Virus record (IMG/VR): IMGVR_UViG_3300050505_000309
Span: 26,764-90,763 of that record
From: a virus
Length of the DNA stretch: 64,000 nt
Direction: 5' to 3' (one strand)
Shown: positions 1 through 64,000 of the stretch, piece by piece
How positions within the stretch are numbered: the stretch's first letter is position 1
Layout: each line of letters starts with the position of its first letter
Notes under the pieces: model-generated
The model's input: only the letters and a program-made list of their open reading frames with translations
Databases searched by the model: none
What the model was told of the DNA's origin: nothing
Made by a program: the position numbers and the translations under genes

Positions 1-2
1 AG

Positions 3-728
3 ATTCTCCCCACCCTGATGCCGAAGCTCGAGCCCGAGCAGCTCCGGGACGAGTGGGTCAGCCTCGCGGTCGAGGAGGCCGACGCCGATCTTCGGAAGGA
101 GATCGTGACCACCGCGTTCGGCGACGATGCCGTCCGCGCGGTCCCGAGCATGGGGCGGCACGACTGGAACAGCGATGCCCGGGAGATGGGCCTCAAGCCG
201 ATCGACACCGCCCTGCTGCCGAAGGGCCTCCGGGACGCCGCCCAGGAGATTCTCCCGTCCTCGAGGGAGGCCGAGCTCCAGCGGCGCGAGACGGTCAACG
301 TCGCCTTCAACCTGGGCGCGGACAAGCAGGACCGGCAATCGGCCAAGGATCAGCCCCTCAAGGCGTTCATCGCCTGGCTCGCCGGCGAGTTGGTCGGCAT
401 GCCGGTCGACGTCCGCATCACCCCCGAGCTGATCATCCGGGGGCAGCTCGCCACGGCCGCATGGGCGGAGGGCGGGCGGCTAACCCTCAACGGCGCAGTC
501 CGCTCCGCATGGCAGGATCCCATGTCCGAGGGCTTCCTCGGCCTGCTCGTCCACGAGGTCGCCCACGAGAACGCCGGGCACCACGGTGATGACTTCCGCC
601 GAGAAGTCGAGCGCATGGCGGGCAAACTCGCCCGGTTCTGCCTGGATCGCGGGATCGAGGTCCGCTCCCGGTACGATGCCATGAAGGTCCTGATCGAGGA
701 GATCAAGGCCGGAGCCCCCGCGCGATGA
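3..728 (+). CDS. 5'-partial protein with C-terminal HExxH zinc-metallopeptidase-like motif
   Basis: Frame open to the window edge; LLVHEVAHENAGHHGDDF motif. Confidence 0.6.
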   Translation: MLPTLMPKLEPEQLRDEWVSLAVEEADADLRKEIVTTAFGDDAVRAVPSMGRHDWNSDAREMGLKPIDTALLPKGLRDAAQEILPSSREAELQRRETVNVAFNLGADKQDRQSAKDQPLKAFIAWLAGELVGMPVDVRITPELIIRGQLATAAWAEGGRLTLNGAVRSAWQDPMSEGFLGLLVHEVAHENAGHHGDDFRREVERMAGKLARFCLDRGIEVRSRYDAMKVLIEEIKAGAPAR

Positions 729-919
729 GCCACATCGCCAAGACGGACGAGCATCTCTACGTGTACTCGATGGGTAAGCGCTTCCGCGTCCTGGCCATCT
801 TCGACACGGACGACGAGGCGAACGCCTACTGCGCCAAGCATGACGCGGCCGCCGTGATCGCTTGCTTCGGTCCGATGGTCGTCGTCGCCAGCAAGTACCA
901 GGGAGAGGTCAAACCATGA
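725..919 (+). CDS. hypothetical protein (64 aa)
   Basis: ATGA overlap with upstream stop; coupled to next gene. Confidence 0.75.
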   Translation: MSHIAKTDEHLYVYSMGKRFRVLAIFDTDDEANAYCAKHDAAAVIACFGPMVVVASKYQGEVKP

Positions 920-1335
920 AAGCCCCCCGCCTCACCCAGGCCGAGCGTCACATCGCCGCCGCCTGCCTGGAGTTCGTCCTGGCTGGCGAGTGGCCCTTCG
1001 AGACCATCGCGCTTTCCGCCGCCTCGGCGGTCCGCGACAAGCTCCGGGGCTGGCCCCCGCTCGAGCGTGGCGAGCCGAGCGCCGCGCTCTCGATCGGGCC
1101 GTATCTCCAGTGCAAGCTCTGCCTCGAAGAGGTCTCCGAGATCGTGCAGCGCACCAAGCAGTCTCAGAGCCCCGCGCTCTACACCCGCTTCGACGTCGGC
1201 TTCACCCCGATTGGTCTCCAGGTATGGTGCCGTCGCCACGAGATCAACGTGGTGCACATCGACTTCGAGGGCATCGTGCACCCCGCGAATCTCAAGCCCG
1301 CCCCCGGCGACTTGACGAATCCGCAAAAGTGCTGA
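916..1335 (+). CDS. hypothetical protein, Cys/His-containing (CKLC...WCRRH)
   Basis: ATGA overlap at 916-919, SD GGAG upstream. Confidence 0.7.
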   Translation: MKAPRLTQAERHIAAACLEFVLAGEWPFETIALSAASAVRDKLRGWPPLERGEPSAALSIGPYLQCKLCLEEVSEIVQRTKQSQSPALYTRFDVGFTPIGLQVWCRRHEINVVHIDFEGIVHPANLKPAPGDLTNPQKC

Positions 1336-1348
1336 TAGGCTCCCGATC

Positions 1349-1492
1349 ATGAACACGCGGCCGCCGTCGAAGAGTTGTCCCGGCCACCATTTCGTCTACA
1401 ACGCGGACCGGACGTACAAGCAGTGCGTCCATTGCCCCGCCACCGTGCCCGGCCGCAAGCGCCGCCGGCCACCCCAGGAGCGCAAACGGTGA
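1349..1492 (+). CDS. small Zn-finger-like protein (47 aa; C..HH...CVHC)
   Basis: Translated by hand: MNTRPPSKSCPGHHFVYNADRTYKQCVHCPATV...; its stop overlaps the integrase GTG (GTGA). Confidence 0.55.
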   Translation: MNTRPPSKSCPGHHFVYNADRTYKQCVHCPATVPGRKRRRPPQERKR

Positions 1493-2736
1493 GCGACCTT
1501 CTCCCCGTCCACCCGATCACCCCCGCCGATGCCGCGCTGATCGACGCGTGGCTCTCGGACCGCGCGGGCGTGACGCGCGAGCCCATCACCGACGCGATCG
1601 TCTACAGCACCAGCACCAATCACCAGCCCACGCGGGACTGGACCGAGGAGACCTGTCGCATCGCCCGGATGAAGGTCGAGCATCTCGCCCAGCGGATCGC
1701 GGTCCCGCTCGTGCGGCTCGGGTTGACCGAGGGCGGCGGCTTCACGCCTGACTCCATCCGCACGCCGATCATCGCCTACGCCAAGGACTTCGAGCTGCGC
1801 AGCCGTCCCCGCATCGCGAAGATCATGAAGAAGCTCGGGCCGGAAGCCAGCCGCCTGCGCGGGCCGCTCGTGTGGCGCACGAAGGCGTGGTGGTATCAGG
1901 TCACCTACTGCCGGGAGTTCTACAACTGGCTCGAGCGGCGCGGCGCGCGCCCCCAGGGGAGCAATCCCTTCGTCGGCGTCAACCGGCCCGCCGTGGCCAC
2001 GATCAGCCGCTACCTCATCGTGGAGGAGTGGTTTCACCGCATCCTATCGGCCAAGTTGAGCCCGAAGGAGGAATGCATCCTGTTCCTTCTGGCCAACGGC
2101 CTCCGGTGCGACGAGATCGCCAAGCTGATGGTCGTCGACTTCTTCCCCGACCAGGGGGCCTCGGGCCTCATCCGCGTCGTGGGCAAGGGCAGCAAGATCC
2201 GCGAGATCCCACTCTACCGCCGCACGCGGTTGGCCATCGACCGCTACCTGCCCTGGCACGCCAAGACCTGGCCGCTGCGCCCGATGCTGTTCCCGCACAA
2301 GTTCCGGGCGAACCAGCACGCGCACATGCGCCCGCCCTCGATCCACGATCTCGTCCGGCGCGTCGCCACCCGCGTGATCCAGGATCCCGAGATCGTGCCG
2401 CGCATCACGCCTCATAAGTTCCGGCACTACTTCATCTCGGACTTCCTCCATCGGGGAGGCGGCCCGACCTATGTCCGCGCGCTCGTCGGACATCTCTCGC
2501 TCAAGACCACCGAGGGGTACATCCACGTGGATCCGCAGTGGCTCGCCAACGAGGTCCTGCGGATGGACCCCGACATCCCCCGAGAGGAGAAAGAACGTGT
2601 GCTCGCTGCGCATCCTCCTGCTCTGCTGCCTCCTCGCCCTGGAAGCTACCAACTCGAGCCCGCCCCCCGAGACGTACGACCTCTACGACTCCCACGGGAA
2701 TCGGACGGGGTCTATCAAGACGTCGCCGGATACTAA
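1489..2736 (+). CDS. tyrosine recombinase/integrase (XerC/D-like)
   Basis: Catalytic R (GLRCDEI), K (GKGSK), HxxR (HKFRH), H and Y (GHLSLKTTEGYIH); GTG start with AGGAG SD. Confidence 0.93.
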   Translation: MSDLLPVHPITPADAALIDAWLSDRAGVTREPITDAIVYSTSTNHQPTRDWTEETCRIARMKVEHLAQRIAVPLVRLGLTEGGGFTPDSIRTPIIAYAKDFELRSRPRIAKIMKKLGPEASRLRGPLVWRTKAWWYQVTYCREFYNWLERRGARPQGSNPFVGVNRPAVATISRYLIVEEWFHRILSAKLSPKEECILFLLANGLRCDEIAKLMVVDFFPDQGASGLIRVVGKGSKIREIPLYRRTRLAIDRYLPWHAKTWPLRPMLFPHKFRANQHAHMRPPSIHDLVRRVATRVIQDPEIVPRITPHKFRHYFISDFLHRGGGPTYVRALVGHLSLKTTEGYIHVDPQWLANEVLRMDPDIPREEKERVLAAHPPALLPPRPGSYQLEPAPRDVRPLRLPRESDGVYQDVAGY

Positions 2737-2875
2737 GTCCTTCGACATCTACGACAAGAACCAGAATCGCACCGGCGTCGGCAAGGAAGATCCGAACGGC
2801 AACATCGACCTGTACGACACGCACGGCAACAGGAAGGGAGTCGTCAAACCCAATGGACGCGGCCGCTCTCGCTGA
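2597..2875 (+). CDS. small secreted protein with three (Y/F/I)D(L/I)YDxxxNRxG repeats
   Basis: GAGGAG SD before GTG 2597; hydrophobic N-terminus LRILLLCCLLAL; three 12-aa repeats. Confidence 0.7.
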   Translation: MCSLRILLLCCLLALEATNSSPPPETYDLYDSHGNRTGSIKTSPDTKSFDIYDKNQNRTGVGKEDPNGNIDLYDTHGNRKGVVKPNGRGRSR

Positions 2876-3950
2876 CCTGCTGGAATTTCGCGAACGCACG
2901 CGCAGTCTCCCCGCTCCCCGCCCGACCACGTGGGACGGCATCATCGGCAACGCCCGCGCCGTCGAGCAGATTCGTGAAGCGATCCTCGCGGCCAAGAAGA
3001 TGAGCCGGCCGCTGCCTCACATGCTGTTCTTCGGTCCCCCCGGCACCGGGAAGACCACGATCGCGCAGATGGCCGCGCGCGACATGGGCGGCTTCCTCGT
3101 AACCACCACCGCGTCGACGCTTGAGACACCCGCCGATTTGGTCCGGGTGATCTGGCAGATGAACGACGGCTGCGAGCAGACGCGGACCGCATCGCTCGCC
3201 TTCATCGATGAGATCCACACGCTCGGCAAGTCCAACGGGAGGCAGGCGATCGACCAAGAGCAACTTTTTACGCTTTTGGAAGATTGGGTGATGTATCACA
3301 ATTTGATCGGCAAGCGCGTCGAGGACGAGAGGGGGCGGCGCTATATCCTCCGCGACAACAACACCGCCGCGCTCCCGTTCACGGCGATCGGGGCCACGAC
3401 CGAGCCAGGGCTTCTCAGCCAACCCTTGCTTCGACGGTTCCTGATCCACATCGAGCTCGATCCGTATACCGAGAACGAGATCGCGACGATCCTCGGTGGG
3501 TCCGCCCAGCGCCTCGGATGGACGATCACAGACGCGGCGGCGACCTGGCTCTCGCGCTTCGGACGTCGCAATCCGGGAACGGCGATGAGCCTGTTGACGG
3601 CCGCGAACTCGCGCGCCGTCGCGACAGACCGCCCCAACATCGACGAAGCCGTCGCCCAGGAAGTCACCGAGCGCCTCCGGCTCTATCCGCAGGGCCTCAC
3701 CGAGACGGACGTGCGCGTCCTGCGCCTGCTCTACGAACGGTCCCCCCGGGGCATCGGCCAAGCGGAAATCTGTCGCGCCCTCTCGATCTCGCAATCGCAA
3801 TTCACCGGGATGGTCGAGCCGTACCTGCGGCAACTCGACATGATGGAAACGCTGGCTCGGCGAGTCATCAAGCCCGCCGGAATCCGCTACCTCGCTCAGA
3901 TCGGCAAGCTCGACACGAGCCGCCCCGAAGTCCGCGCGGCCCTCGCATGA
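2853..3950 (+). CDS. ruvB: Holliday junction branch migration AAA+ ATPase RuvB-like
   Basis: RPTTWDGIIG N-terminus, Walker A GPPGTGKT, Walker B FIDEIH, PFTAIGATT, LLRRF arginine finger, C-terminal VEPYL winged helix. Confidence 0.9.
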   Translation: MDAAALADLLEFRERTRSLPAPRPTTWDGIIGNARAVEQIREAILAAKKMSRPLPHMLFFGPPGTGKTTIAQMAARDMGGFLVTTTASTLETPADLVRVIWQMNDGCEQTRTASLAFIDEIHTLGKSNGRQAIDQEQLFTLLEDWVMYHNLIGKRVEDERGRRYILRDNNTAALPFTAIGATTEPGLLSQPLLRRFLIHIELDPYTENEIATILGGSAQRLGWTITDAAATWLSRFGRRNPGTAMSLLTAANSRAVATDRPNIDEAVAQEVTERLRLYPQGLTETDVRVLRLLYERSPRGIGQAEICRALSISQSQFTGMVEPYLRQLDMMETLARRVIKPAGIRYLAQIGKLDTSRPEVRAALA

Positions 3951-4005
3951 GACCCGTGAGAAATGCCGCCGGAGTTCCCGATATCCACCGGAGAACACGC
4001 AGCGC

Positions 4006-4536
4006 ATGAAGGGCATCGGCGGACATCAATCAGCGCGCGCCCACCATCACGACTGGCTTACCCCGAAGCCGATCATCGACGCCCTCGGGCCATTCGATCT
4101 CGACCCCTGCGCCACCGTCGGCCAGCCGTGGCCGACCGCGCGGGTCCACTACACATGGCCCACGAGCGACGGCCTCATGCTCCCGTGGTCTGGGCGCGTG
4201 TGGCTCAATCCGCCCTACGGTCGTCATGCCGTGCGGTTCCTCGAGCGCATGGGCGCGCACCGCAACGGCATCGCGCTCCTCTTCGCCCGCACCGAGACCG
4301 AGATGTTCTTCCGCCACGTCTGGCCGTTTGCGATCGGGATGCTCTTCCTCCGTGGCCGACTGACGTTTCTCCGGCCGGACGGGACGGCGTCGCACCGGGT
4401 GAACGGATCGAACACCGCTGGCGGACCGTCCGTTCTCATTGCCTATGACGAGTTCAGCGACCATACCCTCCGGCACTGCAAGCTCGCTGGCGCGTACGCC
4501 CGCCCCGGGTGGGTTTGGGAAGAGGCTCACCGATGA
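4006..4536 (+). CDS. phage DNA N6-adenine methyltransferase (Dam_phage-type)
   Basis: DWLTP, FDLDPCA and VWLNPPYG motifs. Confidence 0.9.
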   Translation: MKGIGGHQSARAHHHDWLTPKPIIDALGPFDLDPCATVGQPWPTARVHYTWPTSDGLMLPWSGRVWLNPPYGRHAVRFLERMGAHRNGIALLFARTETEMFFRHVWPFAIGMLFLRGRLTFLRPDGTASHRVNGSNTAGGPSVLIAYDEFSDHTLRHCKLAGAYARPGWVWEEAHR

Positions 4537-4682
4537 CGGACGGTCAAACACTCGCAGGCTGGATCGCTGGTACGGTCCTCGTGCTCGGGCTCGTCGTCAC
4601 ATTCTGGCTGGATCACCGCGCGTGGCGCGCGCCCTCGGCCCGCGCCGGGCAGCGGCGGCACCTGTGGGGCCGTCGCAAATGA
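4533..4682 (+). CDS. small single-TM protein (49 aa)
   Basis: MTDGQTLAGWIAGTVLVLGLVVTFWL...; ATGA overlaps at both ends. Confidence 0.6.
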   Translation: MTDGQTLAGWIAGTVLVLGLVVTFWLDHRAWRAPSARAGQRRHLWGRRK

Positions 4683-4906
4683 CCCCCGTCGCCCGCTGGA
4701 TCCGCTGCACGATCCTTCACTCCTGGGCCTGGGTCCAGGACGACGACCCGGACTTGCTGGTCTACTGGAAGCACTGCCCCACGTGTGGCCGGCGCTGGTC
4801 GGCCCGGCCGACCCTGTATACGGTCGTGGAACTCCTGCTCCTGGGCGCGTTCCTTCTGCTGGCGTGGGCGTTTCTCGCGCAACTGGCGATGGGGCCAAAC
4901 GGATGA
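4679..4906 (+). CDS. small protein with CxxC and C-terminal TM helix (75 aa)
   Basis: KHCPTCGRRW then hydrophobic helix; coupled overlaps. Confidence 0.6.
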   Translation: MTPVARWIRCTILHSWAWVQDDDPDLLVYWKHCPTCGRRWSARPTLYTVVELLLLGAFLLLAWAFLAQLAMGPNG

Positions 4907-5049
4907 TGGACGACTGGTTGAAGTGGATTGTCCTGGGCCACTACGGGGAGTTGCCCGTGCTCGACGTGATCATGTTGACAGCCACCGGGTTGGCCGTGGT
5001 ACTCGTAGCCACCGCCTGTCGCTGGTGGCATCGGCGTCGGGGGACGTGA
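4903..5049 (+). CDS. small single-TM protein (48 aa)
   Basis: MMDDWLKWIVLG...VIMLTATGLAVVLVATAC; coupled overlaps. Confidence 0.6.
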   Translation: MMDDWLKWIVLGHYGELPVLDVIMLTATGLAVVLVATACRWWHRRRGT

Positions 5050-7073
5050 CCCTTACCCGCCGAGAGTTCGGCATGCTGGCCCTGGCCTTCGCGACCCTGG
5101 GGGCGGGCCACCGGAAAGGCAGCCCGATGGCCACCGCCGCCCCCGAAGCCCCCCGCGTGGTCCCCGATCCCACGATGCGTCCCTCGGGCAAGGTGACGAC
5201 CGTCACCCCGAGCACCTTGCAGGCCGCCCTGGACGCGCGCCAGCCCGGCGATGTGTTGCAGGGCGATCCCTCTGCCCCCTGGGTGGGGAACTGGCAAATC
5301 AACGGCCGCATCGACGGCCCGCGACCGATCCTGCGCTCCACGCGCGAGGACATCCCGCTGCGGTTTCTCACCACGGTCCCCGCGCCGGTATTCAGCGCGG
5401 CCCCGAGCTCAGGCGGGCTGCACTGGCACAACGTCGAGATCACGCTCGATCCCGCCGCCGACTACCGGGGCGGGCAGAGTCTCGTCGAGCTGGGTACCCG
5501 GCAAGACGGCGATGAGATCCCGCGCAGCTTCGGCTTCACCCACAGCCGCCTCTTCGGCAACCCGGGGCAGGACGTCCGCCGGGGGATCCTCACCAACTGC
5601 GCCGACTTCTTCTTCGTGGATGGCCGGATCCACGAAATCCACCAGCGCGGCAGCGATAGCCAGGCCATCTGTGGATTCAACTCCGGCCCCGGCCATCTCA
5701 TCCGCGACGCCTACCTCGAGGCCGCGAGCGAGAACGTCATGTACGGCGGCGCGGGCAACGCCAGCGCCCTCGCGAACCCCCGCGACATCACGATCGAGCG
5801 CGTCACCTTGTTCAAGGATCCAGCCTGGGGCGCGGGCACGTGGAACATTAAGAACCACCTGGAGTTCAAGAACGCCCAGCGGGTGCGCGTCCGCGGGCTG
5901 CATACCCTCAACTGCTGGGTCGATGGCCAGACCGGACGCTCGATCGTGTTCACCCCGCGCGACGTCGCCAGCAGCCCGTGGATCCGCGTGCAGGACATCG
6001 ACATGCAGGACATCTGGATCGAGGACGTGATGAGCGCCTTCGTCCTGCTCGGGAGCGACGACAACATGGAGGGCCTCCCGGAAGAGACCCACACCAGCCG
6101 CATCCGGATGGTCAACTGGCTCGCCCGCCTCAACCCCAACGGGAAGTGCTTCGAGCCCGTCGCCCATAGCTTCGATATCGAGATGGACCGCATGACCTTC
6201 GTCGGCCCCGTCGACCGCTCGACCCTCTATGCCACCGCCATCGTGGCCACCCGGAACGGCGTCGTCCTGACGCGCCTCAAGGCGACCAACAACATCTTCG
6301 CCCACGGCGGGTACGGCTGGACCGGCGCGAGCGGCGAGGGCAACACCATCAGCAAGCTCTTCGCCGAGACAACCTGGAGCGGCAATCTCGAGGTCGGCGC
6401 GGGCGCAGTCGCGATCAACGCCCCCGCGACCCTTCCCGGGCCGCTAGATGCGGTGGAGGATCCCACCACGATCTTCGTGGACTACGCGGGGCAGAACTAC
6501 CGCCTCAAGGCCGGAAGCCCCTGGGCCGGTCGCGGCTGCGACGTCGATGCCCTCGCCGCAGCCCTGACCGCCGGCTCCGCGCCCGCGCCCGTGCCGGTCC
6601 CCGCGCCGGTGCCGGTGCCCACCCCTACCCCCATCCCAACCACTGGAGGCGCTATGTACGCTCAATTCCTCGGAGTCTCGACGGTCAACGTCGCTGGTCC
6701 CTCGGCAGCTCCCGGGGCGGGCGGCGGCCCCGACTGGCAGATCGCCCTCACCGGCCTCAAGGCCGTGCCCGCGCGGATCCAGATCGACGGCCAGAACGGC
6801 ACCGGCACCTGGATCGGTCCCTCCAACGGGACGAATTGGGCGGCGGTCTGGCAGGGCGCGGACGTCAGCAAGCCGATCAACGTGTTCTTCGAGCAGTACG
6901 CGCCTGCGATCCAGCCCTTCACCGTGAAGGTTACCTACCCCGACGGCTCGGTCGAAACGGCCAACTCGAGCCCGAACGCCCCGCCGACTCCAGCTCCGGC
7001 CCCCGCTCCCGCCGGACAGTTCACTGACGAGGAAGTCGCGAAGCTCAAGAAGCTCCTGGCCCTGATGAAGTAG
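5046..7073 (+). CDS. right-handed parallel beta-helix (pectin-lyase-like) protein with twin-arginine signal
   Basis: GTG overlapping upstream stop; TRREFG plus hydrophobic h-region; DSQAI, ENVMYGG and KNHLEFKNAQRV beta-helix motifs; Pro-rich linkers. Confidence 0.8.
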   Translation: MTLTRREFGMLALAFATLGAGHRKGSPMATAAPEAPRVVPDPTMRPSGKVTTVTPSTLQAALDARQPGDVLQGDPSAPWVGNWQINGRIDGPRPILRSTREDIPLRFLTTVPAPVFSAAPSSGGLHWHNVEITLDPAADYRGGQSLVELGTRQDGDEIPRSFGFTHSRLFGNPGQDVRRGILTNCADFFFVDGRIHEIHQRGSDSQAICGFNSGPGHLIRDAYLEAASENVMYGGAGNASALANPRDITIERVTLFKDPAWGAGTWNIKNHLEFKNAQRVRVRGLHTLNCWVDGQTGRSIVFTPRDVASSPWIRVQDIDMQDIWIEDVMSAFVLLGSDDNMEGLPEETHTSRIRMVNWLARLNPNGKCFEPVAHSFDIEMDRMTFVGPVDRSTLYATAIVATRNGVVLTRLKATNNIFAHGGYGWTGASGEGNTISKLFAETTWSGNLEVGAGAVAINAPATLPGPLDAVEDPTTIFVDYAGQNYRLKAGSPWAGRGCDVDALAAALTAGSAPAPVPVPAPVPVPTPTPIPTTGGAMYAQFLGVSTVNVAGPSAAPGAGGGPDWQIALTGLKAVPARIQIDGQNGTGTWIGPSNGTNWAAVWQGADVSKPINVFFEQYAPAIQPFTVKVTYPDGSVETANSSPNAPPTPAPAPAPAGQFTDEEVAKLKKLLALMK

Positions 7074-7082
7074 GAGGCCGAC

Positions 7083-7280
7083 ATGACGTGGAAGAATTGG
7101 CTCATCTCGCTGTGGGTCGATCTCAAGGCGTGGTACTCCGGTGCGCCACCGCGTGAGTGCTTTTGCGGCTGCGGGAAGCCGGAAGTGAAGGTACGCATCC
7201 TGGTCGTCGGTGGACAGCGGTATGCGGACATCGACCGGAGTACCCCGCCGATCTGCGCCTCGAACAAGGAAGTCCGATGA
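7083..7280 (+). CDS. hypothetical protein (65 aa, CFCGCG motif)
   Basis: Strong SD AGGAGG; ATGA overlap with next gene. Confidence 0.7.
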   Translation: MTWKNWLISLWVDLKAWYSGAPPRECFCGCGKPEVKVRILVVGGQRYADIDRSTPPICASNKEVR

Positions 7281-8737
7281 CCACCGCCCCCGCCGCCCCC
7301 GCCTCCGTCTCCGCGTGCGACGGCAGCCTCCAGGGGCCGCGCACGGCGGTCTCAGCCAGCACCGTACAGGCCGCGATGAACGCGGCCGCCCCGGGCGACG
7401 TCCTCGTGGCCCCGCGCGGGACCACGCTCCCGCCACTCACCGTCCCGCCCGACAAGCGCGGCGCGTGGTGCGTGCTCATGACTGACGGCGAACCCAACCT
7501 CTCGCGGCCGGGCACCACGGTCACCGCCGACCAGGCGGTCGCGATGGTGAAGACGCCGGGCATCACCGCCACGGACGGAAGCGGCGGGTGGCGCTTCGTC
7601 GGCATCGAGGTCCCGCGCCCGCCGGTGCCCGATACCGTGTACGTGCTGATCAACCTCGCGCGCGGCTCGAGCCGCCTCCGCTTCGAGCGCTGCTACCCGC
7701 ACGGGACGGCGGGCCAGCCGCTCCGCCGGTCGATCGCGCTCAACAACGCGGACACCGCCGTCGTGGACAGCCTCAGTACCGAGAACCACGAGCCCGGGGC
7801 CGACGCGCAGGCGATCTGCGGATGGGATGGCCCCGGCCCCTTCCTCATCGACAACTGCGAGCTGTCCGCCTCGACCGAGAACATCCTGTTCGGCGGCAGC
7901 GATCCGAGTCTCGCGGGGCTAATCCCGTCGGACATCACGATCCGCCGCACCCGGCTGTCGAAGGATCCGGCGTGGGGCAATCTCTACCCCCAGAAGAACA
8001 AGCTTGAGTTCAAGAACGCGCGGCGCGTGCTGGTCGAGGACATGGATTTCGTCGCTGACGGCTGGCGCGGAGTCGGGATCGTGATCACGCCGCGCAACCA
8101 GGACGGCTCGGCCCCCTGGTGCGGGGTCACCGACCTGCTGATCCAGAACAGCCGCTTCCATGATCTGCTCGCCCTATTCAGCTTGCAGACGACCGACGAC
8201 GTGCATGCCAGCATGGCGTGCGCCCGCATCGCAATCCGCAACCTGCTCGGCCTGAACATCCAGCAGCGCGCGTTCTATTGGGGCAGCGGCGTGGCGGGGG
8301 CGATCCTCGACGACCTGGAGATCAGCCACGTGACCGCGCTACCCTGCCGCAACTCGCCGTTCTGGCCCGAGGGCGCGCTCGGCCGGCGACTCACGTTCAC
8401 TGACAATCTCTTCGGGGCTGGCTCCTACGCCGGTCAGGCGGTCGCCGCGCTCATCGCCGCCGCCGGGAGCGATGGCGTGCTCGCCCGCAACGTCCTCGTG
8501 GACGCGGGGGATGAAGATGGCGCAGGACCCGACCGCAACCAGGGCTTTACCGCCGCGCAGTTCAATTCCATTCACGATCCGACCGGCGTCGGCCTGGACC
8601 TGAGCACCGGCATCGGCCTGAGCCCCACGATCGGCTATCAGCCCACTCCGATCCCGACCCCGGCCCCGGCCCCACCATCGCCATTCACCGACGCCGAGGT
8701 CGCCACGCTGCGCAACCTCGCCGCACTGATCGAATGA
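7277..8737 (+). CDS. second parallel beta-helix protein (paralogue, no signal peptide)
   Basis: DAQAICGWDGPGP, ENILFGG, KNKLEFKNARRV and TPRNQDG align by eye with the 5046-7073 protein. Confidence 0.82.
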   Translation: MTTAPAAPASVSACDGSLQGPRTAVSASTVQAAMNAAAPGDVLVAPRGTTLPPLTVPPDKRGAWCVLMTDGEPNLSRPGTTVTADQAVAMVKTPGITATDGSGGWRFVGIEVPRPPVPDTVYVLINLARGSSRLRFERCYPHGTAGQPLRRSIALNNADTAVVDSLSTENHEPGADAQAICGWDGPGPFLIDNCELSASTENILFGGSDPSLAGLIPSDITIRRTRLSKDPAWGNLYPQKNKLEFKNARRVLVEDMDFVADGWRGVGIVITPRNQDGSAPWCGVTDLLIQNSRFHDLLALFSLQTTDDVHASMACARIAIRNLLGLNIQQRAFYWGSGVAGAILDDLEISHVTALPCRNSPFWPEGALGRRLTFTDNLFGAGSYAGQAVAALIAAAGSDGVLARNVLVDAGDEDGAGPDRNQGFTAAQFNSIHDPTGVGLDLSTGIGLSPTIGYQPTPIPTPAPAPPSPFTDAEVATLRNLAALIE

Positions 8738-8823
8738 TCGCCCGGTTCGCCCTCACCGTGGCCGGCGTCACCGTGGTGCTCTTCGTACTCGGCCTCTTCC
8801 TGCTCTCCCTCACCGAGCCATGA
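8734..8823 (+). CDS. tiny single-TM protein (29 aa)
   Basis: MIARFALTVAGVTVVLFVLGLFLLSLTEP; ATGA overlaps at both ends. Confidence 0.55.
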   Translation: MIARFALTVAGVTVVLFVLGLFLLSLTEP

Positions 8824-9017
8824 GCCGCTACGGCGACCCGACCGGCTGGCGGTACTACCAGGAGTGGGCGATCTGCATCGCGATCGCGCTGGGCGAGACC
8901 GTCCGGGAGAACGTCCGCAAGCTGTGGGTATACCCCCTCCTGAGCCTGCTCTGGCTCATCGAGGGGCGGTGGTACGCGCGCCGGTGGAACCGCAAGAACC
9001 CCGAGAAAGGGGTCTAG
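8820..9017 (+). CDS. small membrane-associated protein (65 aa)
   Basis: Coupled start; two hydrophobic segments. Confidence 0.6.
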   Translation: MSRYGDPTGWRYYQEWAICIAIALGETVRENVRKLWVYPLLSLLWLIEGRWYARRWNRKNPEKGV

Positions 9018-9412
9018 TGATTCCCGTCGGCGTCCTCATCCTCCTGGGGCTCGGGGCGCTCTGGGCCGTGTGGCACGGCGCGGCCCTCTGGATCTCGTAG
9101 CCGCCCCTCCCGCCGCCGCGCGCGGTCCGCTCGCAGGAGCTCGGTGAGCGATCGCGCGTGGTCCGGCGCGGTCAGCACATCCAGCGCCCACCGCACCGCC
9201 GAGAGATCGGCCCGGAGGAAGCTCTGGAGCCCCGCCTGATCCGGCACCGCCCCCCCGTTGCGCGTCTGCGTGGCCGCCATCGCCAGCCGTTGCTCGAGCC
9301 GCACGATGATCTTCTCCAGCCGCGCGAGGCGACTTCGCTCGTCGCGGGCGAACCGGCGATCCGGGTGCAGGCGCTCGAGCGTCGGCGCGGGCTCGTTCCA
9401 GGCCTGACTCAT
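9014..9412 (-). CDS. hypothetical protein (132 aa)
   Basis: ATGA overlap with upstream gene; last gene of the leftward arm. Confidence 0.6.
   Translation of the reverse strand: MSQAWNEPAPTLERLHPDRRFARDERSRLARLEKIIVRLEQRLAMAATQTRNGGAVPDQAGLQSFLRADLSAVRWALDVLTAPDHARSLTELLRADRARRREGRLRDPEGRAVPHGPERPEPQEDEDADGNH
9017..9100 (+). CDS. tiny single-TM protein (27 aa)
   Basis: TAGTG overlap; VIPVGVLILLGLGALWAVWHGAALWIS. Confidence 0.45.
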   Translation: MIPVGVLILLGLGALWAVWHGAALWIS

Positions 9413-10158
9413 GCGAAGGCCTTCGTCACCACACCCGCCCCGCAGCTCCGGCACTCGAACACGATCATCTTCCTCTCGCCGTCTGGCACGTCCTGCTCCG
9501 GGTTGCGCGTCATGGGGGAGAACTTCCCGCACGCCGGGCACTCGAAGTACGCGAAGGCCTTGAAGCCCCCCGCCTCGTAGGTCCCGATGAACTCCTGACA
9601 GACCATCTCGACCAGCAACCCCTCGGCCAGGTCCTCCGGTGCCCGCCCCTCCCCCTCCAGGATCTTCTTCGCCGACTCGATCGCCCGCTGGTAGATCTCC
9701 CACTGGTCCGGGAAGAACCGCAGCCGCTTCGTCACCATCCCCGCCGCCGGCCCGTCCACCCGCTTCATGATCAGCTCTTCGAGCTCGCGGTAGGTCATCG
9801 TCCGCCCCCGGGCGATCCACTCCTCGGCATTGTCCGGCGTGATCACCTGGGCAATCAAGCGCCGATTGCTCCGCGGGATCTGGTCGAACGCCTCCCGGAA
9901 CTTCGGGATCTCGAGGGCCAGCTTGAACTCCCGGATGAGCCGCTGGAACGACCGCGCGTGCACCCGGGCCGCCGAATCCTGCTCCTGGCCCTTGAATCGT
10001 TCCCGCAGGTACTCCGCCGTGCTGCGATACCCCCGGAGCCGATAGTACCCGTTCTTGTGATTCTCGAAGAGCGCCGACGCGAGATGGTAGTCGCTGTCCG
10101 TCTTGGCGAGCAGCGCCGTCGCGATCGCGGCGTCGTTCTCTTCGGGGCTCGCCGTCAC
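9409..10158 (-). CDS. hypothetical helical protein with C-terminal Zn ribbon
   Basis: CPACG...CRSCG at the C-terminus; coupled GTG start. Confidence 0.75.
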   Translation of the reverse strand: MTASPEENDAAIATALLAKTDSDYHLASALFENHKNGYYRLRGYRSTAEYLRERFKGQEQDSAARVHARSFQRLIREFKLALEIPKFREAFDQIPRSNRRLIAQVITPDNAEEWIARGRTMTYRELEELIMKRVDGPAAGMVTKRLRFFPDQWEIYQRAIESAKKILEGEGRAPEDLAEGLLVEMVCQEFIGTYEAGGFKAFAYFECPACGKFSPMTRNPEQDVPDGERKMIVFECRSCGAGVVTKAFA

Positions 10159-10322
10159 GGGCGTCCGGGCACCATCCGCTCCTCAAGGAGCCGCCGACAG
10201 TCCTCCTCCAGTCGCGTGATCCGCTCCTTGAGCCGCCCGTTCTCCTCGAGGATCTCATCCCGCGACCGCTCTCGTGGTGCCCCGAACCGCCCGACTGGCT
10301 CTGGCGCTGCCCGCATTGGCAT
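10155..10322 (-). CDS. small coiled-coil protein (55 aa)
   Basis: GAGGAGG SD; EILEENGRLKERITRLEEDCRRL. Confidence 0.6.
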   Translation of the reverse strand: MPMRAAPEPVGRFGAPRERSRDEILEENGRLKERITRLEEDCRRLLEERMVPGRP

Positions 10323-10330
10323 TCCTCCTC

Positions 10331-10621
10331 TCACAATGTTTCTCCCCCATCCACGTACCGGACCGGCGGCCGCTCGCTATTACCTGGCCGCACCAGCCGA
10401 TGCCTCGGATGCAGGACGTCGTCGTCATGCAGCTCCGGCAAGACCACATCCAGAATCCGGTCCAACGTGATCACCTTCTGCACCACCCCCGCCGCCAACC
10501 GCATCCCCTCGGGCCGATCCGCCGGAAGCGCCGCGAGCGTCTGCGCGATGAGCGCGTCCAGCTCGCCGTAGCGCGCGAGCGCGTCCTGGAGCGTCGGCGG
10601 CGGCAGATTCTTTCGGCTCAT
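10331..10621 (-). CDS. hypothetical protein (96 aa)
   Basis: ATGA overlap with the CmcI-type gene stop. Confidence 0.6.
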   Translation of the reverse strand: MSRKNLPPPTLQDALARYGELDALIAQTLAALPADRPEGMRLAAGVVQKVITLDRILDVVLPELHDDDVLHPRHRLVRPGNSERPPVRYVDGGETL

Positions 10622-11280
10622 ACCCGCCGCAGGTATCCCCGGGGGTTGTAGGTCGTCAGATACTCCCGCGTCGTGTCGATCACGAACTCCTCCCCGAAGT
10701 CCGCGAGGAAGATCTCGACCGCCTCCCAGGGACCAGGTCCGTGCCCCGGATAGATCGGGTGGCCGTTGATGTTCGTGTCTTCCACGATCAGGTAGCCCCC
10801 GCGCGGCACGAGTTCCTGGTACGCCACCATCTCGGCCAGCACGTGCTGACACGCATGGTCGGAATCGAGGATCACGAGCGCGGAGCGGCCCGCCGCAAGC
10901 TGCTTCACCTGCGCCACCGTCGCGGGAGCCACCGAGTCGCCCAGGACATACGTGAGCCGATTGTGAACCGGCGGCAGCGGCCCCCGTGGTTCCCGGTCGA
11001 TCGTGAAGACGTGGCCGTGCCCCAGGAGTTGGCAGAGATGCGCGAGGTAGAGCGCAGAGCCCCCGTAGCACGTGCCCGTCTCGACCACGACGTCGGGCAT
11101 CAGGTCAAACATGATCTGCTGGTAGGCCAGGAGGTCCACTGGGTTTTTCAGGATCGGCACGCCGAAGTACTTCACCCGGTCGAGGTTGCCGCACCGTCGC
11201 CAGATCTCCTGGAAGGCGTCGACCACGCGGACGTCGTCCGGCCGGAGCTCCATGTCGCTCCCCCGCATCTCGATCGTCAT
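10618..11280 (-). CDS. CmcI/rhamnosyl O-methyltransferase family SAM methyltransferase
   Basis: KNPVDL, PDVVVETGTCYGGSAL, VILDSDH, GGYLIVEDT and YNPRGYLRR motifs. Confidence 0.92.
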   Translation of the reverse strand: MTIEMRGSDMELRPDDVRVVDAFQEIWRRCGNLDRVKYFGVPILKNPVDLLAYQQIMFDLMPDVVVETGTCYGGSALYLAHLCQLLGHGHVFTIDREPRGPLPPVHNRLTYVLGDSVAPATVAQVKQLAAGRSALVILDSDHACQHVLAEMVAYQELVPRGGYLIVEDTNINGHPIYPGHGPGPWEAVEIFLADFGEEFVIDTTREYLTTYNPRGYLRRV

Positions 11281-12053
11281 GCCGTCTCCGGCTCCGGCGT
11301 GAAGCACGCGCAATCCGATCCGCCGAAGCAATCCAGTTGCTCGTTCGCCAGCGCGCGCCGGCGAAACTCCACGAGCGTCAGCGGCCGCATCCGCCCGCCC
11401 CGTCGGTCTCGCAGGATCGCCACGTCCTTGCCGAGAAACACCCGCAGCTCTTGCTCCCGCCGCGCGTGGGCATCGAAGCGCTCCGGGAAATGCTTGAGGA
11501 GGAGCTGGAACTGCTCGTGCCCGGCCTTCACGCAAAAGCCCCCGCAGTTGTTGTGCTTGAACCCGAGCGCGTAGAGCCGAGGCTCCTTGAGGCCGACCAT
11601 CCGCATCAGGTCGCGCACGTCGTCCTTGTCCATCGGCGGATCCTCGAGGAGCGGCGCACGCACCGTCCAGGGTGCCCAGTACGTCGCCGCCCGCGCCATC
11701 CGCGCCGCCTCATCGCCATCAAACCCGAGGTACACCGTGGTGGCCCCGGGCTCGCACTCGCGGTCGAGCCAGTCGCGGAGCAGCTCGCGTTTCAGGATTC
11801 GCGAGCAGAGATCCACGCGGGTGTTGCCCAGGAACCGCCGGTCGAAGAACACCTGCCAGGGATCCCGCCCGTCCGCCACTCGCGTGATCGGGACCCCGAG
11901 GTCCGCGCTGGCCTCGTCGAGGAAGCGGTAGAGATCCTCGTCCTCGATCAGCGTGTCCGCGAAGAGCAGCGTCGCCGCCTTCCCCCGCTCGATCACCCGC
12001 TTCGCCGTCGCCCAACTCGCCCCTCCGCCCGAGAACATCACGATGTGCCTCAC
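11277..12053 (-). CDS. PAPS-reductase-like PP-loop protein
   Basis: VMFSGGGAS PP-loop, FADTLIED, HNNCGGFCVKAG, C-terminal DCAC. Confidence 0.8.
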   Translation of the reverse strand: MRHIVMFSGGGASWATAKRVIERGKAATLLFADTLIEDEDLYRFLDEASADLGVPITRVADGRDPWQVFFDRRFLGNTRVDLCSRILKRELLRDWLDRECEPGATTVYLGFDGDEAARMARAATYWAPWTVRAPLLEDPPMDKDDVRDLMRMVGLKEPRLYALGFKHNNCGGFCVKAGHEQFQLLLKHFPERFDAHARREQELRVFLGKDVAILRDRRGGRMRPLTLVEFRRRALANEQLDCFGGSDCACFTPEPETA

Positions 12054-12448
12054 CCGCGCGTGATCCCCGCCTCCAGAATCTCCTCCGCCACCGCCCACTT
12101 CGATGCTTTCCGCACGATCTTCCAGGCGAATTGCTCCGCCCCCAGCCCGTAGATCACGAGCCGTCCCTTCCGAAACGCCTGATCGACCATGTCGTGGTGC
12201 CAACGGCAGAGCCAAATGACGTTGGAGGCCAGATCCGCTCCACCGAGAGACCGAGGGACGACGTGGTGGGGATCGCACCCAGGGTGATCGTAGGTACAGA
12301 TCTCGCACCGCCCACGAGCTCGAGCCTGAACGTGTTGGACCACGGCCTTCCAGCCCTCGACCGTCTCCGACGGCCGCCCCACCGCCAGCTTCCCACCCGC
12401 CTGGCGGCGTTCCTGAGCCGCGCGGCCCAGCCGCCCGGTCCGCCGCAT
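12050..12448 (-). CDS. HNH endonuclease
   Basis: RCEIC...PHHVVPRSLGG...NVIWLCRWHH. Confidence 0.88.
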   Translation of the reverse strand: MRRTGRLGRAAQERRQAGGKLAVGRPSETVEGWKAVVQHVQARARGRCEICTYDHPGCDPHHVVPRSLGGADLASNVIWLCRWHHDMVDQAFRKGRLVIYGLGAEQFAWKIVRKASKWAVAEEILEAGITRG

Positions 12449-12491
12449 GGGCGAGCGCCGGATCGCGGCCCGTAGGCCCCTTCCCGGCCCG

Positions 12492-13142
12492 CTAGCGGCC
12501 AAATACGAAGCCCCGCGCGGTCAGGCATTCCCGGTAGCGCGCCTCGTCCGGTCCGTCAGCCCGATAGGAGAACCGCCCAGCCGAGGTCACCTGCTCGAGC
12601 ACGACGCGCCCACCGGAGCAGGCGTGGTGGGCATCGAGCACCGCCGCCTGGGCCTTCGGGATCCGCCAGAACGTCCGGCATACCCCGAACAGACACGCCA
12701 CCACGGGCACGCTCTCCCGCGGCCCCGCGAGCGCCCCGAAGCGAACCACTGGCGTTTCACCCGCCCCCCCGGTCGTTCCGCCCGACGGCCCCGCCGTCCC
12801 GCCCGGCGCGCTTCCCGTTCCACCGGGCGCTCCACCCGCTGGCGCGCCCGCCGGTGCGCCGCCTGGCGCTCCGCCGCTCGGCCCCGACCCGTGACTCCAC
12901 GCCGTGCCCGCCACCGCGATGACCAGCAGCAGCGCCAGCGTCAGCGGCCGCCCGGGGACGCCCAGCGGCTTACTCGGAATCTTGTAGCCCTCGCTCTGCC
13001 ACCGCCGCAGCATGTACTGCAATCCGCGAAGGCTGATCTTGAGCGCCTCCGCTGTGCCCGCGCGATTGCCCTCCAGTCGCTCGAGGATGCCCAGCACGTA
13101 GGTGCGCTGAAAGTCGCGCAACGGGACGATGTCATCGGCCAT
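12492..13142 (-). CDS. Fis-type HTH fused to TM helix, Gly-rich linker and Cys-containing domain
   Basis: LERLEGNRAGTAEALKISLRGLQYMLRRW (HTH_8-like); LALLLVIAVAGTAW helix; GGAGG SD. Confidence 0.72.
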   Translation of the reverse strand: MADDIVPLRDFQRTYVLGILERLEGNRAGTAEALKISLRGLQYMLRRWQSEGYKIPSKPLGVPGRPLTLALLLVIAVAGTAWSHGSGPSGGAPGGAPAGAPAGGAPGGTGSAPGGTAGPSGGTTGGAGETPVVRFGALAGPRESVPVVACLFGVCRTFWRIPKAQAAVLDAHHACSGGRVVLEQVTSAGRFSYRADGPDEARYRECLTARGFVFGR

Positions 13143-13980
13143 CAGGCCCTCCGGGGTCAAGGGAACGGCGATCGCCATCGGGATCGGTCCGTGCGAGCTT
13201 GAACAGGGGGTCCTGCTCCATCGGCGGCCGCGCGATGCCATCCGGCGGCGCGTACGGGCGACGCGGCTCGATCGGCCCCAACCGCTCCGCGAGTTCGCGG
13301 ATCGAGGCCTGGACCTGCTCGCGCGACACCGGCTCCTCCGGCGCGGCGGGCAGCGCGGGAGCTGTCGTCGATCGCCCCGGCTCAAGCGCGCGCTGGGCGA
13401 TGGCCCGGCGACCGTCCGGACTGAGCGCCAACACGTGCTCGCGGTGATCCACCGCGTGATCCCAGCTCCCGCGCGTCTCGTTGTTCGTGATCTCGAAGAT
13501 CCCCGGCAGATACGCGGGCGTGCGGCCGGGGAGATGCCGCGAGTACGCGCGGTACCGCTCGATGAACTCGTGGCGCTGATACCCGAACGCCTCCGCATCG
13601 TCGCTGGTCGGATCCGGGAGTCGCGCGGCTTGCCCGGCCCAGCCGCCGAGCGCGACGATGGTCATGTGCATCACGGGATCGCCGAAGTCGACCGACTGGT
13701 AGCTGCCGATGTGGCCCACCGCCGCGACGTAGCGGTCCCAGGCCAGCACCGCCTGGTCCTTCGCGTCGCCCAGGACGGCCGTGCGCAGACTCGCGATCGT
13801 CGGGAAAAACTCGCTCGCGCGCCGACGCTCGCCGAGCGCCCGCACCACGTCGTCGATCTCGAGATCGCGCAGGTCCTCGAAGTAAACCGCCACCCGCTGC
13901 GGCGTGAACTGGATCCCGTACGCCTCCGCCGTCGCCGTCATCGCCTGCCCAAACCGCTCGTAGTCGCGTTCGCGATTCAT
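13132..13980 (-). CDS. replication accessory protein (helicase loader/inhibitor-like, DUF6475-like)
   Basis: Coupled to the initiator; FFPTIASLR, AVLAWDR and SVDFGDP motifs typical of phage genes following rep. Confidence 0.65.
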   Translation of the reverse strand: MNRERDYERFGQAMTATAEAYGIQFTPQRVAVYFEDLRDLEIDDVVRALGERRRASEFFPTIASLRTAVLGDAKDQAVLAWDRYVAAVGHIGSYQSVDFGDPVMHMTIVALGGWAGQAARLPDPTSDDAEAFGYQRHEFIERYRAYSRHLPGRTPAYLPGIFEITNNETRGSWDHAVDHREHVLALSPDGRRAIAQRALEPGRSTTAPALPAAPEEPVSREQVQASIRELAERLGPIEPRRPYAPPDGIARPPMEQDPLFKLARTDPDGDRRSLDPGGPDGR

Positions 13981-14966
13981 GATTTCTCCAGTGACGCGAG
14001 GAGCCGCCCCGCCTCGGCCACCGCCTCGATGTTCGCGCGAGTTTTCCCGGACAGACTCGCGAGCCACTTGTTGTCCCCGTGCGCGACGAGCTTGCCGAGT
14101 TGGCTGTTGAACACGCGGAACGTGTAGCCCGCCTCCTGCAACCACGGCGAGTTCATGCGGAAGAATCCCTCGACGAAGATCAGCACCTTGTCGGACCCGT
14201 AGGTCTTGAGCATCGCTTGCGCGAGTTTCGCCTCGGCTCCGCCCATCGGCGGATGCGGCGCGGAAAATTTCTCGCGGAATTTCTGATCGAACACCGCCAG
14301 CAATTCCTTGATCGGGTGGTGGCCGTTCGTGCCGTGGCCGTTGCGGCTGCTCAGGCCGCTGTTCGGTGGGCTCGGCGTTGGGTTGTCCGGCGGTTCCACA
14401 GTCGCCGAAGCCGAAGGCTCGGCAAGAGAGGCTCCGGCTACGGCTCTGGCTCCGGATCTGGATCTGGTTCTGGCTAAGGCTCTGGCTCTGGGCTTCGAGG
14501 GGGCTTCGATGGGGCTTGGAAGGTCCTTCGGAGGGCCTTCATTTCGGGGGACATCTTGCAGGTGGTAAGCCTCCGCGTACAGGTCAAGAAAGTCATTGAA
14601 GAACGGGGTGTTGCGGACGGACTCTAGATCGCGTTTGATGCCGATAACGTTCTTGTCTTTCGCCTGGAGCGCATTCCCGATCTGAATGCTCGCCATCTTG
14701 GGGATCCAGACGTGTTCTGTGACCTCGTCGTAGTAGGCAAATCCCTCTTCGGAGAGCCTCCGAAGGGCCTCCAAAGCCCCTTCCAAGGGGCTTGCTGTTT
14801 CATGGCAGAGCGTCGGGAGCGGGAGGTAGTAGAGCCCGAGCCAGGAGGCGGTTGGACACGTCACCAGATAGGCGGCGACGACGAGAGTCTGATGCCCGTG
14901 CTTGCGGAGTTCGCGTCCGGTGGAACCCGTCCAGAACTGAGGGAGGACCTTGCCGTAGTTGCGCAT
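13977..14966 (-). CDS. phage replication initiator / replisome organiser
   Basis: N-terminal winged-helix-like YGKVLPQFW...YLVTCP...GLYYL; low-complexity linker; DnaB_2-like C-terminal helices; position before loader gene. Confidence 0.78.
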   Translation of the reverse strand: MRNYGKVLPQFWTGSTGRELRKHGHQTLVVAAYLVTCPTASWLGLYYLPLPTLCHETASPLEGALEALRRLSEEGFAYYDEVTEHVWIPKMASIQIGNALQAKDKNVIGIKRDLESVRNTPFFNDFLDLYAEAYHLQDVPRNEGPPKDLPSPIEAPSKPRARALARTRSRSGARAVAGASLAEPSASATVEPPDNPTPSPPNSGLSSRNGHGTNGHHPIKELLAVFDQKFREKFSAPHPPMGGAEAKLAQAMLKTYGSDKVLIFVEGFFRMNSPWLQEAGYTFRVFNSQLGKLVAHGDNKWLASLSGKTRANIEAVAEAGRLLASLEKS

Positions 14967-15295
14967 CAGATCTCCGCTCCCGGCGGCGCGCGATTCCGCG
15001 AGATCGGACGCGAGACGACGCGCGGGACACAGGCCGCTGCGGGGCAGACTGGTGCGATCTCGAGGACCACGAAACAGAGTTGCGGTGGAACGAGCAACGG
15101 CAGAAACATCGCCCAGGAGACGCTCGCAATCTCATCGTCTCCATCGGCCCCGTCGTAGATGCCCGCGATCCACATGGGATCGGGCAAGCTCGCGTGGGCC
15201 AGTGGGGTCAGGCTGATGAGGCAGGCGATCAGCACGAGCAGCACGACGTGCGCAAACAACGGGAGGTGCCGGTCGTCGACTCCGCTCGTCTTCAA
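14966..15295 (-). CDS. membrane-targeted leader protein with C-terminal RAPP motif (putative translation arrest peptide)
   Basis: TTG start with GGGGGAGG SD; signal-like helix to AHA; DPMWIAGIYDGADGDD; RAPP at 14981-14992; TGATG overlap with rep. Confidence 0.65.
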   Translation of the reverse strand: MKTSGVDDRHLPLFAHVVLLVLIACLISLTPLAHASLPDPMWIAGIYDGADGDDEIASVSWAMFLPLLVPPQLCFVVLEIAPVCPAAACVPRVVSRPISRNRAPPGAEI

Positions 15296-15462
15296 CCGGC
15301 CTCCCCCAAGAAGCGCTCCGTGGATCCGGCCTCGCTACCGGCCACCGCTGGGCTCCTTGGGAAAGCCGGCGATGTTTCCACGGAACTCGGATACGTCCAC
15401 GTGGTGCAGCAACTTCTACCTGACGTGGACGGATGACTCAGTTATTTCGACTGTGCGACGTG

Positions 15463-15492
15463 ATCCTATGCCGCCGCCCCCGCGAACGCCAA
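15463..15492 (-). promoter_or_regulatory. sigma70-type promoter for the RAPP-rep operon
   Basis: TTGGCG (15487-15492) - 18 nt - TAGGAT (15463-15468) on the minus strand. Confidence 0.5.
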
Positions 15493-15510
15493 GAGAAAAA
15501 TGCATCGCGA

Positions 15511-15552
15511 TCGTCCACAAATCATCCACAGGTTGTCCACATGCGTGGACGG
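15511..15552 (+). promoter_or_regulatory. DnaA-box-like array
   Basis: TCGTCCACA, TCATCCACA and TTGTCCACA head-to-tail at 11-bp period (15511, 15522, 15533), plus weak inverted copy at 15544-15552. Confidence 0.65.
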
Positions 15553-15558
15553 GAAATT

Positions 15559-15930
15559 TTACGACGCGGGCGGGACTTGCGGACCTGGCACCACAACGGC
15601 CGGCGCGACGATCGTTCGCCGTCGATATGGATTCGCCCTGCGCGCGCGCCACACGGTCGCCTGCTTGAGGGCGTTGCAGTTGGCACATAGCGTCTGAAAC
15701 CCTGGTGGGAGCCGCCGACGTAGAAGTAGGGCGTAGAAGTGGACGCCAGCCTTCAAGCGATGCCGACCGTCCCGAGCAGCGCGTTCGAGATAGCCGTCGT
15801 CGTTCACATGGTCGAGCTGTAGGGCGTCCAGGTTCGAGTAACCGCAGAGCACGCACGCGAGCCTCCCGTTCCCGTAATGCGTGAGCACGATCACCTTGTT
15901 CCGCTCGCGACAACGCTGCCGAGCCACCAT
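15559..15930 (-). CDS. HNH endonuclease (C-terminal part of an apparently split gene)
   Basis: CVLCG...LQLDHVNDDG...LCANCNALK. Confidence 0.8.
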   Translation of the reverse strand: MVARQRCRERNKVIVLTHYGNGRLACVLCGYSNLDALQLDHVNDDGYLERAARDGRHRLKAGVHFYALLLRRRLPPGFQTLCANCNALKQATVWRARRANPYRRRTIVAPAVVVPGPQVPPAS

Positions 15931-16064
15931 GCTCGTTCGGGGAATCGTTGACGCCAGCGGCGAGCCACGGTGGCCATGTAGCTAGGGTTGTTCTGTCGCC
16001 ACCCCTGGAGATACGCTAGCCGCCGTTCTCGGTCCTCCGCCGTCTCGGTCCGCCGTCTTGTCAC
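15891..16064 (-). CDS. basic helical ORF, probable N-terminal half of the HNH gene
   Basis: GGAGGA SD before GTG 16064; RERRLAYLQGWRQNNPSY resembles HNH N-terminal helices; overlaps the next ORF by 40 nt. Confidence 0.5.
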   Translation of the reverse strand: MTRRRTETAEDRERRLAYLQGWRQNNPSYMATVARRWRQRFPERAWWLGSVVASGTR

Positions 16065-16290
16065 CCCAGATCCTCCGCGTGATGTCTCTTTGAGCAAAGA
16101 ATCCGAGATAGGAAGCCAGCGCTAGCACGGTGGTGGTATCAGCGGGACCGATCGCCATCTTCCAGTGCCCGAAGTCGATGGCGAAGCCGCCGATCAGGAT
16201 GCGGCCCGTGAGCACGATGGCGGCGGGGATGGCCAGCGTGCAGGTCCAGGATGGCGAGCCGCTGGCGTCGCGGACGAGGCGGAGCTTCAT
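15982..16290 (-). CDS. small 2-TM membrane protein
   Basis: ATGA overlap; two hydrophobic segments. Confidence 0.65.
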   Translation of the reverse strand: MKLRLVRDASGSPSWTCTLAIPAAIVLTGRILIGGFAIDFGHWKMAIGPADTTTVLALASYLGFFAQRDITRRIWGDKTADRDGGGPRTAASVSPGVATEQP

Positions 16291-16565
16291 GGGCACCGGA
16301 GTGGCCGCTCACCGAGTCGGTAGAGCAGCCGGTTCGCCTGCGCCTCGAGTTGGTCGATCTCCACGGCCCGCTGCGTCATCACGGCCTCCGTCGCGCGCAA
16401 CTGCTCGAGCACTACCTCGTCGGCCTGGTCCATCGTCCGGAGCCGGTCCCGCTTGTTCGCCAGATCGATCCAGTGATCCCACCCGCGCCGCGCGGCCCGG
16501 AGCACCTCGGAGAGCCGCTCGGAGAGTTCCTGCTCTTCGCGCGTGCGTTCAGCACGCCGTTTCAT
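16287..16565 (-). CDS. coiled-coil hypothetical protein (92 aa)
   Basis: Heptad-rich helical sequence; coupled. Confidence 0.65.
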   Translation of the reverse strand: MKRRAERTREEQELSERLSEVLRAARRGWDHWIDLANKRDRLRTMDQADEVVLEQLRATEAVMTQRAVEIDQLEAQANRLLYRLGERPLRCP

Positions 16566-16674
16566 GACCCGGCCCCCGGCTCATCACCGGAGTACGGCGG
16601 TTCTTTGGAGGCTCTGGACGGCCGCCGCCAGCTCCCTGCGAGCACCAAGCGCGGTTAATCGCACCTCTGTCCGC

Positions 16675-16944
16675 CTACCGGGCCTCATTCTTTGCCCAGA
16701 AGCCTGAACACTGCCCCGCGAACAGGTGCCGGATCCCGTTGATCTCTTTCGGCACCATCGGGATCAGGGTATCGAGCGTCGGTTGCCAGGCCTTGTCGCC
16801 GACGTGGATCTCGTGCAGGAGCCAGATCGGACAGCCCACCTCGTAGCCGAGCCGCTCGTAGTCCGCATCGTTCCAGTACTGGCAGTTGTGGCAGTACTTC
16901 TCCTGGTACATCATCCCCTCGGTGCCGTTGGAGAAGTACGCCAT
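16675..16944 (-). CDS. phage hypothetical Cys-rich protein (89 aa)
   Basis: MAYFSNGTEG...YCHNC...CP...C pattern; TGATG overlap. Confidence 0.75.
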   Translation of the reverse strand: MAYFSNGTEGMMYQEKYCHNCQYWNDADYERLGYEVGCPIWLLHEIHVGDKAWQPTLDTLIPMVPKEINGIRHLFAGQCSGFWAKNEAR

Positions 16945-17402
16945 CAGGCGTACAGGCCATCGACCGCGAGTAGGTCACACATCGTCAGATCGAACACGCG
17001 GAGCAGCCGGAGCCGCCCGCGCGGGACCGGATCACGTAGGATGTGCGCGGGCTCCTGATCATGCCAGTAGCGGTAGTCGGGGTCGCGTGGATTCGTGTTC
17101 ATGCTGTGGAACACATCTACGGTGCGCCCAGCGAACGAGACGCGCTCGGACGGGTCGTACGTGATCTCGATCTCGACGATCCGATCCGTTCCCTTGCCGA
17201 CCCCATGGAACATGAGATCGCCAAAGAGCACGCGCCCCGTGTGTGCCCGGACCCACATGAAGATGCCGTAGAGCGGAACCATCGGTCGTCCGTGTTGCTT
17301 GAGGGCGTCCAGGATCTCCTGCTTGCGGAGATCGTATGGCCGGAGTCCGTCGACGTCGATCTTGAGCCAGTTCTCCCAGGACGTGTAGTGGTAGCCCTTC
17401 AC
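16944..17402 (-). CDS. hypothetical protein with ART-fold-like N-terminal motif
   Basis: GYHYTSWENWLKIDVDGLRP; GTGA overlap. Confidence 0.6.
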   Translation of the reverse strand: MKGYHYTSWENWLKIDVDGLRPYDLRKQEILDALKQHGRPMVPLYGIFMWVRAHTGRVLFGDLMFHGVGKGTDRIVEIEITYDPSERVSFAGRTVDVFHSMNTNPRDPDYRYWHDQEPAHILRDPVPRGRLRLLRVFDLTMCDLLAVDGLYA

Positions 17403-17797
17403 CGAATGCGCTCCCCCTCGGCCTTCGTATCGTAGTGATACCGCCGCCGCCAGGAGAACTGACACTGCCCGCAACCGTGGTTCTCGATATGCTCGTAGAT
17501 CCGGACCTCGGGGCCGTAGCTCCGCTGGTGCAGCAGGAGATAGAACCACGGACGCAGCGGCAGCACCGGCTGGCCGTAACGGTCGAGGCTCCAGACGACG
17601 CCGCAGTCGGAACCGCCGATCGCGTGGAAGCGCCGCCAGTGAAAGAGCAGGCACCACGTCCGCCGCAGCCACCGCGGCCCCCAACCGAGCGGCCGCTGCC
17701 ATCGCCACGTGCTTCCCACATCGAACCACACCTCAAGCCACCGATCGTACGTCGCGAACCGGAGCTGGATCCGCCACCACGCAAACCGCAGCCTCAC
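17399..17797 (-). CDS. Trp/Arg-rich hypothetical protein (132 aa)
   Basis: ATGA overlap with the HerA-like gene stop. Confidence 0.55.
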   Translation of the reverse strand: MRLRFAWWRIQLRFATYDRWLEVWFDVGSTWRWQRPLGWGPRWLRRTWCLLFHWRRFHAIGGSDCGVVWSLDRYGQPVLPLRPWFYLLLHQRSYGPEVRIYEHIENHGCGQCQFSWRRRYHYDTKAEGERIR

Positions 17798-19542
17798 AAG
17801 AAGAACTCCTCGGAGGCGCGCAGCCCCGCCCCGCGTACCTCGACGACGTAGTTGAGCCGGGTGAGCTTGGCGAACGCGGTCGACGTGGGTCCGGACGAGG
17901 CGTAGCCCGCCTTCTCGAGGATCGTGCCCTTCATCAGCGGCTCCGGATAGGCGTCGAAGAGCACGCGGAGCATGGTGCTCTCCATTCGGCTCATCTTGCC
18001 CAGCACGTACTCCTGGAGCTCGCGGCCGGTGGGCAGGGGCTCGAAGTCGCCGAGCGCGGCCAAGCCCGACGTGGTGACGACCAGCCGCCCGTCAGCCGTG
18101 GTCGCCATCCAGCCGTCGCCCGAGAGCCGGGCGAAGCACGTCGACGTCGGCCCGCTCGAGGCATAGCCCGCGTGGATCAGGAGTTGGCCCTTGGTCAGCC
18201 CGGCCGGGTGCTGGGCCAGCGCGGTCAGGAAGCGGCGCTCCATCTGGGGTAGGCCGCCCGGCTGCCGTGGAGCGGCCCGCCGCGTCAGGGCCTTCGCCTC
18301 CGGCACCCAGGGGCTCGGTCGCGGTCCCGCCGTGCCCCCGTAGCTCACCGGAGACTCGCCCCGCACCAGCCCGGGACCGGCCTGGGGACGCAGCCCGGAG
18401 GCCGCCGCCCGCACTTCGCGGAGCAGGTCGTGGGTCGAGCCCAGGACCTCCGTCAAGACCTTGATCGAACGCTCGTTGAGGATCTCGGCCTTGCTCACCG
18501 CCGCCTCCAGACGCTTGACGTGCCCGTCCTTGAAGATCGGCACCTCGACGCGCGTCGGTGTTGCGAGTTTCGCAACAGGCTGGGGCGGTTTGCGCAACGC
18601 CGCTTCCAGCTCGGCGATCCGCCGGCGGAGCTCGCGGGGATCCTCGGCCTTGGCCTTCTCGATCGTGGCCGCCATCCGCTTCTTCACGACCGCGAGGTCG
18701 ATGTCAGCGAGCGTCGCCGGGGCCTTGGTCGACTCACCCACCTTCGGCGTGGCCCCGGAGTCGAACGTCGCCCGGAGGCGGAAGTGGACCTTCTCGGTGC
18801 GCTGGAGAAAGTGCGGGCTCCAGACCCAGGCCTCGCCATCTCCCAGCTTCGCGAGGCTCGAGAGAATCGCCTCGCTCTGCTGGTGGTACTTCACCCACTC
18901 CTTGATGGCAGCGATGTCCTGCGGGCCGGTGGTCCGCATCGCGATCAACGTCTGGACCTGGGTGAGCACGTTCTTGTTGATCGAGGCCGACCGCTGGGTG
19001 ATGAGCGTGATCCCGAGCCCGCGCCCGCGGCCGCGCCGGACGATGTTCTCCCAGGCCCGGAGGAGCTGGGCCTCATCGCGCATCGGCTTCTGCGGGATGT
19101 AGTCGTCGGCCTCCTCAAGGAAGAGATGGAGCGGAGCTTCGTTGCGCTGGTACAGCTCCCGCGCGAAGTCGAGCAGAAACGTCTTCTTGGCCCCCTCGGA
19201 CTCGAAGCTACTCAGGTCGAGCACGCAGGACAGGCGCTCGGTGACGATCAATTGGGCCATGAACGCCCCGCCGCCGCGCTCGAGCGGGACGTCGCCGTGA
19301 GGGCCGCCGAAGATCGGGATGGGGATCCCGGGGCCGGTGCCGTCGCGCGAGGCCCGGAGGCCCCACCAGGCCCGCACGGGATCGATGACGACGAACGGCA
19401 GCCCGGCGGCGAACATCTCCTCGGCCATGACGGCGGCGGTGTTGCTCTTCCCGGCTCCCCGCGCGGCCAGGATGCCGAAGGTCTCGGTCACGGCCTGCAT
19501 CGGCAGGTCGATTTTCGGTCCGAGCCGGAGCAGCCGGGTCAC
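17794..19542 (-). CDS. HerA/FtsK-like (DUF87) ATPase with tandem C-terminal winged helices
   Basis: Walker A ARGAGKS, VIDP, Walker B LFLEEAD, RRGRGRG, LITQR; duplicated AGYASSGPTSTxFAxL. Confidence 0.88.
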   Translation of the reverse strand: MTRLLRLGPKIDLPMQAVTETFGILAARGAGKSNTAAVMAEEMFAAGLPFVVIDPVRAWWGLRASRDGTGPGIPIPIFGGPHGDVPLERGGGAFMAQLIVTERLSCVLDLSSFESEGAKKTFLLDFARELYQRNEAPLHLFLEEADDYIPQKPMRDEAQLLRAWENIVRRGRGRGLGITLITQRSASINKNVLTQVQTLIAMRTTGPQDIAAIKEWVKYHQQSEAILSSLAKLGDGEAWVWSPHFLQRTEKVHFRLRATFDSGATPKVGESTKAPATLADIDLAVVKKRMAATIEKAKAEDPRELRRRIAELEAALRKPPQPVAKLATPTRVEVPIFKDGHVKRLEAAVSKAEILNERSIKVLTEVLGSTHDLLREVRAAASGLRPQAGPGLVRGESPVSYGGTAGPRPSPWVPEAKALTRRAAPRQPGGLPQMERRFLTALAQHPAGLTKGQLLIHAGYASSGPTSTCFARLSGDGWMATTADGRLVVTTSGLAALGDFEPLPTGRELQEYVLGKMSRMESTMLRVLFDAYPEPLMKGTILEKAGYASSGPTSTAFAKLTRLNYVVEVRGAGLRASEEFFL

Positions 19543-19874
19543 GACCGGTCCGCTTCGCGCTGGAAGCCCCGCGCGTCCATCTCCCGATCCCACTCGCGCC
19601 GGATCCACTCGACCACCTCGCGGTCGATGGCTCGCGGATTGGGGTGCGCGAGACCGAATCCCCGGATGAGGCCACCCAGGTGCACGAGTTCGAGGGCTTC
19701 GGACTCCACGAGCCCCACCTGACCGTACGGCCCCACGCCGATCTGAAGCATGCCCCAGCCCCGGACCGTGGGCGTCCCGCCGTTCTTGTACGTCAGCTCC
19801 GCGAGGCGCGCGCCGATGGAGGGACTGTCCTTGTCGGACGTCGCCGGCTGCGCCATCAGGTCATCGATGGTCAT
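19539..19874 (-). CDS. hypothetical protein (111 aa)
   Basis: GGAGG SD; coupled to the HerA-like gene. Confidence 0.65.
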   Translation of the reverse strand: MTIDDLMAQPATSDKDSPSIGARLAELTYKNGGTPTVRGWGMLQIGVGPYGQVGLVESEALELVHLGGLIRGFGLAHPNPRAIDREVVEWIRREWDREMDARGFQREADRS

Positions 19875-19890
19875 CGGGATCCTCCGCGGC

Positions 19891-22374
19891 TTAGGCGGCC
19901 GCGAGCGCGCCGTCACGGATCTCCACCTGGGCCTCAGCGAGGTCCAGCGCCGCCACATGGTGCGACACGAAGACCACGCGATCGAACCCCCCGAGCTTGA
20001 CCGCGCGGGCGAGGAGTCGGGTGTAGGCCGGCGCGCGGTCGACGTCGAGATTGGCCCCCACCTCGTCCCGGAAGAGCGTGTAGGAGCGCGTGCTCTCGGC
20101 CCGGCGGGCGTTGATCAGCGCGATGGCGAGCGAAATCGCCTCCGAGACCAGGACGCCCTCGCCGCCCGACAGATTCTCGACCTTCATGGGCGTGCCGTCG
20201 CGGTAGATCAGCACGTCGAGCACCTCGAGGACCTTTTTGTCGTCGGCCGAGGGCTTTTGCGTGACGAGCTGGATCGTGAAGAGCGCTTCCCCGAGGCAGT
20301 CGCGCAGCATGTCGGTGGCCAGCGCCGAGATCTCGGGCAACGCCTGGTCCACCAGCAGCGCGGGGATCCCGGCGGGGCTCAGGGCCTTGTTGAGGAGCGT
20401 CCAGTCGTCCAGATCGGTCTGGAGCGGGCCGATCTGGGTGCGGGCGTCGTCCAGCCGCACCTGGACCTCGTCGAGGGCCTGGAGCTTCATCTGGACCACC
20501 CCGGATTCGCGCGTCAGTGTCGTCACGATGGTCTGGGCCTCGCGCACGGCTGCCGCACCGCGCAGCACCGCCGTGTCGCCCCCGACGACGGCCGCAGTGA
20601 TCTTCGGGAGGTCCGCGAGCGCGGCGTCGGCGACAGCTAACCGCCCGCTGCGCTCCACCAGCTCCTCCCGGAGCACGACGATCTCCTGATCCTTGGCCTG
20701 CGCGGTCGCCAGATGCGCCTCCAGGGTCCGGGCGACGGCGACGAGGGGCGTCAGGATCTCGAGCGCGGTCCGGAGCGGCTTCAAGCGGGCCACCTCGGCG
20801 GCCAAATCGGTCCGGCGCGTGCGTTTGTCCTCCCGACGCCGGTTGAGCGCGTCCGCGCGGTCGTGGAGACCGTCCACGCGGGTGCGGGCCATCTCGAGCG
20901 CGACGCTCTTGGCCGCCAGCGCGCCCAGCGCCGCCCGGGAGGCCTTCAGTTGCTCAATTCTGGCCTTGAGTTGCGGCGCAAGCGGCACCGGCTCCGTTCG
21001 GTCCTCGCCGACGTCGGCCTGGAGCTGTGTGACGCGTGCGGTCGCCTCCGGTAGGCGCGTCCGCGCCGCGTCCGCGTTGACCAGGAACCGACAGCGGGCA
21101 AAATCCCCGGATCCCCCGCACGGGACGGTCTCGATGGTCGCCGCCGCCTCCTGATCGGCCGCCAGGGCGCGCGCCTCTTGTTGCCACGCCATTTTCTGAA
21201 CAAGCCAGTCCCGATACGCACTTAGAGCCGCTGAATCGGCAGTCATTTGGACGTCGTAGGCTCCGGCGGCCTGCTCGAGCTCCTGATCGAGGCCCCGGAT
21301 CTCCTCCACCGCCGCCTCGATCTCAGCCCGGCGCGCCAGGAGCGCTGTATCCGCGTTGGCGTCCCGGATGACCCCTTCCAACTCGGTTTCGATCTCCAAC
21401 AACTCGGCCTCGACCCCGGGGAGCTGCGTTTCCGCAGGCGCGAGGCCCGCGATCTCCCCCAGGAGCTTCTCGCGCTCGGCTGGCGCGTGCGCCGCTCGGT
21501 TGGCCCGCGCGATGGCCTCCTGGGCGGCCGCGATCTCGGCCGCGAGGGCGGTTTCGCGCCGCCGGAGCCGGGTGATTTCAGCGACCAGGACGTCGTGCTG
21601 CTGCTGGTGAGGGATGAGCGCCTTCTTGGCCTCCCGCGCCTCCTGGAGCGCCACCTGGGCCTCCTGGTGGTCTGCCTGCGCCCGTTCGAGCACGACGGTG
21701 GCCTCGGCGAGACGGCGGTTGACCGAGGCAACGAGGTCCTCGGTGCCCGGGCGGCGCGCGAGCTCGGATTCCCACTGCCGGGCAAGGCTCTGGAGGCCGT
21801 TGAGCCGCGTTTCGGTCGCCTTGATCTTGTCCTTGACCCCCGCCTGCCACATCCCGAAGCTCGAGAGGCCCAGCAGGTCGGCCATGACCCCGCGCCGGGC
21901 CGCGCGGTCGGCCAGGAGGAACGTGAGCGCGTTCTTGCCCGAGGTGTAGGACTGCTGGGTGGTGTAGGCCGAGCAGAGGAAGAGGTCGAGCGGCCCGAGG
22001 AGCTTCCCGATCTCGGCCAGATAGTTCCGCTGGAGCGGCCCCGCGAGGGCTGGCCCGCCTTCGGCCGGGTAGAGCACGGCCTCCGTGCGCCCGGCCTCGG
22101 GATCGACGTTGATCCGGCTCCGGTACCGCTTGCCGCCCGGCTCCCGGCTCCAGATGACGTCGATGTACCCGCGGGTCGCGAACTGCGCGTGCAGCGGCTC
22201 CGGCCGGTAGGGCATCTGGAGGTAGAAGGCGGCCACCAGCGTGTCGAGGAAGGTCGTCTTGCCGGAGCCGTTCTTGCCCCGGACCCCCACGACGGCCGGA
22301 AGGCGGTCGAAGTCGACGACAATCTCGTCCGGGAAGGCGACGGTCCCGGCGTGGCGGTAGTGATGCAGGATCAC
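19891..22374 (-). CDS. sbcC: SbcC/Rad50-like SMC ATPase
   Basis: Walker A GKNGSGKT, long coiled coils, central Cys pair (PCGG...ARC), LSGGE signature, FRDE Walker B, FVSH H-loop. Confidence 0.93.
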   Translation of the reverse strand: MILHHYRHAGTVAFPDEIVVDFDRLPAVVGVRGKNGSGKTTFLDTLVAAFYLQMPYRPEPLHAQFATRGYIDVIWSREPGGKRYRSRINVDPEAGRTEAVLYPAEGGPALAGPLQRNYLAEIGKLLGPLDLFLCSAYTTQQSYTSGKNALTFLLADRAARRGVMADLLGLSSFGMWQAGVKDKIKATETRLNGLQSLARQWESELARRPGTEDLVASVNRRLAEATVVLERAQADHQEAQVALQEAREAKKALIPHQQQHDVLVAEITRLRRRETALAAEIAAAQEAIARANRAAHAPAEREKLLGEIAGLAPAETQLPGVEAELLEIETELEGVIRDANADTALLARRAEIEAAVEEIRGLDQELEQAAGAYDVQMTADSAALSAYRDWLVQKMAWQQEARALAADQEAAATIETVPCGGSGDFARCRFLVNADAARTRLPEATARVTQLQADVGEDRTEPVPLAPQLKARIEQLKASRAALGALAAKSVALEMARTRVDGLHDRADALNRRREDKRTRRTDLAAEVARLKPLRTALEILTPLVAVARTLEAHLATAQAKDQEIVVLREELVERSGRLAVADAALADLPKITAAVVGGDTAVLRGAAAVREAQTIVTTLTRESGVVQMKLQALDEVQVRLDDARTQIGPLQTDLDDWTLLNKALSPAGIPALLVDQALPEISALATDMLRDCLGEALFTIQLVTQKPSADDKKVLEVLDVLIYRDGTPMKVENLSGGEGVLVSEAISLAIALINARRAESTRSYTLFRDEVGANLDVDRAPAYTRLLARAVKLGGFDRVVFVSHHVAALDLAEAQVEIRDGALAAA

Positions 22375-22694
22375 AGGTAGCCTCGAGCGATCCACCCGAT
22401 CAGGACGGCAAGCAGCGGCCGCACGAACGGGGTGAGGACGCGGACGAACTCCTTTTCCTCGGGATCCTTCGGCCCGACGAGCCCGCGCTGCCCGAGGATG
22501 ACGGCGACCAGGGCGGTCAGGCCGATCCCCATCGGGATCGACAGGGGCGGCGCGCCAGCGAACGGCACGGCGTACCAGTTCCAGAGCAGCGTGAGCGCCC
22601 AGCCGTGAACGAGCACGTTGGCGAGCACGACCGCCCCCGCGACGGCGAAGACTCCGGCGAACACGATCACGGTGACGAGGATCTTGGTCATCAT
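22371..22694 (-). CDS. membrane protein (107 aa, 3 TM)
   Basis: Hydrophobic helices; coupled. Confidence 0.75.
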   Translation of the reverse strand: MMTKILVTVIVFAGVFAVAGAVVLANVLVHGWALTLLWNWYAVPFAGAPPLSIPMGIGLTALVAVILGQRGLVGPKDPEEKEFVRVLTPFVRPLLAVLIGWIARGYL

Positions 22695-22870
22695 CCCGAT
22701 TGCGCCTTGCGGATCTGCCCCACGAGATCCAGGAGATGGAGCGCGAGCTTCGCCGCCTTGTCCGCGTCGAGACCGAAGCTCTTGATCTTCCGCGTGAAGA
22801 CGAACGTGACCGACGGCCCCTCGATGGGGTGCTGGGTGAGCTTGATGTCGATGTCGATCGGCCGAGGCAT
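22691..22870 (-). CDS. hypothetical protein (59 aa)
   Basis: Coupled overlaps on both sides. Confidence 0.55.
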   Translation of the reverse strand: MPRPIDIDIKLTQHPIEGPSVTFVFTRKIKSFGLDADKAAKLALHLLDLVGQIRKAQSG

Positions 22871-23136
22871 CAGCGGAAGAACACCGCCGGAATGGCTGCC
22901 GGGACGTTGGCCCGCCGAGCGAAGCCCTGCGCTACCAGCGCGTCCATCGTCTCCAGGAGATCGGGCGGGGCGTCGAAGTGGAACATCTTGTAGGTCGGGC
23001 GGCCGGAGAGACACGCCGCGCAGTCGCAGAGCGGCTGTGGAAGGCGCGCGCAGTGCCCGCACCGGCGGCAGATCCGCTCGCGGAAGTTCGAGGGGAGATG
23101 GCACCACGGGCAGTTGTCGCTGATCATCAGGTTCAT
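22870..23136 (-). CDS. Cys-rich Zn-finger protein (88 aa)
   Basis: CPWC...CRRCGHC...CDCAAC. Confidence 0.6.
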   Translation of the reverse strand: MNLMISDNCPWCHLPSNFRERICRRCGHCARLPQPLCDCAACLSGRPTYKMFHFDAPPDLLETMDALVAQGFARRANVPAAIPAVFFR

Positions 23137-24239
23137 CCCTGAACCTCCTGGAGCTTCGCGAGCAGCCGTTCCACGCGCTCGGGCTCCATCGGCTGGTCGG
23201 TGGCACGCATCCACGAGAGGAGTTGATCCCCGGTGGTCATTGCCCGGGACACCTCGGGCGCGCGAACCCGCTGTTTCGGCCGGACGACCCGCTCCGGCTG
23301 CGGCATGTAGGCCGCGACCGCGCGGATCGGCTCGAGCACGGCCGGATCGTACCGCCCTGCCTGCTCGGCCTCCATCGACACCCGGATCTTGACCTCCTTG
23401 CCCTTGGCCTGCTGCACGACCGTCGCGATCCACGCGGCGGAGATCTCGTCCAGCTCCACCGCGAGATCGAGCATCGGCCGCGCCTCGGTCGTCCGGCGCT
23501 CCCATCGCAATGGCTCGCCGTGCCGCGCCTGGATGAGGACGTAGCTCTTCTCGTCCTCGGCTTCCGCGAAGGACGTGCGGTAGAGATCGCCGACGCCGAG
23601 GATGGTCGGCGTGACCTCCTGGGCGCGGTGGATGTGCCCCACCAGCGTGAGATCCGCGAGCGCGAAGGCGTCGACCGGCACCACGACCTCGTTGGCCTGG
23701 TGGAGCTCGAACTCGGTATCCCGCGTCGTCATGCCCTCGATCGTGAAGTGGCCGAGGACGACCAGCGGGAGCCGCTTGTCCAGGGCCGCCGCGTTCACGG
23801 TCGACCGGATCCGGTCCGCCGCCGCGCGCATGCTGCTCGCGATCGTGGTGTCGTCCAGGTCCTCGAACGGCCGGCGCTGGCGGACCGGGTAGGGCACCAG
23901 CAGCAGCCGGAGGGTGTCAAGCCCGACCATCTCGAAGGTCTCCCACGCGACGCGGATCAGCGGCGAGATGCCCTCGAAGAACGAGTACGCCTCGAAGTCC
24001 TCGTGGTTGCCCCGCACGATGAAGACCTGCCCGTCCTGGACCAGATCGAGCATGATGCCGATGAAGTCGGCGTACTCGCGGGGCGCGGGCTTGCCCTCGA
24101 ACACGTCGCCCAGGAAGACGAAGGCCTCGGCGTTCTGCTCGCGCGCATCCCGGATGGCGCGGTCGAGGACATAGAGCGCGTGCTCGTAGCGCGGCGAGGG
24201 GCGCGAGAGATGCAGATCCCCGAAGACGGCGACCTTCAT
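23133..24239 (-). CDS. sbcD: SbcD/Mre11-like metallophosphoesterase nuclease
   Basis: GDLH, LGDVFE, RGNHE, GHF and GHIH motifs. Confidence 0.93.
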   Translation of the reverse strand: MKVAVFGDLHLSRPSPRYEHALYVLDRAIRDAREQNAEAFVFLGDVFEGKPAPREYADFIGIMLDLVQDGQVFIVRGNHEDFEAYSFFEGISPLIRVAWETFEMVGLDTLRLLLVPYPVRQRRPFEDLDDTTIASSMRAAADRIRSTVNAAALDKRLPLVVLGHFTIEGMTTRDTEFELHQANEVVVPVDAFALADLTLVGHIHRAQEVTPTILGVGDLYRTSFAEAEDEKSYVLIQARHGEPLRWERRTTEARPMLDLAVELDEISAAWIATVVQQAKGKEVKIRVSMEAEQAGRYDPAVLEPIRAVAAYMPQPERVVRPKQRVRAPEVSRAMTTGDQLLSWMRATDQPMEPERVERLLAKLQEVQG

Positions 24240-24505
24240 GGAGCCTCCGGCCCTTGACGAGCGAGCGGCGCACGACGGAGCGCCTCACCGACGGGTGTCT
24301 CCTCATCCGAGAACACGTTCTGAATCCACCGCGCCAGCCGGAGGGCTGTCTCCTTGTTGAGCGTGATGCCGCGCCGGAGTTCCAGGCCCCCGTAGTCGTC
24401 GACCTGGGCGATCTCCCGCTCATCGTCCTCGGCATCGCGGAACACCGGGCGGTTCGCCTCGGCGAAATCTTCCAGTGCTTGGCTCCAGCGCTCGGCCTTG
24501 TTCAT
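24236..24505 (-). CDS. hypothetical protein (89 aa)
   Basis: ATGA overlaps on both sides. Confidence 0.6.
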   Translation of the reverse strand: MNKAERWSQALEDFAEANRPVFRDAEDDEREIAQVDDYGGLELRRGITLNKETALRLARWIQNVFSDEETPVGEALRRAPLARQGPEAP

Positions 24506-24999
24506 GTGCGCGCCAAGTACACGCAGGCGCAGGTATCCTTCGGGAACGGGCACTCGATGTAGTGGAATCCGAACGGCTCGAGCGTCCGCCCGCGGACCAC
24601 CGGCACGTCAATCTCCTTGATCTTGACCATCACGCCCTCATCGCGCCGGTGCGGCACGCGGACCTGCGTTGGGGGATACCACACGTACGGCGTTTTCGGC
24701 CCGTCCCCGTGTGGGAGCAGCGCGTGGCACAAGCCGTCCTGATACTGCTTCAAGGACGCGCCCACGACCAGCGCGTCCTTGAAGACCCGGCTCGTGCGCA
24801 TCTCGAACGCGATCTCGGTCGGCCCGGTCCACGTGTCCTCGCCGCTCCGGTACCGCGCCCGCACCGCCGCCTTGGCACACATGTCGGCTTTGTCTCGTTC
24901 CGCCCGGATGGTCGCCATGCGCCCTCGCGTGTTGCGGCGTCGAAATGCGTTGACCCCGAGCGGCACCCCGGGGATCCAGACGTTAAGGCTGCGGCCCAC
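24502..24999 (-). CDS. RusA-like Holliday junction resolvase (divergent)
   Basis: IPGVPLGVN N-terminus, GPTEIAFE strand, KQYQDGL and GVMVKIKEI; fold pattern only. Confidence 0.5.
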   Translation of the reverse strand: MGRSLNVWIPGVPLGVNAFRRRNTRGRMATIRAERDKADMCAKAAVRARYRSGEDTWTGPTEIAFEMRTSRVFKDALVVGASLKQYQDGLCHALLPHGDGPKTPYVWYPPTQVRVPHRRDEGVMVKIKEIDVPVVRGRTLEPFGFHYIECPFPKDTCACVYLART

Positions 25000-25297
25000 G
25001 TCCGAGCTTCGAGATCGCGCGGGCAAACCCCTCAAGATCCTGGACGGGCTCCCCACGCGGGTACTTCTGCAAGAGCGCGACGATGCCGCCGAGTCGCTGG
25101 ACGGCGTCCGCGAGGAAGGCCCGCACGCCCTGGCGCTCCATCCGGAGCATGATGTTGTCCTCCCGCTCCAGCTCGCGCATGCGCCAGAGGGCTTCCTGGG
25201 TCGCACGCGGACCGGGCTGGAGCAGGGAGTCGATGGTCTTCCGCAGGAGCTTGACCTCGGCTTCCAGCGCGGCCAGCCGCGTCCGGTCGGAAGCCAC
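24983..25297 (-). CDS. hypothetical helical protein (104 aa)
   Basis: TAGTG overlap with upstream stop. Confidence 0.55.
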   Translation of the reverse strand: MASDRTRLAALEAEVKLLRKTIDSLLQPGPRATQEALWRMRELEREDNIMLRMERQGVRAFLADAVQRLGGIVALLQKYPRGEPVQDLEGFARAISKLGRGPQP

Positions 25298-26241
25298 TAG
25301 AACGGGATCCCGCCCCGCTTCCCTGCCGCCTCCGCCGGGTGCGGCGGCTCGTCCACGCGCTCGGCCTTGCCGTCGATCACCGTCCCGCCAGTCGTGCCGG
25401 GCGCGCCCGCATGCGTGCCGTTGCTGGACGGCGTCTCCTCGGCTTCCTCCGGTACGAGGCCGCGCTGCTTCATCTGGTCCCCGAACGCGGTCGCGATGGC
25501 CCGCGCGGACTGCATCTCCGGGTAACTCAGTTTCCGTCCGAGGCGAAGCGTCACGGCCTTGTACGCGGTGCCGCCCTTGTTCCGGGCGTCCTGGAGCCCG
25601 ATCTCGGTGCACTGGCTCAGGAGGGTCAGGTTGGCCTTCCGGACCTGCACGGCGAAGTCCGAGAAGGGCTTGATCGCCGTCGGTGGGAACGAGAGCAGCG
25701 TCGGAATGTCCTCAAGCGTCCCGTTGATGTCCCGCAGGAGGAACGTGTTCACGCGTTGCTTGCACGCCTGCCCCGGGCCGCCCGCCTGCCCCGAATCGTC
25801 CTTGCCGGACCCGAACTGCGCCTGCGGACACTCCGCGCAGTGTGGGGCCTGCCGTCCGGGACCGTTCAGCGGCGTGATGCCGTCCGGGGATGAGCACGTC
25901 GGCGGGTTGTTCGCGATCGGGTCGCCGATCGGCCAGTAGGCGCGCACCACCTGTTTATGGACGACGACCGCTGTGATGGTCGGCACGTACTCGGGCTTCT
26001 GCGCCCCCGGGATCTCGAACACCCCCGCGCCCGACGTCGGGTACTTGATCCGCGGGAACGTGATCGTAAGCCCGTCCGTCGTCCCCGCCTGCTCCGCGCG
26101 GAAGAAGTCGATGGCCGCCGAGCGTTCGTCCTGGGGCATCGCATCCCAATCTTCCTGGGAGATGGTGCCTGCGACGAGCGTGGGCACGATCTTCTCGAGC
26201 GCGAGATTCTTCGTAGGGGCGTGCTTGACGAGGTTGCTCAT
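25297..26241 (-). CDS. putative ssDNA-binding/recombination protein with Zn site and IPF C-terminus
   Basis: RAYWP, PPTCSSPDG, CAECPQAQFGS, ACKQ; ends GGIPF; sits in recombination operon. Confidence 0.6.
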   Translation of the reverse strand: MSNLVKHAPTKNLALEKIVPTLVAGTISQEDWDAMPQDERSAAIDFFRAEQAGTTDGLTITFPRIKYPTSGAGVFEIPGAQKPEYVPTITAVVVHKQVVRAYWPIGDPIANNPPTCSSPDGITPLNGPGRQAPHCAECPQAQFGSGKDDSGQAGGPGQACKQRVNTFLLRDINGTLEDIPTLLSFPPTAIKPFSDFAVQVRKANLTLLSQCTEIGLQDARNKGGTAYKAVTLRLGRKLSYPEMQSARAIATAFGDQMKQRGLVPEEAEETPSSNGTHAGAPGTTGGTVIDGKAERVDEPPHPAEAAGKRGGIPF

Positions 26242-26690
26242 GACGGCGTCTCCTTGATGGCCTCGTACCGAGCGAGGGCGAGGGTGGCCTTGGTCAACTC
26301 CTGGACGGCCTCCGATCGGAGGACCGCGACCGCAGCGTCGAGCTGGGCGTGGTAGAGCTTCGTCTCATCTTCCAGCAAGTTCAGGCGGATCTGCGCGTTC
26401 TGGACGTCCACCTCCGCCCGGCTGAACTGCTGGGACACGCGGGCATATTCCGGGTCGCCCGAGAGGAGCTTGTGGGCGGCCTGCTCGCGTGCTTCCTTGT
26501 TGGAATACCGCGCCTTGCCCTTGTCGTCGTGATCCAGGGACACGGCGGCGATCGCGTCGGCTTCCCGCTCCGCCACCGCTTCCTTGGCCGTCGCGCACGC
26601 GGTCTTGGCGGTGTGAAGGGCCTGACGGGCGTCGTACATCAGCTTCGGGCCGCGCTCGAGCAGGTCGATGAGCTCAGGAATCGTTCGCAC
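26238..26690 (-). CDS. coiled-coil hypothetical protein (150 aa)
   Basis: Helical heptads; coupled to the SSB-like gene. Confidence 0.7.
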   Translation of the reverse strand: MRTIPELIDLLERGPKLMYDARQALHTAKTACATAKEAVAEREADAIAAVSLDHDDKGKARYSNKEAREQAAHKLLSGDPEYARVSQQFSRAEVDVQNAQIRLNLLEDETKLYHAQLDAAVAVLRSEAVQELTKATLALARYEAIKETPS

Positions 26691-26892
26691 GCGAGTCCTC
26701 GTACCGGAATACGCGCCGGAGGTTCAGGGCCTTCAGGATCTTCGGTCCCGGCTGCCGATTGCCGGTCAAGACGTCGGTGAGATACTGCGAGGACACCCCG
26801 AGCGCTTTCGCCGCTTCGGCCTGGTTGTCAAACAGCTCCACTTGGCGTCGGATCCGTGCCACGACTACCGACGCGGTGACCGTAGATGCCAT
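26674..26892 (-). CDS. Cro/XRE-family HTH regulator
   Basis: NQAEAAKALGVSSQYLTDVLTGNRQPGPKIL. Confidence 0.88.
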   Translation of the reverse strand: MASTVTASVVVARIRRQVELFDNQAEAAKALGVSSQYLTDVLTGNRQPGPKILKALNLRRVFRYEDSRANDS

Positions 26893-26931
26893 CGCGCGCC
26901 GACGTTACCCCCGGCGCGCGACGACTGTCAA
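26892..26931 (-). promoter_or_regulatory. early promoter with operator-like inverted repeat
   Basis: TTGACA (26926-26931) - 18 nt - TAACGT (26902-26907); 10-bp perfect IR TCGCGCGCCG/CGGCGCGCGA (26892-26901 and 26912-26921) flanks the -10. Confidence 0.7.
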
Positions 26932-26961
26932 GAAAATTGTCTCCGCATCTCCGCTGATCCG

Positions 26962-27060
26962 CTAATTCGGCCACCATCCTTGCCAGAGGGCGACGAACAT
27001 CACGATCAGGCCGGCCTCGATCGTCCCCACGACGAGCCAGACGATCCACTCATCGGTCAT
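26962..27060 (-). CDS. tiny single-TM protein (32 aa)
   Basis: MTDEWIVWLVVGTIEAGLIVMFVALWQGWWPN; TGATG overlap. Confidence 0.55.
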   Translation of the reverse strand: MTDEWIVWLVVGTIEAGLIVMFVALWQGWWPN

Positions 27061-27611
27061 CAGTGCGGGAGGAGAAAGCCACCGAAGTGCCCGAGTAAGA
27101 GCCCCACGCCCAACCCGATCGGCCCCGCGATCATGGCCCATCGCCGCTCCTTGCGTAGATTTTCGATCTCCTTCTGCATCGACTCGATCACCTTCACGTT
27201 CGAGGCGATGACTTCCTGGTTTTGCTTCAGGATCTCGCCGTTGTGGTCGATGACCTTGCCCAACTGCTGGAGCACGGCCGAGTTGTCGGCGGCATTCTTC
27301 TGCGCGATCGCAGCCATCTGCTCGGCAATGCCGGCCGCGTTGGTCAGGAACTTGTTCTGCTCCTCCCGGAGCTTATTTTCGGCCTCGAGCGTCTCGATCA
27401 CGGCCGCGCGCTCCTTGGCCGCCCGGAGTTCCTGGACCATCTTGATGATCGCCGCCGTGTTGAGCAGCTCGCCGTCGTAGGGCGCGGGCTGCCCCTTCCG
27501 GAGGATCGACGCGGCGGGATCTTGCGGGGTGACGTCGTCTCCCCAGGCCGGGAGTGCCCCGGCGAGGAATACGAGGGCAACAACCGCCGCCACGGCTCTA
27601 TTTGCGGCCAT
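27060..27611 (-). CDS. spanin-like protein: signal peptide, coiled coil, C-terminal TM
   Basis: Topology and position after the Rz-like gene; no lipobox Cys. Confidence 0.55.
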   Translation of the reverse strand: MAANRAVAAVVALVFLAGALPAWGDDVTPQDPAASILRKGQPAPYDGELLNTAAIIKMVQELRAAKERAAVIETLEAENKLREEQNKFLTNAAGIAEQMAAIAQKNAADNSAVLQQLGKVIDHNGEILKQNQEVIASNVKVIESMQKEIENLRKERRWAMIAGPIGLGVGLLLGHFGGFLLPH

Positions 27612-28050
27612 AGCCGAGGGCCTCGAGCGCGGAATGGGCTTCCTGGAGGTCTTTGGGGGGTGGCTGGGCCTTGAAGGCGGTCTCGATGTCGGCCCGGCGC
27701 TTGCGGAGGTCGGCGATCAGCGGCTCCATCTTGTTCGCCCGCGCCCGGAGATCTGTGACCTCGTGCGCCAGCGTCGCAAGCTCTTTCTGGGCCGCCTGCG
27801 AGTCCTGGAGGGCTTTTTTCGCGACCGCGCTGGCCTTGGTCGCTTCATCACGCGCCTCCTGGATCTTCTGGATGGAATCGTGGTCGAGCTTGAGCACCTT
27901 CTCCTGCTGGTGCTTGTGCCACCAGTTGTTGACCGAGCTGCCGCCCCAGGCGAGCCCGATGAGCAAGACCACCGAGCCCACGACGATGAGCGAGAGCATG
28001 GGCTTCCGGATGAAGAAGCCCACCACGGCCGCGACGATCGTGGTGAACAT
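27598..28050 (-). CDS. Rz-like inner-membrane spanin (TM plus coiled coil)
   Basis: N-terminal TM and periplasmic coiled coil, downstream of the endolysin. Confidence 0.65.
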   Translation of the reverse strand: MFTTIVAAVVGFFIRKPMLSLIVVGSVVLLIGLAWGGSSVNNWWHKHQQEKVLKLDHDSIQKIQEARDEATKASAVAKKALQDSQAAQKELATLAHEVTDLRARANKMEPLIADLRKRRADIETAFKAQPPPKDLQEAHSALEALGYGRK

Positions 28051-28196
28051 CAGGCTGGCGGAGCTGGGGGCGGTGCTGGCGGCGGGACGTTACCCTTCGC
28101 CTTCGCGATCACCGTCTGGACCCAGGCCTTGAACGGGCTGAAGTTCTGGAACGCGATGAAGCCCACCAGCGCGAAGATGATGATGAAGCACGCCAT
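28050..28196 (-). CDS. small TM protein with Pro-rich tail (48 aa)
   Basis: MACFIIIFALVGFIAF...PPPAPPPAPPA. Confidence 0.55.
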   Translation of the reverse strand: MACFIIIFALVGFIAFQNFSPFKAWVQTVIAKAKGNVPPPAPPPAPPA

Positions 28197-28206
28197 GAGC
28201 GGTCTC

Positions 28207-28923
28207 CTATCTCGACAGCCAGATGCGGTAGCCTGGCCGCCACTTGAAGAGGATCTTCCGGGGGTAGTCCCGGTTCTCGACACACGCGTCCACGCTGCGG
28301 AGGCACACGGTCTCCACATTCTCGAACCAGCGGTCCTGATCGAGGCCTTGGCGGTTGGTCTGCGCCCGTTCGCGGTTGAGATTGCCCGCCCCGCCGTTGT
28401 AGGCCGCGAGCATCCAGCCCATGCGGTCGTCGCCGCCCGCGAAGCGGTAGCCGGTCCAGATCTGCCGGTCGTAGAGCAGCATGGCCCGGAGCGCCCACTT
28501 CGGATCACCAGGACAGCCCGTCACGGCGTCGCAGAGCACCTGGAGATCCGCCGGATAGAGCTTCTGCATGTCGGCGGCCGTGGCGGGCGTGAATTGGGCG
28601 ATGCCGGAGGCAAACCGGCTCGCGGCGCTCTCGTCGAAGCGCGATTCTTGGTGGACCTGACCGAAAAAGAGCCCCAGATCGGCCTCGAGGCCCCAGTAGT
28701 ACCGCGCGCTCTGGATCAGGTAGTTCCGGTGCGTGGCGGCCTGCCGGGGAATCGGAAATCCGGGATCGAGCGCGGGAACGGGCATGGCCGGCGCGGCATG
28801 GGCCGGCTGCGCCGGTGGCGCAGGTGGCGGCGTCAGTGCCGGGAGGCGGTCGCAGCCCCAGAGTACGGCGAGCAGGCCACCGATGGCCCAGCCGATCAGG
28901 AGCATCTCGCCCACCCGCCTCAT
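28207..28923 (-). CDS. lytic transglycosylase (SLT) endolysin with lipoprotein-type signal
   Basis: QVHQES catalytic Glu, GIAQFTPAT, AAYNGG, ENRDY; LLAVLWGC lipobox-like. Confidence 0.9.
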   Translation of the reverse strand: MRRVGEMLLIGWAIGGLLAVLWGCDRLPALTPPPAPPAQPAHAAPAMPVPALDPGFPIPRQAATHRNYLIQSARYYWGLEADLGLFFGQVHQESRFDESAASRFASGIAQFTPATAADMQKLYPADLQVLCDAVTGCPGDPKWALRAMLLYDRQIWTGYRFAGGDDRMGWMLAAYNGGAGNLNRERAQTNRQGLDQDRWFENVETVCLRSVDACVENRDYPRKILFKWRPGYRIWLSR

Positions 28924-29294
28924 GGCCCGAGCTCGCCCGCGCGCTCCGGGAATGCCCGCCGGAACTCGAGGAGGAAGCGCTCGTAGCGGCCCTTGAGCAG
29001 CTCGTGCTCGGCCATCAGGGTCGTGTGCCGCCCCTCGCACTCATTGAGGTCGTTGTGAAGCCGGCGGATCTCCTCGTCCTGCTCACGGCTGCGCGACCAC
29101 AGTCGCTCGATCTGTTCCATCATTTCGCCGCGGAGCTTGGCCGAATCGGTGATCTTCGCGACGTCGACCACCCCGTCGGCCCGCTGGGTGCGCTTCCACC
29201 GCGAAAAGACGTACCGCAGCCCCTCGACGGCCACGAGGGTGCCCCCCGCGACGAGGGCGGCGCTCACGCTGCCGGTGATCGGCACATCCATCAT
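28920..29294 (-). CDS. TM plus coiled-coil lysis-region protein (holin/antiholin-like)
   Basis: One N-terminal TM then coiled coil; directly before the endolysin. Confidence 0.6.
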   Translation of the reverse strand: MMDVPITGSVSAALVAGGTLVAVEGLRYVFSRWKRTQRADGVVDVAKITDSAKLRGEMMEQIERLWSRSREQDEEIRRLHNDLNECEGRHTTLMAEHELLKGRYERFLLEFRRAFPERAGELGP

Positions 29295-29767
29295 TCCGCA
29301 TCCTTGTCACTCAGCCGGATGGCGGCCCAGAGCATGGCCATCGCCAGGAATGGGAAGCTGTTCGTCCACTCGTGGTCCGTCGTCCAGATCTGGTAGGAGA
29401 CGGTGACCCAGATCATGACGCTGAGGGTGGCGCAGATCCGACGGCCGGTCCGGTGGTCCGATCCGAGCGCGATGATCTGCGAAAGCGCGATCCCGACATA
29501 GGCGATCAGCACCCAGCCATCCTCCAGTCGGCGGGCCGTCTGAGGAATCCGCCAGAGCCCACTGATGCCCCGGTTCATGAGAATGAGCGCGCTCAGGGCT
29601 TCGACCGACCGCGTCGGGTCAGACAGAATCGCGAAGAGGTCGAGAATCCCGCGGCGGAAGCGCGGCACGATCGGCCGCTGCCGAAGACGCACCATGACGT
29701 AGGCCACCGTGAAGAGGCAGACCAAGAGCGCCCCCGCCGGGATGACGATGCTATTCAGGGGGGGCAT
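29291..29767 (-). CDS. multi-TM membrane protein
   Basis: About 4-5 hydrophobic helices. Confidence 0.7.
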   Translation of the reverse strand: MPPLNSIVIPAGALLVCLFTVAYVMVRLRQRPIVPRFRRGILDLFAILSDPTRSVEALSALILMNRGISGLWRIPQTARRLEDGWVLIAYVGIALSQIIALGSDHRTGRRICATLSVMIWVTVSYQIWTTDHEWTNSFPFLAMAMLWAAIRLSDKDAE

Positions 29768-30200
29768 GGCACGCGATGATGGCGAGGGTGTAGAACGGAG
29801 CGGCCAGGATGATCGGTAGCTGGTCGGCCAGAATGAAGGGCCACTCACGCGGCACGCCGTCGGGATACGCCCCGAGGATCGCCGCCTGCAACGCCGTCCA
29901 CGCGGAGACCAGCAGGAGAAACTGCTGGGGGATCATGCACACGAGCCCGATGAAGCTCGGCGCGCGGAGCGTCCCGGCAATCGCAAGCACGCTCGCGGCC
30001 GAGAGGGTGAAGATCAGAATCCAGATCGGCCAGATCCAGACCCCGAAGACCATCGCTACCAGTTGCTCGGCCGCGACGCCGAGGCCGTAGAGCGGCGTGG
30101 TCTTCAACGTCTGGGGCCAGAGCGCGATCAGGATGCCCCAGAGCCCATGCAGCGTGCTGACGTAGACCACCATGATGGCCGGGAGCCGGTGGCGGGTCAT
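29751..30200 (-). CDS. multi-TM membrane protein (149 aa)
   Basis: About 4-5 hydrophobic helices. Confidence 0.72.
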   Translation of the reverse strand: MTRHRLPAIMVVYVSTLHGLWGILIALWPQTLKTTPLYGLGVAAEQLVAMVFGVWIWPIWILIFTLSAASVLAIAGTLRAPSFIGLVCMIPQQFLLLVSAWTALQAAILGAYPDGVPREWPFILADQLPIILAAPFYTLAIIACHAPPE

Positions 30201-30203
30201 CGG

Positions 30204-30596
30204 CTACAACCCCATCAGCACGCCGAGGACGAACGCGGTGTAGATCAGGCCACGGAGGATGCAGGCCCCGACGAACGCGAGCACGGCAACGAATTGCGCG
30301 TGGTCACTGCCCTGGCCCTCGAACTCCTTGACCGAGAGGGCGCGGAAGAGCAGCCCCCGCATGTCGAGGTAGGGGAAGATCTGCGAGTAGCCGATGTGGG
30401 CGGCGATGAAGGCCATGTACGCCAGCGCGATCTTGTAGGCCACGAGCGTCCAGAGGCTTTGCGGCCCCAGGATCCCGTACTGGCGCAGCACGACGACGGT
30501 GATCGCGAACGCCAGCGGCCAGCGCACCCGCAGGAGTTCCTTCAGGAAGTGCCGCACGTTGAGCGTGTCGGGCCATGCCGAGATTTGCATCGTCAT
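30204..30596 (-). CDS. putative holin (Phage_holin_8-like)
   Basis: YKIAL...HIGYSQIFPY...ILRGLIYTAFVLGVLMGL pattern. Confidence 0.65.
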   Translation of the reverse strand: MTMQISAWPDTLNVRHFLKELLRVRWPLAFAITVVVLRQYGILGPQSLWTLVAYKIALAYMAFIAAHIGYSQIFPYLDMRGLLFRALSVKEFEGQGSDHAQFVAVLAFVGACILRGLIYTAFVLGVLMGL

Positions 30597-31258
30597 CAGA
30601 ACCTCACTTGGACGACGAGGTCAGTCCCCGACGCCTGCACGATGTTCACCGTGAGATAGTCCCCGAGCGCGAGCTGGACGACAGCCGACACCTCTCCCAC
30701 GTACCCGCCGACCGGGATCTGGGGCATCGCGGCCTGGTTGGCGAAGATGCTCGCGCCGTTCTTCTTGATGTCGACGACGAGCCCCACGCCCGATGCGGGC
30801 GTGCCGAGCGCGATGTGCACCGTGCGGGTGAGGAGCGCCACCGGGGCGTACCACCGGAACGGCTTGTCCCCGGCCGTGAGTGAGCCCACGAACGAAAAGG
30901 TCGCCGGCGCGGCGCGGAGCGCCGCCGAGTCGAGGATCCGCATGGCCTGGGTGTAGACCTCACGGATAGCGATGTCGCCGGGGGCGAGCTCCGGGAGTAG
31001 GAGATTCGGTGTGAAGTCCCGGACGATGATGTAGGGCAGGAGCGAATCGAAGGCCTGCTGCCCCGTGTAGGGGCCGGTGAGATCGAAGAGGGTCGTGCTG
31101 ACGACGCTGCCCACCGTGAACCAGGCCGCCGCCGCGTCGGCCTGGAAGCGAAAGAGGTCGCCGCGGATGATGTTGTTGGCGGTGGTCGCCCCGACCAGCT
31201 CGATGCGCTGGGGCGAGGCACTCAGGGCGCGTGCGGTTCCTGTCTTGTACTGGGGCAT
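30596..31258 (-). CDS. tail fibre/adaptor-like structural protein (220 aa)
   Basis: YKTGT...GDLF...VGSVVSTT.F.LTGPY.G...YIIVRDF fibre N-terminal pattern; beta-sandwich C-terminus. Confidence 0.6.
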   Translation of the reverse strand: MPQYKTGTARALSASPQRIELVGATTANNIIRGDLFRFQADAAAAWFTVGSVVSTTLFDLTGPYTGQQAFDSLLPYIIVRDFTPNLLLPELAPGDIAIREVYTQAMRILDSAALRAAPATFSFVGSLTAGDKPFRWYAPVALLTRTVHIALGTPASGVGLVVDIKKNGASIFANQAAMPQIPVGGYVGEVSAVVQLALGDYLTVNIVQASGTDLVVQVRF

Positions 31259-31298
31259 TAGAGTCTCCCAAGCCTAGCAATCCAGAGGGGGAAATCCC

Positions 31299-31556
31299 TC
31301 ATTCTGGAACCGCGTCGACGATGCCGCTGCCGGTCCCTGGCCCGAAATGGTCGTTCGCGAAGACCTGTACGTAGTACCGGGTGCCGGGATTCAGGCCTCC
31401 GAGGGTCACTTGCTTCGATTGCGTCTTCCCCCAGATCTGCCAGGGCGGGGATGACGGGCCGAAATAGACCGTATAGTCCACGTGGTCGTCCGGCTCGAGA
31501 TAGTCGCTCCAATCGACCCGGACCCCACCCGCCACGGCCACGATCGAGGGGATCAT
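31299..31556 (-). CDS. stand-alone fibronectin type III-like domain protein
   Basis: VRVDW...YTVYFG...VTLGGLNPGTRYYVQVFA...G. Confidence 0.8.
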   Translation of the reverse strand: MIPSIVAVAGGVRVDWSDYLEPDDHVDYTVYFGPSSPPWQIWGKTQSKQVTLGGLNPGTRYYVQVFANDHFGPGTGSGIVDAVPE

Positions 31557-32023
31557 GGCTTCATCGGCCGGCTGTCCAGCCACTTCTTGAGCCGGGCGTT
31601 CTCCGTGCGCAGATCGGTCAGCTTGGCGTAGTCCTGCTGCGTGAGGGTGTGTTCTTTGGCGAGTTTCGACTCGAGCGTCTGGATCTCCCAGGAGGTTTGC
31701 TTGTAGTTGAAGTAGATGCGCTCCTCCCGGATCTCGTCGATCGACCCCTTGACCTCGTCCACCTTGCTCTCGACCGGCTTGACGGCGGCCTTTACCTCGA
31801 GCGAGTGCTTGCTCTCGTGCGCGGTCATGTCGACGAGTCGGAGCCAGCCCATCGTGGTGCCGACAGGCCCGTAGGTCCGCTCGAAGAAGGCCAGCCCGCT
31901 CCCGATCACGCCAGCAGCGATGAGAAACGCCAGGATCTTCTGCCCGCGACTCGCGCGCTCGGCGAGGAGCGACAGTAACGAGTCGTCTGCGGGCTGCCGA
32001 TGTCCCGACCGCCGGCTAGCCAC
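31553..32023 (-). CDS. TM plus coiled-coil protein (156 aa)
   Basis: ILAFLIAAGVIGSGLAFF then heptads. Confidence 0.65.
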   Translation of the reverse strand: MASRRSGHRQPADDSLLSLLAERASRGQKILAFLIAAGVIGSGLAFFERTYGPVGTTMGWLRLVDMTAHESKHSLEVKAAVKPVESKVDEVKGSIDEIREERIYFNYKQTSWEIQTLESKLAKEHTLTQQDYAKLTDLRTENARLKKWLDSRPMKP

Positions 32024-33659
32024 GGATGAGCTCCTGCGGAGGCACGGCAGCGTTGACGAACCCCGATCCGGCGGGATCCCCCGCACTCTCGACGAAGCCG
32101 ACCGCGCGGTGGCCGGAAATGACTGGCGCGTTGCCGAGAGTTCCCATCCACAGCTCCACGGTGCCTTCATTGTCCAGAAGGGCGACAATGATTCGGCCGT
32201 CATTGGTGAACGTCGCCTGCTGCGGGACCAGCACCCGCGCGCCGTTGAAGTTGTTCGACGCCATCATGCCGACGCGCGGCGGGATGCTCTTCTGCCACGT
32301 CAGGCCGCCGTCGTCGGTCACAAAGAACGGCGTCCAGTCGCCCCCAGCTCCCGGATCTTCCTCGATGTAGGTCGCCATGAACGCGGACGAGCCGCCGAGG
32401 GCGAGAAGGATACGTCCCTCGATGACCGCCGTGGCATTCGTCGGCAGGCGCGTCCCGAAATCGGCGACCTGCTTGCTCACGTTGGTCCAGTTTGCCCCGC
32501 GATCGGTGGACCGCCAGACCTGGGGATAGTGGTAGATCGTGCCCTGCCCATCGAGGGCGGCCGTGAAGCCCGTGCCGCCGGTTCCGTGCACCCACGGTTC
32601 AGCGCTCATCGGGGCCGCGCCCTCCGGCGCGCCGCCACAGCACAGCACGGTCCCATCGTCGAGCTCGCAGAACGCGTGCGTCATCACGATGAGCCCGCCG
32701 AGGCCCTGGCGATAGTTCCCTGGCATGTTGACGACCTGCCAGGTGTCCGGGAGGCCGCGCTGGGTGCTCCGCATGATGATCGGCCCGAAGCCGTTGACCG
32801 TCATCGCGAGGAGCACGGTCTGCTGATCGCTCAGGAACAGGACCGCGTTGCCCTGGTCGAGATCGTTCGTCAGGTTGACATCCCCGAACGGAGCCGGCCA
32901 GTTCGCCTGATTCGGCCCGTAGGGTCGCCACGTCCGGCCCGCATCGTAGGTGACGTACATGAAGAAGTACGTCCCGTCGGTCACGAATCCCGCGACGTTC
33001 CCGGTGCTCGTATCGATGCGCGGGACGTTGCGGACCCAGTACCAGACGAGATCGCCGCCGGGGCCGATCTGGGCATAGGCTCCGCCGGGACCGAGCTGAT
33101 TGAGCAGGAAGGCGGTGGTCAGCGTGGTCGCGCCCGCCTGCGTGAGCTCGAGCAGGAGCGCGCCCTGGACCGGCGCACTCGCCAGCACGTCGATCAGGAA
33201 CGTCCCGGGCCAGATCCCAAACTTGTCCTCGGCATCGACGTCCTTCCGGCTGACGAGACACGGGCAACCCCATTGGCTCCAGCCCATGTTTGCGCCGATT
33301 GGGACGCCGACCCCCGGGCCGGTGTGCTCCTTCAGGATGCCGGGACCGGGATGCGTGACAAAGAGAAGTCCCTGCCCGTCCTCACCGTGGATGAAGACGC
33401 CGGGCCGCGGGACGAGCATGCCCGTCGCCTGGAACGGCCAGTTTTCCCCCTGGAGGCCCAGCGTGCCCTCGTCGGCGAAGTCCACGCGCTTCTGCCACGT
33501 CCGCCCGTTGTCGCTGGACGACCAGACCTGCGCGGGACCGTAGTTCGGCCCGACGAACGTGAAGGTCACCGTCGCGAGGTAGGCCCCCGGATTGACGACG
33601 CCCGCGATGACGTCACCGGGGGTACTGAGGACGCGCTCCCACGTGATCGTGGTCGCCAT
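32016..33659 (-). CDS. Asp-box (BNR) beta-propeller, putative receptor-binding/glycosidase tail protein
   Basis: SSDNGRTW, TYDAGRTW, STDRGANW and TDDGGLTW Asp-boxes. Confidence 0.8.
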   Translation of the reverse strand: MATTITWERVLSTPGDVIAGVVNPGAYLATVTFTFVGPNYGPAQVWSSSDNGRTWQKRVDFADEGTLGLQGENWPFQATGMLVPRPGVFIHGEDGQGLLFVTHPGPGILKEHTGPGVGVPIGANMGWSQWGCPCLVSRKDVDAEDKFGIWPGTFLIDVLASAPVQGALLLELTQAGATTLTTAFLLNQLGPGGAYAQIGPGGDLVWYWVRNVPRIDTSTGNVAGFVTDGTYFFMYVTYDAGRTWRPYGPNQANWPAPFGDVNLTNDLDQGNAVLFLSDQQTVLLAMTVNGFGPIIMRSTQRGLPDTWQVVNMPGNYRQGLGGLIVMTHAFCELDDGTVLCCGGAPEGAAPMSAEPWVHGTGGTGFTAALDGQGTIYHYPQVWRSTDRGANWTNVSKQVADFGTRLPTNATAVIEGRILLALGGSSAFMATYIEEDPGAGGDWTPFFVTDDGGLTWQKSIPPRVGMMASNNFNGARVLVPQQATFTNDGRIIVALLDNEGTVELWMGTLGNAPVISGHRAVGFVESAGDPAGSGFVNAAVPPQELIRG

Positions 33660-33967
33660 TACGTGATCTGGGGCCTCGCGCGCGCAACAAGCTGGAGCGC
33701 GGCCGACGCGAGATCCTTGGCCTCGCGGCGGACGATATTCGAGCCGGGCTCCGGATCCCGCCGCTCCATCCGGGCCTGGAGTTCCACGTTGGACTGGAGC
33801 GCGAGTTCGAGCGCCGTGATGACGGCGACCGCCACATCGAGCTTGTGCTGGAGCTGCGCCACGGCGTTCCCCGGCGGCGCGGGCGCGATCACCACACCGC
33901 CAAGCGCCGCCATTGCCTGACGCGTCGCGAGGGCCTTCCGATGTCGCTGCTGCACCGCCTCGTTCAT
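33659..33967 (-). CDS. coiled-coil tail-tip accessory protein (102 aa)
   Basis: Between hub and propeller genes; coupled. Confidence 0.6.
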   Translation of the reverse strand: MNEAVQQRHRKALATRQAMAALGGVVIAPAPPGNAVAQLQHKLDVAVAVITALELALQSNVELQARMERRDPEPGSNIVRREAKDLASAALQLVARARPQIT

Positions 33968-33973
33968 AAGCCC

Positions 33974-36463
33974 CTACGCACTCTTGACGACGGTCACGCC
34001 GTCGCTCGCCGGGGTGTCTTCGACGACGAGGATCCCGAGGAACTTGCTGTTCCGGATATCCACCACCTTGTCGTACTCGTCGACGTAGTCGACCGTGGAC
34101 ACCAGCACCACGTTGATCCGCACCGTCACGCTTTCCTGGACGAACGAGTTGTTCGGGTAGTCCGCCACGTTGATCCGGCGCGAGCCGCCCACGATGACGT
34201 CGACGAACTCCGTCGGCGGATCGAGGTCGTAGACGTTGCCCGGCGTGAAGCCGTAGAGCACCTGGACGACGTCGACCGCCCCCGTGTCGTCGACGACCGG
34301 CCCCACCGCGAGCGGAGCGAGATCCTGCGCCCCGTTGGTGACCGTGATGTAGTTCTGCTCGCCCAGCGAGCCGTCAGAGGCTTGCGCCTGGACGAGGAAG
34401 GTGATCGTCCGCGCGCCGTTCGGCGGGTTGTCCGCCTTGTTCATCACGAGGGTGTAGATGTACGCGGTCAGCGGGGTGAACTCTTCCCGGACCGTGACCC
34501 CGTTGACCACGGTGGTGACCCAGTAGCCAACGATCAGCGCCCCGGGCAGGTTCTCCTCATCCTGCGCCCCGATGAAGATCTCCGAGACCGCCGCCCAGTG
34601 AATGAAGATGTCCGGGCCGGTGAAGACCTGATTGAGCCGCTGCCCGGGGATCTCGAGGTAGCCGGGGCGCGGGATGAAGAGCACCCCGACGGTGTCGGTG
34701 AAGTCCGTCGGGAGCGTCCCGGGCTGGTAGACGAAGATCGAGGCATCCCAGGCCGAGACGACGACCCGGTTCGTGTCGATCTTCTTCTCGATCTCCCGGA
34801 CCTCCGCGATGGTGTCCGAGTAGCCGTTCGGGATATAGGTCACGCTCACGAGGTCGCCCTCACGGAGCTGCCGAGCTTCCTGGGTCACCTCGAAGTCGCA
34901 GGAGTCCTGGGAGTACTTCTCGCGCTTGGCGAGATAGTCGGTCACCCGGTCGGCCGTCTCGTGGTCCCGGATGAAGGGCTGCTCGAGGATGGTCTCCTTG
35001 CCGAAGTTGTTGACTGGCCGGGTCTGGGAGAAATCGTAGTCGGTCGAGGAACCCCCGTTGGGGAAGTTAAGCCGGTACTTCACGGTGTACTGGGAGACCG
35101 CGCTACTCGTGGGGACCAGGACGCGGTTCCCGGCCTGCTGGATGTTGCGCTCCCCGTCGCCGACTCCGTCCCGGATCCGCATCTTGATCGAGACCGGCAC
35201 TTTGTCGACCACTAGCGTCCACTCGTTGTTGGAGCTGAAGCCCAGACGCATCCCGCGGACGATCATGAGCAAGCGCAGGAGGTCCTGGGCCTGCACCTGC
35301 TGATTGACCACGCCGTCGCAGAACATGCCGCCGAAGGCGTCCAGGTCGGCTGCGGCCGTGGCGAAGCTCGCGGCATCGACCGCCTGCCCCAGCCCCCAGG
35401 TCGTGTCCGTGAGCACCTGCTTGATGGCGTCCGCGAAGTTCCGGCTCGGCCCGGTCACGTCCGCGAAGATCTGGTGGAAGCCGCCCGTGAAGTCGACCTG
35501 CCGGAAGGTGAATCGGGCGATGGTGAGGCCCGGGTAAGCCGCGAGGTCCGTGTGGATGCTGTATTCCGGGGTCGTGACGGTTACGAGGGTATCGTTCGGC
35601 CCGTTCCGGTAGAGAGCGTCCACGGTGAGCGCCCCGTACCCCACCACGTAGTCGTAGGTGTTCGTGACCGTGTCGTCGTTGATGTAGGGCAGCGGGATCT
35701 TCTTCGGGATCCCGAAGACCACCGGGAGCGGCTGGCCGACCGAGACCGCCTTGGGGTAGGTCGATTTGTCGATGACCTCGCTCGGCACGAGCTGCTCGAA
35801 GAGCGTCAGGGCCGGGCTCGAGGCGGTGATCATGAGCTTGCCGGTCTGGAGGCCCACGCTCGAGATGCGGGCGTGGTACTCCTCGGCGATGATCCCGCTG
35901 GCGACGTCGTACCGAGTGATCGTGATCGGCTGCTCGCGGAGATCCGCCTGGGTGTAGAGCGGCGTGAGCGCGCCGTCGGTGTTCACCAGCGTGAAGGTCA
36001 CGTCCGCGATCTCGGTGATGCCCCAGAAGACGTTCATGAGGCGGCGGTCGATCGAGGGGTTGTCCACCACCCGCCCGTGGTAGGGCGGCGAGAGCGCGTC
36101 GATGTCGCGGTTGGAGAAGCGGAGGCTGGCGGCCAGGATCCCGGCCGGGAGCACCGTGATCTGGCTCATGTCGATGAGCCACACCGGCTGCCAGAGCTCG
36201 TTGGCGGCCCCCGAGAGGCCGGAGCCCGACCCGCCCGATCCGCCGCTGCCCTGCGTGTCCTGCAAGGCAATCGTGAAGGGAATGGCCACTTCCCCCACGG
36301 GGATGGTCTCCGCCACGTTGATCTCGAGGAGGCTCCGGCGGAGCGTGACCGACTCCGACACCGTGATGGCGTCGGCGACCACCGGGACACCGGGATTGAA
36401 CCGAAAACTGATCGCCTCGGTGGCGGTGAGGGCGTCACTGACCAGCGGGGTGAGCGAGGGCAT
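33974..36463 (-). CDS. tail tip/hub protein (host-specificity-like) with C-terminal Fn3-like domain
   Basis: Position after Dit-like gene; PLPVVFG; LREGDLVSVT; Fn3-like IHW...Y...FLVQA. Confidence 0.75.
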   Translation of the reverse strand: MPSLTPLVSDALTATEAISFRFNPGVPVVADAITVSESVTLRRSLLEINVAETIPVGEVAIPFTIALQDTQGSGGSGGSGSGLSGAANELWQPVWLIDMSQITVLPAGILAASLRFSNRDIDALSPPYHGRVVDNPSIDRRLMNVFWGITEIADVTFTLVNTDGALTPLYTQADLREQPITITRYDVASGIIAEEYHARISSVGLQTGKLMITASSPALTLFEQLVPSEVIDKSTYPKAVSVGQPLPVVFGIPKKIPLPYINDDTVTNTYDYVVGYGALTVDALYRNGPNDTLVTVTTPEYSIHTDLAAYPGLTIARFTFRQVDFTGGFHQIFADVTGPSRNFADAIKQVLTDTTWGLGQAVDAASFATAAADLDAFGGMFCDGVVNQQVQAQDLLRLLMIVRGMRLGFSSNNEWTLVVDKVPVSIKMRIRDGVGDGERNIQQAGNRVLVPTSSAVSQYTVKYRLNFPNGGSSTDYDFSQTRPVNNFGKETILEQPFIRDHETADRVTDYLAKREKYSQDSCDFEVTQEARQLREGDLVSVTYIPNGYSDTIAEVREIEKKIDTNRVVVSAWDASIFVYQPGTLPTDFTDTVGVLFIPRPGYLEIPGQRLNQVFTGPDIFIHWAAVSEIFIGAQDEENLPGALIVGYWVTTVVNGVTVREEFTPLTAYIYTLVMNKADNPPNGARTITFLVQAQASDGSLGEQNYITVTNGAQDLAPLAVGPVVDDTGAVDVVQVLYGFTPGNVYDLDPPTEFVDVIVGGSRRINVADYPNNSFVQESVTVRINVVLVSTVDYVDEYDKVVDIRNSKFLGILVVEDTPASDGVTVVKSA

Positions 36464-36466
36464 GGA

Positions 36467-37297
36467 CTACGGGCCGATCGCCTCTTCCAGCTCCCAGGGG
36501 GACTCGGCCCGCCCGATCCGCCGGCGGGTCCACTGCCAGTACGCCTCGTTGACCGGCCGGACGACAAAGGCCTGCGAATTGTCGGCCGCCCCCAGGAGGA
36601 TCGCGAGCGTGTCGTTGAGCCGGATGCGCCGGGCGATGCTCTGCCACGTGTTCAGGTCGTCCTGGTAGCCCGGCATCATCTCGGTGATCCGGACCGTCCG
36701 CATGGCCGCGATCCGGCACAGCGGGTCGCCCAGGACGAGCCGCTGCCGCCAGCCCTGGTGACTCGGGACCACGTCCTGCCCCGGCTGGACGGTTGCCAGA
36801 TTGACGTCGAAGCGGACGTTCTGCGGAAGCCCCTCGATCGGCCCCGCCCAGACCCCGCCGAGCAGGTAGGCGGCGGTGCCGTCGGTCGGCGTCTGGGAGG
36901 GAATGAACACCCGCATGTACTGGTAGTTGAAGCCGGTCAGGCGCACCCCGAGCTGATAGCGGAAGTTCCACGGGCTGAGGCCGACCGTGTAGAGCTGATT
37001 GAAGGCGGGCGCGCCCCACGCATCCGAGGCGTTGCCTTGGATGCGGACCTGAGCGAAGTTGACGTTGACCAGCCACACCGCGTCGATCTGCTTGGCGGCG
37101 GCGAAGTTGATCACCACGCTCTGATCGCCCCCGGCCGCCGTCCGCCACGGCAGGAACGGCCGCGCGGGCTTGGAGATGTTCGTCGCCGGAGAGTTGGCCG
37201 CCTCGGAGGAGCCCGTGATGATCGAGGCGCTCGCCGCCACGTAGTTCTGGATCGAGATGTACATCCGGGATCCAGCGACCTTGGTCCGTCCGACCAT
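36467..37297 (-). CDS. distal tail (Dit-like) protein
   Basis: Directly after the tape measure; beta-rich with carbohydrate-binding-like insert. Confidence 0.6.
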   Translation of the reverse strand: MVGRTKVAGSRMYISIQNYVAASASIITGSSEAANSPATNISKPARPFLPWRTAAGGDQSVVINFAAAKQIDAVWLVNVNFAQVRIQGNASDAWGAPAFNQLYTVGLSPWNFRYQLGVRLTGFNYQYMRVFIPSQTPTDGTAAYLLGGVWAGPIEGLPQNVRFDVNLATVQPGQDVVPSHQGWRQRLVLGDPLCRIAAMRTVRITEMMPGYQDDLNTWQSIARRIRLNDTLAILLGAADNSQAFVVRPVNEAYWQWTRRRIGRAESPWELEEAIGP

Positions 37298-40200
37298 CTA
37301 GCCCCCCACTCGCGCAGGCCGGATGCGCGCGGCGATGACCTGGCCGAGCCGTCCGGTCCGGATGTTCTGCTCGATGGCGTCGAGGACCTCGCGGCTGACG
37401 GCCTTCGGGTCCTTCGCTCCGGAGATGTTGATGGCCCCCTCGGCGATGTGCAGCGCGATCTGCGAGACCCCGCCAGCGGAGTGATAGAGCCCCGATCGCG
37501 CGGCCGCCGAGACGTCTGACCCCGGCCGGTAGACCCCGTCGCTCACGAGGCTCTCAAGCATCGCGGCGTTCTCCCGCGCGATGCTCGCCGGGACCACGAA
37601 CTCGTCCGGCATGAGCATGGCCGGGACCGAGTCGCGCCCCCGAGATCCGCCAGTGACCCAGCCACCCAGCGCGAAGCCGCCGCCATCCGGGCTGACGATG
37701 GACTGGAGCAGGTTCGGATCCGCGCCAGCAAGGGCCTGCACGAGGTTCACCGAGCTCACGTTCGGCAGCGTGACGGTGGGGATCGGCCGCTGCCCGAAGT
37801 TCTGGAAGTACGGCGAGAGCAGGCTCGACACGCTGGGGAATCCAAGACTCCCCTTCGTCCCGGTATAGGTGATGCCCCACTGCCCGGTCCGTGGGTCGAG
37901 GATCGGGCTCGGGTCCAACGTCCCCGCCGCGATGCCGTTGATGACATCTTGCGGGTTCATCGTGATGGCCTGATAGCCGCCAGCGCCGTCCGGGACGAAC
38001 ACCGGCAGGTTAGCCCCCGCGATTTCCGTCGCGAAGTTCGTCGACTCGCCGGAGAAGCCCTGCGCGACCTGTACCTGATTCAAGCCCTGTGGGGGCGGCG
38101 ACTGTGAGAGGTTGTAGAGCCCGACGCCCGGCCCCTGGTTGAAGTACCCCAGGGACGTCACCCGATTGCCCGGGAGCACCTGAAGGAGCTGATCGATGAA
38201 GGCCTGGATCTGATTGATCGGGTCGCTGAGGCTGATGTTGAGCCCGCCTTCGTGCGCCGAGCCACCCGCCTCCGGGAACGCCGGGATCTTGTACGGATCG
38301 GGCGTGTCCTGCCCGTACCAGGGCCAGCCGTTGTCCGACTGCACCCACGTCCGGAAGGAGTTGATCAGGCCACCCAACTCCTCCTTGCTCTGGACGTACT
38401 GCATGTCGGTCGCGAGCCGGGAGATGTCGGTGCCGCCCTTCTGGAAGGTCTCGAGCAGACGGGTCCCGAACGTCTGCCAGGCCGTACTCGGGTAGAAGAT
38501 TTGCCCCGAGATGCCGCTCTGCCCGCCCAAGATCGCCGTCGGGTCGTTCGCCGAAATGATGGATTGCGAGAAGCTCTGACCCGCACGTAGGCGGTCGATG
38601 AAGTCGAGGATCTGGGTGACCGCGAGGCTCGCGCCGAACGTGGGACCGGCCGCGAGCACGGCGGCGGTCTTGGCGGCGATCTCGGCGGCCGCGATCGCCT
38701 TGTCCTGGTCGCTGGCGTTGCTGGTCGCGATCTCCGAGATCTGGAACGCGGCGAGGGCCGCCTTGATCACCGCCCCGGCATAGGGGATCGCATCCGTCGG
38801 CAGGAGATCGATCCCGAGGCCCGTCGCCGCATCCGAGATGAGCCCGGAGAGGAGGTCGGTCGCCCCGGGGACCGCTCCGGACGTGAGCGTCGAGATCAGA
38901 TCCGAGAGACTGATCCCCCCGCTGATGCCCCCCTGGATCGCCTGGAGGATGTTGCCGCTCTGGAGGCCCCCCGCGAGTGTCAGGCCGCCCGTGAGGGTCC
39001 CCAGGAGCGAGCCCAGGGTCGTCGGTGCGCCGCCGAGCAGCGCCCCGCTACCACTCGTGGCTTGCGAGAGGGTGGAGATGGTCGAGAGGAGCCCCAGGAG
39101 CGGAGAGGCAGCCTTCAGGATCGCCATCGGGTTGCCGGACTGAATCGCGAGCCCGAGCGGCCCCAGGAAGCCGCCCCCCTGTGGGACGCCGGGGCCGGTG
39201 ATGCTGGCGAGGCCCCCACTGGGGCTCGAGGTGATCAGGCCGCCCGCCGTGGCGGTCGTCGGTAGATGCGCGCCCGCCGTTCCGCCGGCCCCGCTGGCGC
39301 TCGCCACCAGCCGCGTGAGGAACTGCTGGAGCGTGAGCCCCGAGCCGCCCGCACTCGCGGTCGCGCTGGGCGACCCGAGCGCGCCCACCACGCTCGGCGT
39401 CGAGGGGATCGAGATGGTGGTTGGCGACGCAGCTCCGTTGACCGAGACCCCGCTCCGCTGGGCAAGCTGCTGAAGGATCGCCGCAGTGAGCTGCGTGTTG
39501 GCCGCGATCTGGGCCTGGGTCTGGGTCTGCGTGCTGTTGACGCTCAGGAGCGCCTGGAGCAGGAGGAGCGCCTGGACATCCTGCGCCGTGAGCGGCACCG
39601 TCCCGCCGTCAGCGAAGTGCAGGCCCCGCGGCCCGGTCGGGATGCTCTTGTTCCCCCCGATGAGGTGCTCGAGCCAGGGCCGCAGCGGACCCGCGAACTT
39701 CTTCGGGATGACGAACTCGCCGGGCTCGAGCATGGCCGGGACGATGTCGCCCACGCCCATGCCGGGCACATGGCCGCCGGACTGGAACGCGCGAATGTCG
39801 CTGAAGTTGGTGTCGAGACTCCCCAGGTCCGAGAAGCTGAACGAGCCCAGGTTCCCGAAGTTGAGGTTGATGTTCGGGATGGTAAGTTGCAGGTTCATCG
39901 CTTCCATGGCGCTCGCCAGCGCGCTCTGGAAGTCCGCCGAGCCCAGGGCAAACTGCGGATTCGTGACCGTGACCCCGCCCGCGCCCGCCCCCGGCGCGCC
40001 CCCGCTCCCGGGCAGCATCGTGTCGTTGTACTTGACGCCGAAGATGCTCGGGAACGTCTGCTGGAGCCACGCGGTCAGGCCGATCTTGTCGGACAGGGAC
40101 ACGGCCCCACCGAGGAGGCTCGCCCCGCCACCGAGTGCCCCGAGGACGCCGAACGCGGCCGCCGTCGAGGCGGTTTGGTTGCCGCCCTGCGGCGTCGGCC

Positions 40201-43200
40201 CCGTGGGGGCCACCACCTGGCCAGTCGGGAACGGGAAGTTCTGCCCGGTGAGGAGCCCGGCTCCCAGATTGAGGTTGATCCCCGCCGCCGCCGCCTGCGC
40301 GGACACGATGGCGAGGAGCGACTTCATGTCGGAGGCCATCGAGGCGGTGTTCTTCTGGGTGAGGTCCTGGATACTGACGGAGTCGCCCAGCGCGGCCTTG
40401 AGGGCGTCCTGGATGTCGTTCGCCTGCTGGTCGACCGAGACCTTGACGTCGCCGAGGGTCGCGATCACCTCGTCGTAGATCGCCCGGTACTCCGGCGACG
40501 GCCGGGTGAAGACGTCACTCGCCGCCTTCAGGAGCGGGTCGACGAGGGCCTGGAGCGCCTGCGCGTTCTCCGGCGTCGGGCTCGCCTGGAAGGCCGACTT
40601 GGCGGCCTCGAACCGGCCCTGCGCGAGTTGGAAGCCCTGGAGCGGGTTCGTCGGGCCGAAGTTGGAGAGCTGAAGCTGGAAGATCTGGTCGTCGATCGAC
40701 TTGCTGACGCTCTTGAGGCTCGTCGCGAGCGAATCGAGTTGCCCGGCGAACTGCTGGACGAGTTGCGTCTCGTTCTGGTACCGATCCTCGATCAGCTTCT
40801 TGATCTGGGTCGTGTAGGAGAGGATCTGGGCCGGATCCGTGGTGGTCGCGAGCAGGCTCTCGAGCGAGGCCACCTGCGCCTGCTCGCCCGCGATGAGCTG
40901 ATCGACGGTCGCCCGGAAGTTGACCGCCTGCTCCTTCAGGGTCTCGAGATTGGCGATGCCGGTCGCCGCCGGCGAGACCGCCTCGGCGGAGATCTCCGCG
41001 ATCGTCTGGCTGATCTGCCGGTTGATGTCGTCGAGCGCGGCAACCTTGGCCAGGATGGTCTGGACGACCTCCTGGTTGAGCGGCCCCAGGAGATCCGGCG
41101 ACACGCCCGCCTGGACGCTGGCCGTGAGGGACGCGGGGTTGGCCCGCAGCGCGGTGAGGAACTGCTCCTGGGTGAGGTTGCTGACCGATTGGCCCCCGAC
41201 CGCGAGCTGAACCGGCTGCCGGGTGGCCGCCGCGAGCGCCCCGCCGCCCTGGAAGCCCAGGATGGTGTTGTAGAGATCCGTGAAGGTCGCCGAGGACTTG
41301 ACGGCGGCCTCGAGGGCGGTCTGAACGGTCGAGATGCTCCGGGACAGCTCGTCGAACTTGCCTGCCGGTGGCGTGTTACTGCCGAAGAGGCCGCCCAGGA
41401 AGCTGCCGATGAGCCCGCCCGCGCCCGCCCCGATCGCGGTGGCTCCGAAGAGCGAGCCGATGATCCCGCCGACCGCCGTCCCGGCGAGGCCGCCGGTCCC
41501 CGAATTGCGGTCGCGCTGCGTCGAGAGCTCGCTGGTGAGCTTCAGGACCGACTGGGACGCCGTGTACGCGGCGGCGACCGCCCCAGCCGAAGAGAGATCC
41601 TTGCTGATGTTGCCGCCGGAGCCCACGATGCCGGTCGTGCCACGAGGCACCCCGGAGGTCGAGTTCGGGCCACCCGCCGCCCCGGGCTCCCCTGGCGGCG
41701 ACGTGCTGACGGTCGACGGCGTCGTCGGGGGCAGGCCGAAGAGCGCGGCGGAGAGGCCGCCGGCCTGGAAGTTGGACACGATGTTGCCGAAGCCGCTCCC
41801 GACCCCGCTCACGAGGTTCGCCGCACCGGGGATCCCGGTCCCGGTGCCGCTGTCCCCCGTCCCCGTCAGGATGTTCAGGAAGCTCTTCACGAGTTGCTTG
41901 CTCATGAAGTCGGCGAGCGCGCGCTGCATCGAGTCGAGGAAGCTCTTCCACGCGTCCTTGCCCGCGTTCAGCTTGTCCTGGAAGGAGTTGAAGAAGAAGT
42001 CCGAGAAGGCCGACGTCATGGCCTTGGCCGTGTCCTGCGCCAGGGTCTTGATGTCGTCGAAGAAGTCGCCTGCGGCGTTCGCCGCCTGCCGGAGCGCCGA
42101 GACGAAGTAGGTCCCGACCTGCCCGGCGGCCTTCGCGATCTCCTGGGTCGCCTGTTCCTGCTGATCGCGGGCGACTTTCTGCTGATCGTTGAGCACCTTG
42201 AGGGCGTTGATGCCGTCCTGGATCTGCTTCTGGCGCTCGAGGACGGCCCCGGCCTGCCCCGCGATCGAGTTCGCGTCCGTCGCCGAGAACCCGAGCGCGA
42301 CGAGGCCGGCGGCCGCCGCCGCATTCTTCATCTCCTCGGTGGTCCGGGCGAGGAGGTCGATCTCTTCTTGCTGCTTCGGCGTCAGGTCGTCGTAGGACTT
42401 GCGCCAGTTGGCCCGCGCGAGGATGTAGCGGTTCAGCTCCTCGCCCACCCGCCCGAAGCCTTCCCGGAGGCCGTCCAGCCGGTTCTGCTCGTCCTGGGTC
42501 TGCTTCTGGATCTGAAGGGAGGTCGCCTCATCACTCTGCGGGAGCAACTTCGTCGTGATGATCGTCGCCGCCGCGCGCTTCTTGTCCCGATCCGCCTGGG
42601 GCAGCGACTCATCATTGATCTGCCGCAGGAGATCGGCGAAGTCCTTCGCCCCCGCCTTCATGGCCGCGATGTTGGCGATCCACTCTTCGCGGGTGTACCC
42701 AATCTCAGCCCGGAGCTTGAGGATCTGGTCGGTGACTGCGTCGACACCGACCTGGCGCTCGAGAGACCGCTGGGTCACCTCCTCGGGGGTCGGGGCCGTC
42801 TTGCCGGTCACGGCGCTCGTGATCCCGCGGAGCTTCTCGGCGTCCTCGATGTTCTTCTTCAGCGCCTTGTTGAACTTGTCCCACCCGGACTCGTAGTCGA
42901 GTTGGGTGATCGCCAGGAGCGGGTCCACCCAGTAGCGATTGATGGCCTCGCCGATCTGGATGTACATCTTGTTGATCTCGGAGAACTGGGCCGGCGAGAG
43001 CGGCGCGAATTGGGCCGAGTTGAGCACGTCGCCGAGCTTCTTGTACTCGTCGACGGCGCGCTCAAGTGGCGAGATCTCCTTGAGCTTGCTCTGCTCGGTC
43101 GTGAACTTGGCGAAGAGCTCGACCACCTTCTTCTGGTCGGCCTCGGTCTGCGCGGCGAGCTTCTGGCTGATCTCGATGGACTCGTTCGCGTCCTCCCGAC

Positions 43201-45649
43201 GCAGCTCCGTCGCCTGCGACCGCGCGCGCCGCTCGGCCTCCAGGGCGGTTTGGAGCTTGCCCTTGTACTCGTCGAGCGCCGCGATGTCCTTCGGGGTCAG
43301 TGAGGCGGTGGTGTCGTAGTTCTTCTCGGCGATCTGCCGCTCGCGCGTCTTCTCGGCCAGGAGCGCGTCGGCCGCTGCGATGCGCGTCGCGTACGAGAGC
43401 GACTTATCGTTGACCGTAAACTCCAACTCGATCTGGTTCTTGAGGATCGCCTTCTGCTTGGCGAGTTCCGCCGTCAGATCGATCATCTTCTTGAGCTGGC
43501 CGGACTGATCGCCCGGCTGGAGCTCAATGTTCTGCGCATTCTGAAGGGCCTGCGCGTTGGCGCGCGCGAGATCCTGCTGCTGCTTGGCCTGCGCCGCCGC
43601 CTCGGCGTCGAGGCGGGCCTGAGACGGCGGCAGGACGCCCCGGTAGGCCGCTTGCGGTGACGCGAAGCCCAGGAGCGCGGAGCCGGTGATGTTCGAGCCA
43701 GCCGCCCCCTGCGTGGCCGCCCCCGCCGCCCCGCCGGTCGCGCGGTTGGCTGCATCGATCAGCGCCTTGACGTCGCCGAGGTACTTGCGGAGCTCCTGGC
43801 CCGCGATGATCGCGGCCCGCGTGACGATGTCGAAGAGGCCAACGAGGCCGTCCGCTTGCCCCGGCTTGACTCCGGAGATCGCGTTGACGGTCAGGGTGAT
43901 CTCGTTGAAGAGTGCCCCCTTGAACCGTCCGGCCGCCGCACTGATGGTGTTGTTGAGTTCCTCCTGGGCCTTCTGCGTCCGACCGGCGGAGTCGGCGACG
44001 TCCTGGAGGGCCTTGGAGTACTGCGGGTAGAGCTCGACCAGTGTCTCGAGGGCGAGGGTCGCGCGCTTGTCCGGGAAGGCCGAGTTGATGAGGGCCTGCG
44101 TCTTGAGACTGTCGGTCCCCAGATCCCGGATCTTCTTGATGACCTCGTCCAGGAGCTTCGTCGCGTTGAGCGGGGCGTTCGGATCGAAGTCGATGCCGAA
44201 GGCCTTCGAGATCGCGCCCGGTCGCGTCTGGAGGTCAACGAGGAGTTGACGGAAGCCGGTGCCCGCCCGGCTGGCCGACTGCATACCGTTCGTCAACTGG
44301 ACGATGGCCGCCAACTGGACGTCGAGCGAGACGCCGGCCGCCTTCGCCACCGGCGCGACGTTCTGGAGCGCGGTCCGGAAGCCGTCGATGTCCTGGATTG
44401 ACGCGGCCGCCGAGCCGATCAGCTTGTCGGAGATCTGGAGGTACTTCTCCTGCGGCGTGATCGCGCTGGTGAGCGTGTCCCCGAACAGCTTGTAGAGCCC
44501 GACGAGGGTCCGCAGGATCTCTGTCTGATTGCCCTCGCCGAGGGACGCGAGCGTCAGCGCGGGCAGGAACGCCGCCCGGACCTGCTCGGAGTTGTTGCCG
44601 AGGGCCTTCTCCAACTCGAAGACGACCTTGCTCGCCTCGGTGAAGCTGACGCCGAGGCGCTGGTTCGCCTGCACCATCAGGTCGTAGGAGTCGCGGAGCA
44701 CGGTCGCCCGATCGGCCCCGTTGTCCATCGTGGCGGCGATCTTGGCGAGTTGCCGGTCGACCTCGACGAACTCCTCGGCCGCCGCGCCGATCTGGCGCAT
44801 GACCGTGTAGATGATCGTGAGGCCCGCCGCGATCTGGGCATACCGGCCGAGCTTGCCGAAGAAGCCCGAGACCGCGCCGTCGGCATCCCCTGCCGCCCCC
44901 ACGATGGCCTTCAGGTCGCGCTGGATGCTCTCGGCGGTCGCCTTGAGCGCGGCGGCGGCCTGGGGGCTCGCGGCCTCTGCGCCCCCCAGCAAGCCCTGCT
45001 GTTCCCCCGCAAGGACCGACGTGAAGGTCCCGATGCGCTGCTGAAGCTGCGGCGGGATCACCGTCCCGGTCGCCGAGGCCTTGATCTGGAGCGCGGCGAT
45101 CTTCTCGTAGGCGTTGGCGATCTGCGAGAGTTGCGAGAGTTGGCCGGTGAAGTTCCGCGCGGTCAGGGCGGCATTGGCGTCGCCGAGCCGCTGCTGCGCG
45201 ATCGCGGTCTTCTCAATCTCGGTCCGCTTGAACTGCTCGTTGGCGGCGAAGGCGCGCCCTTCGGTGAGGACGTCCTTCGCCTGTAGGGCCGCCTGCTTTT
45301 CCTCCTGGCCCCGCATGAAATCGAAGGTCTTCTGCGCTTCCTTCCGCTTCAGCTCCTCGTTCTGCTGGAAGGCGACCGTCGCGGCCTTGTCGAGCCGGAC
45401 GTCATAGAGGCCGCCCGCGATCTGCGCCTTCAGTTCAGAGAGGGACTTCTTCGCGGCCTCGATCTGCCGCTGGAGATCGTTGAAGGATTGCTGGGCCTCG
45501 CGGATCTGCTGGACGTTTGCCTCGACCTGGACGTTGACCGGCGGGATGCCCAGCTCGCGCGAGATGTTGGCAAGCTGCTGGCGCAGCGCCGAGACGTCGG
45601 CCCCGACGGTGAGCAGCAGATCCGGGGTGAACTGGCCTTCAGCCATCAC
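37298..45649 (-). CDS. tape measure protein (TP901-type), 2783 aa
   Basis: Follows G/GT; PhageMin_Tail-like region (FVEVDRQLAKIAAT...ALQNVAPVAKAAGVS); Ala/Gly/Gln-rich; FxxGG...VPAML..EFV motifs. Confidence 0.95.
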   Translation of the reverse strand: MMAEGQFTPDLLLTVGADVSALRQQLANISRELGIPPVNVQVEANVQQIREAQQSFNDLQRQIEAAKKSLSELKAQIAGGLYDVRLDKAATVAFQQNEELKRKEAQKTFDFMRGQEEKQAALQAKDVLTEGRAFAANEQFKRTEIEKTAIAQQRLGDANAALTARNFTGQLSQLSQIANAYEKIAALQIKASATGTVIPPQLQQRIGTFTSVLAGEQQGLLGGAEAASPQAAAALKATAESIQRDLKAIVGAAGDADGAVSGFFGKLGRYAQIAAGLTIIYTVMRQIGAAAEEFVEVDRQLAKIAATMDNGADRATVLRDSYDLMVQANQRLGVSFTEASKVVFELEKALGNNSEQVRAAFLPALTLASLGEGNQTEILRTLVGLYKLFGDTLTSAITPQEKYLQISDKLIGSAAASIQDIDGFRTALQNVAPVAKAAGVSLDVQLAAIVQLTNGMQSASRAGTGFRQLLVDLQTRPGAISKAFGIDFDPNAPLNATKLLDEVIKKIRDLGTDSLKTQALINSAFPDKRATLALETLVELYPQYSKALQDVADSAGRTQKAQEELNNTISAAAGRFKGALFNEITLTVNAISGVKPGQADGLVGLFDIVTRAAIIAGQELRKYLGDVKALIDAANRATGGAAGAATQGAAGSNITGSALLGFASPQAAYRGVLPPSQARLDAEAAAQAKQQQDLARANAQALQNAQNIELQPGDQSGQLKKMIDLTAELAKQKAILKNQIELEFTVNDKSLSYATRIAAADALLAEKTRERQIAEKNYDTTASLTPKDIAALDEYKGKLQTALEAERRARSQATELRREDANESIEISQKLAAQTEADQKKVVELFAKFTTEQSKLKEISPLERAVDEYKKLGDVLNSAQFAPLSPAQFSEINKMYIQIGEAINRYWVDPLLAITQLDYESGWDKFNKALKKNIEDAEKLRGITSAVTGKTAPTPEEVTQRSLERQVGVDAVTDQILKLRAEIGYTREEWIANIAAMKAGAKDFADLLRQINDESLPQADRDKKRAAATIITTKLLPQSDEATSLQIQKQTQDEQNRLDGLREGFGRVGEELNRYILARANWRKSYDDLTPKQQEEIDLLARTTEEMKNAAAAAGLVALGFSATDANSIAGQAGAVLERQKQIQDGINALKVLNDQQKVARDQQEQATQEIAKAAGQVGTYFVSALRQAANAAGDFFDDIKTLAQDTAKAMTSAFSDFFFNSFQDKLNAGKDAWKSFLDSMQRALADFMSKQLVKSFLNILTGTGDSGTGTGIPGAANLVSGVGSGFGNIVSNFQAGGLSAALFGLPPTTPSTVSTSPPGEPGAAGGPNSTSGVPRGTTGIVGSGGNISKDLSSAGAVAAAYTASQSVLKLTSELSTQRDRNSGTGGLAGTAVGGIIGSLFGATAIGAGAGGLIGSFLGGLFGSNTPPAGKFDELSRSISTVQTALEAAVKSSATFTDLYNTILGFQGGGALAAATRQPVQLAVGGQSVSNLTQEQFLTALRANPASLTASVQAGVSPDLLGPLNQEVVQTILAKVAALDDINRQISQTIAEISAEAVSPAATGIANLETLKEQAVNFRATVDQLIAGEQAQVASLESLLATTTDPAQILSYTTQIKKLIEDRYQNETQLVQQFAGQLDSLATSLKSVSKSIDDQIFQLQLSNFGPTNPLQGFQLAQGRFEAAKSAFQASPTPENAQALQALVDPLLKAASDVFTRPSPEYRAIYDEVIATLGDVKVSVDQQANDIQDALKAALGDSVSIQDLTQKNTASMASDMKSLLAIVSAQAAAAGINLNLGAGLLTGQNFPFPTGQVVAPTGPTPQGGNQTASTAAAFGVLGALGGGASLLGGAVSLSDKIGLTAWLQQTFPSIFGVKYNDTMLPGSGGAPGAGAGGVTVTNPQFALGSADFQSALASAMEAMNLQLTIPNINLNFGNLGSFSFSDLGSLDTNFSDIRAFQSGGHVPGMGVGDIVPAMLEPGEFVIPKKFAGPLRPWLEHLIGGNKSIPTGPRGLHFADGGTVPLTAQDVQALLLLQALLSVNSTQTQTQAQIAANTQLTAAILQQLAQRSGVSVNGAASPTTISIPSTPSVVGALGSPSATASAGGSGLTLQQFLTRLVASASGAGGTAGAHLPTTATAGGLITSSPSGGLASITGPGVPQGGGFLGPLGLAIQSGNPMAILKAASPLLGLLSTISTLSQATSGSGALLGGAPTTLGSLLGTLTGGLTLAGGLQSGNILQAIQGGISGGISLSDLISTLTSGAVPGATDLLSGLISDAATGLGIDLLPTDAIPYAGAVIKAALAAFQISEIATSNASDQDKAIAAAEIAAKTAAVLAAGPTFGASLAVTQILDFIDRLRAGQSFSQSIISANDPTAILGGQSGISGQIFYPSTAWQTFGTRLLETFQKGGTDISRLATDMQYVQSKEELGGLINSFRTWVQSDNGWPWYGQDTPDPYKIPAFPEAGGSAHEGGLNISLSDPINQIQAFIDQLLQVLPGNRVTSLGYFNQGPGVGLYNLSQSPPPQGLNQVQVAQGFSGESTNFATEIAGANLPVFVPDGAGGYQAITMNPQDVINGIAAGTLDPSPILDPRTGQWGITYTGTKGSLGFPSVSSLLSPYFQNFGQRPIPTVTLPNVSSVNLVQALAGADPNLLQSIVSPDGGGFALGGWVTGGSRGRDSVPAMLMPDEFVVPASIARENAAMLESLVSDGVYRPGSDVSAAARSGLYHSAGGVSQIALHIAEGAINISGAKDPKAVSREVLDAIEQNIRTGRLGQVIAARIRPARVGG

Positions 45650-46086
45650 TCACCGAACACTTCCTGCTCATCGGGGGCCGGGACATAGTCCTCGTCATCG
45701 GAGTCCTTGATCCGCCCGTACTCGAGATCGTCGGGCTGCTCCTCGCAGATCCAGTCGACGTAGCCGTACCACTGCTCCCACGCTTCCTGGTCCTCCTCCC
45801 CGCCAGAGCCCAGCGCCTTGAACTCCTCGGGCGGCGCGCCCTTACGCTTGGCTCGCTGCTTTTCCTCTTCCCTCGTCGCCTGCAACCACTGCGAGAAGTA
45901 CGCCGGATCCCGCCGCTCGAGCCGCGTCGGACGCGGGAAGTCCGCGTAGTGCGCGACGATCTCCTCGGTGTCGTCTAGCCATCGGCGACGGTGGTAGAGG
46001 GCGATGGTGAACGCCGGGAGCGCCGCGGGGTCTCGGTCGTTTCCCCAGGGGTACCGGTGTCCGGACTGGGCGACTCGCCAGATGGT
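45646..46086 (-). CDS. tail assembly chaperone T segment (-1 frame of GT)
   Basis: Frame entered at the slippery site: FFTIWRVAQSGHRYPW...; ends overlapping the TMP start. Confidence 0.85.
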   Translation of the reverse strand, partial: TIWRVAQSGHRYPWGNDRDPAALPAFTIALYHRRRWLDDTEEIVAHYADFPRPTRLERRDPAYFSQWLQATREEEKQRAKRKGAPPEEFKALGSGGEEDQEAWEQWYGYVDWICEEQPDDLEYGRIKDSDDEDYVPAPDEQEVFGE

Positions 46087-46799
46087 AAAAAACTCTTGTC
46101 CTCCGCCGTCTTGCGGACCGCCTTGTCCGACCGCTTGGCGAGAAACTGCTCCCGGAACTTCAAGAGCTGATCCCGGAGCTCGGGCATGAGGTGCCCGATG
46201 TAGTTCGGACTGGGAGTGTGGCCGTCCTCGAGGAACTCGTCGGCCGAGAACGCGGGCTCGCCGGTCTCCGGGTCGATCACCATCAGACAGAGCGTCTGAT
46301 TGATGTAGTCCTGGATGGCGCGCGCCTGCACGAACAGGGTCTCCTGCCGCCGCACGACGATCTCGCGGACCTCGGCCAACTCCATCTCCGCGAGCTCGGC
46401 CTTGCGCGCCTCCTCCCACTTCTTGGTGGCGGCCTCTTCTTTTTCCTTGGCCTTCTTGGTCTCTTCCTCACTCCCACCGGGCGCGAGGTCGGCCACGTTG
46501 GTCGCGGTGGGGCGCTCGAGATTCAGGAGCATGTCGATGCACATCTCGAGATTGAGGCCGCTGACCTGCTCGACCAGCGACTCGCGCGCGCCGCTCCCGG
46601 CCATCTCCGAGCGCACGCGGAACCGCGCGGACTCCAAGTCCTTGAGCAACGCCTGGTTCTGCTGCCAATCGAGCGCCTGAAGCCAGACCTTGTCGCCCGT
46701 TGGCTCGCCGTCGAGGCCGACGATCTCGTAACTCTCGCGGCCCCGGAAGAGATCGAACAGCCGTGTGGCCAGATTCCGCCCTGTCCCGTTCGTGCCCAT
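45975..46799 (-). CDS. tail assembly chaperone G
   Basis: GGAGG SD; lies between tail tube and TMP; contains the slippery site. Confidence 0.85.
   Translation of the reverse strand: MGTNGTGRNLATRLFDLFRGRESYEIVGLDGEPTGDKVWLQALDWQQNQALLKDLESARFRVRSEMAGSGARESLVEQVSGLNLEMCIDMLLNLERPTATNVADLAPGGSEEETKKAKEKEEAATKKWEEARKAELAEMELAEVREIVVRRQETLFVQARAIQDYINQTLCLMVIDPETGEPAFSADEFLEDGHTPSPNYIGHLMPELRDQLLKFREQFLAKRSDKAVRKTAEDKSFLPSGESPSPDTGTPGETTETPRRSRRSPSPSTTVADG
46086..46092 (-). promoter_or_regulatory. programmed -1 frameshift slippery heptamer U UUU UUA
   Basis: AGT TTT TTA (S-F-L) in the G frame; -1 frame reads F-F-T-I-W. Confidence 0.9.
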
Positions 46800-46816
46800 A
46801 TGTCCTCCAGTGAAGT

Positions 46817-46848
46817 GGTGCCACCTGAGCCGTAGCCCAGGTGGCACC
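46817..46848 (-). terminator. stable hairpin with C(UACG)G tetraloop after the major tail gene
   Basis: GGTGCCACCTG/CAGGTGGCACC arms plus 3 further pairs closing a UACG loop on the minus strand; no strong U-tract. Confidence 0.55.
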
Positions 46849-46875
46849 CGTGCGTGTGGTCGATGCGGCGGACGA

Positions 46876-47634
46876 CTAGGTCCGCAGCTTGTCCGGCCGG
46901 ACCGTCGGGTAGACGCCGGTGCCGGTGTAGAGGTAGTACACAGCCAGGTGCGTGACCGACGTCAGGTTGATCAGCGCCGCGAGCACTTCCGTCCAGGAGA
47001 TCGCCCCCGACGACGTGATCATCGCCGCCGACACGATCAGGTCTTCCTGGTCGAACGTGGCCCCAGCGTTGATCGCCTTGACGGCGACCGCGTAGTTGGT
47101 CTCACCCGGGACCAGCACCGGGGTCGCTCCGATGTTGGCCGCCCCGGAGGCGACCTTCTTCATGAGGATGGCCGCGTTCTGGAACTGACGCGGCAGGTTG
47201 CCGTTGCCGGTGATCTGGACGGCGGCCTTGGCCTCGGGGTTGCCCGACGGCATAGGCATACCCGGGGTCCACGACTCGAGGATCCAGCTCTTCACGTACT
47301 GGGTGTTCTGAGCGTTCTTGACGTTCGCCCAGATGTTCACGACCGTGAGGTCGTTGGTGTTGTACTGCCGGGGTGACGTGGTCCCCGCACCCGGGTCGTT
47401 CCCGGTGATCAGGTCCAGGATCGCGTTGTTGGTGTACTTGTCCAGCACGGTCACCGTCAGGGTGCCGTAGTTCTGGAGTCGATCGGTCTCCGGCGAGTCC
47501 TTGCCGAAGAGGTGAAAGATCTCGTCCTGCTGGTTGATGTCGGGGCTGGCCACGTTCATGTGGTCGATGAAGTAGCCCTCGACGAAGATGTCTTCCTTCT
47601 TCCGCCGCCGGAACCGCCGTCCGCCTAGCGCCAT
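46876..47634 (-). CDS. major tail (tube) protein
   Basis: Position before chaperones; beta-rich 252 aa; strong SD AAAGGAG; downstream hairpin. Confidence 0.8.
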   Translation of the reverse strand: MALGGRRFRRRKKEDIFVEGYFIDHMNVASPDINQQDEIFHLFGKDSPETDRLQNYGTLTVTVLDKYTNNAILDLITGNDPGAGTTSPRQYNTNDLTVVNIWANVKNAQNTQYVKSWILESWTPGMPMPSGNPEAKAAVQITGNGNLPRQFQNAAILMKKVASGAANIGATPVLVPGETNYAVAVKAINAGATFDQEDLIVSAAMITSSGAISWTEVLAALINLTSVTHLAVYYLYTGTGVYPTVRPDKLRT

Positions 47635-47655
47635 GGTGTCGCTCTCCTTTGTTGC

Positions 47656-48195
47656 CTATGCGTAGTGCACATCAAGTTCCATGAGGAACTTGTAGCGATC
47701 CGCCGGAACCGTCGGGGCGTTCGCCGGGATCATGCGCGCGCGAGCGGTAGTAACTTCCAGCCCTCCGGCTTCCTGGAGGACCTTCGAGTCGGCATCGTAG
47801 AAATCGAAGCCCTCGTCCCCGCACTGGTGGACGAAGATCTCGTAGAGATCACTCATCAGTCGGTCGCGATAGGCCTTGTTCTGGGCGTCGCTCCCCCGGC
47901 CGGTCACGAAGCCGTAGAGCGGGACCCGGTAGGTCGCCCCGAAGAGCGCTGCCCCGAAGAAGTCGGGCTCGGCCTCCGCCACCTCAAGCCCGCCGAGCGC
48001 GAGCGTCGGCACCGTGATCTTCATCAGGTCATCCGGGTACTCGGCCCGGATCATCAGGTCCGTGAAAAACTGCTTGAGCGTGCCGGTGGTAACCACGTTC
48101 GTGAGTTGGTTCTCCACGCTGTACGTGTTCGTGTTCAGGAAGCGAAAGAGCGAGAACTGGATGTTCTGGAGCGAGCGCTGGACGGTGAGGGTCAT
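47656..48195 (-). CDS. tail terminator-like protein
   Basis: Position; terminal DRYKFLMELDVHY strand pattern. Confidence 0.65.
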   Translation of the reverse strand: MTLTVQRSLQNIQFSLFRFLNTNTYSVENQLTNVVTTGTLKQFFTDLMIRAEYPDDLMKITVPTLALGGLEVAEAEPDFFGAALFGATYRVPLYGFVTGRGSDAQNKAYRDRLMSDLYEIFVHQCGDEGFDFYDADSKVLQEAGGLEVTTARARMIPANAPTVPADRYKFLMELDVHYA

Positions 48196-48869
48196 CGGAT
48201 CTCCCGCACCGCCGCCTGCGCCTCGCCGAGCAGGGCTTGCCGCAGGCGTCCCGTCCGCGCGAACAGGGTCGAGGCGTACATCCGCTGCGGCTTGAGCGTC
48301 TTCACCATCCGCCGGGTCAGGACGTCCTCTTCCGGCTCTAGGGTGCCCGGCAGCCCGCGCGGCCCGCGGTTTTCTGGGCGCGGCACGACCACCCAGGCCG
48401 CGCCCCCGCGCTCGAGCGTCTGGATGTAGGCCCGGTTGAACGGCAGCGTCGGCCCCTGGACCCCGCGCTTGCGCGTGTCCCAGGAGAAGCCGGTCCGCGC
48501 GTTGATCCACTCGGGATTGCCGATCCCGGCCACGATGCGGTCGAGCTGACGGCCGGTCGAGATGGGCTCCTGACTGATCGCTTCCCGGACCGGGATCATC
48601 GAGCCCAGCCGGAGGAAGCGCCCCCCGTTCGGCGTCCCTACCTCACCACCGGAGGACACGAGGTTGCCACCGGCGAGATTGTCCGGGACGCCCCGGGAGA
48701 GCATCTCGGCCTCCTCCTCGGAGGACGGCGCGCGTAGCGAGGCCTCCGTCCGGAGGAGTTGCATCTCCCGCGCGAGGCCGATCTGGAGCGCCTGCCCAAC
48801 CGCGTTCACGGCGCGGCGGAGCTTCTCCTGCCCGGTGGGCGTCAGGACGATCGCGCCGACCACCGCCAC
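48192..48869 (-). CDS. neck/tail completion protein (HK97 gp10-like position)
   Basis: Synteny; RAYIQTLERG...KPQRMY. Confidence 0.55.
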   Translation of the reverse strand: MAVVGAIVLTPTGQEKLRRAVNAVGQALQIGLAREMQLLRTEASLRAPSSEEEAEMLSRGVPDNLAGGNLVSSGGEVGTPNGGRFLRLGSMIPVREAISQEPISTGRQLDRIVAGIGNPEWINARTGFSWDTRKRGVQGPTLPFNRAYIQTLERGGAAWVVVPRPENRGPRGLPGTLEPEEDVLTRRMVKTLKPQRMYASTLFARTGRLRQALLGEAQAAVREIR

Positions 48870-49249
48870 TAGCGCTTCCCTTTCGTGTCCGCCGCCGCGC
48901 GCTGTTCCTCGCTCCGGCCGAACGCCGGGATCTCGCCCCCGTTGGCGAAGATCTGAAAGCACGCGAGCACCTGGTCCCGCATGGTCGAGATCTCGTTGTG
49001 GATCCGCCGGCGCGAGTAGGCGAACACGTCCTTGATCTGGGCGTGGATCGGCTCGAGGGCGGGGTCGCGGAGCAGGATGCCCTCCTGGAAGTCCAGGAAG
49101 TCGAGCAGGCTCCGCTTCGTCTGCCCCGCCGAGTTCGTCACGGACAGGATGAACTTCTCTCGCACCTTGTCCGTCGGGACCGGGACCGTGCGGGGGGCCG
49201 TCGACGTCGCCGTCGGCGACCCCTGGGTGATGCCGTTCTGCTCGCTCAT
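48869..49249 (-). CDS. hypothetical protein (126 aa)
   Basis: GTGAGG SD; coupled. Confidence 0.7.
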   Translation of the reverse strand: MSEQNGITQGSPTATSTAPRTVPVPTDKVREKFILSVTNSAGQTKRSLLDFLDFQEGILLRDPALEPIHAQIKDVFAYSRRRIHNEISTMRDQVLACFQIFANGGEIPAFGRSEEQRAAADTKGKR

Positions 49250-49626
49250 GCCACCCTCACTGCGGAGATGACGATCTCTCCGCTATCCGGAAATGGCGCG
49301 GCGCGCGTGACCGAGCACGTGATCCCGTCGACCACGAGCCGCACCCCCGAGGCCATCAACGCCCCCGAGTTCAAGATGTCTGTCGCCAGCATCAGGTCCG
49401 CATGCTCCGTCTCCCCGCCCGGCCCGCCCTGAAACGTCTGCTGCCCGCGCCACGCCCAGTCTCCCTGGAGCACCTGCGTCCCTGACGCCAAGATCGCCGG
49501 GTCGTCGTAGATGTCGGCCGCCTCGCCCGGTGCGGTCCGCACGACCGTGAAGTCGCGGTTCCACGCGCGCGCGCGGACGGCCTTGATCGCCGCGATCTGC
49601 GCGGCCGTCAGGAAGCCGGTGCCCAT
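49246..49626 (-). CDS. head closure / head-tail adaptor
   Basis: Beta-rich 126 aa, RLVVDGITCSVT pattern; synteny. Confidence 0.65.
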   Translation of the reverse strand: MGTGFLTAAQIAAIKAVRARAWNRDFTVVRTAPGEAADIYDDPAILASGTQVLQGDWAWRGQQTFQGGPGGETEHADLMLATDILNSGALMASGVRLVVDGITCSVTRAAPFPDSGEIVISAVRVA

Positions 49627-49841
49627 CAGGCATCCCGCCCTCGGTGCAGCAGGTCGCACATGGCTCGGTTGTCCTCGCCCCCCGCCTCACTGGCCGTCGA
49701 GGCTGGGGGATCCCCAAGCGGAGAGGCGATCTTGTCCGCGCTCCCCTTCCGGTTCGGCTGATGCTCTCCGCACCAGCCCACGCCGGCGTACATGAAGTCC
49801 TCCTCCGGATCGCACGCCGGGCAGACGGTCGGCAGCTCCAT
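49626..49841 (-). CDS. small Cys/His protein (71 aa)
   Basis: VCPACDP...WCGEH; TGATG overlaps. Confidence 0.55.
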   Translation of the reverse strand: MELPTVCPACDPEEDFMYAGVGWCGEHQPNRKGSADKIASPLGDPPASTASEAGGEDNRAMCDLLHRGRDA

Positions 49842-50002
49842 CACCCGCCGCCCCCCACCTGACGCCGCTCCGCTTCGGTGGAGAGTTCGGCCCGGGAAGC
49901 GGCAGAAACCGAGCCTCGGCGGATGTGGCACGCGCAGGCGCAACCCCGATGACACTCGCTGCCGTCCGCGCGCTGGAAACACCACGAGCACTGGCGCACC
50001 AC
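49841..50002 (-). CDS. small Cys-rich protein (53 aa)
   Basis: QCSWC...ECHRGCACACH; TAGTG overlap. Confidence 0.5.
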   Translation of the reverse strand: MVRQCSWCFQRADGSECHRGCACACHIRRGSVSAASRAELSTEAERRQVGGGG

Positions 50003-50247
50003 TAGCCCAGGACCGGCCCGAGCCCGAGGAATCCGTGGGCCAGCGGCTTCATGATCCCGAGAAACCCGAGGAGCCAGAGCAGCAGCACCACCGCCACGAT
50101 GAGACAGACCAGGAAGATCATGATCTGCACCAGCTTGGGATGGAGCGTGATCTCGAGCCACGTGATGAGCGCGTAGACCGCCGCCACCACCAACACGAAG
50201 CCAAGACACCAGACCAACGGAGCAACCGCCGGAGGAATCTGAAGCAT
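50002..50247 (-). CDS. small 2-TM membrane protein (81 aa)
   Basis: AGGAGG SD; two long hydrophobic helices. Confidence 0.75.
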   Translation of the reverse strand: MLQIPPAVAPLVWCLGFVLVVAAVYALITWLEITLHPKLVQIMIFLVCLIVAVVLLLWLLGFLGIMKPLAHGFLGLGPVLG

Positions 50248-50323
50248 CGCTACCTCCTTTTGAACAGCAGCCCGACGACCCGGGGCAGGTTACGAAGAAT
50301 CCGCAACCATGCCCCGAGTGCGC

Positions 50324-50824
50324 CTAGAAACGCCATTCGTATGTCGCGCTGAGGTCCTGGTTCGAGTTCCACTGGCTCGTGGTGAACGTCTGCCCCGACC
50401 CGAGCGTGCCGCCGGACGAGGTGTTATAGACGCCGATGGAGCCGATGGTGATGGCCGCCGTGTTGTCCGAGGACGACCAGGAAGCGGTCATCCGCAGGGT
50501 GCCGGTGGCCAGGGTCGACGCGGTCAGGGCCTTGCGGACGCGGGTTTCCCCGGTCAGCGAGGTCTGGGTCGCGTCGACCGCCGTGGACTGGGTGGCGAGC
50601 TGGAGGTGGCTGACCACCTTCGAGCCGGCCACCGCGCCGACGGTCGCCGCGATGTAGCTGTTGCGGCCGTCGTTGGTGATCGTGTTCTTGATCCAGCCCG
50701 AATCGCCGACGATCCGCAGTCGGCCGGTGCGGCGATCGCGCGTGCCCGCCTGGACGCGGCAGAACCCGCGTACCCGCACCGACTCGAACACCGGGCCACT
50801 CCGCTTCCTCGTCTTGGTCGCCAT
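50324..50824 (-). CDS. collar/fibre-base-like structural protein
   Basis: KNTITNDGR...TQTSLTGE..RK...IGSIGVYN...ATYEWRF collar-fibre N-domain pattern; GAGGAGG SD. Confidence 0.6.
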   Translation of the reverse strand: MATKTRKRSGPVFESVRVRGFCRVQAGTRDRRTGRLRIVGDSGWIKNTITNDGRNSYIAATVGAVAGSKVVSHLQLATQSTAVDATQTSLTGETRVRKALTASTLATGTLRMTASWSSSDNTAAITIGSIGVYNTSSGGTLGSGQTFTTSQWNSNQDLSATYEWRF

Positions 50825-50837
50825 GCAGGGTTCCTCC

Positions 50838-51317
50838 TTACCAGATCCAGGGGTAGAGCGAAGTCGGCAAGGCGACCGCGAGGTCCTTGGTCTCGCCGAG
50901 CTCCTCCGCGTGCACATCCGCCATGACTGCCGGCTGCGTCAGGCGCGGGAGCAGGTTGTCGATGTCCGCGCGCCATTCTTTCGTCCGCTTCGAGAGCCCG
51001 AGTTCCATGCCGCTGAGATCGGTCCGGCCGGCCACGTTGGAATGCACGATGGCCTGCGTGGAGGTGTCGAGCGCGCGCCCGCGGACCCATGCCCACGCGG
51101 AGAAGAGCACGACCAGCCGCTTCTCGATCTCGTTGGCGTCCCGGTCGAGCTTCACCCCGGTCAGCGTGAACGGCTGCGGGGCCTCGGCGTTGAAGGCCGC
51201 GACCCCGGCCTTGAGCAGGTTGATCCGATCGAGCGTCCCGACCGGCTGGGAGTCGCCGTCGACGCCGCCCCCCAGCTCGACGTTCAGGAAGGGCTCGAGC
51301 TCGCCCAGGTCAGTCAT
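50838..51317 (-). CDS. head-tail connector (adaptor)
   Basis: Helical 159 aa; synteny after capsid. Confidence 0.65.
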   Translation of the reverse strand: MTDLGELEPFLNVELGGGVDGDSQPVGTLDRINLLKAGVAAFNAEAPQPFTLTGVKLDRDANEIEKRLVVLFSAWAWVRGRALDTSTQAIVHSNVAGRTDLSGMELGLSKRTKEWRADIDNLLPRLTQPAVMADVHAEELGETKDLAVALPTSLYPWIW

Positions 51318-53433
51318 GCAGCCACGCCTTGACCTGATCGAGGACCGTGTCGGGGTTGGGGAAGTTCCGGCACACCGGCTCGGCGACCGCGCAGACGGCC
51401 TGCGACCAGTTCGGCTCGGCTCCCCAGCACGGCGTGCACCGTCGGGTCACCGCCGCCCAGTGCCCGGGGTAGAGGAAGGTCTCGACCGGCGTCGGGCCGA
51501 AGATCACGGCCACGCGGATCCCGGTGGCGGCGGCGAGGTGCACCATCCCGCCCTCGACCGCGACGAGGCCGGCGGCGTTCTCGAGCACCCACGCGGTCTG
51601 GGGCAGGCTCGCGCCCCGCCGGTCGACAGCTCCGGGCAGCGGCTCGTCTTCCGAGCCGCCGACCTGCACGACCGGCACCCCGATGCCCGCCAGGAGCTTG
51701 GCCCAGGCCTCGGCGGGCCACCGCTTCAGCCCCCCCATGACCCCGACGCCGCTCGCCGCCGCCAGGTACGGCTCGGCGGGGATCTCGCACTTCTGGCGCG
51801 GCTTGTAGATGGGCCGGATGGAGTCGCTCTCGAGATCGAGGCTCGTCAGCATCACCCGGGTGCTGTGCATCCCGAGGCTGTGCAGGCGAGGGTTCGAGTC
51901 GGTCCAGTGGTCGTAGAACCACCGATGCCGCTCGGCGAACGCGCTGGGCTTCTCCGCCCCGTAGGCCCAGGAGACATACCGGAGGTCGTAGAAGGCCTCG
52001 AACGCATCCGCGAGGCTCTCCAGGGCCACCTGCTGGGGCATGGCCTCGATGGCGACGACCTCGGCCACGGCCGGGTTCTCCTCGAAGACCGGCGCGGGCT
52101 GATTCGTGAAGACGACCACCTTCCGGCCGGTCTTGGCGGCAGCGGCCGCGATCACCGGAGTGGTCTGGAGCAGGTCTCCGAGGCCGCCGAGCTTCAGGAC
52201 GCCCAGCGCCCCCGGGTGCCGCGCGGCAGCCGCGCGCGCGGCCGCGCGCGCCTGCGGGCTCACCGGCCGTCCGATCGCGACCCGACCCGGCGTCCACGCG
52301 GACATCGCCGCCTTGAGGCCCTGGTAGGTCGCGTTCCAGTTCTTCGTCCGGGCGTAGGCCGTGCACCGGACCCGCCGACGGTCCCAGGCCGCCCGATCGT
52401 CCTTCCACTCCCGGTAGGCCCGCTCGAGCGCCTCGGCGACGTCCCAATCCGAGACCACGGCCACCTGCATGCCGAAGGTGTTCTCGACCCGGGCGGCGAC
52501 GGGGTAGAGGATCCCGCGATCCTCGGCGAGCAACTCCGGCATCGAGTAGTCCGCCGGGGCCACGGGGATGACGGCGGCGGCCATGGCCTCGAGGACCGGC
52601 AGGCAGAAGCCTTCGGCCCAGGAGGTGACCAGGAGCACGCTCGCCATGTTGTAGATCTTGTTGACGTGGTCGTCGCTCACCGTGGCGAGCGGTCCCCGGT
52701 TGTCGGGGTTGAACCACACGCGGTCGTCCTCGTCGACGCCGAGGCCCACGAGAGTCTGGCGCAGGTCCGGTCCCGGCTGGTCGTCCGGCCCGGTGCTCAC
52801 CGCCGTGTTGGCGTAGAGCAGGACGTCCGGCTTGCCCTCGGCGAAGAGCCGGAAGCCGCGCAGCGCCGTCGGGTAGTTCTTCCGGGGCGTGTTCTGGCCG
52901 TTGAGCATCACCAGGAAGGTCCGGGCGAGATCCCGGCCACAGAACTCCCCCTTCCGCTCCCCCAGCTTCCGGAAGGTGGCCATGTCGACGCCGTGGTGCA
53001 CCGCGCGGACGCTCGGACGGCCGACGGCCTGCGCACCGAACTCGCTGGTGGTCACGAGCACGTCGAAGGCGTCCAGGATCCGCTCGCACGCCAGCGGCAG
53101 CGGACGACCTTCGATGTTGAGGTACCCGACGAGCCGCCAGGGCGCGCCGGCCGCACGCTGATCGGCCAGCCACGCGAAGTCCCACGGATCCCCGATGGCG
53201 AGGATCACCTGGGGGTCGACGTGGGCGATGGTCCGGGCGAGGGACTCCGGCGCGGGCTTCACGGCCGGGTAGACCGCGTAGTCGTACTCCTCGTCGAGGC
53301 TGCCGTGGAGATCGAACCATCCGGCGACCGCCACCTCGAAGTTGTCGTCGGCGAACCGCTGCGCGAGCTCCCGCGTCACCCGGCCGAGGCCAGAGCGGAT
53401 CGCGGGGCTGTCGGAGACGATCAGCAAGCGCAT
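51310..53433 (-). CDS. two-domain glycosyltransferase (GT4-like plus GT9 heptosyltransferase-like)
   Basis: N-half SGLGRV...EGFCLPVLEAMAA; C-half GGLGDLLQTTP...KRWPAEAW...EGGMVHLAAATG...IFGPT. Confidence 0.9.
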   Translation of the reverse strand: MRLLIVSDSPAIRSGLGRVTRELAQRFADDNFEVAVAGWFDLHGSLDEEYDYAVYPAVKPAPESLARTIAHVDPQVILAIGDPWDFAWLADQRAAGAPWRLVGYLNIEGRPLPLACERILDAFDVLVTTSEFGAQAVGRPSVRAVHHGVDMATFRKLGERKGEFCGRDLARTFLVMLNGQNTPRKNYPTALRGFRLFAEGKPDVLLYANTAVSTGPDDQPGPDLRQTLVGLGVDEDDRVWFNPDNRGPLATVSDDHVNKIYNMASVLLVTSWAEGFCLPVLEAMAAAVIPVAPADYSMPELLAEDRGILYPVAARVENTFGMQVAVVSDWDVAEALERAYREWKDDRAAWDRRRVRCTAYARTKNWNATYQGLKAAMSAWTPGRVAIGRPVSPQARAAARAAAARHPGALGVLKLGGLGDLLQTTPVIAAAAAKTGRKVVVFTNQPAPVFEENPAVAEVVAIEAMPQQVALESLADAFEAFYDLRYVSWAYGAEKPSAFAERHRWFYDHWTDSNPRLHSLGMHSTRVMLTSLDLESDSIRPIYKPRQKCEIPAEPYLAAASGVGVMGGLKRWPAEAWAKLLAGIGVPVVQVGGSEDEPLPGAVDRRGASLPQTAWVLENAAGLVAVEGGMVHLAAATGIRVAVIFGPTPVETFLYPGHWAAVTRRCTPCWGAEPNWSQAVCAVAEPVCRNFPNPDTVLDQVKAWLHD

Positions 53434-53436
53434 GGG

Positions 53437-53850
53437 CTACTCGCGCTGAAGGTCCGCGTGCGGCGATTTGACTCCGGCGTAGAGCAGGATGGCCTCGAGG
53501 GCGAAGCGGAGCGCGTACGACCGTCCGTTTTGCTTCGCCAGCGACAGGATCTCCTGGACGACGCGCTTGCTCGGCCGGTGCTCGACGATGGAGCGGAACA
53601 CCTGCTCATCGCGCGCGTAGAGATAGGCGGCCGCCGACGGCGGCGCGGCGTTCTTGCGCGGGACGGTCTGGACCGAGCCATCCGGGTTGAGCCGGACGAG
53701 GTTGCCGAGGCTCTCGTACCGCTCGGCCTCGGCGAGGGTGAGCGGGGGCAGAGGATCGGCGGGGCCATAGGTGAGGCCCTCGTGCCGGAGCGAGCCCCGG
53801 ACGCGCCATTCCTTCGGATCGATGACGTCCGTATGTTCCGTCGTGTCCAT
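53437..53850 (-). CDS. hypothetical capsid-adjacent protein (137 aa)
   Basis: GGAGGA SD; LRHEGLTYGP motif. Confidence 0.7.
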   Translation of the reverse strand: MDTTEHTDVIDPKEWRVRGSLRHEGLTYGPADPLPPLTLAEAERYESLGNLVRLNPDGSVQTVPRKNAAPPSAAAYLYARDEQVFRSIVEHRPSKRVVQEILSLAKQNGRSYALRFALEAILLYAGVKSPHADLQRE

Positions 53851-53882
53851 GTGGTCCTCCCGTGCGTGCGATGTGGTGCAAC

Positions 53883-53913
53883 CGCCCGGCGGCTCGAGAT
53901 CGGCCGCCGGGCG
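53883..53913 (-). terminator. GC-rich hairpin after the major capsid gene
   Basis: Perfect 11-bp stem CGCCCGGCGGC/GCCGCCGGGCG, 9-nt loop, no U-tract. Confidence 0.5.
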
Positions 53914-53925
53914 CGCGCTTCAGCT

Positions 53926-54927
53926 CTAGGTCAGGGTCGGCGTGATGTAGCTCGCGCCGAGGCCGAACTGCACCACGGCTCCGGCCCCGCGCTGGAAGAC
54001 CTTCACGCCCATCCAGCGATCCCAGAAGGACTCGATCAGGGGGTAGTCGTTCATCGGACCCGGGTGCAGGGTCAGGCCGCGCATGTTGGCCGGCTCGAAG
54101 AAGATCAGCGGCCGCCCCGTCTCGGCGGTGCTGCCCTCGACGAAGAGGATGTAGCCGTTCGGGATCATCTCGGTGGAGTGGAAGGTCACCCCGAACACGG
54201 TGAAGACGTCGTTGAAGCCCTCCACCGCGGTCTGGTCGGTCAGCGGCGACCGCACGATGGCGGACTGCACGAACGACGCGAGATCCTCGAGCTTCTGGAC
54301 CGTGTCGCTGTTGCAGAACGCCATGATGCTGCCCTTGTGCCCGTGCTCCCGGATCGTCTGCTTCACGTCGGTGATGTCCGTGAAGGCGAGCGAGCCGTTC
54401 TTCACGATGTAGTGCGAGTGCCCGGACACGAACGTGTTCTGCTGGTACTGGGGCGGCGCGGTGATCTTCTCCTCGGAGGCGAACTGCCCGTTGTAGAACG
54501 AGTAGAGCGAGTTGCTGCTCTGCGCGTCCGCGCCGGACAACATCACCTGGAGGAACTGCATGAGGACGTTTTCCGGGTCCTCCTGCATCGGGCGGTTCAG
54601 GTCCATCATCACTTCTCGGCCGGTCGACCGGCGCAGCGTGTCGAGATCCGTGCCCACGCCGTAGCCGTACTTGGTCACGGTGGGGTAGGTCGTCGCCACG
54701 TCGACGGTCTTGCGGCTCGGCCGCTCGCTCGGCGCGAGGACCTGGAAGCCGTTCTTCTGGCTGATGCCGTACTTCATGATCTGCTCGGGCCAGGGCATCG
54801 CCAGCATGTTGATCAGCGGTAGCTCGACCCGCCGGTAGAGGTCGATGGCATTCGCAATGCCCGCGCCCCCGTACCAGATGTCGTTCAGATCGATTCCATC
54901 CATCGTCCTGTAGCCTTGCGGCGACAT
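53926..54927 (-). CDS. major capsid protein
   Basis: 333 aa, after scaffold and decoration genes, strong SD AGAGGAG, downstream hairpin; HK97-like features (YGYGVGTD, GVKV..RGAGAV). Confidence 0.85.
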   Translation of the reverse strand: MSPQGYRTMDGIDLNDIWYGGAGIANAIDLYRRVELPLINMLAMPWPEQIMKYGISQKNGFQVLAPSERPSRKTVDVATTYPTVTKYGYGVGTDLDTLRRSTGREVMMDLNRPMQEDPENVLMQFLQVMLSGADAQSSNSLYSFYNGQFASEEKITAPPQYQQNTFVSGHSHYIVKNGSLAFTDITDVKQTIREHGHKGSIMAFCNSDTVQKLEDLASFVQSAIVRSPLTDQTAVEGFNDVFTVFGVTFHSTEMIPNGYILFVEGSTAETGRPLIFFEPANMRGLTLHPGPMNDYPLIESFWDRWMGVKVFQRGAGAVVQFGLGASYITPTLT

Positions 54928-54994
54928 AGGTCAGTTCTCCTCTCTGGGTGGTGGACTCAGAATCCGTAGTCGGTCACGGCAGCGTCACGCCGGA

Positions 54995-55444
54995 CTAGGC
55001 GTGGATGACCTCCTGGCCGATGTCGATCTCGAGCTCGTCGGCCGAGACGGCATACCCGACCTTGATGTCGACGTCGCTCGTGGCCGACGCGGGCTTCGTC
55101 GCCGAGATCCCGCCACCCGAGTGCAGGTAGTAGGTCGCACCAGGCGTCAGCGCGGCCCCGTTGCGATCGGTGATGCCCTTGATGCGGCCGAGGAACGTGA
55201 ACGATCCCTGCTTGACCGTATCGAGGGTGTTACCCTTCGGATCCTTCATCAGCGCGTCCTGCAACGACGCGCCGCGAGGCACCACCGGACCCTGCGAAGC
55301 CCGATAGTCCGCCGGCTTGATCTTGCCGTTGGCATCGAGGCCGACGAACACCCCTTGCAGGATGCTCGAAGCCGAGGACGCCAGAATCGGCGCACCGACC
55401 ACGGCGATGGCCGGGTACTGGGAGATCTTCTTGGTCTGGGCCAT
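54995..55444 (-). CDS. capsid decoration/cement protein
   Basis: 149 aa beta-rich, LTPGATYYL..GG...VGYAVSADE pattern; precedes MCP. Confidence 0.75.
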   Translation of the reverse strand: MAQTKKISQYPAIAVVGAPILASSASSILQGVFVGLDANGKIKPADYRASQGPVVPRGASLQDALMKDPKGNTLDTVKQGSFTFLGRIKGITDRNGAALTPGATYYLHSGGGISATKPASATSDVDIKVGYAVSADELEIDIGQEVIHA

Positions 55445-55476
55445 GAGTCTTCACCTCTCCTTTCGTGGTCGGTGGA

Positions 55477-57297
55477 CTACCGCACCCGCCTGGGGCCGGT
55501 GGCAGCGGGGAACGACGACGCGATCGCCTTCTCGTCGATGGGCTTGCGCAGCCCGTCCTCGCCCTGGCCCTGACCAGCCATCAGCGGGACGACGCCCTTG
55601 CCGCCGGAGATCAACTCCTTGAACTCGGCGGAAGTCAGCGGGACCTTGGCCTCGGCCAGCTTGGTGACCAGGGCCGCGCGCTTCTCCTCCTTGAGTTGCT
55701 CGTCGGTCAGGCCGTAGTCCGCCTTGAGGCTCGCCACGGTCTCGGCGTGCTTGGTCTTGGTCTCGATCTCGGCGAGCTGCGTGGCCTTGACCGTGAGCTC
55801 GGCCTTGGTGCCCTCGACCGACGCGGTCAGCTCGACGATCTTGTTGGCCGCCTCGACTTCCTTGGTCTTGGCCGCCTCGATCGCCTTGTCCTGCTCGGCG
55901 ATCTTCGCCGCCAGCTCCGTCAGCTTCGCGGCCATGTTCTTCTTGCTCTGCGGGTCGGTGTCCTCGGCCATCTGCGCCTTCAGCTCATCGAGCTGCTTGG
56001 TGTACTCGGCTCGAAGCGCGGCGATGATGCCGTCGACGGTGGCCTCCTGCTCTGCGGGGATCCCGGGGTATTTCATGCTGGCTCCTCCCTCCTTGGTCTG
56101 GGTCCACTTGCCGTTGGACTTCGTGTAGCCCTTTGCCCAGTCGTCTCCCGCGGCCTTCGCCTTCGAGATGATCTTGTTGGCCACCTCGCTACGCTCGGCT
56201 TCGGAGAGGCCCTTCGCCTGTGACAACCGCGCCCACGCGTTCTTCCGGTGGGCTTCGTCCTGGATGGGGAATCGACGCACCTTCTTGCCGTCGACCGTCT
56301 GAATGAGTGCGAAGTCGCTGTCGGACAGGTTCTCGCGCTGCTGGTAGGACAGCTTGTCTGCGGTGCTGAATGAGGTCGCGCCCTTCAGGTACGCGAGGAG
56401 GCGGGAGACCTCCTCCTCGTCCATCACGTCGAAGGTCGTATCCGGATCCGCCGAGGCCACGAGCAACTGGGTCTCGGGGTGCGCGGCCGAGGCTTTCTTC
56501 AGGATCGCCCCGCCGGAGAACTCGTAGTGGCCGATCTCGATGACGTTGGCCCCGATGCGGTCGGCGCTCGCCGCGAGATACTGGATCTCGTAGCTGGCCC
56601 CGAGTTGGGCCTGCTTCTTCTGGATCTCCTCGACCTCGTCCGGAAAGTCGTTCTTCCAGAGCGTGCCGATCGCCCGGAGGGTCATGGTGCCGTCGTCGTT
56701 CGGGATCCCCACGCCGCCGAGGAACGTCCCGATCGGCTTCGGAGCCTTGCCCGCCTCGAAGTGGGCGTCCAGGTCGGTCGTGATGTGGATCGGCTTCGAG
56801 ATCAGCGTCGGCAGCGCGGCCTCGAGCCCCTTCGTGGCGAGCTGATACTTCAGCTTGCCCGCGTGCTTGCTGGGCCGGCCGACGGAGGTGAGATCGAAGA
56901 CGACGAGGTGGGTGTTCGGCGAGTTCTTGATGGTGGAGAAGAGCGGGTTGTTCTCCGTCACCTCGGTCAGGAGCGCCTGGGCATCCGCCCCGAAGGCCAC
57001 CGTGCTCGCCCGGAACTCGACCCGCTCCTCCAGGACCTTGGCGTCGGCCTCGAGCAGGTTGACCGGCTCCCCCAGTTCGACGCTGTCATCGGGGCCGATC
57101 GTGTAGGGCACCTTGTAGAGCGCCTTCACGCCGTTGACGGCGATCTTGGCGATGCAGAACCCGTCGTAGACGTCCATGAGCGCGCACCACGAGCCGTACT
57201 CGCCCGGCTGTCCGGGGTACTCCTCGTCGAGCTCGCTCCAGAGCGCAGACCGCAGCTCGTCGTGGCTCATCGTCGCGGTCCGGAATTGCTTACGCAT
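55477..57297 (-). CDS. prohead protease-scaffold fusion with internal DUF6582-like module
   Basis: N-terminal module, protease-like middle (HFEAG, GASYE, FSGGAIL), LSDSDFAL...RFPIQDEAH..NAWARL, long C-terminal coiled coil. Confidence 0.8.
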   Translation of the reverse strand: MRKQFRTATMSHDELRSALWSELDEEYPGQPGEYGSWCALMDVYDGFCIAKIAVNGVKALYKVPYTIGPDDSVELGEPVNLLEADAKVLEERVEFRASTVAFGADAQALLTEVTENNPLFSTIKNSPNTHLVVFDLTSVGRPSKHAGKLKYQLATKGLEAALPTLISKPIHITTDLDAHFEAGKAPKPIGTFLGGVGIPNDDGTMTLRAIGTLWKNDFPDEVEEIQKKQAQLGASYEIQYLAASADRIGANVIEIGHYEFSGGAILKKASAAHPETQLLVASADPDTTFDVMDEEEVSRLLAYLKGATSFSTADKLSYQQRENLSDSDFALIQTVDGKKVRRFPIQDEAHRKNAWARLSQAKGLSEAERSEVANKIISKAKAAGDDWAKGYTKSNGKWTQTKEGGASMKYPGIPAEQEATVDGIIAALRAEYTKQLDELKAQMAEDTDPQSKKNMAAKLTELAAKIAEQDKAIEAAKTKEVEAANKIVELTASVEGTKAELTVKATQLAEIETKTKHAETVASLKADYGLTDEQLKEEKRAALVTKLAEAKVPLTSAEFKELISGGKGVVPLMAGQGQGEDGLRKPIDEKAIASSFPAATGPRRVR

Positions 57298-57311
57298 CTC
57301 GTCGCCTCCAC

Positions 57312-57355
57312 AAGAAAAAAGCCAGCGGGCCGGGTGTTCTCGGCTCGCTGGCTTT
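57312..57355 (-). terminator. intrinsic terminator immediately upstream of the head protease RBS
   Basis: 12-bp stem (one mismatch) GCCAGCGAGCCG/CGGCCCGCTGGC followed by TTTTTTCTT, then GGAGG and ATG. Confidence 0.75.
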
Positions 57356-57405
57356 GGGCTGAGCTCGTCCGCTCGGGCGGACGCCGATGGATTAGGCGCG
57401 GCTGG

Positions 57406-57615
57406 CTATCGTCGGAGTGTCTGCCCTCCGATGGTGACGGCTCCGTTCAAGAGCAAACCGCCCTTCTTGGTCTCGCTCAGGAAGTACTTCCGCCCGTTGA
57501 ACTCGATCAGCATCGGGAGATCGGAAGAATGAAACACGGTGCTCGTCACGGCGGTCACTTCTTCAGGAGGTCGCACGCCGGTGTGTGGCGACGGCGCGTA
57601 TCCGGTGAGTGCCAT
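57406..57615 (-). CDS. HemP-like small protein
   Basis: LIEFNGRKYFLSETKKGGLLLN resembles the HemP core (IxHxGxxYxLxxTxxGKLIL). Confidence 0.55.
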   Translation of the reverse strand: MALTGYAPSPHTGVRPPEEVTAVTSTVFHSSDLPMLIEFNGRKYFLSETKKGGLLLNGAVTIGGQTLRR

Positions 57616-57623
57616 TGACGGCG

Positions 57624-57653
57624 ACCGTAGCAATCCGTTGAAGCGCAAGTCAA
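57624..57653 (-). promoter_or_regulatory. sigma70-type promoter (extended -10)
   Basis: TTGACT (57648-57653) - 18 nt - TGc-TACGGT (57624-57629), AT-rich UP-like tract upstream. Confidence 0.6.
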
Positions 57654-57680
57654 TTTTCGTGAGAATTGTGAGAAAGAATT

Positions 57681-57881
57681 TTACTGGGGCTCTTGACTGT
57701 CCAGTTGGAACGCGCGGCGAAATTCCACGATCGGCACCCGGATCACGCCGCCGATGATCCGTGAGGGAATGCTGCCGTCCTCGATCCGACGGTAGGCCGT
57801 CGCGAGCGAGATCCGGAGGATCCGGGCGACCTCATCGACGCGATAGAAGTGCGGCGCTGGGAGTCTCGTACCACTCGTCAT
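57681..57881 (-). CDS. excisionase-like HTH_17 DNA-binding protein
   Basis: YRVDEVARILRISLATAYRRIEDGSIPSRIIGGVIRVP. Confidence 0.88.
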   Translation of the reverse strand: MTSGTRLPAPHFYRVDEVARILRISLATAYRRIEDGSIPSRIIGGVIRVPIVEFRRAFQLDSQEPQ

Positions 57882-58966
57882 ACGGCGAGGGCCTCCGCGA
57901 GCTTAGTGCCGATGTTATAAGGCAAAAGATGGGTGAGGTCGGGGATGATCTTCGGCTGCCGGCCGCGCATGAACGCGGCGTGCATGAGCTCGGCGGCGTG
58001 CAGCACATCCGGCTCCGCCCAGAGCATCCGGCCGTTGAAGTGGGAGTAGCGCTGCATCACCGGCGTCATGCGGTAGCGGACGAAGCTCGAGTTCGCTGGC
58101 GGCAGGAAATCGAGTTGCCCGCCGTACCCTGTCGAGATGACATGATTGCCGACCGCCGCCGCGTCGAGCATCGGAATCCCGTAGGCTTCCCCCTTCGCCA
58201 GCGAGACGTAGCACTGCCCGCGCTGATGGAGCGCCCAGAGATGCGCGGGGCTCATCCGCCCGCCGATCACGCGGATCGTGGGGGCATCCGACAGCCCCAT
58301 CGCCTGCACAACGGCGTTCGCGGACCCGGCGGCCTGCGCCACCGCCTTGTCGGCATCGGGGCCACTCACCTTGAGCACGAGCATGACGTCGTCGCGATCG
58401 GTGAACGCCTGGCAGAACGCCGCGATCAGCCCGAACGGATTCTTCCGGTCCTGCCAGGTGAGCAGGCTGTAGAAGATGTAGGTCTCCTCGCCGACGTCGT
58501 CGATGCCCTGCAAGGGCAGCTCGTCGATGAAGCGCGGCACCTCCACCGGGATCGGCACGACCTCGGCCTTGAGGCCCGCGCGCTCGAACACCGCCGCGTT
58601 GTGCTGCGACGGCACGATCACCCGCTTGACCGACTGGCACCCGGCGAGCGTGGTCGGGTGGAGGCGATCGGTCTCCCAGCACATGAGCCCGACGCGCGGG
58701 ATCCACGGCGGGATCTCCTGAATCTGAATGCCCGCGAGGTCCGCACCCGTGACACAGAGCGCGTGGACGTCCGGCGGCCCGACGCGCCGGAGCCCGCCAA
58801 AGATCTGAAGGTCCGCCGTCGGAGGGATCTGCCAGCCGCCGTCGGCCAGGATCGCCCCCGGCGTGACGTCGAGCCCGTCGGTCTGAAGTAACGCGAAGAG
58901 GTAGCGCCGGGTCATCTCCCCGTAGCCGCTCGAGTCGAAGAAGAAGCCGCTATAGGCCAGGCGCAC
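57878..58966 (-). CDS. GT4-family glycosyltransferase
   Basis: SSGYG, WETDRL, DRKNPFGL, LVLKV, GEAYGIPMLDA motifs. Confidence 0.9.
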   Translation of the reverse strand: MRLAYSGFFFDSSGYGEMTRRYLFALLQTDGLDVTPGAILADGGWQIPPTADLQIFGGLRRVGPPDVHALCVTGADLAGIQIQEIPPWIPRVGLMCWETDRLHPTTLAGCQSVKRVIVPSQHNAAVFERAGLKAEVVPIPVEVPRFIDELPLQGIDDVGEETYIFYSLLTWQDRKNPFGLIAAFCQAFTDRDDVMLVLKVSGPDADKAVAQAAGSANAVVQAMGLSDAPTIRVIGGRMSPAHLWALHQRGQCYVSLAKGEAYGIPMLDAAAVGNHVISTGYGGQLDFLPPANSSFVRYRMTPVMQRYSHFNGRMLWAEPDVLHAAELMHAAFMRGRQPKIIPDLTHLLPYNIGTKLAEALAV

Positions 58967-59654
58967 GGCGGCCTCCCAGGATGTAGTCCTTCCACTTTTC
59001 CATGAACCTCGCCTGATTCTTCGCGAAGTAGTGCGCGTGCTCCGGAAGTTGGCCGCTGTGGAGCGTCTGGCTGTGGAAGTGACAGGTGACGGCGTCGCCC
59101 AGCGTCCCGCGCGGCACGCCGAGCTGCTCCGCCCGGCAGTCCCAGTCCTGGTCCTCGAAGTAGGCCGGCCAATACCCCTCGTCGAACGGCCCCACCTTGG
59201 CATAGACCGCGCGGGAGAGCAGGAAGCACGAGTAGTCGACCGGGAGCTGATAGGTCGGAGTCCGCTCGACCAGATACAGCGCGTTGATCGCCGCCACGCT
59301 GTGGGCGGAGACCACCCCGAGGTGCTTGTTGTACCCGCGCTCGAGCGCGTCAACGGTATCGGCCGCCAGGATCACGTCGTTGTTCATCACGAGGGCCTTG
59401 AGGTGCCCGTCCTCGAAGGCCGTCTCGAGCCCGCGGTTCCAGGCTGCCGCGACGCCGAGGTTCTGCCCGAAGGCGGTGACCACGATCGGCCGCCCCTTCC
59501 GCCGCTGTTCCTCGAGCCAGTCGAGCGTTCCGTCGGTCGACCCGTTGTCGATCACGTAGATGCAGTCGCCAGGCCGGACCGCGATCGAGGTGATCGCCTG
59601 CCGCGTGAAGTGCAGGCAGTTCATCGTCGGGATGACGAAGGCGAGCCGCCTCAT
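58950..59654 (-). CDS. GT2-family glycosyltransferase
   Basis: VIPTMN, IDNGSTDGT, NLGVAAAWNRG, MNND, FDEGY..YFEDQD. Confidence 0.92.
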   Translation of the reverse strand: MRRLAFVIPTMNCLHFTRQAITSIAVRPGDCIYVIDNGSTDGTLDWLEEQRRKGRPIVVTAFGQNLGVAAAWNRGLETAFEDGHLKALVMNNDVILAADTVDALERGYNKHLGVVSAHSVAAINALYLVERTPTYQLPVDYSCFLLSRAVYAKVGPFDEGYWPAYFEDQDWDCRAEQLGVPRGTLGDAVTCHFHSQTLHSGQLPEHAHYFAKNQARFMEKWKDYILGGRRAPGL

Positions 59655-60232
59655 GGCTTCCAGAGCACCCCGAGCCCGTAGGTCGTCGGGATCTCCCGCC
59701 AGATGTATCCCTCGTGCTTGGCCACCCAGTCCCGGACGGCCTGCCCCACCTGGATCTCCGGCCGCGCGGGCACGGTGTCGTGGAAGACGGCCACCCCGCC
59801 CGGCGTGAGCGCCACCTGGACGTAGGTGTCCAGCCACTCCACGGTCTGCTCGTAGGTGTGCGGGTCCGTGTCGATGAAGAGGAAGTCCGGCTCCGGCCCC
59901 GGGAAGGCCTGCTGCCCGGTCATCTGAAGGAACCGGCAGTACCGCTGGTGCAGGATCGGCTTGATGAAGGCGAGGCACCCGGGATCCGGATCGATCGTCA
60001 GGAACTCAGCCCCCACGAGCTCGGCGGCCAGCCGTAGCGTCCGCGTGCTCGTGCCCTGCCGGGTCCCCAGCTCCACCATCCGCTTCGGCTCGACCTCGCA
60101 GACCAGCGCCCAGAGCAGCGGGACGTCGTCCTGGACGTCGCTGCCCGCCGCGTGCTGGATCGCTTCGCCGAGCGGCGGCCAGGCCTCCGTGAACTGCCAG
60201 GCCTCGGTCCACTCCCGTGGATCCCGCTTCAC
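59651..60232 (-). CDS. class I SAM O-methyltransferase (Methyltransf_24-like)
   Basis: MVELGTRQGTST, FLFIDTDPH, GGVAVFHDT; GTGA overlap start. Confidence 0.9.
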   Translation of the reverse strand: MKRDPREWTEAWQFTEAWPPLGEAIQHAAGSDVQDDVPLLWALVCEVEPKRMVELGTRQGTSTRTLRLAAELVGAEFLTIDPDPGCLAFIKPILHQRYCRFLQMTGQQAFPGPEPDFLFIDTDPHTYEQTVEWLDTYVQVALTPGGVAVFHDTVPARPEIQVGQAVRDWVAKHEGYIWREIPTTYGLGVLWKP

Positions 60233-60963
60233 TCCCCCGTGCGTTCGCATTCGTACTCTCCCAGTTGGGGGCCTTCGCCCCACTTGTCGAAGAAGATCTT
60301 GAGCGCGCGTTGCCCCATTTCCGCGTACGTCTGCTGCCCATACACCTTCAGGAACGTCCCGCTCTGTATCCGATCGTGGAAGCCGTGCTCCACCGCCGTC
60401 CAGCCCGCCACGCCGAGCTTGTAGCCCGCTTCGACCACGCGCCGGGAGTAATCGAGATCGTCACACCCGTAGCCGTCGAAGCGCTCATCGAGCGGCCCGA
60501 TCTCATTCCACACGTGCCGTGGGATGGCGGCCGCCATGAAGCAGATCGACCGGAAGGTCTGCTTGATCGTCCCGATCGGCGTCTTCATCCGTTGGTCGTC
60601 GTTACCAACCCCGCCCTCGATCCGGGGGCTGAGGAGTCCGTAACCTTCTTCGCGTCCCCATTTGAGAGCGCATTCGATCGCCACCGGGAAGTAGAAGTCG
60701 AGAGGGTGTGCATCGTCGTTGAGGATGAGGAGGTCGTGGGTCGGATCGGCAGCGGCCGCACAGAGATTGATGGCGCGGGCGAAGTTGAAGGGCCGGGGAA
60801 CGTCGACGTAGACGATCGCGGGATGCGGGTCACGTTCCGCCAAGCCGTTATCGCCGACGATAATCCGCCGGCCCGTGCCCTGGAAGCCGCCGTGCCAGAA
60901 GAGCGATTCAAGTGCGCGCGCCAGGTACGCATCAGTGCGGGACGGGATCAGGACGGAGATCAC
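60229..60963 (-). CDS. GT2-family glycosyltransferase
   Basis: ISVLIPS, FNFARAIN, ILNDD, LDERF.GYGCDDLDYS. Confidence 0.92.
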   Translation of the reverse strand: MISVLIPSRTDAYLARALESLFWHGGFQGTGRRIIVGDNGLAERDPHPAIVYVDVPRPFNFARAINLCAAAADPTHDLLILNDDAHPLDFYFPVAIECALKWGREEGYGLLSPRIEGGVGNDDQRMKTPIGTIKQTFRSICFMAAAIPRHVWNEIGPLDERFDGYGCDDLDYSRRVVEAGYKLGVAGWTAVEHGFHDRIQSGTFLKVYGQQTYAEMGQRALKIFFDKWGEGPQLGEYECERTGE

Positions 60964-61748
60964 GCGTCAATGTACTCGGCCAGCCGGACGGGGCCGGGCG
61001 CCAGATGGTTCGCCTCGCCGACGATGTGCCGGTAGTACCCCTCAGCCTCGTTGTTCGGATCCAGGTTCGTGTAGAAGGCGAGCTTGCGCTCCCGGAGCTC
61101 GGCGTCGAGATAGCCGAAGTGGATCACGGGCATGTTGAAGTCGAAGTGGTTGATGTTGAGGTGCTCCGGGATGCTCCCGCAGTGGAAGCCCGCACGGCCA
61201 CGGGCAAAGAAGCGCGCGGAGCGGAAGTCCGGGGCGCGGTCGATCGTGAAGAGCCGGGCGTGGCGGATGTCGTTGTAGACCCCATCGATTCGCCGATAGC
61301 GCTCGGTGTCCCAGAGGTACATGAACGGCATGACGATCACGCTCGCCCCGCCCTGCTCGAGCCGACCACACGCGTTCTCGAACTGCCGGATGGCCTCAAG
61401 GGAGAGCATCTCGTCGCCGTCCAGGCAGAGGACGTGACGGAACTTCAGCCCGCCCACGTACTCCCAGAGATGGTTCTTGTCGCGCACCTCATCGGTCTGG
61501 TCCTGGAAGGGTGACGCCAGCCAGTGCAGCTCCCGGTCGTCCGTCAGCACCGTGACCCCACTGGGGTGCTGGTCGTACTTGATGGACGCGCCCATCGTCG
61601 CGACGGCCTCACTGAATGTCTGGTCGGTCGAGTGGTCATCGAACACGACGGCGGTCTTGCACACCTGCCACGTGCGCTCGAGGCTCCGGCGGATCCACCG
61701 GGCCTCGTTGCGCACCCGCATCATGCACAGCACATCGTCTCGGCCCAT
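60960..61748 (-). CDS. GT2-family glycosyltransferase (Glyco_tranf_2_4-like)
   Basis: MMRVRNEARWI, FDDHSTDQT, CLDGDE DxD motif, IHFGY. Confidence 0.9.
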   Translation of the reverse strand: MGRDDVLCMMRVRNEARWIRRSLERTWQVCKTAVVFDDHSTDQTFSEAVATMGASIKYDQHPSGVTVLTDDRELHWLASPFQDQTDEVRDKNHLWEYVGGLKFRHVLCLDGDEMLSLEAIRQFENACGRLEQGGASVIVMPFMYLWDTERYRRIDGVYNDIRHARLFTIDRAPDFRSARFFARGRAGFHCGSIPEHLNINHFDFNMPVIHFGYLDAELRERKLAFYTNLDPNNEAEGYYRHIVGEANHLAPGPVRLAEYIDA

Positions 61749-61750
61749 CG

Positions 61751-63493
61751 CTACCCCTTCCCAGAACCTTTCGGGCGTCCGCGTTGCTTGGTCGGCGGAA
61801 TCGCGGTGGTCTTCCGCGTCCGCCCGGTCGGGCCGGTGGCGGGCTTCGGCGTCCCGCCCTTCGGCGGAGGCGCGCCCCCCGGAGCCGGCGCGCTAGGATC
61901 CTGGCCGCCCTCGTCCGGCTGGATCGCCTGCTGGACGTAGGTGAGCGGCACGTTCTCGTTGAACACATCGTCGGCGTCGACCGCCAACTCCTGGACGATC
62001 CGCCGGATCTCGACGTCGTCGTCGATCCCGAGGTGCCGGAAGAGGGTCTTGGCCGAGATCATGCCCTTGTCCTTCATCTTCTGGAGTTCCTGGATGAAGG
62101 CGTCGCTCTTGGTGTTGAGCGGGTTCGGGGACCACTGCGCCGGGACCTTCAGCTTCCCGCCGTTGATCTCGACGATGTGGGCGGCCATCATTTGCAAGAA
62201 GGCTTTGATTTGCAGCCGGATGGCCTCGATGAACTGCTCGAATCCGGCCGTGTTGATGTCGTCCAGCTTGATGCGCGCGCCCGCAGCGGTCCGGGAGAAG
62301 AAGATGCCGAAGGCTTGCAGGATCTCGGTCGCGCTGGGGCCGTACTTCGTGTCCGAGACGAGCGACCCGGTCTCCGGCATCTTGATGACGAGATCGACGT
62401 AGTACGGCACGAACAGCTCCATGGCGGGGCCGGTGCGCCCCTCCTGGATCAGCTTGCGCACCATCTCGATGGTGCCGTCCGTGGTGATCACGCCGCCTGC
62501 CGTCCGGGTGGGCGGCTTCGGCGGGTGGTCCTTGTCGCCGATCTTGTACATCATGATGAAGTTGATGATCCCGTCGAGGATCGCCGCATCCGCCGCGAAG
62601 AGCTTCTGGCGGATGGCAAACTGCGGGAGGAGCGACGAGAACGACGGGAACGGGTAGATCCCGTGCCCCATCATCTCGGTGGCCCCCCGGCGCACGCTGA
62701 CTAGGTCGCCCGGCGACCAGTTGTACTTGAGCGCGAACGACTCGGTCTCCCCGGTGACAGCGCGCGGGTTGATGGGCGGGAGCTGGATCATGTTCGCCGG
62801 GTTGCTCACGAGGGCCGTGAACGACGGGGCCTCGCTGAATTGCCCTTCCTGCATCGGGGTGAACTGGTCCGTGACCGCCCGGAAGAGGAACATGTCTTCC
62901 TGGACGAAGAGCCCCTGCTGCCGGCGCAGCGTGATGCTCGAGGCCGGGTAGCAGGTCATCTTCGTGGGCATCAGGTACGTCTGCTTGCCGACCTTCACCT
63001 CCCCGATCTGCCAGTGTGGGACGAACATCGACGACAGCAGCATGTGCTTGACGCCCCAGCGGACGAACTCGTTGAGGCCCGGGATCACGCCCGGGATCCC
63101 GCGGTTGATGATCTCCGACCAGACGTTCCAGACGTCCTCTTCTCGATCCGACCGCGTGTCCGCGCCGCTCCACTTCTTCAGCCGCTTGATCCACGAGGTC
63201 TCGTTGGACTGGGCGGGCACCTCCCACTGCGAGCCGTTGGCCGCGAACTCACAGAAGCGGTTGACGAGCCGGTGGAAGAGCGGATCGGTCCCGTAGGCGG
63301 ACCAGACGCGCTGGACGCGCTGCTGGTAGGTCTGGGGCACGAAGAGCGTGTTGAGTGGTGCCCCTGCCATGTCGACGCGCGAGGTCGCCTGCAACTTCAG
63401 GCGCGTCTCATCGGCCATCGCCGCCAGCGCTCCGGACCGCTGGCCCTGGAAGTCGGCGTACAGGGTTCCCATCGCGTCTTGTTTCCGTGGCAT
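61751..63493 (-). CDS. portal protein
   Basis: 580 aa directly after the terminase; MISAKT...LG; Pro/Lys-rich disordered tail. Confidence 0.8.
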   Translation of the reverse strand: MPRKQDAMGTLYADFQGQRSGALAAMADETRLKLQATSRVDMAGAPLNTLFVPQTYQQRVQRVWSAYGTDPLFHRLVNRFCEFAANGSQWEVPAQSNETSWIKRLKKWSGADTRSDREEDVWNVWSEIINRGIPGVIPGLNEFVRWGVKHMLLSSMFVPHWQIGEVKVGKQTYLMPTKMTCYPASSITLRRQQGLFVQEDMFLFRAVTDQFTPMQEGQFSEAPSFTALVSNPANMIQLPPINPRAVTGETESFALKYNWSPGDLVSVRRGATEMMGHGIYPFPSFSSLLPQFAIRQKLFAADAAILDGIINFIMMYKIGDKDHPPKPPTRTAGGVITTDGTIEMVRKLIQEGRTGPAMELFVPYYVDLVIKMPETGSLVSDTKYGPSATEILQAFGIFFSRTAAGARIKLDDINTAGFEQFIEAIRLQIKAFLQMMAAHIVEINGGKLKVPAQWSPNPLNTKSDAFIQELQKMKDKGMISAKTLFRHLGIDDDVEIRRIVQELAVDADDVFNENVPLTYVQQAIQPDEGGQDPSAPAPGGAPPPKGGTPKPATGPTGRTRKTTAIPPTKQRGRPKGSGKG

Positions 63494-63508
63494 CGCTGAT
63501 CCCCTCTC

Positions 63509-64000
63509 CTATAGTTGGATCTGCGTAGGTGCCCACGGGCCTGGACGGTCTCCCCACACGCAGTCCTCGAACGCGCCGCTATCGAGATCCGGCGGAACTG
63601 GGGGCGTCTCCAAGAACACCATGACCGCAAACACGCGCATCATGTCCGTGATGTGCACCGTCGGGGGCGTGACGACCTTCGTCGTCCCCTCCGCAGTGCG
63701 TTTCTCTTTCTCCTGATTGAACTCTGTCGCGATGTCCTCATCGCGCGGGAGGGCGACGAGCCGATGGCCGAAGAAGGCCCGGAGCACCCGGGTCGCAATC
63801 GATCGGGCATGCTCCCAGACCTCTTCCCCGCTCGGTGTGTAGCCCGACTTGAGCGTCTCGGTGAAGCCCACGCGGACGATCTTCTCGGCCCAGCCGTTCT
63901 CCTCGCACTCGTGCGCGATCGCGCGCCCTTCGCCTTCCGTGGTGTCGATCCCGATCTTGAGCGCGCCGTACCACTCCCCGAGCGCGCGCAGGATGGCCGC
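63509..64000 (-). CDS. terminase large subunit, C-terminal nuclease domain (5'-partial)
   Basis: Frame open to the window end; IGIDTTEGEG and HITDMMR acidic RNase-H-like motifs; precedes portal. Confidence 0.8.
   Translation of the reverse strand, partial: AAILRALGEWYGALKIGIDTTEGEGRAIAHECEENGWAEKIVRVGFTETLKSGYTPSGEEVWEHARSIATRVLRAFFGHRLVALPRDEDIATEFNQEKEKRTAEGTTKVVTPPTVHITDMMRVFAVMVFLETPPVPPDLDSGAFEDCVWGDRPGPWAPTQIQL

Follow-up and report, generated by a model that had tools for sequence, protein, structure and literature searches.

The leader ORF and its junction with rep

The window analysed here, a stretch of 64,000 nucleotides from a phage record of 107 kb, carries on its minus strand a putative replication gene, rep (13977..14966), and directly ahead of it a short leader ORF (14966..15295, minus strand). 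The 109-residue frame claimed in the original prediction is borne out: minus-strand positions 15295..14966 read from a TTG start to a TGA stop. Its codon-position GC of 0.67/0.48/0.81 is that of a coding frame in a genome of 67% GC, and the ORFs overlapping it in other frames have codon-position GC unlike that of coding sequence. The product belongs to a family of exported peptides that we describe below by the pattern PDPxW...RAPP; it is the sole family member in the 107-kb record, and a near-identical copy (P0001) lies on another contig, L058 (1.1e-35 against the family profile). The leader is the first cistron of the phage replication operon, and the source is a soil phage; the five sequencing runs listed for the region are rhizosphere metagenomes recorded as 'DNA?', with no RNA run among them. 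A Shine-Dalgarno sequence for the leader, GGGGGAGG, occupies 15300..15307 (minus strand), with a 4-nt spacer to the TTG. Further upstream, a candidate promoter of the sigma-70 type, serving the leader and rep together, can be read from the sequence (15463..15492, minus strand), with a -35 element TTGGCG at 15492-15487, an 18-nt spacer and a -10 element TAGGAT at 15468-15463. A consensus scanner did not call this candidate; the block is kept at the related phage loci L142, L060 and L061, as TTGACG/TTGGGA ... TATGGT/TAGTAT (alignments A4 and A6).

The rep product, of 329 residues, is a putative replication protein of the DnaD-like helicase loader/replisome organiser type. It matches PHROG 25210 (8e-44), 12196 and 1701, the last annotated 'DnaD-like helicase loader' (5e-30, over residues 1-142), and it has no Pfam or NCBIfam match. 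Its AF2 model is winged-helix-like, with residues 11-140 at pLDDT >90; Foldseek of this model against the PDB returned weak winged-helix matches (E > 0.1), RepA_N initiators among them, and a PDB profile search with the protein found nothing. The N-terminus is kept from residue 1 in 30 homologues. One homologue carries Phg_2220_C. The label "rep" is a putative one, given on the PHROG matches and the winged-helix model and not on a curated family. The genes that follow encode DUF6475 and HNH/PAPS-reductase-like proteins.

At the junction, the leader stop (14968..14966) and the rep ATG (14966..14964) share one base as TGATG (14964..14968, minus strand), just as had been predicted. A GGAG Shine-Dalgarno sequence of rep lies at 14972..14975 (minus strand), 5 nt ahead of the ATG and +11..+14 from the first base of the presumed P-site codon, the assignment of P and A sites being borrowed from work on ApdA, ApdP and CruR. 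The original prediction placed this GGAG between R-A-P-P and the stop, which is correct, as are its other readings of the sequence; a second GGAG, at 14977-14980, likewise lies between R-A-P-P and the stop. We note that the good Shine-Dalgarno sequence of rep could allow independent initiation whenever no ribosome is parked there. Stop/start overlaps of 4 nt and 1 nt are common throughout this phage module, so that the leader's coupling to rep is, taken alone, nothing out of the ordinary. Minimum free energy folds of three phage junctions were no more stable than those of shuffled sequences (z = 0.73, -0.13 and -0.47).

The leader peptide can be divided into four parts, all on the minus strand. 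A predicted signal peptide (residues 1-35; 15191..15295) ends in A-H-A before Ser36. The signal-like N-terminus seen earlier holds up well: hydropathy is 2-3 across residues 13-31, AF2 models a hydrophobic helix at residues 13-34 (pLDDT about 90) with the A-H-A|S cleavage site next to it, and the L-x-P-L-A-x-A-S block is kept family-wide. Directly after the AxA site begins the motif that holds the invariant residues, SLPDPMWIAGIYDGADGDDEI (residues 36-56; 15128..15190), which includes an acidic cluster (D48/D51/D53/D54) and in which D39, W42, G45, D48, D51 and D53 are invariant in alignments A1, A2 and A5. There follows a linker of fixed length and poor conservation (residues 57-101; 14993..15127), at about 1 bit per column in the family information profile. 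A second hydrophobic stretch had been proposed, and one is present at about residues 57-87; it is only moderately hydrophobic and is rich in proline. AF2 gave no confident fold for the mature part of the leader, linker included. The fourth part is R-A-P-P itself (CGC GCG CCG CCG; 14981..14992), at residues 102-105 of 109, followed by G-A-E-I and so lying four codons ahead of the TGA, in agreement with the original prediction. The distance from the motif's Trp to the stalling Pro is 62 residues.

The peptide family and the phage loci

At E<=1e-3 homologues of the leader form 1813 clusters, matched from end to end over about 100 residues, and they are found almost only in the Methylomirabilota/Rokubacteria, at 1-14 copies per genome. 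Members share a signal peptide, the pattern PDPxWIxGIYDxADxDD and, at the C-terminus, R-[A/G/S]-P-P. Motifs were counted over the 155 best family representatives (P0001-P0155): WxxGx[YFW]DxxDxD is found in 152/155, and R-x-P-P stands near the C-terminus in 147/155 (RAPP in 121, RSPP in 13, RGPP in 12 and RTPP in 1). Within R-x-P-P the Arg and both Pro do not vary, and position 2 changes from A to S or G. Conservation of R-A-P-P among homologues had been set beforehand as a test by which the arrest-peptide proposal could fail, and the proposal comes through it strongly. The spacing from the Trp to the stalling Pro is 60-64 residues in 144/144 members and exactly 63 in 103/144 (SD 0.68). Bacterial members score 1e-28 to 1e-14 against the family profile, and the window leader shares 41-45% pairwise identity with them. 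No family model in Pfam, NCBIfam or PHROG matched the leader or 58 family members, and a profile search of the leader against PDB chains gave three matches, none significant (all E >= 0.27).

In the bacterial genomes, whose contigs were searched with a back-translated DNA pattern of the family and whose genes were called at these loci by a crude caller trained on Rokubacteria loci, the family genes stand at the heads of operons, divergent pairs included, and often of envelope-polysaccharide operons. The genes downstream encode, among others, AsnB-type amidotransferase, PMT_2, GT2, PEtN-transferase-like, LptFG, NTP-transferase and HlyD-type proteins. Fifteen bacterial leader-to-gene spacers were folded, and no SD-masking hairpin common to them was seen by eye; downstream of the stop codon, bacterial members have a conserved stretch.

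Relatives of rep were sought in IMG/VR by protein alignment. Two related phages, L060 and L061, encode Rep proteins 73% and 67% identical to that of the window, and at the corresponding place each carries a member of the R-A-P-P family that runs into the start of rep, with ATGA overlaps at the leader/rep junctions; R-A-P-P is present in the other phage copies P0211 and P0212. L060 shows the same GGAGATC arrangement as the window, and upstream of its leader TTG no Shine-Dalgarno sequence is visible. The spacing of R-A-P-P to the stop, whose conservation the original prediction proposed to check, is not kept: it is 4 codons in the window, 3 in L060 and 27 in L061, where the pause site lies 83 nt upstream of rep, and mostly 2 codons in the bacterial members. 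The proposal that a stalled ribosome would sit on the rep Shine-Dalgarno sequence thus fits the geometry of the window and of L060 and fails for L061, and because this distance varies, occlusion of that sequence cannot be the shared mechanism. What the phages have in common is the stop/start overlap, with the coupling that it implies, and the distance from the exported motif to R-A-P-P: the Trp-to-stalling-Pro spacing in the phage copies is 62, 63 and 63 residues, even in the copy with R-A-P-P 27 codons from the stop.

Adjacency of the leader to rep is a mixed result: it is kept in two related phages and in near copies, but the wider peptide family stands ahead of many unrelated bacterial genes. 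Among the more distant rep loci, about 155 in number, not one is preceded by a family member or an R-A-P-P leader, and neither is that of L142, the closest relative. At L142 the promoter, the Shine-Dalgarno sequence GGGGGAGG and the CTGATGCG TGATG junction are all kept, but they serve a mini-ORF of 12 codons, and rep there lacks a Shine-Dalgarno sequence of its own. It follows that in this clade rep is translated by way of a leader that overlaps it; the absence of the leader peptide from L142 indicates that the peptide is dispensable for rep expression. Obligatory coupling through short upstream ORFs is familiar from phage and plasmid replication genes, for example those with repA/repZ-type leaders, and rep resembles them in that the stop of a leader ORF lies over its start, L142 being served by a leader of 12 codons. 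Where the window differs from such systems is in the leader being an exported peptide of 109 residues; its arrest motif would make the coupling subject to a gate that depends on conditions.

IMG/VR was scanned with a DNA pattern and with two protein alignments, and in none of its other viral contigs did a family member turn up. The window leader is only 36% identical to the other two phage copies, as against 41-45% to bacterial ones; since it is no nearer to phage copies than to bacterial ones, these identities do not show common descent of the phage arrangement.

Comparison with known arrest peptides

Small secretory proteins encoded ahead of diverse genes show an enrichment of RAPP/RGPP-class motifs at their C-termini, and all seven S. 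lividans proteins with a C-terminal RAPP/RGPP, together with CruR, stall in a motif-dependent manner (PMC12992588, PMC9426467). Judged by its sequence, the leader would fall within this broad RAPP-like class (Sakiyama 2021; Fujiwara 2024, 2025): it has the size, the C-terminal motif and the localisation signal, as well as a co-directional gene downstream, the leader stop overlapping the rep ATG in the window and likewise in L060 and L061.

ApdA of the Actinomycetota and ApdP of the Alphaproteobacteria share with the leader a signal peptide, a C-terminal R-A-P-P and a position upstream of a co-directional gene, but beyond the four residues no sequence kinship is detectable. Mutagenesis of ApdA and ApdP found the Arg and Pro irreplaceable, Gly fully permissive and Ser partly permissive, and the natural substitutions in the family (R, P and P fixed; A, G or S at position 2) match these arrest-permissive mutations. 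ApdA and ApdP precede secDF, whereas the leader precedes a phage replication gene and not sec or yidC; more generally, the Sec/YidC monitors (SecM, VemP, MifM, ApdA, ApdP and ApcA) have downstream a gene for part of the protein localisation machinery, whose product feeds back on the arrest, where here there is a DnaD-like phage gene. The mRNA architecture also differs: the stop of ApdA and ApdP lies upstream of a hairpin that masks a Shine-Dalgarno sequence, while the leader stop overlaps the downstream start, a geometry in which a stall would mean "off", the opposite sign to ApdA and ApdP. The contrast with SecM of the Enterobacterales is similar. Both SecM and the leader are exported nascent chains, SecM arresting at R-A-G-P, being released by Sec pulling and controlling secA; yet a SecM stall exposes the secA Shine-Dalgarno sequence and turns the gene on, where the leader geometry predicts "off", and SecM needs a longer tunnel motif and is not related to the leader in sequence.

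SLIV_16130 of S. lividans, CruR of Bordetella pertussis and others belong to the same class, with fewer than 300 residues, a localisation signal, RAPP or RGPP near the C-terminus and diverse genes downstream, and in some proteins of this type conserved extracytoplasmic residues are thought to sense a signal (Fujiwara et al. 2025, EMBO J, PMC12992588; Roy et al. 2022, PMC9426467). These are chromosomal, whereas the leader is carried by a phage ahead of a replication gene, and the leader family, unlike them, is one homologous multi-copy set standing before many operons in one phylum. It also has a conserved exported motif at a fixed distance, in contrast to Sec-type monitoring substrates, which have variable spacers and no such motif. 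Fujiwara et al. 2025 (PMC12992588) makes no mention of the family, of the Methylomirabilota or of phages.

The leader as a probable gate on Rep synthesis

We suggest, with slightly better than even confidence, that the leader is a RAPP-type arrest peptide captured from a Methylomirabilota/Rokubacteria host and gating the coupled synthesis of Rep; its stalling, its release and its effect on Rep are what we infer. By the time the ribosome reaches R-A-P-P, the signal peptide would already be engaged with Sec, and the acidic/aromatic motif, about 63 residues behind the stalling Pro, would lie just at the outer face of the translocon. Export of the motif segment, or its capture outside, would pull on the chain and free the stall; the ribosome would then read the last codons and terminate at the TGA overlapping the rep ATG, and Rep would be made by coupling. 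The signal peptide and the fixed spacing of 60-64 residues both point to such a release by export. During the stall rep would be closed, either by the ribosome covering its Shine-Dalgarno sequence (window and L060) or, in L061, by a hairpin that takes in the region of its start. Rep output would track host export and membrane state, and the leader may in this way tie phage Rep synthesis to the state of the host membrane. Read from the sequences, arrest-peptide control of rep as originally predicted is partly supported.

It is conceivable, at a probability that we put at roughly one in five or a little above, that the leader is a true member of the arrest family but an accessory gene (a moron) whose stall, under normal export, passes too quickly to affect Rep, and which acts alone as an exported peptide or host-factor decoy, its adjacency to rep reflecting tight packing. 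The short overlaps common in the module fit this, as do the expression of rep in L142, where promoter and junction are the same but the peptide is missing, the GGAG at ideal spacing that the window rep has for itself and the unconserved distance from R-A-P-P to the stop. However, the family member fills, in three phages, exactly the slot between a conserved promoter or Shine-Dalgarno sequence and the rep start, while no other copy occurs in the 107-kb record and no other IMG/VR contig has one; moreover, bacterial members behave as leaders at operon heads and not as stand-alone genes, and the mature part has no predicted fold.

A stall might instead serve localisation, with a paused ribosome-nascent chain at Sec tethering the rep mRNA to the membrane so that Rep is made there, at the presumed site where replication is organised, much as pausing of XBP1u at the ER tethers its mRNA to the membrane. 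It would suit such a role that the first cistron of the replication operon encodes both a signal peptide and, near its C-terminus, a pause site, and in L061 the pause site, at its 83-nt distance, leaves the rep start free. We consider this improbable: it is an analogy only, the Rep sequence has no sign of membrane association, and a ribosome paused in the window or in L060 would sit over the rep Shine-Dalgarno sequence (in L060 the ATG too), so that Rep could not start during the tether.

There is an equally slim chance that R-A-P-P is a recognition or processing signal of secreted peptides, be it a sorting tag, a protease site or a modified-peptide follower, and that no stalling takes place. 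The stalling of any family member is a prediction, the conserved N-terminal block and variable middle superficially recall precursor peptides, and genes like those of Asn synthases adjoin some members. But the substitutions at the four positions agree point for point with what arrest requires, RAPP/RGPP is strongly avoided in proteomes save in arrest peptides, and a C-terminal tag for sorting would have no need to stand a constant 63 residues from an N-terminal motif. Nor do the neighbourhoods, too diverse for one dedicated maturation system, help this explanation; we reject the modified-peptide precursor in particular, as the adjoining Asn synthases are full AsnB-type enzymes with complete glutamine-amidotransferase domains (E about 1e-45), beside glycosyltransferases in envelope loci. 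That the leader is a chance open frame, with R-A-P-P a by-product of GC-rich Arg, Ala and Pro codons in DNA of 67% GC where open frames abound on both strands, is rejected as having next to no probability, because of its coding-type GC3, its hundreds of full-length homologues with R-x-P-P at the same place in 147/155, and the conserved motif with its fixed Trp-to-Pro spacing.

Returning to the arrest leader gating Rep, a bolder version of it, which we regard as speculative and rather unlikely, takes the whole family as a mechanical 'ruler' sensor that the phage captured to license its replication only in energised, export-competent hosts. The acidic/aromatic motif would stand, at the stall, 51-63 residues from the peptidyl-transferase centre, crossing or leaving SecYEG, and release would follow only if something pulled on it, either the membrane potential through the Asp cluster or a ligand or partner in the periplasm, for example a metal ion; pulling by the membrane potential on the Asp cluster is a hypothesis from a review. 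The Rokubacteria would, in the same manner, use it to make many envelope operons answer to one shared signal of membrane state. Were this true, the leader would be the first phage arrest peptide and the first link of nascent-chain force sensing to the control of replication.

RAPP-type arrest peptides have been known as chromosomal leaders of Sec/YidC genes, to which 2025 added a few genes concerned with metals, redox and sigma factors. If the leader described here stalls, it would bring three novelties: a virus that encodes a regulatory nascent peptide, an arrest peptide that acts on a replication gene, and an architecture, with its stop/start overlap and the Shine-Dalgarno sequence beneath the stalled ribosome, in which arrest should shut the downstream gene and not open it. 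Beyond the phage, the family, with its about 1800 clusters, offers a natural and testable case of how release is coupled to a pull on the chain, to the membrane potential or to a ligand in the periplasm, and it suggests that the envelope-polysaccharide operons of an uncultured soil phylum are subject to a level of control so far overlooked.

The leader ORF and its peptide family

The 109-aa RAPP ORF noted before rep was confirmed on the minus strand between 14700 and 15500, with its reading frame, RAPP site and TGATG junction all in place. It runs for 109 codons from a TTG at 15295 to a TGA at 14968-14966 (minus strand); 14 codons before the TTG the frame is closed by a stop, with no other ATG, GTG or TTG in between, and a Shine-Dalgarno (SD) sequence, GGGGGAGG, precedes it with a 4-nt spacer. 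After the RAPP codons (14992-14981) come those for G-A-E-I and the stop, whose A doubles as the A of the ATG of rep (13977-14966, minus strand). One GGAG (14975-14972) stands 5 nt before this ATG, and a second at 14980-14977. Open frames are abundant in this genome (67% GC); codon-position GC is of the coding type in the leader frame (0.67/0.48/0.81) and not in the overlapping frames.

A word-based search with the leader returned a copy of 99% identity and five homologues from metagenomes; each has a conserved block following the signal peptide and a C-terminal R-[A/G]-P-P. Profile searching of 1.84 billion representatives extended this to 1813 clusters at E<=1e-3 (540 at E<=1e-10), mostly of 95-120 aa and aligned end to end. 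The expectation that RAPP would be conserved among homologues was borne out, with R-x-P-P near the C-terminus in 147 of the 155 best members (RAPP 121, RSPP 13, RGPP 12, RTPP 1); its spacing to the stop is not conserved, being exactly two residues in 94 of those 147, four codons in the window and 27 codons in the related phage contig L061. WxxGx[YFW]DxxDxD directly follows the AxA signal-peptidase site in 152 of the 155. The family is covered by no Pfam or NCBIfam model, and its ESM-Atlas clusters, labelled "hypothetical protein", come most often from the phylum Methylomirabilota. We regard it as practically certain that the leader is a real gene and the family a real one.

Searching species-representative genomes with a back-translated pattern gave 56 loci, almost all in Candidatus Methylomirabilota/Rokubacteria MAGs and often on several contigs per MAG. 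Five such genomes hold 2-14 copies each, and 29 of 81 sampled Methylomirabilota genomes carry the family, in 1-13 copies. Mean GC is 69% in the bacterial loci and 67% in the window; a Methylomirabilota host for the phage is suggested, not proven. Copies also occur in a MAG titled Nitrosotalea sp. (L002, L009, L032) and in a Verrucomicrobiia MAG (L028, L034, L044), all from soil; since the family is otherwise nearly exclusive to Methylomirabilota, these copies may reflect mis-binning of contigs instead of genuine occurrence.

In published saturation mutagenesis, essentially no replacement of the Arg or of the P-site Pro is tolerated, whereas the Ala can be exchanged fully for Gly and partly for Ser (with Asp and Pro). 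Natural variation in the family equals this tolerance: R, P and P are invariant, and the second position is A far more often than S or G. RAPP and RGPP are depleted in bacterial proteomes but over-represented at the C-terminal ends of small secretory or membrane proteins whose genes precede others of diverse function, and 7/7 such proteins of Streptomyces lividans, together with CruR, show motif-dependent translation arrest (EMBO J 2025, PMC12992588). The comparative case for RAPP as an arrest motif is strong, and on these grounds the window's peptide very probably stalls ribosomes.

Alignment of the family on its invariant Trp reveals two conserved blocks, L-x-P-L-A-x-A-S-P-P-D-P-x-W-I-x-G-I-Y-D-x-A-D-x-D-D-V-V at -13 to +19 and R-A-P-P at +61 to +64, joined by a linker of about 1 bit per column that is rich in A, L, V, P and S. 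From the Trp to the first RAPP Pro there are 63 residues in 103 of 144 sequences and 60-64 in all 144 (SD 0.68); the window's leader has 62. Given the family alignment, AF2 is confident only for the signal-peptide helix and predicts no fold for the mature part (pLDDT 56-74). Indels would be expected first in a linker that is poorly conserved and apparently unstructured; its constant length therefore points to a constrained spacing of exported motif and arrest point. During the presumed stall, 51-57 residues would separate the Asp cluster, and 63 the Trp, from the peptidyl-transferase centre; force-profile work has a segment reaching the SecYEG/membrane region at about 45 residues, so the motif would be passing, or just past, the translocon.

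Rep and the leader slot in related phages

The window derives from an IMG/VR virus record of 107,417 bp that also encodes a HerA/terminase-like ATPase, an SbcC-like protein and a 2783-aa tape-measure protein (37298-45649, minus strand; PHROG 991/1533/167), whose very long ORF implies a long-tailed phage. The 329-aa product of rep has no Pfam or NCBIfam match. Its first ~150 residues match PHROG 25210, 12196 and 1701 ("DnaD-like helicase loader", 5e-30), and one homologue carries Phg_2220_C, a phage C-terminal domain. The AF2 model has a confident N-terminal winged-helix-like domain, and its Foldseek matches are weak (E > 0.1), including MarR/IclR regulators and RepA_N plasmid initiators. On this evidence rep is probably a replication gene, and the label is reasonable, not proven. 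Since the N-terminus, M-R-x-Y-x-K-V-x-P-x-F-W, is kept from residue 1 in 30 homologues, the ATG at 14966 is the true start.

Two phage-like contigs encode the Rep homologues P0156 (73% identity) and P0157 (67%) among the same neighbours (DUF6475, HTH_8, HNH and a CmcI-type methyltransferase), and on each a family member overlaps the start of rep by ATGA. The leader of contig L060 (L060:613-903, 96 aa) ends in D-R-A-P-P-E-I-A, and that of L061 (L061:2639-3004, 121 aa) continues for 27 more codons after D-R-A-P-P; both keep the 63-residue Trp-RAPP distance. The predicted adjacency of a RAPP leader to rep thus holds within this close clade and not beyond it: a six-frame scan found the family motif in none of 160 more distant Rep-homologue loci, and among ORFs ending at the rep start, scanned at 158 of 163 Rep loci, only those of L060, L061 and L166 have a RAPP-like tail, that of L166 being a chance-like RAPG. 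A scan of 2.9 million IMG/VR contigs found no other family member. The L060 and L061 leaders are 57% identical, while the window's copy is 36% identical to both and 41-45% to bacterial members; this reflects either saturated divergence of the linker or repeated filling of the slot.

The nearest partial relative, L142 (Rep 77% identical over 111 residues), shares with the window the upstream region (DnaA-box-like repeats, promoter, GTTCCGTGG, CGGTGGCCGG and the SD GGGGAGG) and the junction CTGATGCG. Where the window has the 109-aa leader, L142 has only a 12-codon mini-ORF (L142:676-726), M-T-D-T-L-S-V-G-P-S-L-P-stop (MTDTLSVGPSLP), which overlaps rep by TGATG. Because L142 retains the SD and the junction with only this mini-ORF, and its rep has no SD directly before the start, rep in this lineage appears to be read through an overlapping leader, the RAPP peptide being an exchangeable occupant of the leader slot. 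Sequence comparison shows the RAPP leader before rep to be conserved in a small phage clade and dispensable in L142. We also note a CCTCCCC immediately ahead of the L142 junction that could base-pair with the GGGGAGG of the mini-ORF itself. The window's presumed leader 5' UTR contains an inverted repeat (15394-15431, minus strand; 9-nt arms CGTCCACGT / ACGTGGACG, 20-nt spacer) that is not conserved in L142; it would form a transcript hairpin or a DNA operator.

All four phages conserve a promoter (TTGACG or TTGGCG, a 17-18 nt spacer, TATGGT or TAGGAT) and, directly upstream of it, a convergent pair of DnaA-box-like 8-mers (TATCCACA ... TGTGGATA), degenerate in the window (GTCCAC/GTGGAC); they occupy 15463-15560 (minus strand) in the window, L142:395-520, L060:386-470 and L061:2500-2580. 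This conservation makes the leader the first cistron of an operon, and suggests action of host DnaA, or of an origin, at the promoter of the rep operon. An HNH endonuclease ORF (15559-15930, minus strand; PHROG 2255) between the gene at 15982-16296 and the rep regulatory region looks like an insertion reflecting homing-endonuclease-like mosaicism, because the L142 homologue of that gene directly adjoins the regulatory region.

Stall geometry and a possible gate on Rep

In established toeprint geometry, a stalled ribosome protects about 15 nt downstream of the first P-site base. A RAPP stall in the window (rep GGAG at +11 to +14, ATG at +20) would cover the SD, and in L060 (GGAG at +5 to +8, ATG at +14) both SD and ATG; in L061, where the SD is weak (CAGGG), the ATG lies at +83, far from the stalled ribosome. 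The original prediction, in which the stalled ribosome covers the rep SD, therefore fits the window and L060 but not L061, and occlusion is not the common denominator. The L061 minimum-free-energy fold has a 13-bp stem (2951-2963 / 2986-2998) over the 15 nt before the rep ATG; since the junction folds of these phages are no more stable than shuffled controls, this hairpin is a prediction only.

We propose that what the three phages share is instead that rep would be opened by ribosomes finishing the leader, via termination-reinitiation or hairpin melting, and that the RAPP stall would hold these ribosomes back. A stall would then mean rep off, the opposite of the sign in SecM-secA. Export of the motif-bearing segment would release the stall, as the signal peptide and the fixed Trp-RAPP distance suggest. 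The membrane potential might pull the Asp cluster electrophoretically (according to a review, such a pull can release SecM arrest for acidic stretches), or a cation or partner outside the membrane might capture it. Our best reading, favoured by a modest degree, is that release of the arrest upon export gates Rep; its chief competitor is that the peptide is an exported accessory product without real effect on Rep.

Bacterial relatives and known arrest peptides

Bacterial gene contexts of the family are very diverse, and a pattern is clear where several copies cluster. Two loci, L222 (G004:C57:17500-33500) and L224 (G003:C36:22500-28000), contain back-to-back divergent pairs of family genes, each heading an envelope-polysaccharide operon: one of AsnB-type glutamine amidotransferase, PMT_2 glycosyltransferase and PEtN-transferase-like sulfatase, the opposite one of GT2 and PMT_2. 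One MAG has four copies within 10 kb, and a further copy lies upstream of LptF/LptG. Other downstream genes encode NTP-transferase (6 loci), PQQ dehydrogenase (5 loci), HlyD-type adaptors, a DUF1344/CusF-like protein, a di-haem oxidoreductase and a PEP-CTERM protein. The bacterial genes hold a leader-ORF position, mostly before envelope or periplasmic functions. Many bacterial members have a conserved, GTAGCGCCTTCATCCCGTCGTCGG-like stretch from the stop codon onward (L024:1100-1130, L028, L019, L008, L031, L032), which may be an RNA element travelling with the leader cassette.

By its features, the phage leader would belong to the broad class of RAPP-like arrest peptides; it is not a strict Sec/YidC monitoring substrate, because its downstream gene lies outside the localisation machinery. 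It differs from all described RAPP-like arrest peptides in being phage-borne, in having a replication gene as its presumed target, in a stop that overlaps the target's start, and in its membership of a multi-copy family whose invariant exported motif sits at a fixed distance. The EMBO J 2025 paper (PMC12992588) and its available supplements do not mention phages, replication or Methylomirabilota, and a full-text literature search for arrest peptides in phages or prophages found nothing relevant. The finding is relevant both to nascent-chain regulation and to the control of phage replication, and the host peptide family merits separate study.
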